Both the position numbers and the translations under genes were made by a program. 64,000 nucleotides of DNA from Chrysomallon squamiferum (taxonomy: Eukaryota; Animalia; Mollusca), in the NCBI GenBank assembly GCA_012295275.1, contig CM022672.1:31062001-31126000 (forward strand), written 5' to 3'. A model generated the notes under the pieces. It saw only the letters and a program-made list of their open reading frames with translations. It did not search any database and was not told where the DNA came from. How positions within the stretch are numbered: the first letter of the stretch is position 1; every line of letters starts with the position of its first letter. Of the stretch, positions 1 to 64,000 are shown piece after piece.

Positions 1-564
1 TAAACAGTTTAAAATGTTTTAGTAAACAACAAACATTTTAGTAAACAGTTTACAGTGTTTGTAAAAGAAGGGTTTTATCATGTTTACCACTACTCAGTGA
101 AAATTAAAAACTCAGTAATTATAAAATTTTAAAATTAAATTCTTTTGGTGAATTTTTTTAAAAATAAATTTATTAGGTTTTTTTTCCATGTGTGACAAGT
201 TTTTGGATGACCAAATATTTAAAACAGTATTCATCTCAGGTTGTTCTTTACTTTCACTTTCAGTTGTTTTGTTGTTGTTTACATTGTTTTTTATTATTAT
301 TGTTGTTGTTGTTGTTGTTGTTGTTGTTATTTGTTGTTATTAAAACTATTATTGGGTTATTTTTATTTTTTTGATACTGTTCTGTGTTAACTTTATTTAT
401 TATTTTTGTTATTATTGTTATTATTATTACTGTTGTCAAACTGAAAATACATTATTATTATTATTATTATTGTTATGGTTATTGTTACTTTTATTTTTTG
501 GAGGTGGTGGTGGTTTTTTTTTTGCTGTACGTAACACTTTAATTTTTGTGTTTTGAATAAAAAA

Positions 565-759
565 TATCTATCTATCTATCTATCTATCTCTCTATCTATC
601 TCTCTATCTATATATCTATCTCACTATATATCTATCTGTCTGTGTCATATTGTCCGAAATCATTATCTATCTATCTATCTATCTATCTATATATCTATCT
701 CTCTATCTATCTCTCTATCTATATATCTATCTCACTATATATCTATCTGTCTGTCTACA

Positions 760-812
<53 letters not shown>

Positions 813-815
813 CTA
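565..815. repeat. (TATC)n microsatellite
   Basis: Directly visible. Confidence 0.95.
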
Positions 816-879
816 TGTAACCATTTTGAGTCTGTGTGTCTGCAGCCTTTGTTAACTTTATTAATTGATTTTCCAGTCA

Positions 880-1650
880 CTGACAGAAAACACTTTAATT
901 ACTATCACTGGACACAACAGAACTGTACGTAACACTTTAATTATTGTCACTTTGTCCGAAATACATTCCACTGGACACAACAGAACTGTACGTAACACTT
1001 TAATTACTATCACTGGACACAACAGAACTGTACGTAACACTTTAATTACTGTCACTTTGTCCAAAATACATTCCACTGGACACAACAGAACTGTACGTAA
1101 CACTTTAATTACTGTCACTCGAACTGAATTCCACTAGACACAACAGTTCGTAACACTTTAATTAATCACTAGACATTCCACTGGACACAACAGAACTGTA
1201 ACTTTAGTAACACTTTAATTACTGTCACTTTGTCCGAAATACATTCCACTGGACACAACAGAACAGTACGTAACACTTTAATTACTGTCACTTTGTCCGA
1301 AATACATTCACTGGACACAACAGAACTGTACGTAACATTTTAATTACTGTCACTGGACACAACAGAACTGTATGTAACATTTTAATTACTGTCAGTTCTC
1401 ACTTCATTCTCTTACATCAGTGAGACTGGGCATTTGAGAAAGACAGTTCCATTTATGAAGTATGGAAACATTAAAATCTTTGTGAAATAATTTGTCATAC
1501 TTCTCAAATTGTAGTACATTATAATAATTGAATTTAAAAATTACAAGGGTACAGAAAAAGAAAGTATGTTACTAAAACTTTGTGTGACATAATTTACTAC
1601 TTCTCTTCTCACTGGACACAACAGAACTGTATGTAAAATTTTAATTGTGT
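880..1650 (+). repeat. Minisatellite (42 and 63 bp units, about 10 copies) built from a Slit exon end plus donor
   Basis: Core ccgaaatacattccactggacacaacagaact|gtacgtaacactttaatt repeated. Confidence 0.9.
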
Positions 1651-1832
1651 ATTAGTAACTGAATTTGAGAAAAAGGACAAGTGTGGAAATTAAAATTGTA
1701 CTTGAAGTGTTGATATATTTAAAACGTTTGTATAAAATAATTTACTACTTCTCTGCTATCGTAGTGTATTAGTGACTGAATTTTTAAAAAAATGTGTGAT
1801 TTGGTTGTGATGATTTTTTTATTTCTGTTTAG

Positions 1833-1901
1833 ATATCTGGACGTGAATGAGATCACTGCGATTCCTCGGGAAATTGGTTTACTCACCAAAATGGAAAGAT
1901 T
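1833..1901 (+). CDS. slit: Slit LRR exon ([23 protein letters not shown])
   Basis: tttag acceptor, gtaaat donor, 69 nt, phase 2-2. Confidence 0.93.
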
Positions 1902-1944
1902 GTAAATATTTTCCTTCTGTTTGTCACTTTTCATAAATTACTGG

Positions 1945-2003
<59 letters not shown>

Positions 2004-5000
2004 CTTTCATTAAAAAAAAAATTAAATCTGAAATTACTGTTTCATATTTGAATATATTAAAATCGTCAAATCTGTGACTGAATACTTTTTAAATGTTAAA
2101 ATATGTTGTTATCTTTTCTTTTGATTATCTAAACTTTTCATTTTTTCCAGAGATCTTAGTCACAACAAGCTGGAAACTCTTCCAAAGTCAATTTTCTCAA
2201 ACCTCACATCACTTTCAACCCTGTAAGTTTTCATCAGTAATACTTTAACTCTCTATATATTTTGGTGACTTGTACATGTATGCAGTTTGTTAAATGATAT
2301 TTATTCAAAATATAAGTAAGCCAAAGGAAGAATATAATAATAAATTCTGCTAGTGCCTGAAATGAGATGACATGCAACATTACATTGATAGAATTGTCTC
2401 CCTTTGCAACAAGCAAACTATGTTAACTGATTTACAGACATATTTGATAGCTGGTATTAAGAAAATGTTGACAAACCTTCATCAAAAATGCTTAGAACTG
2501 GATTTGAGATGTGTTTTGAAGATAGACTGAGAATAGACTCTAAGTCTAAACATGAATTCCATTTATATTTCATTTTACAGATTATAGATATAGACTGCAG
2601 GATTTTTTATATATCATATTTTTTATATTTTTGTAGCTAAAATGAAAGTTTCTGTTTTAAAAAAAAATTCCAGAATCTGTAAGATATCACTAGTTTCTGC
2701 TGCTTGAGAAATGTTTTTTGGATAAAATATTCTCAACCAGTATAAAGTTATTTTATCCTTGAAAATAAAAAAAAAAAAAAAAAAAATGGTTTAACAAGCC
2801 ATATTCGCAAATGATGAATTTATCATCCAGCAACTGGTTAAAAAAAATCATTTTGATTTAAATGACCTTTATTCATGAGATTTAAAATTCTTTTGTTTTT
2901 TTTTTTTTTATTTTTTTGTGTTTTTTCAGTATTTTGAGCTACAACAACTTACAATGCATGGCAGAAAACAGTTTGGCAAGTTTGAAAGATTTACGAATTC
3001 TGTGAGTTTTACTTGTCATTTATTTTGTTAGTTATCACATTATAACTGACATTTTCTTTTTCGATAAAAATATTTCACTGTAAATAAAAAAATATATATA
3101 TAAATAAAATAAAATAAAAAAAGATATGCATATGTTTAATATGAGTATTTTGTCATTTATATGTCAGTTATCATATATAATTTAGATGGTTTTATTTCTT
3201 TAATAAAAGTTTGAAATAGTTAAAAGAAATAAATGAATAAAATAAATGAAAAAGGAATTAAATAAAAGAAAGTAATAAATAAATAAATAAAAATATAATA
3301 AAAAAATATCAAAAAATAAATAAAATAAATAAAATAAAATAAATAAATTAAAATAAATTAATAAAATAAAATAATAAAAAAATAAAATAAAATAAATTAA
3401 AATAAATAAAAAATAAAATAACATTTTCCTCTTCTTTATTTATGTAATGTATTTATTATTATTTATTATGCATATTGATCAGTTGTTAACAGAGTGTTGT
3501 TATTTGCAGATCTCTACATGGCAATGATCTGTCAAGTATTCCTTATGGAGCTTTCAAAGACCTCACAGCCATTACACACATGTAAGTGAACACCAGACTT
3601 TCACTAACACTGACCTGTGTCCATAGTTACTAACAAAAAACAAAAAAAAAACTATTTTTTTTTACAGAAATGGTGAAAATTAATCTCTGGTATTTGATAT
3701 TTATTGTCCATGTGAAGGTTGGTAAGGAATAACTGGTTGATTCTGTGTTAATATATCAGTTTTATTCTGAGAAGGTTAGAATGCCAGATTCGGCAATGCT
3801 CAACCGAGCTGCTGTCACCATTCAGCCTGATCTGAACTTATCATTATTTCTTTTATTACTGCAGTTTTGAACAGCACAAAAACTAAATTAAATTAACTGT
3901 TTCATTTCTCATCTCACTGATCTTGAGATTAACAGATTAACTAATCTATTAACCTTATTGTGCCATTATTTATTGTAATTGATCAATATATATTCATGTG
4001 TAGTGATTAAGTTGAACTTGAACAAAAAGGAAGATGGTGATAGTCACCAATGGTTATTCTGCTCTTGTGGAAATAAAAACATTATTTTGTAAATGTTGTT
4101 TTATCAGTGATAGCAGTGCTTGTTACCATGGATGTAACTTTGTTACATTAGTTTTCAGTAACTGTAGTAAGTTGCCCATTACACTGTGCATATAGCATTT
4201 GCATATGTATATGTGTGTGTGTGTGTATGTGTTTGGGAGGGTTTTGTGTGTGTGTGTGTGTGTGCATTTGTGTGTATGTGTGTCTGTGTTTGGGAGGGTT
4301 TTGTGTATGTGTGTGTGTGCATTTGGAGAGAGTGTGTATGTGTGTCTGTTTGGGAGGGTGTGTGTGTGTGTGTGTGTGTGTTTTGGAGAGAGTGTGTGTG
4401 TGTATGTGTGTCTGTTTTTGTGTGTGTGTGTGTGTGTGTGTATTTGGAGAGAGTGTGTGTATGTGTGTATGTGTTTGGGAGGGTTTTGTGTGTGTGTGTG
4501 TGTGTGTGCATGTGTAAACCATTCCATTATTCTGGCCCTAGCACACTGATGTTCATTACTTTGTCTATCTCTGCAACAGTAGCATAGTTCAGTCCTAGCT
4601 GTTTAAAAACCTTCCTTCCATCACAACCCTTTTAATGTTCTGTGGTGACAGATTAACTCTGTCTAGTAAATTATGACCTAAATGGTTATCCATACTAATT
4701 TGTTCCACAGTCAGTGTGTGAATGTTTGGAAATAAAAGTTTCCATAGTAAATTATGTCCTAAATGGTTATCCATACTAATTTGTTTCACAGTCAGAGTGT
4801 GAATGTTTTGAAATAAAAGTTTTCATAGTAATAAGAGTCTGCAGTAGATTGTTCCTGTTTTGGGATACAAGAATCGCTGTGTATTTAATGCTGTCAGTAA
4901 AAAGACTGTTTTTTTTTTAAATTCACGTATAAATTCTCACCTCTCACTGTAATTAAGATGGTTGTGAATTCTCACCTCTCACTGTAATTAAGATGGTTGT

Positions 5001-7493
5001 CATCACACAGCACAATCGTGAGCTGTCACAACAATGGTAACCTTGGATACTCGAGATCGTTCGTGTAAACAGATATCAGAAATACGAGACGAGTCCAGGC
5101 ACTAAGACAGAAGATGAGATACATTTTAGAGTAACTTTCCCCTCTGCCATCTTGATTATGTCCCTTTGAACCTGAAAACGAAGAAGAAGGTAGTGAAAGT
5201 TATCAAATTTTATTGTGCACCAGTAGACACCAAGAAGAACATAAATGTGTCAGAGATACGCTTGTAAATCTGTGCTAAATGATTGTGTTGTGTTGTAGAA
5301 GTAATATCAGCAGTAAGCATTTCAAAGAGATCATTCTTTTCAAACAGCAGTATGACATTTGTTTGTTGAGATTTGTGTAAACAAAAACAAAAATGTTTGT
5401 AAAAAAAATCCGTTACACAATCCGGTTTGTTTCTTAGTTGCGTGTGACGATGTTTGGTGTTTTTAAGTACACGTGGCTGCCGATGTTGCACATATTTTAT
5501 ACAGAACTGTGACAACTGTTCAGTGCCATCCTGTTTAAACATGGAGGACAAGAAGTGTCAGAGATTTAAATCCAGTTAAAATACATTTACAGTGAAAGTG
5601 TTTCAGATGTTTGATGTGTGTAATAAAAAATGTTGCTTCAGAATGTTTAAAAGTCTCCTGGTTTGGTTATAATTTTAATTTTACAAACTGGTTTTGATGT
5701 CATTGATGCATGAATAGTGGTGTTTATATTTTAATAAATCTGTTTTTATTTTTATTTTTTGTCATTTTAATATGTAAATGATATTATTCTGAGTATATAA
5801 TGTTTATGTTTTAATAAATCCTATGGTTTTATTCCTAAAGATTAATGAGGAATATTTCAATATTAAAAACTGATTTTAGTCCAGTTATTTTTTGATAAAT
5901 GCATTTATATTTTAATGTAAAAACTCTATTCTGAAAATAAATAAACACATTTTATATTTTAATGTAAAAAATCTATTCTGAAAGATTCACAAATAAAGAC
6001 ATTTGTATTTTAATGTAAGAAATCTTTATTATTAATGACTTGTTAACAAAATACATTTGTAATTTAATAATAAAAACATCATTTTGAAAAATTCACAAAT
6101 AAAGACATTCATATTTTAATGTAAAAAAAATCTTTATTAATGACTTGTTTAACAAAATACATTTATAATTTAATATAAAAACTCTATTCTGAAAATAAAT
6201 AAACACATTTATATTTTAATACAAAAATGTTATTTTGAAAAATTCGTTAATTAAAAACTATTTAAATTTAAAAAAAAAAAATTTAAATTTAATTTCAGAG
6301 CTCTGGGTGGCAATCCTCTGTACTGCGACTGCAACCTGAAGTGGCTGTCAGACTACATCAAAGCTGACTACATCGAGCCAGGCATCGCATCGTGCGTGGG
6401 ACCCCCCAAGATGAAAAACAAACTTCTGCTGACCACACCCTCACAGGACTTCGAGTGTCTGGGTCAGTCGACTTCTTCGGTTTCAGTTCAGCGACTCACA
6501 GCAGTATTGTGTGTCACCATTGCACCCTAATTAGAGCTAACTTCTTATCAGATTTCTTACTAAACACGTAATTAATACTGAACAAGTAATTAATACCAAA
6601 AATAATTAATACTAAAAAAGTAATTAAAATAATTACTAAACAAGTAATTAATACTAAACAAGTAATTAATACTAACAGTAATTAGTAAATAAGTAATTAA
6701 TACTAAATAAGTAATTAATACTAAAAGTAATTAGTAAATAAGTAATTAATACTAAATAAGTAAATAATAATAAACAAGTAATTAATACTAAATAAGTAAG
6801 GAATACTAAATAAATAAATAATAATAAACAAGTAAATAATACTAAATAAATAAATAATACTAAATAAGTAATTAATACTAAATAAGTAACTAATTAATGA
6901 GTATTATACATCTTTTTGATGTCCATATAACAATTAAAGCGTTAATTTTAAAATGACTTAAATATGCTTTCACTACTTTATTAACAATTTTGTATTTCAA
7001 TACAGCAGATTTCATATCTTTAATTCCTAATAATAATTTAATATTAATTTAAAATGACTAAATCCAGTTTTACTAAATAAGTACCAAAATTAAAACTGAT
7101 AGAATACTGACTATCTTTTTGAAATCCTGACAATAACTGACATTAACTTAAAATGCCAGAAACATATTTTTACTGCAACAGCATCACAATAAAGATGACA
7201 TACATCTTCTTTTTTTTTTTGAGATTGTAGTTATTAATCTTAAATTCAGTGAATCAGGGTTTTTTAACAGGATTAATAACAGATTAAAGGTGATTAAGTG
7301 CATGCATACCTTTTCAAATTTCTGATTAGCAGAACTTTTAAAACAGTAAATCAGTTGGTAATTTTTTTAAATGATTTACAAATTACTGATGAGAAAGGTT
7401 TAGCAATAAGTTGACCACTGTTTTGTTGTGTGACAGACACACCCTGGTTTAGTCAGAGATGTGCATCACAACAACTTGCTCTGATTAACATGT

Positions 7494-7584
<91 letters not shown>

Positions 7585-9160
7585 TCACTCATTCACTCAC
7601 TCACTCATTAACTCACTCATTCACTCACGCTCTCTCTCACTCACTAACTCACTCTCACTGACTCTCTCTAACTCACTCACTCACTTGCTCACTGACTCAC
7701 TGACTGACTGACTGACTGACTAACTCACTGACTCACTCTCTCACTCACTCATTCTCACTCTCTCTCTCACTCACTCACTGACTCACTCACTGACTCACTG
7801 ACTCACTGTTCTGTTACTCAATTCAGGAGACCCGGATCCTTTCATTGCTGAGAAGTGCAACGTTTGTCTGAAGAATCCGTGCAAGAACGGGGGCCAGTGT
7901 CATCTGGTCGACTTCAAGAACTTCACCTGTGAGTGCTCGCCCGGTTTCCACGGAAACAGGTGCGAGAGCAAAATCGACGCCTGCTTCGGAAATCCTTGCA
8001 ACAACGGGGGTCGGTGCGAAATTGTCGAGTTCGGCAGATTCAGGTGAATTTTTCATTTACTTAATTAAACTGGTTCTCAGTTGTTGTTTTATTATCCTGT
8101 TTATCCTACTAAGTCCTATTTATGATCAATATTGACAAAATATTGTGAGAAAAAAGTAAATTTAATGAATATTCATAAAGCTGATTATAACTTCTAGTAA
8201 TAATAATAAATATATATATATATATATTTTTTAAATCTTTCTTTTTAATAAGTAATTTTATTTTATTACTTCTAGTAATAATAAATATATATATATTTTT
8301 TAATCTTTCTCTTTTATAAATAATTTTATTTTATTACTTCTAGTAATAAATATATATATATTTTTTAAATCTGTCTTTTTAGTAAGTAATTTTATTTTAT
8401 TACTTCTAGTAATATATTATATATATATATATATATATACAGTTTTTTTTTATTTTTTTTTTTTTTTTTTAACTAATAATTTTGTTTTATTAGTAACCAG
8501 CTTATTTAAAACCAAGCCTGAGAGTTGATGTTTAAACTTGTGTCTGTGGTTTAAGAATAAAACAAAATAAATTTTAATGAGTAAACAATTTGTTGGTTTA
8601 AAAACCATGAATAGGTATAAAATTTAACTTTCACAATCACTTTGAAATCATTGTAAAGCAGCAGGATATTTAACATTCATGATTTTTGTTTTTGTATTTT
8701 TTTACCTTTTTATATTCAAATGAAAAATATCAAAATATCTTTTTATTTATATAGAAGATGGTATAAAAAAAACCTCATTCATTTATATTTTATATAAAAG
8801 AAAATCAAAAACACATTTATTCTTATTTATACAGAATATAAAAAACCCATTAATTTTTTTTTATATAGATAATCAAAAACACATTTTTATTTATACAGAA
8901 GAACTTCAAAACCCACCTGATTGTTATTCATCTGTTTTGTTGTTTGTGTTGTAGATGTAAATGTCTGGACGGGTTTGAGGGGGAGAGGTGTGAAACTAAC
9001 ATTGACGACTGCGTCACACACAACTGCGTCAACAACGCGACGTGCGTTGATGAAATTGAGTCTTATTCGTGTCACTGCGCCTCAGGCTACATGGGTTTGT
9101 TTTTGTTTTTGTTTGTTTCTTCATAATTTTACATTGTTAAAATACTCAGTGTTGGGAATT

Positions 9161-9191
<31 letters not shown>

Positions 9192-9834
9192 AAAATACTT
9201 TGTGTTGGGTTTGTATTTGTTGGTGTTTTTTTTTTTTTGTTTTTCTTCATAATTTTTATTGGGTTTGTATTTATTTGTTTATTTTTTAAGAATAGTTTAT
9301 TAACATTCTTACTTTTGGATTTATATTTTATTTCTTGTATTAGTTTTCATACATAGCAGTTAACATATCATTACACATGTATATTTTGGTGTTTTTTTCA
9401 TAGTTTTTTTTATTTATTATTAATACAATTACTTTGACGTTTGTATTTTATTGTTATATTTGTTTTTCTGCATTAGTTTTTAATTTTATTAAAATATTTA
9501 CGTTTGTTGTTTTATTTTTTCTAGATAAAGGGGAATAACTGTTTTAAATGTAGTAAGGGGAATAACTGTTTTAAATGTAGTATCACAGTAAGTAATTCCA
9601 GTATGTATTAATCAGATTCGCTGGCTTGTTTCAGGTAAATGGTGTGAAATGATGATTCCATTCTGTAAAGCTGGGTACAACTACTGCCTTAATGGTGCCA
9701 CTTGCGTTTCCATGACAACAGATTACAGGTAAACAAAATTAACATGCTCTTTTAGAAGAAACAGAAATTTATTCATTAAGACAAACTCTTTGATTATTAA
9801 AAAAGTTTTGTTTGTATCAGTTAAATATCAGCAG

Positions 9835-9904
<70 letters not shown>

Positions 9905-10038
9905 GTTTTGTTTAGATTAGAGCTGTTTATTTTTTAAATATTTTATATGAGATGAAAATATATATATTTTTTTAAAAATTTAATATTTGTTAATGCTTTT
10001 TTTCATTTATTATTTTAAAATTTTATTTTATTATTATG

Positions 10039-10069
<31 letters not shown>

Positions 10070-10175
10070 CTATTATTATTATTATTACTACTACTATTAT
10101 TATTACTATTATTATTACTATTACTATTATTATTATTACTGCTATTATTATTATTACTATTACTACTATTACCAC

Positions 10176-10226
<51 letters not shown>

Positions 10227-13200
10227 TTTTTATTCTTGTTTTTGATGAACCAACTACAGAAAAAACGAACTATTCTTTTCTAAAACATCATCATTAATTA
10301 ATATTGATATATGTATTTATTTTTTAAAAACTTCTAAAACATCATTAATTTTGACAGATATAGATATATATGTAGATATATTTGCTGTTTGTTTGTTGTC
10401 AGGTGTGAGTGTGCTGTAGGCTTCGAGGGGAAGAACTGCTCAGTGAACACGGATGACTGTAAGTTGGGGCTGTGTCAGAACTCTGCTACGTGTGTCGATG
10501 GTCTTGCTTCGTACTCTTGCATGTGCAGCCGCGGCTACACCGGCCGCCACTGCGAGATCGCCCCAGTGCTGTCCATGCACTACGCAGGCTTTGCCACTGG
10601 CGCCTGCAACTACCACAACTGCCAGAACAACGGCGTCTGCTACACGCGGCCTGGTCAAAGCACTGACTATCTGTGTAAATGTGCTCCAGGTATTAATGCT
10701 TCCTTGTGCTGCTTTGTGTACTTAGACTCATCTCTTAACACCTGTCTGTCTGTCTGTGTGTCTGTGTGTGTCTGTGTGTCTGTGTGTGTCTGTGTGTGTG
10801 TGTCTGTGTGTTTGTCTATCTATGTGTCAGTTATTAGCCGTGATGGAACTCTAAAATATTAAAATACATGTAAATGTATATATATATATATACTTTTCAC
10901 CCATATTTTAATATATATATATAGTTTTTAATTAAATAATGTGGGGGGGTTTAAAAATTGGAAAAAAAATTTTTATTAAATATTATCAGGAGAAGAAGAA
11001 GACATTAATTTTGATAATTTCATTTAAAAGTTCAAGGTGAAAGATAATTTCATTTAAATATCAACAGTGGAGATTAAAGCAGTTTAATTTGGTTGTAAGA
11101 CACTAAAATAATAATTTGAAATAAAGTTTCTATTAAAATCAACAGAGGGAATTAAAATTTTTTGTAGATGAAGATAAAATACCACATTTTTGTATTAAAT
11201 AGTTTTAATAATTATTGGTAGTGGACACTAAAACAAAATTTATGGGTGAAGATGGAAAACAATTTTTTAAAAATAATATGTAGTTTCTAGCAGAAATTAA
11301 AATAAAAAGTTTTGAAAATTGAGATGAAAGATGAAAATGCAGATTTTTAAATGTTATTTCAACAAAATGGAATTAAAATAATTGAAAATTTGAAAGGAAA
11401 TATTCTGTGAACGAAAAACAGTTTTCTTAAAAAATATTTTTGAAGATAAGATGTCAGTTTAAAAACAAATATTTATTTACTGATATATTTTATTAAAACA
11501 TAAATATGGGTGGTAAAAATCTTAAATTTGTTTTACAGAATCTCCATCATATTTTAATAATCATTTTCTTTTTTGTGAGATTTAAATAACATCCAACACA
11601 AATCTAGTTTACTCTTAATATTTCACTTTCATATTTTATTGTGGTATTTAAAAAAATCTTCTCTTTAATGTGTATGTTTTATTATTTCTTAAAATATGTT
11701 TTGAAAGGGACAGTATTTAGTTCAAAATTGTTTTACAATTTGTCATTCATTTTGTTTTGATCAGTGTGTCTACTGGTATCATTGATTTTGTTTTTAGATT
11801 AGCAGTGAGGTTTAGTTCACTAGATTTTCTTACTTGTTTGTGAAGATGTGATTTTATTTTCTATTTTTCAAAATCACTTAAAGTGAAAAATGACACAAAA
11901 GTATCTAGTTTTAGTGATATTTCACTTCACAGAAACAATTTAAACCTTCTAAAGATTCTTTTTATTTTGATGAATAAACTCAAAGGTTGGTATGGATTTT
12001 TTTTTTTTTTTAAACTTTTTCATTTTATTTCTTTTGTTTCGAGAATCTTACTTGTTGCTAGCTTTTCTTTTGTTAGACTTTTATTTGTTTTAATCAGAGC
12101 TTCTTGCTGTTAATAATAAATGCAAATGATGACATAACAAGGCACCATTTCAATAACATTTAACATCTTTTTTAAAATGTTTTTTTAATTCTGTGGTGGC
12201 AAATTCTTGTTAGACTAAAAATAGAAGAAGCTGTGTAAAACAAACACCATATTTAAATTACTGTGCACACTGCTTGTATTAATTAAATTAATTAATTAAT
12301 TAAGAATGTCTGGTATTGACAATATGTGTTACAGAAGAATTAGGTGCAACGTGGCAGATCTGCATGAACCACAGAATGACAACAGTTAATGAGAATGAAA
12401 AACAAAAAATTTATTTGCTATTTGTTTAATTTTGCTTCATGCTTCATTTTCATTTAAGTTTTAAAACTTAAAAATATTTGTTCTGTTTATAATGAATTTT
12501 TTAATATTTTATTTCATTAATTTTTTTTTTTTGTCTTATAGTATTATAGTGTGTTACATGGATATGATGAAAATATAAATATTTAAAACTTTAAAATTTA
12601 ATATTCACATATATAATGTGATGATTCCTTCTGCATGGTTTATTCAGTGTTCTAGATTTGCTAAAAAGAAACATTTCTTTTTTATTTACAAATGTTATTG
12701 GAAGAAAGCAAAACAGACAAAAGTAATTTTAATTAAAAAAATATGTATTTATGAATGATGATGAAATAAATAAATAAAATTGGGAAAAAAAAAAAAAAAT
12801 AGAAAAGTAATTAGCAAGTGTGTTTATGAACAATCACAAAAATAATAACCGTAAATTAAATAAATAAAAAGGAGAAAAGAAAGACTAAAAAAAAGTTCAA
12901 GTGATTAATTTAAAAGTTATTAATGTCTTTTTGTTTTTCTTTCAACTGAATACCGTGGTGTCAACAGAATAATGGAAATTTTATCCAAAATGCACAAAAA
13001 AAAAAAAAAAAAAAAAAAAAAAGAGTGAAAAATATTTTATCAAAATATATTTGAATCTAAACTATGAAAAGGAGAACGTTGAAAAATACTAGTTTTTGAA
13101 TATAATTAAAAATAATTATTACAAAGAAAGTTTCTGTTTAAACAGCTCTGTTGATTTATGATTCAGTTTATTGTGTTGATGATTCAGAGAACATAGTATT

Positions 13201-14987
13201 TTGAAATTCAAACATTTCATTGAATATTATGTAGAATTCAAATTAATTTATTTTAAAAGAAAAAGAAATAAGACAAAATACAAACAAAAAGGAACATGGA
13301 TGTAAAAAAACATTTAATTATTTTTTTAAATAAAACTGTTATTTAACCATAATTTCATAATGTTTTTTTTTTTTTTTTTAAACTTTTATTTCCATAAATT
13401 ATTATTTTCAACCAAAATTATTTTAATTTTTTTTCTAAAACCGTTATTTTATTTCCATAAATTATTCGAAAATTTTAATCTTTTTCCTTTTATTTAATCT
13501 CAACCAACCATAAAATTATCAAAAAACAGAGAAGAAACCTGACACTTTTCCGCACTCGTTGTTCTCTTCCAGGTTTCGAAGGCAAGAAATGTGAGAAGCT
13601 GACTAGCGTGTCGCTCAAAGAGAAGGACTCGTACATCCAGCTGAAGCCTCTTGACTTCAGACACCCCGTCAACATCACCATCGTCTTCACCACCGACAGC
13701 AGCCGCGGCATCATCCTCTACTCGGGCACCAACCAGCACGTCGCCGTGGAGGTGTTCCGCGGCCGCGTGCGCGTCAGCTACGACATCGGCAACTACCCGG
13801 GATCAACGATGTTCAGCTACGAGAGGATTGACGACAGCCAGCAGCACTCGCTGGAGATGATCGTCAAGCACAAGACGTTCATGATGACCCTGGACAAGCG
13901 AGGGACGCCGAGGACGGTGGTCAACGAGGGCACCAATGACTACCTCAACATCAGGGAGGACCTGTTCCTGGGAGGGATTCCCCCTGAGGTGAACACGCGA
14001 GCGTTCAAGAAGTGGCACATCCGCGATGGGACCAGTTTTAAAGGTACGCTGGTCGTGGATACGACTCCCGGGTTGTATCATGTGTTGTATCACGTGTTGT
14101 ATCATGTGTGTTTTAGTTATGTCAGATGTCGTATGTATTCAGTATAGCATATATCATGTTATGTCACACACGTTTATGTATGTATGTATATTACAATTAT
14201 TACATTACACACTCATACACACAAACACACACACATATATATCATAAATAACATATCATATATCATGTCATATAACACGTTTTATATATAACAATTATTA
14301 CATTAGGCACACATTATATGTCATATCATATAATAATGTATATTATAATTATATCAGATATATATATTTATATGTCAAACATGTTTATATAGAAAATACA
14401 ATTATTACATTATATATACACACACACACACACACACATACACACATATATAATTCTATTATATTAATTTATTATTACATTTTATATTCTATTAAATTAT
14501 ACTTGATATTTTTCAATTTTTTTTTAATAATGATTAAAGCTTATAAATTCAAGCATGTCTGTGTTGGACAAAAAAACCCAGCTAACTAAATTATACTTTT
14601 TTTAATTCGTTATTAAAATACTGTTAAATTTTCAACTTAACTCATATCAGCACTATTGTTATACTAAACAAAAAAAGAAAAAAGAACTGCCAGCAGAAAT
14701 ACTAATAATTTGACATTTTGTTTCAGTTGTAAGTTTATTTTTTGGCTGTTTTGAATTATGAATTTTATCTAGTTTGTGTGTAATGATGGTGTCCAGAAAA
14801 AATTTAATTGTCTCTGAAAAATGAATCAGGCATTTTGTTTAGCTTCTTGGATGCTGTCTTAAACTATTTTTAATTTAAATTTTGTGAAGCCTTGTTGATT
14901 AATTAATAAGTAATAACAAGAATTATAACAATTGTAACTCTCACATATATATACGTAGATAGATATACACACACACTCACACATACA

Positions 14988-15026
<39 letters not shown>

Positions 15027-15610
15027 ACATACTCTTTTAATGTGTCAAGTTTCTGTTTTTAACACCAGGCTGTATAAGTGAAGTTTGTCTTAACGGGAAG
15101 CAGCAAGATCTACTTTTATAAACACACACACACACTATTACAAATGTCTGATGGTTCTGTTTTTAACACAGGATGTATAAGTGAAGTTTACCTCAACGGA
15201 AAGCAGCAGGATCTACTCTCTGCAGTTGCCACTCATAAAATCACACCTGGCTGTGTGTTAAACCCATGTCAAAAACCTGTGTCAGATATCTTAATTGCAA
15301 AGACTGAAAAACAAATTTATAGGGTCCAGATGCAAATGCAATAAGAGGCTAATTAGTGGAGAAATTCAGGATGTCTGTGATAAAGGTAATAAAAATCTTA
15401 CAGATAATTTAATTGTAGAGATTGTGAATGTTTATATGTTGTCCCAGTTTAATTAATAATGAGGAAATTAGTGGGGAAATTAAGTATGTCTGTTATGTAT
15501 ATATGTATGTATGAATGTATGTATGAATGATAGTATTATAGTATGAATGTATGTGTATATCTGTGGGTATGTACATATGTGTGTGTGTGTGTGTGGGTGG
15601 GTGTGGGTGT

Positions 15611-15643
<33 letters not shown>

Positions 15644-15682
15644 TCTGTGTGTGTGTGTGTGTGTGTGTGTTTGTGTGTGTTT

Positions 15683-15778
<96 letters not shown>

Positions 15779-15821
15779 AGTGTGTGTATGTGTGTGTGTG
15801 TGTCAGTGTGTGTGTGTGTCA

Positions 15822-15852
<31 letters not shown>

Positions 15853-16042
15853 GTTACTAATATGGAATCAGTCCAGCTTCCAGGTATGGAAATCTTTCAG
15901 AAATGGACAGGTTTGCTTTTTAAATTAAAGTATGTTGTTATTATTATCATTATGATTATTATTATTATAATTGTTATCATTATTATAATTATTATTATCA
16001 ATATTATTATTGTTATTGTTATTATTATCATCAGTATTATTA

Positions 16043-16076
<34 letters not shown>

Positions 16077-16561
16077 GCTACATATATGAAACAGTATTAA
16101 TCCGTTTATAATAATTGTAATCATATTATTTTTAGAGCATTAAAAACTATGAGAGTTGCATGCTAAGAAGAAAACACAAAGAAGACACATTCAGTATCTT
16201 TTCCTTTTGTTCAAATGCACAGATCACAATTTTAATTTATAATTTTTTTTTTTTTTGATTTTGTTGCTCTTGTTTCTTATCCTCAGATTGCACACATTAA
16301 ACTTAAGAATGTTTACAATTTTGTTTCACAGCTCCAAGTTGTCGCACGATTGTTTTCCGGGACATCTACATCGACCCGAAAACGAAGTGCAAATCCCGAG
16401 CGAAGATCAAATACCGGCGCTGTGACGGGACATGCGGCAATCGCTTCTGTTGTAAACCAAAGAAAATCAAGACTCGCAAAGTGAGACTGTTCTGTCCAAA
16501 CGGACACACCTACATCTACGAGCTGCCAGTGATCAGGAGGTGCGACTGCAACAAGTGTTAA
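1833..16561 (+). CDS. slit: Slit axon-guidance ligand, 3' part (spliced; 12 exons in window, 5' exons lie upstream)
   Basis: Manually spliced GT-AG exons with consistent phases give LRR4 ([35 protein letters not shown]), six EGF repeats, LamG, one EGF and a cystine knot. This is the protostome Slit architecture. Confidence 0.97.
2151..2222 (+). CDS. slit: Slit LRR exon ([24 protein letters not shown])
   Basis: ttccag/gtaagt, 72 nt single-LRR exon. Confidence 0.95.
2930..3001 (+). CDS. slit: Slit LRR exon ([24 protein letters not shown])
   Basis: tttcag/gtgagt, 72 nt. Confidence 0.95.
3510..3581 (+). CDS. slit: Slit LRR exon ([24 protein letters not shown])
   Basis: ttgcag/gtaagt, 72 nt, SLHGND motif typical of Slit D4. 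Confidence 0.95.
4065..4220 (+). mobile_element. Dispersed repeat copy A (about 150 bp ending in a (TG)n tail)
   Basis: Near-identical reverse complement of 22870-23070 (ttatcagtgatag..tgcttgttac..gatgtaactttgttacattagttttcagtaactgtagtaag..acactgtgcatatag..tttgcatatgta). Confidence 0.7.
4205..4515. repeat. Compound (TG)n with interspersed tttgggaggg / tttggagagag motifs
   Basis: Directly visible. Confidence 0.9.
6299..6462 (+). CDS. slit: Slit LRR-CT exon ([54 protein letters not shown])
   Basis: tttcag/gtcagt, 164 nt, diagnostic Slit LRRCT. Confidence 0.96.
6565..6900. repeat. About 18-bp AT-rich minisatellite (aagtaattaatactaaat)
   Basis: Directly visible tandem copies. Confidence 0.85.
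7497..7806. repeat. (TC)n followed by (TCAC)n/(TGAC)n microsatellite
   Basis: Directly visible; ends about 20 nt before the EGF1 acceptor. Confidence 0.95.
7827..8043 (+). CDS. slit: Slit EGF1-EGF2 exon
   Basis: [54 protein letters not shown]; ttcag/gtgaat. Confidence 0.95.
8955..9094 (+). CDS. slit: Slit EGF2-EGF3 exon
   Basis: [46 protein letters not shown]; tgtag/gtttgt. Confidence 0.95.
9635..9728 (+). CDS. slit: Slit EGF4 exon
   Basis: [30 protein letters not shown]; tttcag/gtaaac, phases fit neighbours. Confidence 0.93.
10030..10225. repeat. (TAT/TAC)n microsatellite
   Basis: Directly visible. Confidence 0.95.
10403..10689 (+). CDS. slit: Slit EGF4-EGF6 exon (includes the EGF5/6 linker)
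   Basis: [54 protein letters not shown]; gtcag/gtatta. Confidence 0.95.
13573..14043 (+). CDS. slit: Slit laminin-G (ALPS) domain exon
   Basis: [61 protein letters not shown]; ttccag/gtacgc, 471 nt. Confidence 0.96.
15172..15385 (+). CDS. slit: Slit LamG-end / EGF7 exon, frameshifted as given
   Basis: [26 protein letters not shown], then the frame breaks (stop 15342-15344). EGF fragments RCKC and CDK appear in other frames before the gtaata donor. 214 nt is not a multiple of 3. Confidence 0.75.
15575..16075. repeat. (GT)n then (ATT)n microsatellites
   Basis: Directly visible. Confidence 0.95.
16332..16561 (+). CDS. slit: Slit terminal exon, C-terminal cystine knot
   Basis: [75 protein letters not shown]; cacag acceptor. 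Confidence 0.95.
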
Positions 16562-19500
16562 TGACGATTTTCACCTAAAACGTGTTTTTTCTTTAACCAT
16601 TACGGAAGTTAAGATTCTTAACACTAAACAAAAAAATTTAAAAAAAAAAAAAAAAAAAGAGAGAGAGAAGTTATTGCTATTATTATTATTACATGTTTTG
16701 CCATGACCTGAAATTAATTGTTAGTGCCAAGACGCTAATAATATTTTCACAAATTTATATACGTTTTTTTTTTGTTTTTTTTAATAATGTGGTCATCTGA
16801 CATATTGTTTGGATTTGCTGAATCCATTTAAATTAAACCAAAGAAAGGTTGTGAAGGAACTGCAACTACTGTGAAGAAAAAAGTGTTCATGACAAAAATA
16901 AAATAAAAAAAGGAAAAAAAAATAAAGATAATGAAAGAAATGCAAAAAAAAATGTTTAACAGTCAGACAAGTTTGTGACAAAGGAAAATAAGAAGGAAAG
17001 CAATAACGAAGGACTTTTTTTTAACAGAAAATAGTACATGACAAAGATAAATTATGATGGATGATACTGAAAGAACTGCAACAGCAGGTTGTTAGTAATG
17101 TAACAGTTTGTGATGAAGACAACAAAATGGACGACAGTAAAGATAAATAAATAAAAAATTTCAAACAATGATGGAGCAGGATTATTTTAATCTCTGCTTT
17201 GTGTTCACATTTGCAACTCTAGTGTACATATCGGAGCTGAAGACTTGGGCAGGTGTGTGTATCAAACGTGTTTTCTTCTCGCTGTTGTTTCTCATTTCAC
17301 CCCAGCCTGTTGTTTTGTGTTTTCTCTCAGTGTTCTGTGAAATGTGATACAAGAGAAAATCTGTTTCTTCACAGTTCCTCGACTTTTGTTTACTGAGAGC
17401 CTTTCAATTTACAGTTCAGATTGTTGCTTCTTTTTTTTTGTTCTATTACAGGAATTTCAGAACAAGAACATTGTTCTTCGGAATTCCCTAACTTTATTGT
17501 CAAGAACTCTTCAGTTTACAGTTCAAAGAGTTGGTTCGTTTGTTTTTCTGTTGAAGGAATTTGAGAACAAGAACATTGTTCTTTGCAGTTCTTATAACTT
17601 TTTTATCGAGAACCGTTCGGTTTACAGTTCAAAGAGTTGCTTTGTTGTTTTCTGTTAAAGGAAATTGAGAACAAGAACTACATGTGAACAGTTCTTTGTT
17701 ACTGAAAGCCTCTGAATTTGCAGTTCAGATTTGTTGCTTCATTTTATTTTAAAGGAATTTCTCTTCTTGCAGAAGAGAACTGAGGATGCAGAAAAAGAAA
17801 AAAGAGAGAGAAATAATCGACATTGTTTTTTAACATTTCATATCTTCTGCCAATGTGAGAACAGTGTTGTTTTATAACATTTTGATTTGTTCAAGAATTT
17901 GCTGGTTGTTTTTTATTTTTTATTTATACACCTCAGTTTTTGTTCTCTGCTGATTTCAGTTTTTAATCTTTAAATACTTTTTGAGACGTTATTTATATGA
18001 GAAATATATCGTAGTAATTTTATTGCACAGTTTTAACAAAAGTTTAAAATTAAATTTAAAAAAAATAATTATTAGGACTTTAATTTAAATATGCCCCATC
18101 AGAATTTCAATCTTTTTGGAATATTTTGAAATAAAAACAAAAAACAAAATCATCATTTAACTGAAGGTTATTTTTTTATTTTTTATGTAATTATTGAAAA
18201 CAAATTTTAATTCTGACTTTTTTTAAACATATACATTAAAAATTTTAAATTGTGTTATTTTACATAAATCACATAATTAAAATGCACTGAAATGCAATAC
18301 ACTGAAGTTTTTTTCTTCAGAAAATATCACAAGTCTGTAAGTAAAATATTTAAAATACTAAAATTAATATTCTTTTAGAAAATAACCAAATAAAATATTC
18401 GAACTGAATATATTTTACTTAAAAATAGCAACGTTCTCATATTATCCATAATGCCAGAGTTACGGTTCTTGTTCAGATTTACATTATTCAGCATAAACAA
18501 CAAAAGAAGGTAAAATTAAATTTCTTTGGGCTGCCTTGATTCAAGTTAGTTTTGTTAATACTGGATGAGTTTGTACATAAGAAAACACTTTCCTTTAATA
18601 AACGAATAAATTAATACACAAATGTTTATAGTTTCTTAAACCTTATTTCTTTATATATTAGTTACAAGGTAAGTTATAACTCTTGTTTTTTATATATATA
18701 TTATTTTTTTCTCCCTGTACAGCTCCAAATTCTGTGTAATATAGTCACGAAGAAAATATATTTAAATATATTCCTTAATACCTGTTGTGAATGTTTTCAT
18801 TTTTTAAATGTTTTTATTTTGCTGTAACAGTTTTTAAAATGGCAATCTTAAGAAAATATATCTGAATATATTTTAGAAATATTTATGAAAGCATACTCTG
18901 TTTTTCAACATCCACATCAGAAATAAAATATAACGATACTAATACTTGAATCATGATCTTAATGTTCATAAATAACAAGATTTCTTTCGTTTTTCTTTTT
19001 AATTTTCCTTCAACAGTAATCATTGAAATATTTATTGAAAATATATTTAAATATTTAAAAATATTTATGAAATTGTACTCAAAGATACTCACTATCTTGT
19101 CAAAAATAAAATAACAATAACAACTGAATCATAATGTTTTAATACCTTATATAAATGTTTAATTTAAATTTTACTTATCCACTAAATAAAGAAATGTAAA
19201 ACTGAATCATGATATTTAATGCTGTTTTATAAATATATTTTAAAAAATAATGTTATTTTGTTTCAAGTTTTTAAAATGGGCAATCTTTAAGATATGTAAA
19301 TATGCACGAGAAAACCCTTTGTAAAATAACACACATAATTCACAGATACAGTGAAATGCAAGAACATCAAATGACTGTATTCATCAATTTACAGCACATT
19401 TCAATCACCACTAGCTGTTAATATTCGTTTTGTTATAAATCAAGGGAGGTAACTAGAAAGATAAGACGTTCCTTTTTTTTTTTTTTTTTTTATTATTATT

Positions 19501-20181
19501 ATTTTTTTTTTTTTTTATTTTTTTTTTTTTTTTTTTAAGCTACTTAATGTCTAATTCTTCATTCAGCCAAAATAAAATATTAGATTTCTTAAATTACCTT
19601 GGGAACATTTCTGAAATTAATGATAAATGCAAAAACATTTTTAACTTTTCTACAAAATAGTTGAATTTAGAAATTAATAGAAATTATATATATATATGAA
19701 TTTTTGTTGATGTGGTGGTTGTATTTTTCTTTACAATGATACAAAAATGTCAGTTTATCAGAAAGTTTTAATACAACAGGTTTTCTCGTGTACCATTACA
19801 TAATATTAAAAAAAAAAAAAAAAAATATTTCTGTTTACAATTTGGTAATACACAGGTTGTCATGTATCATGGAGCATTAGTTTTTGTACAGGTAACATTT
19901 TTTTTTATTTTTATTATTATTCTTCCATGTTTTACTTTTTGATGCATGTATTTAAAACTAATTACTTAGACTGAGACTGTATAACGTATTTGACACCCAC
20001 AGACCTAGAAAACTACTTTTGTGTTTTTCAAAACTTACATGCAGATAGAGGTATTTTCGTGCAACCAGTTGAAGGCAATGTGGACATTAAATGTAGCTAT
20101 TTATTTCTCGTTTTCTACCTCAGAGGGAAGGATACAGCCTGGGCTTGGCTGCTAGGAAAAATGGTCTTCATTTCAAAATGA

Positions 20182-20215
<34 letters not shown>

Positions 20216-20550
20216 CAAATATTTTAGACGTTCACTCTATTGGTATCTGTTAACATCTTATAATTGAATGATTTACGTATAATGACTAATATAATCAGTA
20301 ATTGTGTTAAAATTAATTACTTAAATGTTAAGATTTTATTATTATTATTTTTTATTTTATTTTATTTTTTTTTTTTGTCTGTGTATTGAAATATTTAGTT
20401 AAATATGAAACTGCTGATTTTTTTTTTTTTTTTTTTTTTTTCCCAAGACAAGGTAAATGTTGAGGCCCAGGCTGAAAAGTTGATTGTACACATTTGTTTA
20501 TTTGTGATTTTATGTCATATGTGAAAATAAAAAAATTTAAAATTTGTGCA
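16562..20550 (+). other. Probable long Slit 3' UTR (end uncertain)
   Basis: AU-rich non-coding sequence after the stop. AATAAA near 20526 is followed by a U-rich tract, but earlier AATAAA sites also exist. Confidence 0.35.
17370..17760. repeat. Degenerate about 110-bp tandem repeat (3-4 copies) downstream of the Slit stop
   Basis: Recurring tttacagttca..ggaattt.agaacaagaacattgttct. Confidence 0.75.
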
Positions 20551-20896
20551 AAATCTTTTTATTTATTTATTTTATTTTAAAAAAAACAGTGAATTTATTT
20601 GTTACAGGAAAGAAATGTAAACTAACAAGTATTTAAAATTTAAAACAGAAAATGGAAACAAAAGTTTAAAAAAAGACGTTGCAGATGTTAAAATACTGCA
20701 AGCTATGTCAGTGCAGAAGCTGTAAGACTGAGCTCTACTGTCAAAATTTCTGGGGTTTTTTTCTGTTTCAAAATTCTTACTTGTACATCTTTAAACTTCC
20801 CAGCCATTTTTGGTTCTTCATCATATCCTTGCCCCAAATATCTTCACTTCCAATCCCCAATGTTCACACAGTGACAGATCTTCATCTGTGACTTCT

Positions 20897-21370
20897 AGCA
20901 GTAGTAGTAGTAATGTATAGTAACATTAGTAGTAGTAGTAGTAGTAGTGTATAGTAACATTAGTACTAGTAGTAGTAGTGTATAGTAACATTAGTAGTAG
21001 TAGTAGTAATGTATAGTAACAGTAGTAGTAGTAGTAACATATAGTTACATTAGTATGAGTAGCAGTAGTGTATAGTAATAGTAGTACTAGTGCATATTAC
21101 TAGTAGAAGTAATGTTTATTAATATCAGTAGTAGTAGTATATAGTAACATTAATATTATTAGTACTGGTAAATAGAACTAGTAGTAATAGTAGTGTATAG
21201 TAGTTGTAATAGTAGTACAAGTAGTAGTTGTATTAACAATGGTAGCTTTAGTACTAGCTGTAGTAGTGTAAAGCAGTATTAATATTATTAATAGTAATGT
21301 GTAGTAGTAGTTGCAGTAATATTATTTAGTGGTAGTTGTAATATTAGTTTATTAGCAGTAGTAGTAGTAG
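20897..21370. repeat. Degenerate (TAG)n repeat between the convergent 3' ends
   Basis: Directly visible. Confidence 0.9.
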
Positions 21371-22866
21371 GACTATTTTTATTACTATTATTACATATTA
21401 TTGTCATCATACTCAGTGGTTCTAATTGTTATTATTATTAGTAGTATTGGTTTTGTTATCTTTGTTGTTGCTTTTATTATCATTATTATTATCATCATCA
21501 TTATGATGTACTTAGGATTATTCTCTTGATAATTTCAACTTTGTGACTTTTTCTGAAGTTAATACAAAGCACACCTCAGTTTGAAAAACAAAAATATTTA
21601 AAGCATTTTAACAATTTATTTCTGACTGAAATTCAGATACGATATTTAGATGTTTGCAGACCTTTATTCAACCATATTCAGCCATCTTTCAGATAAGCTT
21701 CGTGATTCGATCCTCCCAGAACTTTCCAAGTGATGAATAGGTTCTTTTGTTCCAACCGATATTTAGACAAAAGATTAAGTCACAGTGAAAAAGATACCAG
21801 AGTTCTTAAACTTATTACAAGTCTGTTTTTCAACTAAATAATGCAACAAGACATCATGTAGTTATTTTTTTATTTTTTATTTCATATCTGTTTGAATAAC
21901 AAAATTGTACATACACTGAACAAAACAATGGAACAAATTTAATATTCTTCTGTACACTTAGGTTGGTAACACAAAATAAGTTTGCAGCAAACACTTGGGG
22001 GTGGGGTGCAGTCTGGGTGTGTTAGTGAATGCTGTTCATCCAACAAAGATGGCTAATTCATCATAAAAATAGACTGTGTTAATATTAATATAAATACAGA
22101 TCGTGACAGAAAACTAATGATTCTGCCCTGTTTACAAAATAAATATTATTGCTGATGTTCTGATGAGATACCACTGTACACCTCATGGCTAGTTGTATGA
22201 TGATATGGCACCAGAATATATCATGATATGATGATATGACACCGGTTTGTCGGGTGTAGTAGAGAGATATAAATAAAGGGTGAAGGGTGATAGGCTTTCC
22301 CACCAACATTTCCCTGTCACCATGGACAACATACATCAAGCTATGAAAGTCTCGGTTACAATAAATTATTTGTTTGTTTTCTCTACCTCACTGAGGTCAT
22401 TGATCTAGCGATATATATGTATAAAGACCAATGTGTATTGAAATAACTTACCTGTAAATATATATATATATATTTTTTTTTCATCACTGTTTTATTTTTA
22501 ATTTTATCACGTCAAAATCTTAAACTTCACAGATGAAGTTAAATTAAAAGAATGGACATTACAGTTGTAAAACATGTCTTCAACATAATTAAATATGACT
22601 GATCAAATCAAATGTAAGTTGATGTATTTAAAAAAAAAAAAAAAAAAAGATAAAGAAAAAAACAAACACTGATCATCTTTGAATACAATTTTGAGGCACA
22701 TTTCAATAAATTCTCCTGGAATGTTCATCACCACTGTTTGAAGCAGTAGCAGACATTTTACTCTGAGAAAGAGAGAGAACTGTGAATTGTGTAAGATTTC
22801 ATAGTCTGAAGAATAATGATACTATTTGTAATAGAGATTCCCTCCTTTTTACAGTTAAATACCAAG

Positions 22867-22869
<3 letters not shown>

Positions 22870-22916
<47 letters not shown>

Positions 22917-23070
22917 ACATATGCAAATACTATATGCACAGTGTAACAGGCATCTTACTACAGTTACTGAAAACTAATGTAACAAAGTTACATCCACAGT
23001 AACAAGCACTACTATCACTGATAAAACAACGCTTACAAAAATAACGTTTACCGTTTTTCATTTTCCACAG
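22870..23070 (-). mobile_element. Dispersed repeat copy B, just downstream of the DHX9 stop
   Basis: Reverse complement of 4065-4220, with a (CA)n tail. Confidence 0.7.
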
Positions 23071-23144
23071 TGTCTCAAAATAAACAGGTCATTACTTGCA
23101 CAACTAAAGTTATCACTTTGAAGAAAACAACGAAAAAAACACTC

Positions 23145-23560
23145 CTAATTTCCAAATCCTCTGCCTCGTCCAAAAGCTGCACCTCGGTCACCAGCTCCTG
23201 CAGAATACCCAGTGTTGAATCCCCTTCCATACACCCCACCTCTCCCTCTGTACCCTCCACCCTGTCCTCTGTACCCTCCATACCCACCACCCTGCCCTCC
23301 ATACCCAGTTCCTTGCCCTCCATACCCAGTTCCCTGCCCTCCATAGCCACTCCCCTGCCAGCCTCCGCGAGCTCCGCGGAATCCACTGGTCTGACCTCTT
23401 GACATTCCTCTTCCAAATCCTCCTCCTCCTCTGTTCTGACCACTGTACCCACCTGAATTACCCTCACCGTAACTAGCCCCCCATGTACCCTCTGCCTGGT
23501 GTCCCACCCATCTTGGGGAATTTGGAAGGGGGTGGTCCTCTGGGGGAGGTGTTTTCACCA
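23145..23560 (-). CDS. DHX9: DHX9 last coding exon (NLS-like segment + RGG/YGG tail), with a 1-nt frameshift as given
   Basis: The spliced frame reads [28 protein letters not shown] (stop 23473-23475). Removing one base of the C6 run at 23477-23482 joins it to [27 protein letters not shown] repeats..RGRGFGN*. Confidence 0.85.
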
Positions 23561-26500
23561 CTGAAATAAAAACAGATGTTAATATTAAAAACATTGACGT
23601 TGGGATATTAAAATTATTATAACAGGTAAACAGACATATTTATCTCTCAAAAAAAAAAAAAAAAAAAAACCTGTAAGTGACCTATTTTATCCTAATTTTT
23701 CTAGACCTGGAGATCAAACTCCTAATACCCAAAAGCTAAAGAACATAACTGAAATTACAAAATACACTTCTGAAGTTGATTTTTTTTTTTTTTTTTTTTT
23801 TTTTGATATCTAAAAAATTGAATAACTTTTATTGCCTATCCAGTTGCTGGTTTACCATCATTAATTTTAAACATCTTTACCTACTGCAATTTTATTTAAT
23901 CTTTTGATTATGTAACTGTTCAGCATTGACATAGTTGATGCAGTATATTCCTTATTTTTCAATGTATAAACACAGTAGCTCTTGAAGGTTACATTCAGTT
24001 ATAAACTGAAACACTGGATGGAGGTGTTTTCTATTTACACTGAAAAACGATACTTCTGATCATATAATCTGTATATGTTATGAATGCTTATAATCCCCTG
24101 AAAGCCCATCACCTATGACTATAGATGTTTATATTCCCTGAACCCTCATCATTTACAAATGAGAGGTAGTGTGTCTGAACATGCCATGAACATTTGTATT
24201 CTCTGAAAGCTCATCATTTACAAATGAGAGGTTGTGTGTCTGTACATGCCATGAATGTTTGTATTCTCTGAAAGCTCATCATTTACAAATGAGAGGTTGT
24301 CTGTCTGTATATTCCCATGAATGTTTGTATTCTCTGAACCCTCATCATTTACAAATGAGAGGTTGTGTGTCTGTATATTCCCTGAAAGCTCATCATTTAC
24401 AAATGAGAGGTTGTGTGTCTGTATATTCCCTGAAAGCTCATCATTTACAAATGAGAGGTTGTGTGTCTGTATATTCCCTGAAAGCTCATCATTTACAAAT
24501 GAGAGGTTGTGTGTCTGTACATGCCATGAATGTTTGTATTCTCTGAAAGCTCATCATTTACAAATGAGAGGTTGTCTGTCTGTATATTCCCATGAATGTT
24601 TGTATTCTCTGAACCCTCATCATTTACAAATGAGAGGTTGTGTGTCTGTATATTCCCTGAAAGCTCATCATTTACAAATGAGAGGTTGTGTGTCTGTATA
24701 TTCTCTGAAAGCTCATCATTTACAAAGGAGAGGTTGTGTGTCTGTATATTCCCATGAATCTCTGAAAGCTGCTGATCGCACTGAACAGACTCTTACCTGT
24801 CGTGCATGATTCCGTACCTGCCAGCCTGTGGGTGAGACAGAGCTCCTATTGTAGCCAGAAGAGCATCCTCCTGGGGTCCGGGGCCTGAGACACTCTCGGG
24901 ATTCTTGGCAGATCTCACAATGAGAGCCTCCAGTGCGGGCCGCAGGGCCACAATGTTAGCAGCAACGTCAAAGTCCATCTTCAAGTTGATCCTGAAGAAA
25001 ACCGTAAAGTCACAGGTTTTAGTCTGTAGTTTCTGTCTTAACAATTTCACTGTGAAATTAAAGTAAGTCACAGATTTAGTCTATCTTTCCTCACAGTGAG
25101 ATCAAAAAACAGCTCCCAGGAAAATCAACAAGAACTAGTGATTGCCTTGCTGACCCAAAGATAGTAGCACTTACTGTACTGCCTGCTTCTTGCAAGATAA
25201 TGAGAATTAATTTGTTTGTTTGTTTAAGGCTGTGGGACAAATCTACTATCTTCAATTAACAATAATAAAATCCTGAGTGGATTATGTAACTGCTTTTTGC
25301 AGGGCAAGGGTAGATTGGCTTCAATTTTAAAACACTTATTTCTGTACTTTATGGAAAAAAAACTATTAGTAGTTGTTGTTTGGGGGAAGGGGTTTGTTAA
25401 TTAAAATCAACACTCATCTATAATTTTATCACCATTATTCAAGATTAAATAGTGATGAAATTACTGTTTGTGGGCTGTTTGATCAAGTGAACAGTGCTGT
25501 GTTGTCACTCACCAGTTATCCAGGACAATCTCGTCTTTCTGAAACGTCACCGAGCGAGAGGCGAACAACAGCAGCTGCAATGGTGACACCATCGTCATCT
25601 GTTTACAAGAAACAGCTCGAGTCCTGATCTGAAACATGAAGTAAGAAACACACACAGAGATATTTATTTGTCACAAACTGAGTATTGGAGTATTAGCATG
25701 ATTTCAGTTTCATAATTTAGTTATAAATCAAGTACTGCAGTTTTGGCTTTATTATTTTAACTGGATAATTTAGCGGATTTTTTTAATACACTGAGTACTG
25801 GAGTATTTTGTAGATATTGTTTATAAACTGAGTGCTGGACCACTGGCATTATTTTAATTAGGTAATTCAGTTTTTATGATTTATATAAAAGATAAGCATA
25901 TTATTGATTTGGCTCTATTCTTTAAAAAAAATCCCCAAAAATCAGAATGGACACTTTCTTTTGCCAGAGTCATGATCTAAAACATGAAAAAAAATTCCAC
26001 AGAGCTATTATTAGATTTTTTTTAATTAGTTAATTCATTTATTAGCATTATTTTAATCAGTTTATATTTTTTATTCTGATTTATTACAAAATGAGATTAT
26101 TTGTGGATTTGGCTGTAAATTACCTTTTCTCCAAATATAAAGAATGGAGAAGGAAATCGTGTTTCGTAATTTGTGCAGTTGACTGAGGACTTGTGTACCA
26201 GTGCACTCTTTCCTTCTGTCGTGATCACCTTCCTCTTCTCCTTGTGGTAGCAGACGTTCGGATACAGGCCCAGACACAGCAGAGTGATCGCCTGAAGTAC
26301 ACAGCAGATGTTTTCATTAACTTCATAAACATACAGCAGACTTTTCATCAACTTCATAAATATACAGCTGACATTTTCATTAACTTCATAAATATACAGT
26401 GACATTTTCATTAACTTCATAAATATACAGCTGACATTTTCATTAACTTCATAAATATATAGCAGACATTTTCATTAACTTCATAAATATACAGCTGACA

Positions 26501-29500
26501 TTTTCATTAACTTCATAAATATACAGCTGACATTTTCATTAACTTCATAAATATACAGCAGACATTTTCATTAACTTCATAAATATACAGCAGACATTTT
26601 CATTAACTTCATAAATATACAGCAGACATTTTCATTAACTTCATAAATATACAGCTGACTTTTTCATTAACTTCATAAATATACAGCAAACATTTTCATT
26701 AACTTCATAAATATACAGCAGACATTTTCATTAACTTCATAAATATACAGCTGACATTTTCATTAACTTCATAAATATATGACATTTTCATTAACTTTTT
26801 CATTTTAATTTTCATAAATATGACTTTTTCATTAACTTCATAAACATACAGCAGACATTTTCATTAACTTCATAAACATACAGCAGACATTTTCATTAAT
26901 TTCATAAATATACAGCAGACATTTTCATTAATTTCATAAATATACAGCAGACATTTTCATTAACTACATAAACATACAGCAGACATTTTCATTAATTTCA
27001 TAAACATAGAGCAGACATTTTCATAAATTTCATAAATATACAGCAGACATTTTCATTAATTTCATAAACATACAGCAGACATTTTTTTAATTTCATAAAT
27101 ATATAGCAGACATCTGGATGCGGTTATAAAATCTGGTACTCTTACATAAAAAAAATTGGTAGCCATAATACATTTTTAAAAATAAGATATAAAAAGTTAA
27201 AAATTTTAAACTGTTTCAATGACTAATTTGTTAATATAACACACACACACACACACACAAATGCACTCATGCATGCAACCACACACACACACACACTCTC
27301 TCTCTCTAATAAAACATAGAATTTTTCTTATTAATTTTGCTAGTAATCTTGGACTGGTTAGCTAGTTAACAAGGTGTTAATTAAAGGTATTTGTTCTGTT
27401 TTAAAACTGTCAGTACAGCTACTTACAATATCCAGTCTTTTGTCTGGCCCACTGAAGTTGAACCCTGTTGGTAAAAGACAATTTTCAGGAAAACCAGAGT
27501 TGACTAGAATGTCTCGCAGCTGATTCTGAAAATATTGATAGATACAATTATATCTTTTTAATGATTTTTATTATTATTAGCAGCAGTAGCAGAAGCGGTG
27601 GTAGTAGTAGCAGTAGAAGTAGTAGTAGTAGTAGTAGTAGCAGTAGTAGTAGTAGTAGTAGTAGTAGAAGTAGAAGTAGTAGTAGTAGTAGTAGAAGAAG
27701 CAGTAGCAGTATCAGTAGCAGTAGTAGTAGTAGAAGAAGCAGTAGTAGTAGCAGTAGCAGTAGTAGCAGTAGCAGTAGTAGCAGTTGCAGTAGTAGCAGT
27801 TGCAGTAGTAGCAGTAGCAGTAGTAGTAGTAGCTGTAGTAGTAGTAGCAGTAGTAGCAGTAGTAGTAGTAGTAGTAGCAGTAGTGCAGCAGTAGTAGCAG
27901 TAGTAGTAGAAGTAGTAAGAAAGAAGTAGTAGCAGTAGCAGTAGTAGTAGTAGTAGTGAAGAAGCAGTAGTAGTAGTAGCAGTAGTAGCAGTGTAGTAGT
28001 AGTAGTAGTAGTAGTAGTAGAGTAGTAGTAGCAGTTGCAGTAGTAGTGGTGTAGTAGCAGCAACAGTAGTAGCAGTGGTAGTAGTAGCAGCAGCAGTGGT
28101 AGTAGTAGTAGTGTAGTAGTAGTGTAAGTAGTAGCAGTAGTGTAGTAGTAGTAGTAAGTGGCTGTGGTAAAGTTAAGTAGTAGTAAGTAGTAGCATGCAG
28201 TAGCAGTAGTGGTAGCAGTGGAAAAGTAGTAGTAGTAGTAAAGTGTGGCTGGCAGTGGTAGTAGTGGTAGTAGTGGTAGTAGTAGTGCAGTGAAGCAGTA
28301 GTAAAGTAGCAATAGTAGTGAAGTAGTAGAGTAGTGGTAGTGAAAGTAGCAGTGGTAGCGGTAAAAGTAGTAGTAGAAGTAGTGGAAGAAAAGTGTAGTA
28401 GTAAAAGCAGTGGTAGTAGTAGTAGAAGTAGTAGTAGTAGTAGTAGTGAGTAGCAAAGCAGTAGTGCAGTAAAAGTAGCAGCAGCAGCAGCAGTAGTAGT
28501 AGTAGCAGCAGCAGCAGTAGTAGTAGTAGTAGTAGTGTAGTAGTAGTAAGTGGCAGTAGTAGCAAAAGTAGTAGTAGTAGTAGTAGTAAGTAGTAGTAGT
28601 AGCAGTAGCAGTAGTAGTAGCAGCAGTAGTAGTAGTAGTAGTAGCAAGTGGCAGTAGTAAAGTAAGTAAGTAGCAAAGTAGTAGTAGTAGTAGTAGTAGT
28701 AGTAGCAGTAGTAGCAGTAGTGGTAGTGGTAGTAGCAAAGTAGTAGTAGTAGCAGTAGTAGTAGTAGTAGTAGTAGCAGCAGTGGAAAAGCAGTAGCAGC
28801 AGTAGTAGTAGTGGTAGTGCAGTAAGTAGTAGCAAAAGTAGTAGTAGCAGTAGTAGTAGTAGCAGTAGCAGCAGTAGTAGTCGCAGTAGTAGTAGTAGCA
28901 GTAGTAGTAGTAGCAGCAGTAGTAGTAGTAGTAGTAGTAGCAGTAGTAGTAGTAGTAGCAGCAGTAGTAGTAGCAGTAGTAGTAGTAGTAGCAGCAGTAG
29001 TAGTAGTAGTAGCAGCAGCAGGAGCAGTAGTAGTAGTAGTAGTATAGGACACTTGTATAATGTGTAATTTAATGCATTGTGCATGCTCAGAGGACTCTGT
29101 TATTTCCCTGACTCGAACCTTTTTTTCTATCTGACACACATTCAGAAGCCCACAGTATATCCGACCACACTGATACCACGTAACAATCACACACATAATC
29201 ATCACATCCTGTAACATTCTTAGTGCTGAGTAAATCAACAAATGACAACACAACAGACAGCACTACAGCTCTAGATTCTTGAACACATGGCCTTTCAGTG
29301 TTTTGTTTTTCTCAATAGGTCAGAGATGTATACTAGCAGTGTATTATTAATTAACACTGCATTAAAACAGAGTTAGATGCACATTAGTAGGTATTGCTGC
29401 ATCTGAAATACTTTCCCAGCTCTCAGTTTTTGTGGAATAACGTACAGACACCCTGAAACTGTTCAGCACTATCTGAGGTTGAACTGTTTGAGGATTTTGA

Positions 29501-32430
29501 ATATCAAACGCCAGCAAAGTTTCAAAATAACAAAATATTCATGCACAAATTTAAAAAAATAATAATAATTTGTTTACATTTTGAACCACCAATATCCTAT
29601 GTTTTATTCTTTCAGTACATATGAGTTAGTAGAAGAATATTGTGAGGGTATTTTTTCTTCAATCTCATGATTAGTCTGTGAGTGTGAATCTTGTTTTGGC
29701 CTAAAAACGGCAAGATTTAACCATGCAATTAACTGAAATTTAGGGCATTACACTTTACATAAAATCACTGAAGTGGATACATACTGATGACATTTCAGGA
29801 AATATAAAAGTTTATTGTTTAACCATTGTTGAATGTTTGTATTTCCTGAAAGTTCATCAGTTACAGTGTATTAATTCTACAATATCAATATGTACTACAG
29901 GTATTAGATATGTCATAAATATTTAAACTCTGCATGAAATATGCAAAATCTATTCAAAATAACAAAAACGGATCTAAATAAGAAACAAACAAAACAAACA
30001 TTCTTAAGCTGTGCAGATTTGCTTAACAGCGAGTAATTTGCGATTCTCAGTTTCTCACAAGGTATTACAACAAACAAACCTTAGCTTCACAGGTCATTCT
30101 CAGTGTCTGCATTGAAAGAGATTTGGTTTCACAAAACATCATCTCAGCTTGATCTCCCCCTGACCTGCAGATTAACACATTTAAAATTAATTAATATTCA
30201 ACAGCTTTTTAATATTAATAATGTAAAGTGGTTTTAACTTAGAATGAATCACTTGTTATGACTGTGGATGCCCACTGCAGTAATACAACTGTGCTATTCT
30301 AACCAAATATCGTTAAAGGTTCTTTTGCGTAACTGTTCTCGTAAATGGTAAGATATAATATACTAATACCTTAAACAGTGAAATGGGAGACAAATCAATT
30401 AATTTGACAGACATATGCCAGCAGAAATGATCTCCCAAGTAAAGCAAATTATTATCTAACATTGTAATATTAGAGTTTTGGAGAAAATTTACCCATTAAA
30501 ATAATCAAATGATTTGGTAAATTATAAAAAAAAATATGGTAATAATAATAATAATAACAAAACAAAAAAAATATAGCAAGAAAGAAAACAAACTGATGAA
30601 CAAACAGAAGACACTTATTTAAGTATAAGAAAAAGATTATTTCAAATTATAGATTTTCTATCAATATCTATTACAGATATTACTAACCAGGTTAAGAGGC
30701 TGACATATTTAGATCACTAAAACACTATTAAAACTTTTCAACTTGATTTGCCTTCAAGAAGTCCTCAGTGACACAAGGTAAAGAAAGGTGTTATGACAAC
30801 TATTTACCTGGAGAAGACGTCAGTGACACAAGGTAAAGAAAGGTGTTATGACAACTATTTACCTGGAGAAGTCCTCAGTGACACTAGGTAAAGAAAGGTG
30901 TTATGACAACTATTTACCTGGAGAAGTCCTCAGTGACACAAGGTAAAGAAAGGTGTTCTGACAACTATTTACCTGTTGAAGTCCTCAGTGACACAAGGTA
31001 AAGAAAGGTGTTCTGACAACTATTTACCTGTAGAAGTCGTCAGTGACACAAGGTAAAGAAAGGTGTTATGACAACTATTTACCTGACACAAGGTAAAGAA
31101 AGGTGTTATGACAACTATTTACCTGGAGAAGTCCTCAGTGACACAAGGTAAAGAAAGGTGTTATGACAACTATTTACCTGGAGAAGTCCTCAGTGACACA
31201 AGGTAAAGAAAGGTGTTATGACAACTATTTACCTGGAGAAGTCCTCAGTGACACAAGGTAAAGAAAGGTCCTCAGAAAGGTGTTATGACAAAAGAAAGGT
31301 GTTATGACAACTATTTCCCTGGAGAAGTCCTCAGTGACACAAGGTAGAGAAAGGTGTTATGACAACTATTTACCTGGAGAAGTCCTCAGTGACACAAGGT
31401 AAAGAAAGGTGTTATGACAACTATTTACCTGGCTTCTTCCCACAGCTGGAAGGCGTTCAGCAAGGCGACGTGGTCGCTGAATCTGTTACCTGCCAGACTC
31501 TTGTGCATCCAACCGAGTCGTTTACGGTCTGTTGGAACAATGAAAGGTTCTGGGAATGTTGTGCTGGCAGCTATAGTACACATAGCATCCCCGACACTAA
31601 AATATAAAACACTGATTAATTTCTGTCACCTTAAAAAGAGAATCATTCTATTCTTGATCCATCTTCCACCTCCTCCCTTTCTTTTGCTAGACATCACTAA
31701 AATGTATTGAATAACACACACTCACTCACTGACTCACACTGACTCACTCACACTCTATCTCTCTCTCTCGCTCTCTCTCGCTCGCTCTCTCAATTTTAGC
31801 CTTGATGTATTACATGGGCTTCTTGTATTACTGTTACATTTCAAAGATTCCATAATCAGAGAAAAACAAGAAGAATCGCTTGAAAATATAGAAAATACAT
31901 TTTTATCCATTATCCATTTTAAAATACCTTTATCTTAATTTCCGTGTCACTGACAATACATTTCTATTAATAAAAGCATAACAAAACAAAAAAAAGAAAT
32001 GATAAAACTATAAAAATCTTACTAGAATAGACATCCAAACACAATCATTTTGCCTAGCCGAGGTTCAATTGGCAACTTGGCTAAAATCTTTCCAAGAGGT
32101 GTAAGCTCATCATTGCTGTCCAAAGCCCTCATTTCTACAATGAAATCATTATAAGAATATTTCTTAATGTTTTCTGCCTAACAGACAAACAATTTAATTT
32201 ATGTTTTAATAAGGAAACTCTTCAATGTTTTGGGGTTTTTAGGGATCCCCTATCAGAAATTATTTTAAAATAAGAACAGAAAAATTTTAGTGTCTGTTAA
32301 TTCAGTTATTGGTAAAAAACGGCTTGAATTTTTTTTTTTTTTGTTACTAAGAATAGGCAATATATTATTAATATACATGTATGTTATTCTGTCAAAAAAT
32401 GAATAAAATATTAATGAAACAAACAAACAA

Positions 32431-32468
<38 letters not shown>

Positions 32469-35400
32469 TAATAATAATAATAATAAAATAATAAACAAAC
32501 AACACTGAGAAAACAAAGATTCAGTTTGTTCTTATAACTTATCATTAACTTACTCAGTACATAACACACACCCTTATCTCGAAATAATTATTTGACATTT
32601 AAAAATGTTAAAATCAGCTGGTAACTACATCTACCTCTTAGTAACGCTTCTGCTTCGACAACAGCGTCCAATGGAGGGGGCTCTACGGCTTTAGCGAGGA
32701 AGTCTGCGACTGATCCTAGACGAAGCAGTTTTATTGCCAGCGCCAGTTCGTGTAGAGGGGTGCGGAATATTTCAGGCGTGGTGTGCTGATCCAGCCTAGA
32801 ATGTGTGGTTGAAAGAAAATTACTGAACAAGAAAAGAAGCTGGATTGAAGAAATAGTATTTAAAAACATAATTTTTTTTTTAATTTAATATTAAGTGTGA
32901 GTGGCAATAAAATAAAAGTAAAAAAAATAACATTAATAGTGTCAGTGGCTGTAGAAGTAAAAAAAAAAAAAAAAAAAAAAAACAATTTGAAAGGAGATGT
33001 TGCAATTAATAAAATCTGACCCTTTTTTTAAATATTAATAGTGTTATTGGTAAATTAGTCTTACTTAGTCTTTAAAACTAATAATAATAATAAATATTAA
33101 TAAAAAAAAAAAAATTACAAATTACGTGTGTTTCTCTATAATTAATATTGTATAATCCTTGTCGTTTTGTACCGGGTTTTTTTTTTTTTAAATTTAAAAA
33201 TTATAAAAAGGTTTATCATAAAAAGTGATCTAGATTTTATATTAAATGTTTTTATATTTAACATAATTCAAGCAATCATTATTCTAGTTATCTAATTAAC
33301 AAAATAATTTTTAAAAATAAATTCAAGAACTAAAATCTACTTTTCATATCTGGCTCTGCTACATAGATGGAAGGCGAAGCCAGGCCTGACACGCCCAGCT
33401 CGGCCCCGGCGCTGCTCCAGGTTAGTTTTGGAGGCCCACACAGTCGCGTAGTTTGTCATGTTGTTGTGAGACGTAAACAGCTTCATTTTAACTCTGTAAC
33501 AAAACACATGAACAGACGCACGAACAAATGGATGGATTTTTTGCGACAACCCAGTATTAGCTATTGGTTAAACAAACAGACGAATCAATGATTAACAACA
33601 CCCCAGCACAAAATGAATAAATAAATAAAAAAAACAAATAAAAAAAACAGCAGATCAAATAAATAAGGCCTAAAGTTTAAAGTTTTTGCAGCATGTCCAT
33701 CTATTAGTACTAGATAAAGAATAATTCGACAGATACTTAAAAATTAAAAAAAAAGATATCCTTAACAGCTCTCTACAATTAACAAGACAGTTTATATTGC
33801 AGTCACTTATTTTTAAGATTTTAATTAAAAACTGTCAACATTGTGAAGTGGGAGCTTAATGAAGAGTTAGAAATGTTCAAGAGAGGTAAGGGTTTTATGC
33901 CTTGTGAGAGATCCTGTAACAGTTGTGATAAAACATTTAGAAAAACAGTGTTGACTTACTTGCAGAAGTCTATCACATAAACAACATCATCGATGGTGAC
34001 ACTAGTCTCTGCAATGTTTGTGGATAATATCACCTGTAGGTAAAACAGGTTGAGAAAGAGTTCAGTTTGTTATCAGATAAAGTTGACCAGTAAGTTAAAC
34101 ATTAAATCTTTGGGAGAGAGAATTCAATTTATTATCATATAAAATTGGCTACTTTGAAACTAACTGGCATCTTTACTTAAGAGAGAAATTCAGTTTATTA
34201 TCACATAAAGTATGGCCAGTTTGAATTCAGCTTATCATACAAAGTTGTCCAATTTCTCATCAACTGGTATTTTTATATTCAGATACAATTAAATTTAGTT
34301 ATTATTATATAAGGCTGGCCAAATTATTATCAATTTCCAACTTTATGTGTTTAATAAATAAACAAAAAAGACAAATGGAAATGTTAGTGAATAGAGTCAT
34401 GGAAACCTTTTTCAGAAATGCATGTACCTCGATTATAAATGGTCACAAAAAAAAAAAAAAAAAAAAAGGAAAAAAAAAAGAAAATACATTTGAAAGAAGG
34501 ATGGTTGAGAAGGAGAGAGAGATAACTGGTAAGAAATGACATGGTTTACTCATTTTAAAAAAAGTGTACTTTGCATTTGAAGACAATGCTCTTTGTAACT
34601 GAAAGGACTATTTAAAAATATTAAATAACTGTTTATGTTATAGAATAAATAATTTAATAAAAACTATGTTAGTGGTTACAAGTGAGGAGTCTCTGCAAAC
34701 AATTTAAAAACCAAAAATTATATAAAAATAAACAACATTAGTGGGTTATTTTATTAAAAACACAAACAAAAGTCTACGTTACTGGTTTTACCTTTGTTAC
34801 ACCTTCAGGCACCGGATCAAACACTTTTCTTTGATCTTCTCGTGGAATCTGGGAATGAAGTGGAAGAATCTTGTATCTTGATGAACCTGCAACACATCAA
34901 ACACACTAAAACACACTGTCTCCAACACATCAAACACACTAAAACACACTGTCTCCAACACATGAACAAAATGTCAACAAATGTTACATTTAAATGTTCA
35001 GTCTTGTATATGTCATGATGTACTGGTTTGATTCTTAAGTGGATGTGTGCACTGTTGCCTAAAACACACTATCTGCAATCACCAACCAAATGTCAATAAA
35101 TGTCACTTTTAAATGATCAGCCTTATATATGTAATGATAGACAGGCTTGAATCTTAAATGAATATATCCATTTTTCACCTAAAACACACTACCTAAAAAA
35201 GACAACCTAAAACACACTACCCAAAAAAGACAATCTAAAACACATTATTTGCAAAACACTCACTATCTTTCTGGATACCAACAATATCAACTAATTATCA
35301 ATAAGTCACATTTCAATGTTCAGCCTTATGTATGTCATAACAGACAGCTTTGAATCTCAAGTTGGTAGCATGTATGTGTCAAATGTCCATAATCTCTTAG

Positions 35401-38035
35401 TTGAGAAAATAATTCCTTTACTACTACTACTGCTACTGCTACTACTACAACTACTAATATTAACAATCATAAAAATAAGTTAAAAATTTAACACATCCTA
35501 AAAGTTTGATGTTACAAAATTAATTACAGATAATAACAGATTAACTAACAATAATGACTTCTTTTCAGTTATGAGAAAGAAAATGTGAAAAATCTATTGT
35601 TCCAAAATTAACTGTATTTAAAAAATATTACCACCTCTAATATTAAGGTAATGAAATATATACTATTAATTTCTTTTAAAAATATTTTCTGCTTATCAAA
35701 TTCTGGAATCCAAAATTAACTGTATTTTAAAAAAATAATAATAACTTCCTTATCAAGAATAAATATAATTAATTTAATTACTTTTATAAATATTTATGCT
35801 TACTAAATTCTGGAATCTAAAATTAACTGTATTTAAAAAAAAAAAAAAAAAAACTTCCTCATCAAGAATAAATATAATTAAGTTAATTACTTTCATAAAT
35901 GTTTCTGCTTACCAAATTCTGGAATGGATTCCAGGTATTTCTGTAACATGAAGATCAGACTCCATCCAGGTAAAAAGACTAACACTGCACCTGGAATCTC
36001 CAGGTTTTTCAGGTATCGCAGAATTGCCTGAAAATAGCATTCAATTTTATTACAGTTCTGTAGGTTTTAATTAATTAATTAATTCTAATTTAAGTTATTA
36101 TTGAGTTATAATTTAACTGGGTTTTAATAATAATTATAATGACAATTTAATTAATTTCTAAGGTGCCAAGTATTCAGTTTAACACCTCTGTGATTCAGTA
36201 AGTAATGGAAATGTAGATTAACCATACTAAAAATATAAATAATAATTTTTGAAACTGAACTGTATGTTTCGATGAATCCAGAATGTGATACAAATATCTA
36301 TTTTTCTAGTCCAGTATTGCAGTTCTGGGTCTCTTCATTTTAATAAACTACCATTTACATTTTATCAGTGTCTGCATGATCGTGAGTATGTTCAATGTAT
36401 ATCATGTTACAGTTTATTACTACTACTGCATATAAGTGTGTGAGTGAATGAAAATATGTATGTGTGCCTGCATGCATATGTATGTTTGTGTATGAATATG
36501 TCTATGTGTTTGTGAGAGTTACTGTTTGTGTGTATGAGTGTATGTGTGTCTGTCTGTCTGTCTTTAGGTGTATTTCGTGCTGAAATTTGAAACAAAATTT
36601 CACTGACCTCAACGAGTTCAAAGGAAAGTTCCTTTTCACTGAGCATTGCCATGGCAGCACGAGTTGTCTGAGAGTACTGGTCACTGATGATCAGGTTACA
36701 GTTCTCCTGTCAAACACAAATTCACTCTTTAGTTATACAACTACACATTTTTCTAACATGAAGTATACCATGGTTTCTTAAAGTGTTAATGTAACAACAC
36801 AAACAAATTCACTCTTTAGATATACACATTTTTCTAACATGAAATTCACCAAAAAATTCACATTTGAAAGTAAGCATATGAAAAGAAGCAAAAGTTGTGT
36901 ATCACAGCATGTAAAATCTGATCATGAAACATTATTCTTTTTGATTACAAAACAGCTATTCATCGACAATAACTGTTCAGGGGTTAATAAAATATTTTGC
37001 TTACTGAACACAGAAATATTATTATTGTGCTTTACTTGGTAATCAGCCAGTACGCTTGTGGCTATGAAGATGCTTGGTAAACAACAAGAAATCTTTACAA
37101 AATTGGTGTTATGGCTAAAAATATGCATTTTAATTTGATAATATTTTTTCTGTTGTGGTTATATTTCATTTAGTTCGTGTAAATATCTTGTTAAAATGTA
37201 TTAGAATGTATTAAAATGTCTATAAAATTGTCTGTTACTGATGCACACAAAACAATTATACAAATTTATTTTATAATGATTTTCTGACCTCCATTACAAC
37301 TTACAAACTATAATTTTTACAAACCACTGACCTGCTTATTAAAAAATGAAAACACATCACTTTATTCAGCATTCAGATGACCTAGAATTTACCTGAGCCA
37401 TAATGAAACTAATTTCAAAATTATATTATAAATACAGGTTTATATTATTTATTCAGAATGTTTAGGAACTGTTTAGGATTTCAGAATATAAGGAGAAAGC
37501 CTAAGTACAGGATCTAAGTCTAAATACAAATTCCATTTGTATTTAATCAACAGTTTATAAAACTGAAATGCATGTCTTTTTAATTATACTTTTAATAATT
37601 TTGTGCATGAAATAAAATCTGTGTATGCAAAAACATTCCAGAAACTAAGATATTACTACTTCTGCTGCTCAGAAAATAAAATTCAGATTTCGGAATTTTG
37701 TATAAGGAAACCTGAACCTGTACTAAAAATTAAAACAATTAAGAATGAAAAAAAACAATAAATAAATAAAACTGAATCATTAAATAACCTACCTCTTGTT
37801 CATCATCCCCAGTACCATCATCCTTCTCTCTGTTAGAACCTTTGTGTTTTTTGCCATTGGGCGTAGGCACAAAGTTCAACATCTGAATGCAGTCCTCCAG
37901 GTAATACTCTGCAGAAAACAAACAGTTCATTTCTCATGATCAATAACTCACTCATTTTATTCATTTCTGATATATCCATTTATCACTGTCTGTAGTGGAT
38001 AATTAAATAAATTTATGTATGTTTTTATATACACA

Positions 38036-38099
<64 letters not shown>

Positions 38100-41000
38100 A
38101 TGTGTGTATGTATATATATATATATATTGTTCAAAGTTACATTAGTGTTTTATTGCTAGCTCAGGTCTTACACAAAATCTGAAAACAGAAGTAAATTGTT
38201 ACTGTTTAAGAACTATTTTGCTTTGATGTATAGTTTTTGTAAGTGATACAGCTATGGACAAAAGATAAAATCAACATATTAATCTACTATTCTCAAGAGG
38301 GGAGCAAGTTGATTTCATTAATTTTATTTATTTTGTTCTGTTATTTAGGACTGCAGGAAGAAAGAAGTAAGTGGTTGCTGTATTGCTGTTTTTCTGTATC
38401 TGCTCTCAAGTTAAAGCTGATATCTTCAGACACTAATCAGTTATTCCCTACAACTTTTCTGTATCTCCTTCACTCTTTAAATTTCTTTTATTTAGTTAAA
38501 ATAATATTCCCTTCAACTTTTCAATATCTCCTCTCTCTAATTTTTAAATTTCTTCTTTTTTTTTATTCCCTCAAATCAAAACAAAAAATAAAATAATAAA
38601 CGAACAATACAGTTAATACTTAAACAGCAAATGAATGTTTTTCATTAAAATAATAACAAATTAAAGTTTACAGAAGAATGATACTCAAACTCTTACAGAA
38701 ATAAAAATAAATAAAATTCTGTTGTACAACCTTGCACTGGAAAAACTCGTCCATACACCTCAACTATTGGACAGTTGTCAAAGTACTCGGAGAAGAGACT
38801 GGTGTCGATGGTGGCTGACATGAGGACAATCCTCAGCTGCGGGTACGCTTGCACCATGTCCTTCAGCAGCACCAGCAGAAAGTCAGTCTGCAGAGACAGA
38901 GAGATGAAAACATTTCAACACATTTCAATATTAACAACTCAGTTATTTCTAGAATTAGGATTCCATGCTGAAATCAAACTAGAAGAAGAGATTTTTCTCA
39001 TGAATTTCCTCCTGTAGACAAAAATTCAAAGGCAATATTATTTCAACACATTTCAATATTAATAACTCAATTCATTTGTAGATTTAATATTTCATACTGA
39101 AACAAAACTAGAAGAGATTTTTCTCATCAATTTCCTCCTGTAGTTAAAAATTCAAAGGCAATATTATTTCAACACATTTCAATATTAATAACTCAGTTCA
39201 TCTGTAGACTTAGGATTCCATGCTGAAAATCAAACTAGAAGAAGAGATTTTTCTCGTGAAATTTCCTCCTGTAGTCAACACATTTCAATATTTTATAATA
39301 ACTGAGTTCTATTTCTGAAATGCCATGCTGACAGTTACAGCAAAGAAAAGGAGCTTTCTTATGAACATTGAAATTAAACAAAATGCAAAGACAGTCATTT
39401 TTGACACACACAATCCATGATACATTTCACGAGTCACACTCATATGTAATGATTAGTTTCTTATTTCTATTTTTTCTCTCTAAATTTATTACATTTTCTA
39501 GAAGATGGGTTATACTCAAAAAGTTAAATAGGTAAAACTGAACTTACATTTATGTCCCTCTCATGAATTTCATCAACTATAACATGTGACACACCTCTCA
39601 AGCCTCCTTCCAGTCTTCTCAACAGAGTTCCTGAAATAACAGTTTAAACATCTTTACACTTTAAAACATTACTTTAACAGACGAAACCTCCTTCAAACCT
39701 CCTTCTTAACAGAGTTCCTGAAATAAGAGTTTAAACATCTTTACAAACAGACTTTAAAACATTACTTTAACAGATGAAACCTCCTTCAAACCTCCTTCCT
39801 TAACAGAGTTCCTGAAATAACAGTTTAGAAATCTTTACAAACAGACTTTAAAAACATTTCTGTAGTAGATGAAAGAATTAATACCAGTGATGAGTGGTTT
39901 TCTAAGTTCAGTGTGCTGATGACTCTTTGGGTTGGCATCAAGGTAACTCAGTTTTTAATGAATGATTCAGTGACAGGGATTTTTATGTATTTTTGCCATG
40001 TACATATTTTTCCAGTGCTATGGAACATTTAGTATGGTGTTTGAGGAGGCTATATAAATGCATTTATTAATATTATTATCATTACATTTTCATCATCATC
40101 ATTAAACTATTTGTTAATATGAAAGTACACCACCACTATCCAGAATACTTGATTCCAAAAGCCTTTTTTGGATTTCAGTTTTCCAGAAAAAAAGAAGTCA
40201 TGTAATAATAATTGAACAATACATGTCTGACAATGTTTTTTTTTGTTTGTGTATCTGTGTATGTGTTAATTTTCTCTCTCTCTCTGTGTCTGTCTGACTG
40301 TCTGTCTGTATGTATATATGTATCTAATGTTTTATGTACACACACACACACACATTTACAGGCATGATATCTACAGCATTTTACATTTTGGATTTTCTGT
40401 TATGGATGTTTTTATATTTGTGAAATTTAACAAAGCTGCGCTAACCGACAGTACAGTACAGTATCGCTCCATACGGCCGTGGCAGGACAGAGTCAAATCT
40501 GACGTTGTAACCAACAGACACGCCCAAGTCTTCAGACCTCTCCTTAGCAACCCTCTCAGCTATCGATATAGCACTTATACGTCTTGGCTGAACAAAAAAA
40601 ATTAAAATAAAATAAAATAAAATAAAGTAATATAAAGAATGAAATAAATAAAAAATTCATTAAATGTCCTGAGAAACACCTAATTAAAAAAGGGTACTTG
40701 CTGATCTTAGCTAAACAAAAACAAAATAAATAATAATAAAGAATAAAATAAATTAAAATTTTCTCAGCTGGTAAATTGTTACCTGTGAATAATAATTGTG
40801 TTATCTGTTTTATGATATTTGTTACCTGTGTTATTATATAACTGTTACTTATGTGACAACAATTGTGTTATCTGTATTATGATAACTGTGTTACTGTGTT
40901 GTAACTGTTACATGTTATGGTAATTGTGTTAATGTATTAAGATAACTGTGTTACCTGTAATTATGATAATTGTATTACCTGAGTTATGATAAATATATTA

Positions 41001-44000
41001 CCTGTGTTATAATCAATGTTACCTGTTATAATAATTTATGTTAATAAATATGTTACCAGTGTTATGATAAATATATTATCTGTGTTTTATAATAAATGTA
41101 ACCTGTTATAATAAACATGTTACCTGTGTTAAGATAAATGTTACCTGTGTTATGACAATGCTACACTCTGCCCCTCGACCTTCTCGAATGTACTGGTCCA
41201 GAATAAACTGAGGAATCTGTCAGCAGAAACAAAAAACAACAACAATAGTTCAGAAATCACAACAGTAACAGTTTCTTTTATTCATCATTTTAAATATCTG
41301 GTGATTATGTTTTGTATGCATTTTACTTCAGAGGTTAAAAAAAAAAGTATGTGATAAACATTGTTTGTGACAGAAACAAACTGAAAATAAACATTATTTG
41401 GTTATAAACACTAAACATTCAAATTACTAACAAAAGTAACCAAAAATATTAACTCATTAATTCTTCTCATTAATTAAAGAAGTAAATGAACAAGTGAATG
41501 AATATGTCTGTGTATGCATGTGTGTGTGTCTGTGTATACAGTATTCCCTCGCTGTTCGCGGGGGTTATGTTCTTTACCACCCCGCGAATAGCGAAAAACC
41601 GCGAATATTGGATGCAGTGTTAAAACGTCTATTATGAGATTATATACGGTACTAAATGCTTCCCAAACACTTTCTAAAGACACTCTTACTCATTAATACA
41701 GTAATAATGTAGTAATATTGCATGCAGTTATGTATTTCACTAATGTAGTAATGATAATGTAAACACATTTTAATTTTGTACTGAAACAATATTTTAATCA
41801 GAAAGAAACGTAAGTACAGGAGGACAGTAACACCGCATAGCATAGTTATCCATACTGTATTACTGTACCGTAAAGTCATTTTCTATGCGTACAACATATG
41901 TATTAGAATTGACAGAAAGTGGAACAAATTTAAAGGCAAACAGACAGATAAATACAAAACAGTTCAGGTAATAATAATACAATTCAGTAATAATATGCAA
42001 TTAAAAACATTATTATATACGGTCACAAGAAATATGCACTGTACATACAGTGCATGCATTTATAAAAAAAAATATACTGTATTGCAATAATAATAATTGA
42101 AAAAAAATAGATATTGTTTGTGCTGTCACCAATAATGAATGATAATAAAATGATGATGAAATTTGCAGTGCCATACGATGATGATGATAACACTAATGTA
42201 CAGTATGGCACAGCTTAGCTGCTGCTTTACAGCACTTTAGGTAATTATTCCTACTCTTCAGGCACTTAAGTCTCTATGACCTACAAAAACCTGGTTTACC
42301 GAGCATTTGTTTTTGACGTTATTATTTTGGTATACCAGCATAATGCGATAGGGTTAAGAGCCTATGAATATGCAGGGCCGTGAATGGGGAACCGCGAATA
42401 GGTGAGGGTATACTGTATATATATTTTTTATTTTTTGGGCTAACTTGATTCTTATTAGTTTATTTTCTTGTACGCCTCTGATTTCAGAGAAGAAGTAAAG
42501 TTTTTTCTATAATTCTCCATCAATTTTGAGTGCATATTTAAACAGACTGATATTAGCTATGCCTTCAGCAGTAATTAAAAACCTGTATTAATGTTATTCT
42601 CTTAATTACCTGTGTAGTTTTACCACAGCCTGTCTCACCACGGATGATTATAACTGGCTTTTTCTGAATCATCTGCAGAATGTGATCATGTGACTGAAAC
42701 ACTGGGAGGCTATGTCTTACTTGAGTCATCTGAAATTTAATAATAATAACAATAACAATAATAAAAATAACAATAAAAATACTAACAATAATAACAATAA
42801 TAAATAATAACAATAATTATAATGATAATAATAATAATACAATGACAAGAATAACAATAATAATACAATAACAGTAATAATAACAGTAATGATAACAATA
42901 ACAATAATAACAATAATTGTATTAATAATAACAATAACAACAACAACAACAACAACAATAATTTTATTAATAATAAGAAGAATAAGAAGAATTTCGAACC
43001 TGTTCTTGGTTTAAAAAAAATCATATACATACATACTACAGATTTAATTCATATTCTTAATATTTTAACTTCAAAATGTGTGATATTAAATAAAATTTAG
43101 GTGATCCATTTGTAGTAATTTTAAAATGATTGTTTCAACCACAGATTCCCAACCTTTCCAGTACTGCAACATTTGGCACTGTAACCAGAATCTTGCTTTG
43201 TTACCGCTTTTGTTTACCTCCAAAAATTTTCTATGGGGAAAGAATCTATCAGATTGGTTTTAAGATCACAATAAATAGATTATATTAGAAATGAAGTTAA
43301 CTGTAACCATTACATCAGGTATTAAGATATAACAGGTTAAATGGTAAGAAAATTACAATTTCTTTATAGTCCCTATAATTTCCATAACCATGCGGTTTTT
43401 CTCATAACAGAATTTAACATGTATGGTGGCTGGAACAGAATTTCAAAACGATAAATAATTTAAAATACAAGAATATGAAGACTGATTTACCTCCTGTAGG
43501 AACCTATCTTCGTGTGTCTGTTTTTCCATGTTGTTGTACAGATCCTGACTTATCTGTTCTAGGTTTGCCTGTAACAAGAAAGTTAATTATAAAATCAAAC
43601 ATCACAAAAAGAAAACATAAAACTGCTTTAAGAGTGATCTCTCTCTCTCTCTCTGTGCACATGTCTATCTATCTATATATCAATTTAATATATTATCAAA
43701 CAAGAATGACATTGCTCTTTATTTAAATCTACTAAAACACTAATAAAAAAAATGATATTATTCAGAATATATTAACACAAGTAAAACCAGCATATGATAT
43801 TTAAAAGTAAATCTCTGAAACAAACAAATCTGCAATTATATAACAGCATATTAATTATTATATAATTAGTATATATATCTGGTGTCATTGTGTGGGTGAT
43901 TTTCAACAATACCAATTTTGTGAAGTGTGTGAGATATGAGGGTTCTGTTGGTGGTCACGCCCATTTTTGCCAAAAATCTCAAAATTCAAGCGGCCATAAT

Positions 44001-44146
44001 CTCCCACACTACTGGTCTGATTGGGCTAAAATTTCAGATTTGGTGCTGTGGGATCCCAGTCAACAAGTATACCAAGTTTTATAAAAATCTGAGACGGTTG
44101 GGTTTAAATTTCTTTTTTGGGGGGTGATTTGACACGGAAAATCTGA

Positions 44147-44187
<41 letters not shown>

Positions 44188-45605
44188 TGTGTGTATGTGT
44201 GTGTGTAAACTAATAAACAACCAAACCAGAGCTAGAGGACCATCATCAATGTTTGCTCCCAGCCAGGGATTCCAGTTCTGCTGGGGTGGCGACCATGAAA
44301 CCACACCTGGAGCCGTTTTCTTGGGAGCTGGGTCAAACTCCTCCAGTGAAATATCTGTCAGCAAGGAGAATGGGGCTGCCTCACTGTTAGGATCTGTGGG
44401 CTGGGGAACATCATTCTGTAAACATTAAAAACTAGTATATCAAAATGTTAAATACAGATCCATTTAAAATGTAACATCTTATTATTTACAAAAATTAAAT
44501 GTCCTAAGAAGAAAAATATCTACAATGATGAAAAAAAAAAATTATGGAGTATTTCATAATAAAATGGTTTCATATTACTTCATAAGAATTCTTTATATAT
44601 CTATATCTATATATATATAAGAAAAATATATTTCAATATCAACTCTCAATATTCTCACTACTCTAACAAAATCTTTACCATTACAATTTTTCTTATTCTC
44701 TTCATTCATGTTATAAGTCATAAGACAGAAACTTCTATGCTAAACTTATTTAAATTATTTATATAATCAAAACAATTTTTATCCACATCCGATACAATTT
44801 TTCTTTCTATCTGCTGCTATTTAAATAACAAATAAGCCAATAAAAATTATTACCAAGGGAAAAATGACAAAATATTAAAAAATAAATGAATTGCTATGAC
44901 TCTTCAACATTATTTTACACTCTGTCATCCTCTTTATAATTCATCTTGATTCAAGAATGAAATCTGCTACAGGACTAATCACATTTGTAGCATCTTTTAC
45001 AAAGACCATTCTGAACATTCTAAACACTTAAATATAATTTGTACAAGTGAATTTACAGTGTTTCTCAAACTCACCATACTTCGAGGTTTAATTTGTACAA
45101 GTGAATTTACTGAGAGTATTTCTCAAACTCACCAAACTTCGAGGTTTAATTTGTACAAGTGAATTTACTGAGAGTATTTCTCAAACTCACCAAACTTCGA
45201 GGTTTAATTTGCCACATGCTAAGAACATTGTTGATCTGATTTTTCAGCTCTGGACTGATGGCCACTTCGTACGTGTCAATCTGAAAAATAGCAACAGTAA
45301 AAATCAGTTTAAGTCGTATTCCCACATTTTATGTGGTTATTTACGTAATACTACAGACACGATGTGCACTAGTTTGATTACATAAACTATCAGAGTATAT
45401 ATATTGTTCAACAGCTAAAAAGGCTCATGCTTTGTGTCAGTGATTCTAATATATATATATATATATATGTATGTATTTATGTATGTATGTATTTATGTAT
45501 GTATATATGTATATATGTATGTATATGTATATATATGTATATATATGTATATATATGTATGTATATGTATATGTATGTATGTATATATGTATATATATAT
45601 GTATG

Positions 45606-45636
<31 letters not shown>

Positions 45637-46551
45637 GTATGTATATATGTATATATGTATATATGTATGTATGTATGTATATTTGTATAGACAGACAGAG
45701 ATAAAAAAAATATAATTTAGAAGCCCCTTTCGTAAGAATGTTTTCTAAATTACAGTTTAGATAAAAATATATCTTTGACGTTCCCCAATTAAGAAGGGCT
45801 AACTGGCTATGAATCCATTCTCCAAAATATCTGAACCCCCAAGAAATCTTATTCATAATTCATAAAGTTTATACAGACCCTCTCTGACTCTTTTTTCTTC
45901 TTGACTCCTGTGAAGGCCTCTATGGCGTTCATGTGGTAGAGCTGTCTCACAAGAGAAAGGGCACAAGACTTTGAAGCTGACTGTTTGTTGGATCCATGTT
46001 CTCGAGCATGGATAGCTGAAACAGATTTGTAAAATAAGTAAAAACACCCCAATATAAAACAGAGAATGACAATTTATTGTTTAGGTTAAAGATAATATGT
46101 ACCAAATGAAAACAAATTTGTAAAATTTGTAAAATAATTAAAAAAGAGAATGACAATTTATCGTTTTAGGTTGATAATAAAAATGAAAACAAAGTAAAAT
46201 GATGATATAGAATCATTTAGGTTAAAGATAATTCAATTTTTGTAATTATTATATGTACCAAATGAATTCAAATTTGTAAAATAATTAAAAAGACGCTGAT
46301 AAAACAAAGAAAGAATAATTAATGATAAAATTTTGTAATTTAGGGTAAACGAAAACAAATTTGTAAAATAATTAAAATGATGCTGATAAAACTAAGAATA
46401 ATTATGATGAAATGATTTAGGGTAAAGACAATTCAATTTATGGAAAAATTAAAAAAATAAAATTGTTATAGAGGAAAGACCAGTATAAAATATCAATACA
46501 GAATCATAGTTTTATATGTATAAAACTAACTAACTAACTAACTAACTAACC

Positions 46552-46620
<69 letters not shown>

Positions 46621-49600
46621 AAAATATTCAAGGTGAAAATTAGAAAATATAAGTAATAATCGCAAATCTTTTTCAGAATAAAAGAGTAAAACTATTTTAA
46701 CTTACTTTGACCAACTTTCCTTACAAAGAATTTCATCTCAGCAATGAAACTTCTGTAATAGAAAAAAAAAAATAATTATAATAATAACAAAAATTGTATT
46801 TGAAATGTTAATTCGCAAAAAAACAAAAATACAGGTAGATTTAAATTATATTCTTAATTTGTTTTTCGATGCATAAATGTTAGCATTTTCTATTTACTTT
46901 CACTCTTTATTTTTAAAAAAAAAATCATTTAACAAACCAATACATATAAAGAAATTTAATATAATAATTAAATATAATTTAATATAATAATTAAAATTTA
47001 TTAAAATACATTTTTGAAAAGCAATTTTTATTATAAAATGAATCACATTAGACACTGAGAAATAAAACAAAGATGAAATTTAATTATCATGTTATAAATC
47101 ATTTTAATGCTTTGTCAGTTTATTAAAAACTTCGAGTAAAATATAAATTTTAAAAAATGCTAGTATTCATTCAATGAAAACAAATTTTAGAAACGGAAGA
47201 GTATTCTCATAAATGACAAAAATGATGACAGTGTTATATCAAGGACACAAGCATAAGAATTTAAAATTGATGGAACTGTTTTTTTCTGAAATTAAGCAAT
47301 AACGTTGCATCCATTTCAAAACACCCAAGTCCTACATCTTCTGTGATGAAGCAACAACTGAAAAACACATTAGAAATCTCCTTATGTTTAAACAAGTATA
47401 ATTCCAAAAATAACAGGTTTCATTTCAAGTGTATTTGTAAAAAAAATTTGATATAGATGATTCATTCTAAGTGATTTACTAATTATCATCGAACCTTCTG
47501 GTCTCTGAAACTGAAACGTTTAACATTATTTGTTTCTGAAATGTAAATAAACGTGAACGTAAGTTACTTACCGCTTGTTTCCAAGGTGATGCTGAACCTT
47601 GACCCCTCCCTCAGACGAAGACAGCAGCAGAGACCAAACAATCTCCAAGAATTATAAGAAACAGACCAGCCATCAATTTCAAACCATTACCAGGTCAGTG
47701 ACCCCACTCACGAGGCAATGTATAGTACGTCTGTACTGCATTTTCATAATCACTTAACAGTAACATTTACAACATTTATTTCCTAACAAATACCTTAAAA
47801 ACACCTGACATGTTTAATCCTTTTCTGCACATTCATTAAATAAAAAAATTCTATTAACACATTTCAAGACCGTAGCAATACTGCTATTTTTTTTTTAAAT
47901 TAAAATTCTAGGGATTAAATAAAAAAAAAAAAAAAAATTATTCAGTCTATTACTATCAGTATTACCGACATTTTAAGAAAAATAATGTTATAATCATACA
48001 AAAATAATAAACTGTTTGTTGTATTTCACAATTTTAGGCTGGTCTGTTTCCCCATACTTTTTTTTCTATTTTGGGGTGACAAGCTGAAACTTTATCAGCA
48101 AATCACCACAACAATGACTGGAGATTGTTTGTTCATTAAGTACGTCTATTTTAAAATAATAATTAAAAAAAAGGGCCTTAATAAATATTAAAACTTTAAA
48201 AATATTAAATATTAAAAGGTGGCCCTTGTATTATTAAAAACAAACTAGGCTTCATTAAAAAGCCTTAGAACATGTTTGTAGGTACCTATTGAAGTCTGGG
48301 CCTACTACAGAATATTTGTAATCTGCCTGAATTTTGTTGATCTGTAAAAACTGGTGCAGTCTACTTTTGGCATTTTCTAATGTCCAGTTGCCATGAATTT
48401 CTGCATTCATATCAACATCTTCTGACTGAAAAAAATAAAAAACAACTTTTACAATTTAAAACAGATCAGGACATGCAAACGAATTTAAAACAAACGAAGG
48501 AGTTTTCAAATTAAAGTTTTGCCTAATCAAAGCACAAATGGATAATTTGTTTTTGTCAACTTTCATATATGACAAACAGAATTATTTATTTTCAGTGTCA
48601 CAGAAAAAATTAACAAAAGAATTTAGAATTTAGAACAGAATGTTAACAATCTCAGTACATTGAAGGATTTTCATCAAGTTTTTTGTAAGCACAAATTAAT
48701 GTAAAAATGTGAATGTGAATGTAAAAATATTTTTAACACTTTTACATTTTACACTGAAATACCACATTAAAAATATTTGCTTTTTAGAACTTATGGATTT
48801 ATTTCTAAATATTTGAATCAAGAACCAAGAATATTTGCATTCAAACAAAATAAGTTATATACTTCCACTTTCACATTTACAAATGAAATACCTAATTACA
48901 AAAGCACATTTAAAATGTTTACTTTTTTTTTTCACATATTTCAGTACAGAAATATTTGAAATTAGAAAACAAAATGAAATATTTTTATTCTAACACAATG
49001 AGTTATTCACTCAATCCACGTTCACATTTACAAGTGTGTAAAACTGAAATATCTGATCACAAAACCAATCTAAAAACATTCACTTTTTACAAAAATATCT
49101 GAATCTTAAATCAAAAAGAAATATTCATAACCAAACACAGTAAACTATTTACTTCTTCCACTTTTTTTCTGTTGATCATATCAAGGTACTCCTGTGGGGG
49201 GCCTTTCTGGTATGCTGGGTATGTGCGAGGGGGGCCTCCCAAAGATATTGCTAAAAATAAAACATAGTTTCCACCATTATTAGGTAATGTTTTGTATTTC
49301 TACTGCATTTCATATCATTTTTATCCCACACAGCATTTATTCTAACAAATTTTTAACACTTCTAAATTAATCTTTTAATTAATTTCAACTGTAATCACTT
49401 CACCAGGTAATTTTTAGTATTTCTATTGCATTTTTCTATCATTTTAACAGGTAAAATTTATCCCTAACAAATTATTAACACTTGTAAAATAATCTTTTAA
49501 TAAAATAAAAATGAACATTGATTTCAACCATAATCACTTTAATAGGTACAGTTTTCTACGGCATTTTCATATCACATTCTCTAATACAACACTTATTTCT

Positions 49601-51466
49601 AATACTATATTTTACTCTTTTAATAAAATAAAAGCTGAATATTAATTTCATTCATTAGCATGTCGCAGATTTTCTGCACTTTCATATCATTTTATCATAC
49701 ATTTATTTCAAACAAAATGTTTAAAACATGTATTTTAATTTTTGAATATTAATTTCAACCATTTCTAGTCACTACTTAATAATAACATTTAGTGTTTCTA
49801 CTGAATTTTCGTATCATTTTATCTCTTAACATTTATTGATAACAGATTTCTAACAGATTTCTAAACACTTATTTATAAGTTAAAATCATTCTGCCAGTTA
49901 ATATGTATTTGTTAAGACTATGAATTTAAATTAAATGTCTATAAAATTGTGAATTTTTTAACAACTAAGAATGAATTATGTAAAGGTATTTTACCTGTTT
50001 CTGCTATTTCAGTAGGTAAAGGTTGGCCTCCAGGTAATTTTAGATCTCCCCCAGCCCCATTAGCTTCCCCAATTGCCTGAAAGTCCAGTGGTTTATTCTA
50101 TGACAGACAAAAACACATAACTGCATAACGAACTGTTCACAATAAAGAACGTAAGAAAAGAAAAAACACACTTTATTTTAAAATGAAATTTGTTTAAATA
50201 ACCTACTTACAAAATAATACTTTTATCATTAAAACATTTTTTGTTTGCTGATCAGTTGTTCAGAATTTAAACATCAATTTTTTATGATCATGTTAATCAA
50301 TATAGTGTGTATGTTTATATACATATACATATATATATATATATATATATACACAAAAACACACACACACAGATATATTGTCTTTCTAATTTACTTTATT
50401 GAGCTGAATATTCCTTCATCATCTGCTTTTGATACATTTGACTCTTTCAGGCTTCTTCAAGAATTTTATATCAGAAATTTCTTTTTTTTTTTATTAGAAA
50501 ACTGAGATTTGCACGACCCTATTTGAGAAGCACTGAAATTTTTGTCAGATATCTGTTATTATCTGACAGAACTAAATATACATGAGAGAGACTTTTAACA
50601 AGCTACTGCAATTAATGAAAAACAAAACATAAAAGTCACCGTAGTTGCAGGAATCTCGGAAGGAAGCATGTCTCCCTGACGAATCAGATACTGACAGAAG
50701 TCGCGTGCCGCATTCGCTTGTGCATCTTTCTTTGATGTTGAAATTCCAACACCTACGTAGTTGTAGTTTGGTACGTGAACCTGTTGAATGTAATTTTAAT
50801 CAAACTTACTGTTTTGTTAAGTAATTAGCTGGTGTGTTTTATTACTAATTTTACAAATAAAAATTAAATTTCTGAGGTACACTAATTTTGTTTTTTAGTT
50901 TTGTTTTGCTTACTTGGGCTCAACATACAAAATGTTTACATTTTTTTTTAATCTGAAAACAATTAAATCTTTTGTAAAAATTAAACTAAAAAAAAAAAAT
51001 ATAGTTATCATTATTAATTAATTACTAGTCTAAATTTACATACTTATATATGATTTCAAATCAGTTGCAACATATTTAATTAAAACAACATGGCTTGATA
51101 AATCTTTGTGACTGAAATATTTTTGTTTGACAGAAAACTACAAAATTCTTCATCTAGATTCACAGAAGGAATTTGCCAAAAAAAATAAAATCTTCATATA
51201 TGAGCATTTTTGCACACAAACGTATAAAACAAATGTGAATTTATGCTAAATTAAATAACCAGTGTACATCGAAAACACATTCATGTTGATGTTTAGTTTG
51301 GATCTGTTTAAAGAGTTTACATCTAGATAATAATTCTGAATTACATTACCTCACACTTAAACTTCAACCTGTGTTTGGGACCACTGGACTCAATTTCGTA
51401 GCTTGGAGTTAACCTCTTTCTTCCTAGCCATGCATACAGAACCTGCTTGATGTCTGTGTCACACAT
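23145..51466 (-). CDS. DHX9: ATP-dependent RNA helicase A (DExH-box helicase 9 / maleless orthologue), complete, 30 coding exons
   Basis: Spliced exons give [24 protein letters not shown] (dsRBD1), [37 protein letters not shown] (dsRBD2), [11 protein letters not shown] (MTAD), [46 protein letters not shown] and an RGG/YGG tail. All phases are consistent except one homopolymer shift in the last exon. Confidence 0.98.
24097..24770. repeat. Minisatellite with 48- and 66-bp unit variants in the last DHX9 intron
   Basis: ctgaaagctcatcatttacaaatgagaggttgtgtgtctgtatattcc, with or without catgaatgtttgtattct. Confidence 0.92.
24797..24991 (-). CDS. DHX9: DHX9 coding exon 29
   Basis: [42 protein letters not shown]. 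Confidence 0.94.
25513..25628 (-). CDS. DHX9: DHX9 coding exon 28
   Basis: [38 protein letters not shown]. Confidence 0.94.
26124..26291 (-). CDS. DHX9: DHX9 coding exon 27 (OB fold)
   Basis: [50 protein letters not shown]. Confidence 0.95.
26300..27112. repeat. 32-bp minisatellite (about 25 copies)
   Basis: cagcagacattttcattaacttcataaatata tandem array abutting the exon-27 acceptor. Confidence 0.95.
27427..27525 (-). CDS. DHX9: DHX9 coding exon 26
   Basis: [33 protein letters not shown]. Confidence 0.93.
27575..29045. repeat. About 1.5-kb (AGT/AGC)n trinucleotide array
   Basis: Directly visible; source of the long poly-L/T/S ORFs. Confidence 0.97.
30080..30164 (-). CDS. DHX9: DHX9 coding exon 25
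   Basis: [28 protein letters not shown]. Confidence 0.92.
30757..31430. repeat. 55-bp minisatellite (about 12 copies) containing the DHX9 exon-24 donor
   Basis: gagaagtcctcagtgacacaaggtaaagaaaggtgttatgacaactatttacctg. Confidence 0.95.
31429..31596 (-). CDS. DHX9: DHX9 coding exon 24
   Basis: [39 protein letters not shown]. Confidence 0.95.
32023..32134 (-). CDS. DHX9: DHX9 coding exon 23 (HA2)
   Basis: [36 protein letters not shown]. Confidence 0.95.
32635..32795 (-). CDS. DHX9: DHX9 coding exon 22
   Basis: [53 protein letters not shown]. Confidence 0.95.
33341..33493 (-). CDS. DHX9: DHX9 coding exon 21 (motif VI)
   Basis: [50 protein letters not shown]. Confidence 0.96.
33960..34033 (-). 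CDS. DHX9: DHX9 coding exon 20 (motif V)
   Basis: [24 protein letters not shown]. Confidence 0.95.
34792..34886 (-). CDS. DHX9: DHX9 coding exon 19
   Basis: [31 protein letters not shown]. Confidence 0.95.
35913..36027 (-). CDS. DHX9: DHX9 coding exon 18 (motif IV)
   Basis: [38 protein letters not shown]. Confidence 0.95.
36608..36706 (-). CDS. DHX9: DHX9 coding exon 17
   Basis: [33 protein letters not shown]. Confidence 0.93.
37793..37908 (-). CDS. DHX9: DHX9 coding exon 16
   Basis: [38 protein letters not shown]. Confidence 0.93.
38731..38887 (-). CDS. DHX9: DHX9 coding exon 15 (SAT motif III)
   Basis: [52 protein letters not shown]. Confidence 0.95.
38905..39300. repeat. About 130-bp tandem repeat (3 copies)
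   Basis: tttcaacacatttcaatattaa..aaactagaagaagagatttttctc..tttcctcctgtag recurring. Confidence 0.85.
39548..39630 (-). CDS. DHX9: DHX9 coding exon 14 (DEIH motif II)
   Basis: [27 protein letters not shown]. Confidence 0.95.
40446..40587 (-). CDS. DHX9: DHX9 coding exon 13 (motif Ia)
   Basis: [47 protein letters not shown]. Confidence 0.95.
40778..41156. repeat. Degenerate about 21-bp minisatellite containing the DHX9 exon-12 donor
   Basis: gttacctgtgttatgataa recurring. Confidence 0.85.
41145..41216 (-). CDS. DHX9: DHX9 coding exon 12
   Basis: [24 protein letters not shown]. Confidence 0.93.
41539..42415. mobile_element. Non-autonomous Tc1/mariner-superfamily (pogo/Tigger-like) element, about 877 bp
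   Basis: TA flanks on both sides. Imperfect TIRs: CAGTATTCCCTCGCTGTTCGCGG at left, CCGCGAATAGGTGAGGGTATACTG at right, with subterminal CCGCGAATA repeats. No transposase ORF. Confidence 0.8.
42610..42729 (-). CDS. DHX9: DHX9 coding exon 11 (motif I)
   Basis: [26 protein letters not shown]. Confidence 0.95.
43491..43568 (-). CDS. DHX9: DHX9 coding exon 10
   Basis: [26 protein letters not shown], 78 nt. Confidence 0.88.
43880..44145. mobile_element. Possible DNA-transposon fragment
   Basis: Sharply bounded, more GC-balanced non-coding block between simple repeats in an intron; family not identified. Confidence 0.3.
44227..44415 (-). CDS. DHX9: DHX9 coding exon 9 (MTAD)
   Basis: ..[27 protein letters not shown], 189 nt. 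Confidence 0.93.
45035..45211. repeat. 58-bp tandem triplication spanning the DHX9 exon-8 donor
   Basis: aatttgtacaagtgaatttactgagagtatttctcaaactcaccaaacttcgaggttt x3. Confidence 0.92.
45191..45280 (-). CDS. DHX9: DHX9 coding exon 8
   Basis: [30 protein letters not shown], 90 nt, ttcag/gtgagt. Confidence 0.88.
45450..45690. repeat. (TA)/(TATG)n microsatellite
   Basis: Directly visible. Confidence 0.95.
45879..46015 (-). CDS. DHX9: DHX9 coding exon 7 (dsRBD2 C-part)
   Basis: [45 protein letters not shown]. Confidence 0.95.
46706..46752 (-). CDS. DHX9: DHX9 coding exon 6 (dsRBD2)
   Basis: [15 protein letters not shown], 47 nt, tacag/gtaagt. Confidence 0.93.
47572..47782 (-). other. Candidate unannotated cassette (poison) exon in the DHX9 intron splitting dsRBD2; acceptor uncertain
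   Basis: Consensus donor GCG|GTAAGT at 47572/47571 closes a GC-richer island. Every candidate acceptor checked gives a stop or frameshift. Confidence 0.5.
48286..48425 (-). CDS. DHX9: DHX9 coding exon 5 (dsRBD2 N-part)
   Basis: [46 protein letters not shown]. Confidence 0.95.
49153..49250 (-). CDS. DHX9: DHX9 coding exon 4 (linker)
   Basis: [32 protein letters not shown]; phase fits. Confidence 0.85.
49995..50076 (-). CDS. DHX9: DHX9 coding exon 3 (linker)
   Basis: [27 protein letters not shown]; tttcag/gtaaaa, phase fits. Confidence 0.8.
50640..50780 (-). CDS. DHX9: DHX9 coding exon 2 (dsRBD1)
   Basis: [47 protein letters not shown], 141 nt. Confidence 0.94.
51350..51466 (-). CDS. DHX9: DHX9 coding exon 1 (start; dsRBD1)
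   Basis: [39 protein letters not shown]; donor gtaatg. Confidence 0.93.
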
Positions 51467-52112
51467 GACTGTCTATTTTCTGTTTTAAAAAAAAATAACA
51501 TAAACCTAAGAGTCTGATAAAAAAAAAAAAAAAAAAAAAAAAAAGTAACTGCTTTCTACACCTTAACAATTTTAATATATTATTAATTATAATTATATTA
51601 ATAATTGTTAAAAGTAAATCATGATATATATTTTTAAGATTTATAATTCATAGTTCTTATATAATACTATATCAGACAAATTTTGATCATATTTATTATT
51701 ATTTTAAATGTTTTAACATAACAAATTTAATTATTTTTGATAAAAACTGAAAGTGAAACTTCACCAGATTTGATAAATTTTTTTAATAATTTATGATTTT
51801 CTATTACTAGTACATATATAGTGTTTGCCAGCCATAAACACAAGCCTTAATCTACACTGTGGGGTAATTTTAAATATGAAACAATTAATAAATACGATTG
51901 TGACTATAACTGAAACAAAATCTTTTGACTATTCTTCAATGTTATTGTCTGTTCAGACTGTGTCATTTCTGCATATTGAGGCTTGTCCTTCGCCTGAACT
52001 GAACTGATCGGGATAAAATAATGCAGTTTTGATGAAGATGGCATATAAAACACCAAAATGATAAAAATATTTATTTATTTATTTGTTTTAAATTAAAATA
52101 ATTTAAAAATAC

Positions 52113-52240
52113 CTATTTATTCTCGATAACGTATTCATCTGATCGCAATAGACTGGTAATCCGGCAGACCAGATTTGGGTGAAATGCTACGCTGATAAGA
52201 CTAAAAGAACGGATTAAAACGACTAAATTTACGTCAGTTC
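52113..52240 (-). promoter_or_regulatory. Candidate DHX9 non-coding first exon / promoter
   Basis: Possible donor (tag|gtattt at 52112) at the point where CpG density rises abruptly, about 650 nt upstream of the ATG exon. Confidence 0.35.
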
Positions 52241-52478
52241 CTTATATTTTTTTATTATTATTATTATTTTTTAAAATATGTTTAATAATTTGCATTGACT
52301 CGTAAGCTGGCTTTGCAAACATGTTCCCATAATATATTTTATCTACAAACTGTCTTCTCAACTGTTCTTTAGACATTTCTGCAACCAAAACGGGTTTCGA
52401 ACCATACTTTTATTTTTTTCTTCTTTAATACTATTGATTATTTATTTTTTGGTTAGTTGCATTTTTAATTTATTTTTA

Positions 52479-52512
<34 letters not shown>

Positions 52513-52551
52513 TTTGTTGTTTGTTTATTATTTTCCGTGCGTGGATATGTT

Positions 52552-52587
<36 letters not shown>

Positions 52588-54165
52588 CGGTTCGGATTTC
52601 AGTTTACTCTTTTTTAATTTAAAAATATTCTCATTAGTATATTTAAACAGCACGTTTATAAATAAAATAAGTACAATAATAATAATTGGTCCGCATTTCA
52701 GTTTAAACTGGTTAATTTACAACTGTTCACACCAATGTATTTTAAACAAAGCGCATTTATTAGGACGTTACTAAAAAAAAAACAATTAAAACAACTAAAA
52801 CGATGACGACGACAATACTAATCTGTGTCAGCATCACACCCAGAAGTTTCTTTTTTTATAATAATAAATAATGAGTGGTGAAACTTTTCAAACAAAAATC
52901 TCTGCTGCAGCTTCAAGTGTCGCCTTGCCAACCACTGCCCCCTTGTCAATCGGACTAGCGAACGTAATGTCATTCTTCCGGCTTGTTAGTGCTTTGAACG
53001 TTAATCATATCATACGTTCAGAAATTACGTAAAAACCCGTCAGCTTTCAAAAACCGACATCATTACCAAAATTTTATTAGGCGCGCGTTGGACCTATCTA
53101 TTCTAGAATCAGTTGCAAACGAATCGACTATAAATTTAACGATTTTCATCTCCAGGACGGGGGATGTTGTATGATGAATTGAATAAAAAAAAAAATAATA
53201 ATAAAAAAAACATAATCTAACAACTTCATGATGGAATGAACATGTCAGAACCATACATTCTTTCTTCTCGTTGACAAGTGATTACCTTAATTGTTGTTTC
53301 CGCATGAAAAAAAAAGGCGCACACGCTCGTGCTTAAAGAGTGTTAAAAATGAGAAAAGGCTAGTGTCTGCTTCTATTGACAACCGGTGGTACAAAGCACG
53401 TGGCGGAGTGAGGTCTAACAACGTCGATTCTTCGAATGGAAGTTTTTTTTAAATGCTTGTTCTGTTTGGTAAGGAGTTTGGTGGCATGAACGTGACGATA
53501 TTGAAGATGAACGTCGTGTGCGAATTATCATTTGTAGAATCCAGGGACAAGAAGTGAAGAAGAGAGATTTTAAGGACAAAACGCCAATTCTACTTACTAG
53601 GTGCTCTAAGCTGACAAGTAGGGTCGTTCACACAGTTAACAATATGATCCAATTAAAAGCGGGGATTTGCTATTTAGCGAAGTGCTCAATCAAAATATAA
53701 ATTACTTCTCTCGATGTTAATGTCGGTTTAAAGTAAACTGGCGTGTCGATTTTTTCCCAATTAGAACCGCAACGACCATTTCGAGTGGATGCAGCTATTC
53801 ACAAGCCGCTTTCAGACTGCACTGGTTTTCTTTCGTTTACCGCAGTTTACGTTCCACGGCAAGAAGTCCCAAAGCCATAACTCGTACGGCAAGAAACTTT
53901 AACCACAGCGGCCTTTTCACACTTCTTAATTACTTTTAATATCCAGATACCCTTTGGTCACATTTAACGACGACTAGAAGACTATGCCTATTAGCTGTCA
54001 CTTTGCCGTGTTCACTAAATAAACGATTTTGAGACCAGGTTTTCTTAATAATTCTCGTTTTAATAAAATGAGAGTTAATATTCGTCTGTCACAAAAAAAA
54101 AAAAAAAAAATAGGGTTCTTTTTTCTTCTTCTTCTTCTTATTATTATAAGTTTATTATTATAATG

Positions 54166-54213
<48 letters not shown>

Positions 54214-55419
54214 TTAATTATTATCATTATATTTTTATTTTTACAAAGACAACAACAACTACTACTACTACTACACAGTAAAAACAACAATACCAAAGTG
54301 AAACATATATTTTTACCCTAGCAATTCAAACGAATTTGATAGATCTTCAGTAGATGGTAATGTTATTAAAAAGACGAAATATATTATGCATTGATGACGT
54401 ATTACATTTACTACTACTATTACTACAGCGACGACTACTACCACAGTTGCTAACAAAATATTTTAAGCGCTAATGAAATTTTACATTTTCTACTACTACT
54501 ACTACTACTACTACTTCTATTAACAACTAATTCTTAAAATATTGTACGTATTAATGAAGAATTATATTTACCACCACTACTACTTTTTCTAGTACTAATA
54601 CTTCTACTACTTCTTACTACTTCTACTAACTACTTTTATTTCTTAATAAAATATTTTAAGTGTTGATGACGAATTATTTTAACAACCTCAACTACTACTA
54701 CTGCTACATAACGACGATCACAACAACCTCTGATAGCATTATTAGCAATATACCAACTAAAACAACTAATGCTTTGATATGAAAAATAAGTTAAACAAAA
54801 AAAATAAAATGAGAAATATCTTGTGTTTATCATCATTATACTTTGTTAATTACAAATTTATTTTTAGGACAAAGTGTTTATAGCTGCTAAATCTTTCAAT
54901 TTACATTTGTATTAAATAAATAAATAAATAGTTATTATTCAGAAAAAATTGTGAGATGATGAATTAGATAATATATAAATAAAATAATAAATAATAATAA
55001 ATAAATAAATAAATGTTTATCATTCAAAAAAAGTGTGCGATTATGAATTAGACAAGAAATAATATATATAATATATATTGGGGGTTTCGTTATGGCTTTT
55101 GTTTTCAAATAAATAAATAAATATTGCGTTATACATTATACTTTAAAAATTCAATACAGCTGAAAACAAAAGTAAATAAGGAAGAACTTTGAAAATAATA
55201 AATTATTTATATATATATATATATATTTGAAAACTTATATGAAGGTGGTTTTTTCTGTTCATTTAAAATCATCCATTATATGGTATTTCCCATCAAATTA
55301 ATTAATTATGACTATTACTAGTAATACTGCTCTACTATTACTAGTACTGCTACCATCACAACTATAAGTACTACTATTATTGCTTAGGTTTTTACATTAA
55401 GTTGGTCGCTAATATTATT

Positions 55420-55696
55420 GTTATTGTTAGTAGTAGTAGTTGTAGTTGTAAACAGTGGTAGTAGTAGTAGGAGTAATAGTATTGTATGTAATAGTAGTGG
55501 TAGTCGTAGAAGTAGTCGTGGTGGTAATGGTAGTAGTTGTAGTAATAGTCGTAGTTACTTTAAAAGCAATTGTAATTGTAGTAGTAGTAGCAATGGTAGT
55601 AGTAGTAGTAGCAGTAGTAGTAATAATAATCGTAATATCAGTAGTAATAGTAGTACTAGGGGAAGTAGTAGTAGTAGTAATATCCGTAGTAGTAAC

Positions 55697-55742
<46 letters not shown>

Positions 55743-55800
55743 ACAACATTAGTAATAGCAGTAGTAGTAATAGTAATAAAGTAGTAATTATTATTATTAT
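55420..55800. repeat. Degenerate (AGT)n microsatellite
   Basis: Directly visible. Confidence 0.9.
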
Positions 55801-57242
55801 TATGATTGTGTTTGAAACTCTTCTTGTTTTTCGTTTTGGTTGTTTTATTTATTTTTAAACTAACGCCCTAAAAACAAACAGTATCAAAATAACAGTAATA
55901 CGAATAGCTGTAAATCATCAGTAGTTTTATCATTAGAAGTGGTTGCATTTGTTGTTGTTGTTGTTGTTGTTGCAGTTGCAATAGTACCAGCAGTGGTAAT
56001 AATAATCATTATCACACTCATCATCATACACAGCAACAATAATATTTCTACAGCCGAGTCTGGAATAAGATGCGAAAATGGTGATCTATTTTTTTATTTT
56101 TTTTCAGACTGTCCCGGGACTAGATTAAAAAACAGAAACAATTCTTTGGGACTTAATCTTTTTTAATCCGTGTTTGTGTATCTAATTAAAAAGCGGTGGA
56201 CATCAAGATTCTACCGCACGGTGGTTAACAGCTTGGGCGTTACCCCCGCCACATTTTCGAGTCGTCTGAGTGAAAATTAACACTATCGGTGAGAGGTTCC
56301 GCTAACTAAATACAAACCCTCGGGCAATTTGCGGTTACATTTTTTTTTTTTTTGTTCGTGAACGTTAACCGAAAGACAGTGTTTAGTTAATTAATTCTTC
56401 ATTTGAAAAAAAACGTATAATTTTTGTGTAAACATCCAGAATGTTTTTTTTTTTTTTTTTAATACAGAGTGAATAAAATTACAGACATAATAGTTAGTTT
56501 TGTTTATTTACTGTTTTATTTTTATTTTTATTTTATTTCCTTGTTTGTTTGTTTGTTTGTTTGTTTGTTTGTTTATTCGTTTAATAGTTTTTTTTTAATC
56601 TTGTTTTGTGTTTTTGTTGTTTTTTGTTCTGCGTGTTTCTGTCTGTTTAACGTTTGTTTAGTTTATTTTATTGTTTGTTTTTTTGTTTGTTGTTTTAACA
56701 GGTTTTTTGTTGTTGTTGTTGTTGTTTTTTGTTCTGCGTGTTTCTGTCTGTTTAACGTTTGCTTATTTTATTTTTTGTTTGTTGTTTTAATAGCTTTTTT
56801 GTGTGTATATGCCCTTATGTGTCTGTTAAAGCTATAACTGTTGATTTTTACTTTACAAGTATGTAAATGAACGGGTTTAAATAAATAAAATGTGCAGTTA
56901 GGATTTTTATTTTCATATATATATATATATATATATCCTAATTATTGCATTTTTTCTTCTGGGCTGTATATATTTTAATTATCTAACCTTTATACAAAAT
57001 ATCTAGATGGTCATATCATATGGATGAATAATTCCCGTTCGAAATTATTTAGTAAATAACAAAGCAAGTTATTTACGTATATATATATAAAAAAAGTTTA
57101 TCTAATTAGAAAGTTTTATTATAAGATAAAAATCTGTTAAACCTTTTTAAAATAATATTTCATTTTTCCTTCACATTCGTTCATCATATAATAATAACAG
57201 CAACAACATTTATATATATATATACTGAATATTATTATTATT

Positions 57243-57290
<48 letters not shown>

Positions 57291-57305
57291 ATTTTTGTAG
57301 TTATC

Positions 57306-57338
<33 letters not shown>

Positions 57339-57382
57339 GTCTAAGCAATTTTTATAGACCTGTATAATATTTATATATACTG

Positions 57383-57448
<66 letters not shown>

Positions 57449-58096
57449 TTTTTTATTACGTAATTTTTACAATTCTGAAACCTCTGTATAACATTACATA
57501 CATTTACACATGCAGCACATAACCAGGATTACGCGATTCAGCATCGTGACGTAATCGATTAATGATTTAAAGATATTACTGTTCTCTTTCAGCGCTAAAC
57601 ATTAACACCAAATCAGATCAGAACTTACTAATAAGATAACTAACAGCACAGTGGCTTGTATCTAAGGACAAAAACCAGATTTTTGTTTAATAACCTTATC
57701 AACTTATATTTTAACCTACCAGGGCGCGTCAGATCGGCCCAAACGATTTAATTTGTTTAAGAACAGAGATTTCGCACGCCTGCAGCGTATGGTGGAAAAT
57801 GAAACGAAATTACGAGCCGATCGGAAACCGGTTGGCTGTGGTCGTTAATCCTAAATGATTGGAATATTCAGGAATGCTCGCGTCTGTTGAACTATTACGA
57901 CTGGTTTTAATCATAAATATAATCCTTTTTTTTTCGTTTTGGTATACAGTTACGAATGTATGTCATTTCAAGTTTCAGTTTGTAAATAAATTTAGTTTTT
58001 CGTATTGCTTGAATGCAGTTTGAAACAAATAAGAATGTATCATGATAATCATCATTATGATTATGATTATTGTTATTGTTGTTGTTGTTGTTGTTG

Positions 58097-58140
<44 letters not shown>

Positions 58141-58486
58141 GTTGTTGTTGTTGTTGTTGTTGTTATTGTTGTGTTTTTTTGTATTTAATATCATCATCAT
58201 CCTGGTTATGTGTTTTAAGTGGTTGTGACGAAAACATAAGTGTTCCAGTGTTTTCGTGCAGTGTTTATCTGTTTATCTGTCTATTCATCTGTCTGTCTGT
58301 CTATATATCTGTTTACATTTATTTTTTATTACAAATTGACACATTCAGAATTATAAAAATATGGAAACACTATATTGAAGTATATTTGCAATCATATATT
58401 TATTTATTCCTTCCGTTTTGATCCAATGGTTTATATTTTTAAAAAAATGTATGTGAGGAAACGTGTTATATTATTATTATTATTAT

Positions 58487-58528
<42 letters not shown>

Positions 58529-59096
58529 CAGTAGTAGTAGGAATAGTAGGTTGTAGTGTTGTTGTTGTTGTTATTATTATTTTTATTCAGCAGTAGTAGT
58601 AGTTGAAGTAATAGTAGTAGCAGTAGAAGTAAATACGTTTCCCTATGCTTTTGTGCTTATTTTATATAATTCCACCGACACGTGGTGACATTGTAATAAT
58701 ATTAATTATAAATTATAATTAACACTCGGTATAAGAAATTCTTAAACGAATATAAATAAAAGAAAAATTTCATGTATTAACTTATATTTTTATATCCATA
58801 TAAGAAAGAAAAAGAAACACAAAACAACAACAACAACAATAACAACAACAGAGTAAAATTGACGCTATTATATGGTTATTTCATGAAAAGAAAAAGAAAA
58901 CAAGAAGAAAATAAAAATATTTTTCTTCTTTTCTGAAAATCCCGATAAACTATGGCAAAATGCAGTTTATTATTTTCTTTAAAACTGAAAATTGTAAGGT
59001 TGAAATATAAATTTCAAATATTTTAAATGCAAACATTTCAAAATTACTCATCGTACTCTGACGTTAATTAAAAATTACTTGAAATATGAGAAACAA

Positions 59097-59183
<87 letters not shown>

Positions 59184-59341
59184 ATTAGAAATAACTAGTT
59201 CAACAACAAAATTATTGAAATATTATTTAATAAATTTTTGTAATATTGTTACTTAAAATATGCAGTTAAAAGTCTACTGATTTTAATAATGAGATTAGAT
59301 ATAGCATGTTTAACTAAACTAAACTAAACTAAACTACTACA

Positions 59342-59372
<31 letters not shown>

Positions 59373-59924
59373 ATAATAATAATAATAATAATAATAAATG
59401 AATAATAGAAGATCATTCTTCAACCAAAATCAGCGATACAAAAAGTCATCGTATAAAATTTTCAGGAATATTTTTAAAATATTGAACAATTGGTCTACTG
59501 CTCTTAATTCTTCTTAAAACAAAAACTGTTTAATCTCTTTTTCAACATATTTAATCTACAACAAATGTTCTAACTTCATTAAAGAAGAGAACGATGTTAA
59601 ACTCGTCTGGCTTAATTAAGTTACGGTAGCGAACGTAAGATCATAAGTATACAGACAACGCGAAAAAAAAAATGACCATGCTTGATCCGAATTACTTGTT
59701 CAGCTGGCTTTTAAACAAGGCAGTGAGTGGGTCGTTTTATTTAACACTTGAAGGTCAAGCTTTCGCAGAACACAACAATCAAATTACTTATTGTTCTAAA
59801 GCTAAAAAAAGCTGGGTATTTAAAACGTGGGTTAACAATGAATAGAGGAACAAAGCAGCACTCGCTTATTAAAACAGAAAAATTAATTGGAAGAGAGAAA
59901 TAAAGATGCACGCGCCCGTAACGA

Positions 59925-60200
59925 ATCTCGACCAATGAAATTGCTCTGCTATTACTTCGCGGAGATCTCGACTTTCCGCAAGAGCCAATGTAATGAGGGA
60001 ATAATTGAGATGATCAGTCAGTTTTAACCTGACGAGGTAACCGTTTGAGCTGGTCTGTGTAACTTCATTTCAAAGTGAAAATAAAATAAAATAATAGTAA
60101 TAATAAAGAAAAAGAATAATAGATTTATTTTTGTTCGATGTCCACCAGAAAATATTCGCTACAGAGATGAGTGTTATCATGGGACGAGAGTCAAGTAAGT
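59925..60200 (+). promoter_or_regulatory. Possible promoter / first exon of a gene extending beyond the window
   Basis: CCAAT at 59932 and 59985, Inr-like TCAGT at 60014, donor CAA|GTAAGT at 60195, local CpG richness. Confidence 0.25.
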
Positions 60201-60523
60201 AACATTAAAAATTATTTTTACTTTTATTTATTTATTTATTTTTTTTCAATTAATAATTTCACGTTTTACCAGAATCATTTCATTTTAAATACTACTGCTA
60301 ATTAATTAATTTATTTATTAGTTAATAATAATAATAATAATAATTATTATTATTATTATTATTATTATTATTGTTATTATTATTATTATTATTACAATTA
60401 TAATAATAATAATAATTATCATCATCAGAGAATAAAATGTAATTAATATTAATAATTTAAAAAAAAATTAAATTCAGAAAATAAATTTTAAAAATATTAT
60501 CTAGTATTACATCGCATTTTAAT

Positions 60524-60626
<103 letters not shown>

Positions 60627-61729
60627 ATATGTATGTATGTATGTGTGTGTGTACATATATATATATATATATATGTTTAAAAATAAGTAAATAATAATGA
60701 TGATAATAATAATAATAATATAAAGACGACATTGTAAATCAGCTGAGTTTGTACTTACATTCTATTTACATTACTATTTTAAAGCTGAAAATTTAATATA
60801 CTTTTAATCAACAGCATATAATAGATGCATAAAACGGAAATATATGAAATTCAAATTAACGTAATGGAATAATTTAAATGATTTAAACTGAATATGTTTT
60901 AGTTGTTTGTTTCTTTTATACATTTTTGAAAATATTTATTTATTTATTTACTTACTTTATTTATTTATTTTATTATTTTTGTTAATAAATAAATATTGCA
61001 TTGTATCTTATGCTTTAAAAATCAATATTATTATTATTTATAAAGTTTTCTTTATTTATGTATCTTTCTAGTATGTCAATGAAGTTCATTTTAACTGTTA
61101 AATAGTTTCAGGATAATGCAGAGAGGCTCGACATTTACAAAAATGACGTAATAGTATCATACAGGTTTACATGTTTCAAACTGTTCTTCACCTGTAGTTA
61201 TTATTAAGAATTCTAAAATATTCCGTGTAATTCATACTGACGTCAGTATTCTAGTTTCTGCTACCATGAAAATTAGTGTAAAGTAATTTTTGAAAAATTA
61301 ATAAATAAAATATTTTGGGATAGAGTTCGGTCATAATATATATTATTTAAAAAAAAATTATCGTTACTTTTTATTAAGTTTTTGTGAATAATTTGTAGTG
61401 GACTCGTTATCGTTTTTATATATATTTTTTTATTATTTAATTTTTTTTATTTTTATTTTTATTTTTATTATTATTTTTTTTTTTTTTGCTTTTAGCCCTC
61501 TCTGTCTCTCTTTCGTTTGTTTTTATTTCTGATTTTACTTTATTTTATTTTATTTATTTATTGTAATATATATATATATATATATCATGTTGTAACTGAA
61601 TTTGCAAAATAGTTTAAAACATAGATATTATTTGTCTGATTACATATATTTTAGTACGTTCTCACAAGATGAAATAGCATTTAAATTGTATGAAATTAAT
61701 TTAACATATTCCTAATTTAAGGTTAAACA

Positions 61730-61762
<33 letters not shown>

Positions 61763-62729
61763 TAATAATAATAATAACTGTAAGAATAACAATAAACACT
61801 TCGTTATCGTTATCATGCAGGCACGCATAAAATAATAATAAAATAATTTTTAAGGAAAGAATGAAAAAGACAAAAGAACAGACAATTAATTAAATATTTA
61901 TACAGTAGATTAACATATTTACTACGCTTTGTATTAATTCTGCAAAAATCAAAGACTGGTGATGTGTTGTGTATTCATGTTTGATGGAAATTAATATACT
62001 TTATTAATTTCATTAGAATATGTTCTGGAAAAAGAAAATAAATTAATATAAACCCCCACCCCCAAAACCCCAACATTTTGTGAATTAAATTTTAAGGCAT
62101 AATTCTTATAAATACACTTATATATACAAAACGAAAATAGACGCGCTTTTTTTGCTTACAGGGGCACAAACAAATAAATATAATAAATAAATAAATAAAT
62201 TTTCAACAAATATTTACCACAGTTGCTATAAAATTAAAGCTTAAAATTCTGAATATTGAGAATAGTAAATTAGTTTTTTATTATCTGTAACGGCAAAAAA
62301 ATAAAAATATCTGCGTAAAATATTTCATTAATTATTGGTTATTTAAAACAATCTTTCTCAAATTTTACACAGATTTTCCAAAAAAACAAAAACCCAGCGA
62401 ATTAAATAATTTTAGATATTAAAATAAATAATAAATTATAATAATTAAAAATTACACTGTCTTTTATAACATTACAATATTGAAAAAATAAATTTATGTG
62501 ATTAGGTACAACAACAACAACAGCCTAGTTGTAGATGCAGCAACGGAAATAAAATAACAATGATTGTGGCAGTCGTAACAGTGGCAGTAGAATTTTTTTA
62601 AACTGCAATGATAAAGCATTAACAAATATTAATAAGTACTAAAGTATATTTTCACAATAAATAAGTAAAATTGCGTTATGTTAATAAAATTTAGTTAAGA
62701 TTATTTCACTTAATGAATAATATTAACAA

Positions 62730-62803
<74 letters not shown>

Positions 62804-63158
62804 TAATAATAGTAATAAATAAATAAATAAATAAATGAAATTAAATAATAATTAAAGAAAGAATGAAAGAAAGATAGAAAGAAAATAAGAAAGAAAGCAA
62901 AAGATCCGGAACAAAAGTGAACCCTGTAGAGAGAGCGTGGTTTAAAGCTAAGTACAGTTTTTGACTTCATCAGTGAATTATAAACCAGACTTATACTGAG
63001 TGTCTCCTGGGAAGAGGAAGAATAGAGTCACGTTAAGAACCTAAAACAATTACAGGTGTGTGTATGTTCAGGTGTGTGACCTACATAGTTTTATATTTTA
63101 GAGGACTTTTGTTATAAGAAATGTGGACAAATCCGAGATGATACTCCGAATTTGTGCT

Positions 63159-63197
<39 letters not shown>

Positions 63198-63467
63198 TAA
63201 AAAGTCAAAGAAAGCAATGATTTAAGACTTTAACTCATTTTAAAAAATAATAATAATAATATAATTTAAATAACGGTTAACACATCTTTAAGTACCAAAG
63301 TGTGAACTATAAATATATAAAATCAAATTTATTATCTGAATTAGAAATTTGTATAAATTTAATTTTATACTTGACGATAAATAATTTAGCTCTACCTAAA
63401 TTTTTTTTTTTCCTTTTTTTTTTTATCTCGTTTTATTTATTTATTTATATATTTATTTAGTTAGTTA

Positions 63468-63516
<49 letters not shown>

Positions 63517-64000
63517 GCAGAGCGCTATAAAATAAGCAAAAACAAGAAAAAAAGATGGGGAAAGAATATCTAAGAAAAAAAAAAACAACTAATACCCTGT
63601 ATTTTTTGAGTGAATAGAAATAACTTCGGAATCATTATATGGCTGGCCAACTTAGAACAAAATAAAAAAATAAAAAAATAAATAATGAAATAATGAAATA
63701 ATGAATAACTATTAATAATCATAAACAGTTATGTGGAAAACCCTAAACAATATAATTACAAAAAAGATAGAAGGAAAAAAAAAGAAGATAATAAAGCATA
63801 TAAAATAAATCATAAAACGTTTTTAAGGTCAGTACAAGAAAAGGTCACACATTTGTCCTTAAGACCGGCTTATAAAATTATGGGGACACGATCGAGTGAC
63901 GTCATGTTATAGACTGGTTTTCGCCTCAGTCAACGATTCGAATGAAAGGCAAATCTATTAATCCCTATTATGTCCTCTGACTGCTATGTTGAAGTCAAAT

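Follow-up and report, generated by a model that had tools for sequence, protein, structure and literature searches.

The 64,000-nt stretch of the Chrysomallon squamiferum genome analysed here (hereafter the window, 64 kb) encodes DHX9 on the minus strand, from about position 51500 to 23100. The encoded protein has the DHX9 layout, a pair of N-terminal dsRBDs ahead of a DExH helicase core. The exon at 48425–48286 shares 85–87% identity with named mollusc DHX9 proteins and, in a whole-gene comparison with 29 test proteins, Haliotis DHX9 was the top match (74% over 1110 residues, with 25 segments aligned), the next-closest matches being other gastropods and bivalves; a separate search with a C-terminal exon gave no match. 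These comparisons confirm both the orthology and the name given to the gene in an earlier note on this DNA, which was made from the sequence alone. On the plus strand, at about 6300–16600 of the window, there are exons with leucine-rich-repeat C-cap, EGF, laminin-G and cystine-knot features. This order of domains is consistent with a Slit gene, converging on DHX9.

The second dsRBD of DHX9 is split by an intron in which an additional exon is found, parts of which are complementary to the upstream intron (Table 1). The earlier note had described a GC-richer island in this intron, and the GC content of the exon is indeed 0.47 versus 0.22 in the rest of the intron. All the sequences quoted in that note were found on the minus strand where it had placed them.

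Table 1. Features of the host intron of DHX9 and its flanking exons, in the order of transcription; positions are those of the window
Positions	Strand	Feature	Evidence
48286..48425	-	DHX9 coding exon, first half of dsRBD2; ends GPDFN-R; phase-2 donor AG/GTACCT	RNA joints in four of four runs
46753..48285	-	Host intron of 1533 nt, at the position of human DHX9 intron 6	Joint 48286→46752 in four of four RNA runs
48132..48293	-	Branched fold (predicted) in which the constitutive donor is paired (48293–48282 with 48143–48132); contains the hairpin 48227–48221/48177–48171	Pair probabilities 0.88–0.98
48171..48227	-	Hairpin 48227–48221/48177–48171	Pair probability 0.97
48118..48131	-	P1 5′ arm, intronic	Perfect complement of 47635–47647
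48075..48107	-	Side hairpin, makes a three-way junction between P1 and P2	Pair probability 0.99
48037..48051	-	P2 5′ arm, intronic	Perfect complement of 47658–47671
47736..47760	-	Weak acceptor ATGCAG/TACAG, 37% pyrimidine, within the P2 loop; AG predicted paired in a 5-bp local hairpin	X4 junction contig and fold
47572..47735	-	Poison exon of 164 nt, 3′ end placed at the putative donor; TGA at 47710–47708	X4 joint, depth and variant count
47657..47671	-	P2 3′ arm, within the poison exon	Sequence and fold prediction
47635..47648	-	P1 3′ arm, within the poison exon	Sequence and fold prediction
47566..47574	-	Consensus donor GCG/GTAAGT closing the poison exon, use presumed	Sequence
46706..46752	-	Coding exon of 47 nt (SFIAEM...)	RNA joints

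Splicing of the intronic exon

Five sequencing runs contain this stretch, all of them as assembled contigs: four RNA runs of one study (X1–X4) and one run of unspecified kind (X5), in which the element itself has no coverage. The RNA runs were selected because they contain the stretch, so its coverage in them is by choice, and the contig listing filters out some records. The constitutive joint 48286→46752 was present in the four RNA runs. A GT..AG joint from the same donor to 47735, which splices the acceptor of the intronic exon to the upstream coding exon, was present in one of the four (X4), as a single 58-nt contig linking 48315–48286 to 47735–47708. In this run, the depth of the junction contig was 5.7 versus 27.6 for the constitutive contig, and the contig over 47737–47602 reached a depth of 13.7, versus 5.0 and 2.6 in the contigs that flank it.

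The joint by which the exon would be left, 47572→46752, was absent from all four RNA runs; in X4, the constitutive contig crosses 46752 without a break. In both X2 and X4, a contig start falls at 47601, the donor position plus 29, which is the same offset as that of proven forks; an insertion allele at 47602/47601 fits these starts equally and would be an alternative cause of the breaks in X4. Because this allele explains the X4 breaks as well as a fork does, and because the listing filters records, the use of the donor at 47572 is a step that we infer. Of the two junctions that the earlier note proposed to search for, the entry from 48286 into the island was then recovered (at 47735, in one of four runs) and the exit from 47572 was not. 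Among the acceptors that it predicted, only 47735 was spliced, while 47782, 47730 and 47642 did not occur in the RNA contigs.

Unspliced contigs span both the acceptor and the donor in X1, X2 and X3. The host intron is covered in the four RNA runs; the two introns upstream of it are bridged and have hardly any coverage. The exon contig stops at the donor 48286 in X3, just as it does in X4, which implies a second exit at this donor that is unlisted.

The peptide of the intronic exon reads STDVLYIAS*. Its TGA occupies exon nucleotides 26–28, 136 nt ahead of the donor and with about 20 further junctions downstream, a position further than 50 nt ahead of a later junction. The consequence does not depend on the acceptor chosen: each of the candidate acceptors had been expected to add a stop or a frameshift, and all 27 AG candidates give a premature stop when joined to the donor at 47572. 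A second donor-like site, CTC/GTGAGT (47712–47706, minus strand), would form with the acceptor at 47735 an in-frame microexon of 24 nt, and its use was unseen in the RNA contigs. Unless this donor is used, entry at 47735 leads to a stop whatever follows. We regard it as very probable that the exon is unproductive. In C. squamiferum, it would be left through the donor at 47572 and its transcript would be degraded by nonsense-mediated decay (NMD).

Predicted fold and sequence constraint

The earlier note described two nested perfect helices between the exon and the upstream intron, a hairpin between their upstream arms, and a further hairpin nearer the constitutive donor. The fold prediction reproduced both helices, which are slightly longer than first described (14 bp for P1 and 15 bp for P2), and both hairpins. 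Mean pair probabilities were 0.96 for P1 and 0.95 for P2; they were kept at 0.96–0.97 when the entire intron was folded and at 0.95–0.97 across folding temperatures of 10–37 °C. The segment 47550–48290 presented a folding energy of −186.6 kcal/mol (z −4.0), which was equalled by none of 20 shuffles. The constitutive donor is also predicted to be paired (48288–48282 with 48143–48137, probability 0.97). This donor is itself weak (AG/GTACCT), and its predicted helix (p 0.88–0.97) stacks beside P1.

In dinucleotide shuffles of the intron, one perfect helix of at least 13 bp with at least five G/C appeared in six of 2000 sequences and two such helices in none of 2000. Such a helix was found in ten of 125 sliding windows, of which two overlap the element, seven are driven by microsatellites, and one contains the sole other non-repeat helix, a 14-mer at about 57–58 kb. 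Comparison of the 26 DHX9 introns longer than 450 nt (first 1200 nt of each, with approximate exon limits) showed that the host intron has the strongest long-range duplex, −30.9 kcal/mol with z −4.0, the next being −24.0, and that it is the only one to combine a significant duplex with a consensus donor after it. The long-range helices are real in the sequence, and the fold in vivo is a prediction.

Across the four RNA runs, no variant was found in the 164 nt of the poison exon versus 20 variant sites in 454 covered flanking nucleotides (Fisher p 0.003), variants being counted as contig differences from the window, with differences near contig ends unlisted. The covered parts of the 5′ arms, including the P1 5′ arm, presented no variant in two RNA runs; the conservation of the window's own arms is in this way known within the species only. 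A check for A-to-I editing revealed four minus-strand A>G differences (47454, 47564, 47779 and 50041), all outside the helices, in contigs, which drop rare variants. No further copy of the arms was found within the 64-kb window. The possibility of an intronic snoRNA or another known element, raised in the earlier note, found no support in the Rfam search, in which 46000–49500 gave three chance-level matches, none within the element, and the arms matched no family. The intron contains, in summary, a real, constrained and unproductive exon within a predicted RNA cage, and its description as a structure-caged poison exon is well supported.

The same intron in other animals

A metagenome scan provided 63 loci, of which 54 were parsed, many of them redundant, and 52 of these 54 have an intron at the same phase-2 position. 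In one group of invertebrate loci, here called clade W, this intron carries a parallel module. Clade W is grouped with a support of 94 in a tree of 264 columns, which did not place the clade itself. Two blocks, one 5′ and close to the donor, the other 3′ and about 0.6–2.9 kb downstream, both unrelated in sequence to the window, form nested helices with each other, which carry side hairpins. In P1 and P2 of 16 clade W loci, 358 of 384 cells are paired, 11 of the 26 misses being one conserved C-A, and two-sided changes occur in 5 of the 24 pairs. In an alignment of 10 loci, 94% of the cells are paired versus 34–45% with slid partners; two-sided changes affect 7 of 54 pairs versus a shuffle mean of 2.8, and 6 of 1000 shuffles reach this number (custom script). 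Relatedness among the loci is not accounted for in these controls, and the structure itself comes from the very sequences tested, so the covariation is real but modest. Identity is 0.91 in the helices versus 0.59 at third positions of the exons. The conservation and covariation that the earlier note suggested looking for were detected in the clade W module, and not as similarity of the window intron to related introns, for which BLASTN gave no significant match.

The clade W module also includes an acceptor-like motif, TGCAG/TA, whose CAG is paired at the end of P2, and an invariant donor, CAG/GTGCGT, about 40 nt after P1. Both splice motifs are present in 17 of 21 loci tested, where they enclose an exon of 65–93 nt that is predicted to be spliced; the four misses are a truncated contig, a divergent donor, a locus without the 3′ block and a locus outside the clade. 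Fifteen of the 17 exons have an in-frame stop and two a frameshift, and a stop occurs in all six whose length is divisible by three. The window and clade W are alike in their intronic 5′ arms with a side hairpin, in having the 3′ arms in the poison exon, and in the donor just outside; they differ in the acceptor, which lies 64 nt inside the loop in the window and at the helix end in clade W. Both acceptors read TGCAG/TA (47736–47741 in the window) and lack a normal pyrimidine tract, with a GU-rich run in clade W. The constitutive donors of clade W are non-consensus too, mostly GTTTGA.

Beyond clade W, five loci (L032, L046, L047, L048 and L052) have a significant duplex, while 6 of 22 related introns, those of L001 (bivalve-like), L013, L037, L042, L044 and L045, have none in their first 1200 nt. 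The single-locus duplexes are only suggestive, because control regions reach similar values (six of the first 26 have z −4 or lower). Nested long-range helices were observed in the same intron of L048 and L052, of L032, of L046 and L054, and of L047, which are candidates for further poison exons, and a consensus donor follows them in L052 and L032. A third lineage (L037, L042, L043 and L044, first 550 nt) has blocks of conserved sequence close to the donor and a conserved downstream TGG/GTAAGT in three of its four loci; the only long-range pairing predicted there is a short helix. The 10-mer AAGGGCCACC is shared by the window (48227–48218) and L037/L043, where it lies about 57 nt past the donor, nearly the same distance as in the window, and is a hairpin arm in both; this match was found post hoc between introns otherwise unrelated, and L042 and L044 differ there.

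In human DHX9, this position corresponds to the known exon 6A. The published forward primer for this exon reads, as translated by eye, G-P-D-H-N-R-W, and the next primer R-R-M-R-L-S (PMC7072589). Protein P0092 has GPDHNR followed by WRRMRLT and stops after 34 residues. The primers and this protein together indicate that exon 6A begins at the same phase-2 position, after GPDHN-R, as the earlier note had suggested. Both exons share the gene, the intron, a premature stop and the condition of being normally skipped (PMC4741636, PMC7072589). Exon 6A is sensitive to UPF1, has been shown to trigger NMD and rises with slow Pol II (PMC4741636), and it is repressed by hnRNPM and SRSF3 (PMC7072589). The two exons differ in that the WRRMRL tail of P0092 has no evident likeness to STDVLYIAS*, and vertebrate tail peptides in general are unlike this peptide by eye, in a comparison of peptides only. 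The available text of both papers describes no intron-exon duplex (PMC4741636, PMC7072589), and that of the second does not contain the word 'autoregul' (PMC7072589).

Among 93 short DHX9 proteins, eight have after GPDxxR a residue that fits neither the normal exon nor read-through into the intron; they may serve as leads, and some may be gene-model errors. The stickleback isoform P0106 and the fish-like P0103 enter a frameshifted next exon, and the oyster-like spliced protein P0002 stops after 27 residues. Another 33 of the 93 end compatibly with read-through into this intron, many of which may derive from DNA contigs. The truncated vertebrate-type tails P0087, P0091, P0092, P0103 and P0106 share SLAEK and QKNIQ in different frames, pointing to a single exon maintained from fish to mammals.

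A human splicing table for siDHX9 (knockdown about 65%) has seven rows labelled 'NPL // DHX9', at hg19 chr1:182.761–182.800 Mb, which we take to be NPL. Given this placement, exon 6A is unlisted in that table. A literature search that covered few subscription journals found no account of a poison exon in an invertebrate DHX9, of a structure around exon 6A or of autoregulation of DHX9.

Proposed feedback switch and rival readings

We propose that the locus may work as a feedback switch. P1 and P2 would tie the body of the exon to upstream intron sequence, by which the poison exon would be mostly skipped; the DHX9 protein would unwind these helices, allowing the exon to be included; inclusion would truncate the protein in dsRBD2 and lead to NMD; and this decay would cap DHX9's own level, closing a negative loop. 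We assign a probability of about 0.45 to this reading, of a caged poison exon opened by DHX9 that caps its own level. Its parts differ in strength: the structure is likely to be functional, and the place of DHX9 as the main sensor is nearly an even question, leaning to doubt. We infer the repressive direction and the role of DHX9 as the opener. Repression by the structure is the most economical assumption, since the body of the exon is base-paired, its weak acceptor is enclosed, and the acceptor of clade W is buried, its paired CAG arguing for repression. As background, DHX9 acts mostly in favour of exon inclusion, 79% of DHX9-sensitive cassette exons being skipped upon knockdown (PMC11826090), and the fly mle-napts allele is described as unable to open a structure in which splice sites are hidden (PMC4710571).

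Three known systems resemble parts of this switch. The DEAD motif of plants (DRH1/RH14, RH46) also occurs in RNA-helicase genes, as a conserved helix covering an alternative acceptor that leads to NMD, and its authors propose unwinding by the helicase as negative feedback; the plant system differs in its DEAD-box rather than DExH host, in having a local hairpin in place of the long-range three-way junction, in its alternative acceptor rather than a cassette exon, and in NMD, which was shown in plants and is presumed here (PMC12218528). In BRD2 exon 3b and BRD3 exon 5b, long-range complementary regions (PCCR) govern the inclusion of poison exons, and these structures arose independently in the related genes; however, the arms of BRD2 lie in the flanking introns and not inside the exon, the hosts are not helicases, and the structures were tested by mutagenesis (PMC10789245). 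In Drosophila mle-napts/para, unwinding of a pre-mRNA duplex by the DHX9 orthologue has been proposed to make splice sites accessible, but the duplex, an ADAR substrate, belongs to another gene and there is no feedback loop (PMC4710571).

The main rival accepts the caged poison exon and attributes its input not to DHX9 but to Pol II speed, general splicing factors or other dsRNA-binding proteins. The speed of Pol II would determine whether recognition of the acceptor precedes transcription of the 3′ arms, and the other factors would set inclusion. Such kinetic control fits the same anatomy, in which the acceptor is transcribed 64 nt ahead of the P2 3′ arm, and it agrees with the responses of human exon 6A to slow Pol II (PMC4741636) and to hnRNPM and SRSF3 (PMC7072589), with structure-controlled poison exons in the non-helicase BRD2/BRD3 genes (PMC10789245), and with the missing exon 6A in the siDHX9 table. 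However, it offers no explanation for the repeated presence of long duplexes in this intron of a dsRNA helicase gene, in lineages whose sequences are unrelated, and it can coexist with control by DHX9; we consider it a possible but doubtful replacement for the DHX9 switch. A less probable reading, unlikely in our judgement, is that the structure mainly detains the intron or favours an unproductive form, for example because the constitutive donor is concealed or because the dsRBDs of DHX9 bring the protein to it, with a retained or partly spliced nuclear RNA as the product. Here the unspliced contigs crossing both sites in X1, X2 and X3, the intron coverage in all four runs (which are selected runs), the unseen exit junction in the four RNA runs, the predicted pairing of the constitutive donor and the 33 of 93 short proteins that fit read-through (many possibly from DNA contigs) would find their place. 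The consensus donor in the window, the invariant downstream donor in 17 clade W loci and the frameshifted cassette products in the fish proteins P0103 and P0106 point instead to an exon that is left by splicing, and NMD itself would deplete the fully spliced form.

Variant depletion, the lack of a second copy in 64 kb, the uniqueness of the duplex among the 26 introns, the human exon at the same position and the conserved module of clade W all speak against a cryptic splice site in a decayed inverted-repeat insertion, with helices and junction as noise. This explanation, which draws on the single junction contig, on a copy search limited to the 64-kb window and on control regions that sometimes contain strong inverted repeats, is judged very unlikely. 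Slighter still is the chance that the useful product is the in-frame 24-nt microexon 47735–47712, which would insert eight residues into dsRBD2 and alter RNA binding. The GTGAGT donor at 47711 does preserve the frame with the acceptor at 47735, but in X4 no fork appears at 47712, where the junction contig and the one after it simply continue, the 47712 site is predicted to be paired, and all the clade W exons stop or shift the frame.

A broader form of the proposed DHX9 switch, which we hold tentatively and with less confidence than the switch itself, is that intron 6 of DHX9 may be an ancient activity sensor, in which a pre-mRNA duplex serving as substrate of the helicase itself gates a poison exon. 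The logic would have been kept for hundreds of millions of years while the sequence was replaced completely, and human exon 6A would be the vertebrate form of this switch. If the switch works as proposed, the level of DHX9 would be set by its own unwinding activity rather than by the binding of a protein to a short motif, and the switch would act as a homeostat for the nuclear dsRNA load, since more competing substrate would mean less self-unwinding and more DHX9. DHX9 is a drug target in humans (PMC11831107); its inhibitors should then lower the inclusion of human exon 6A and work partly against themselves, and DHX9 should go down with oligonucleotides that open the fold and up with those that lock it. 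The intron would also represent a rare alternative-splicing event kept at one position across phyla without sequence homology.
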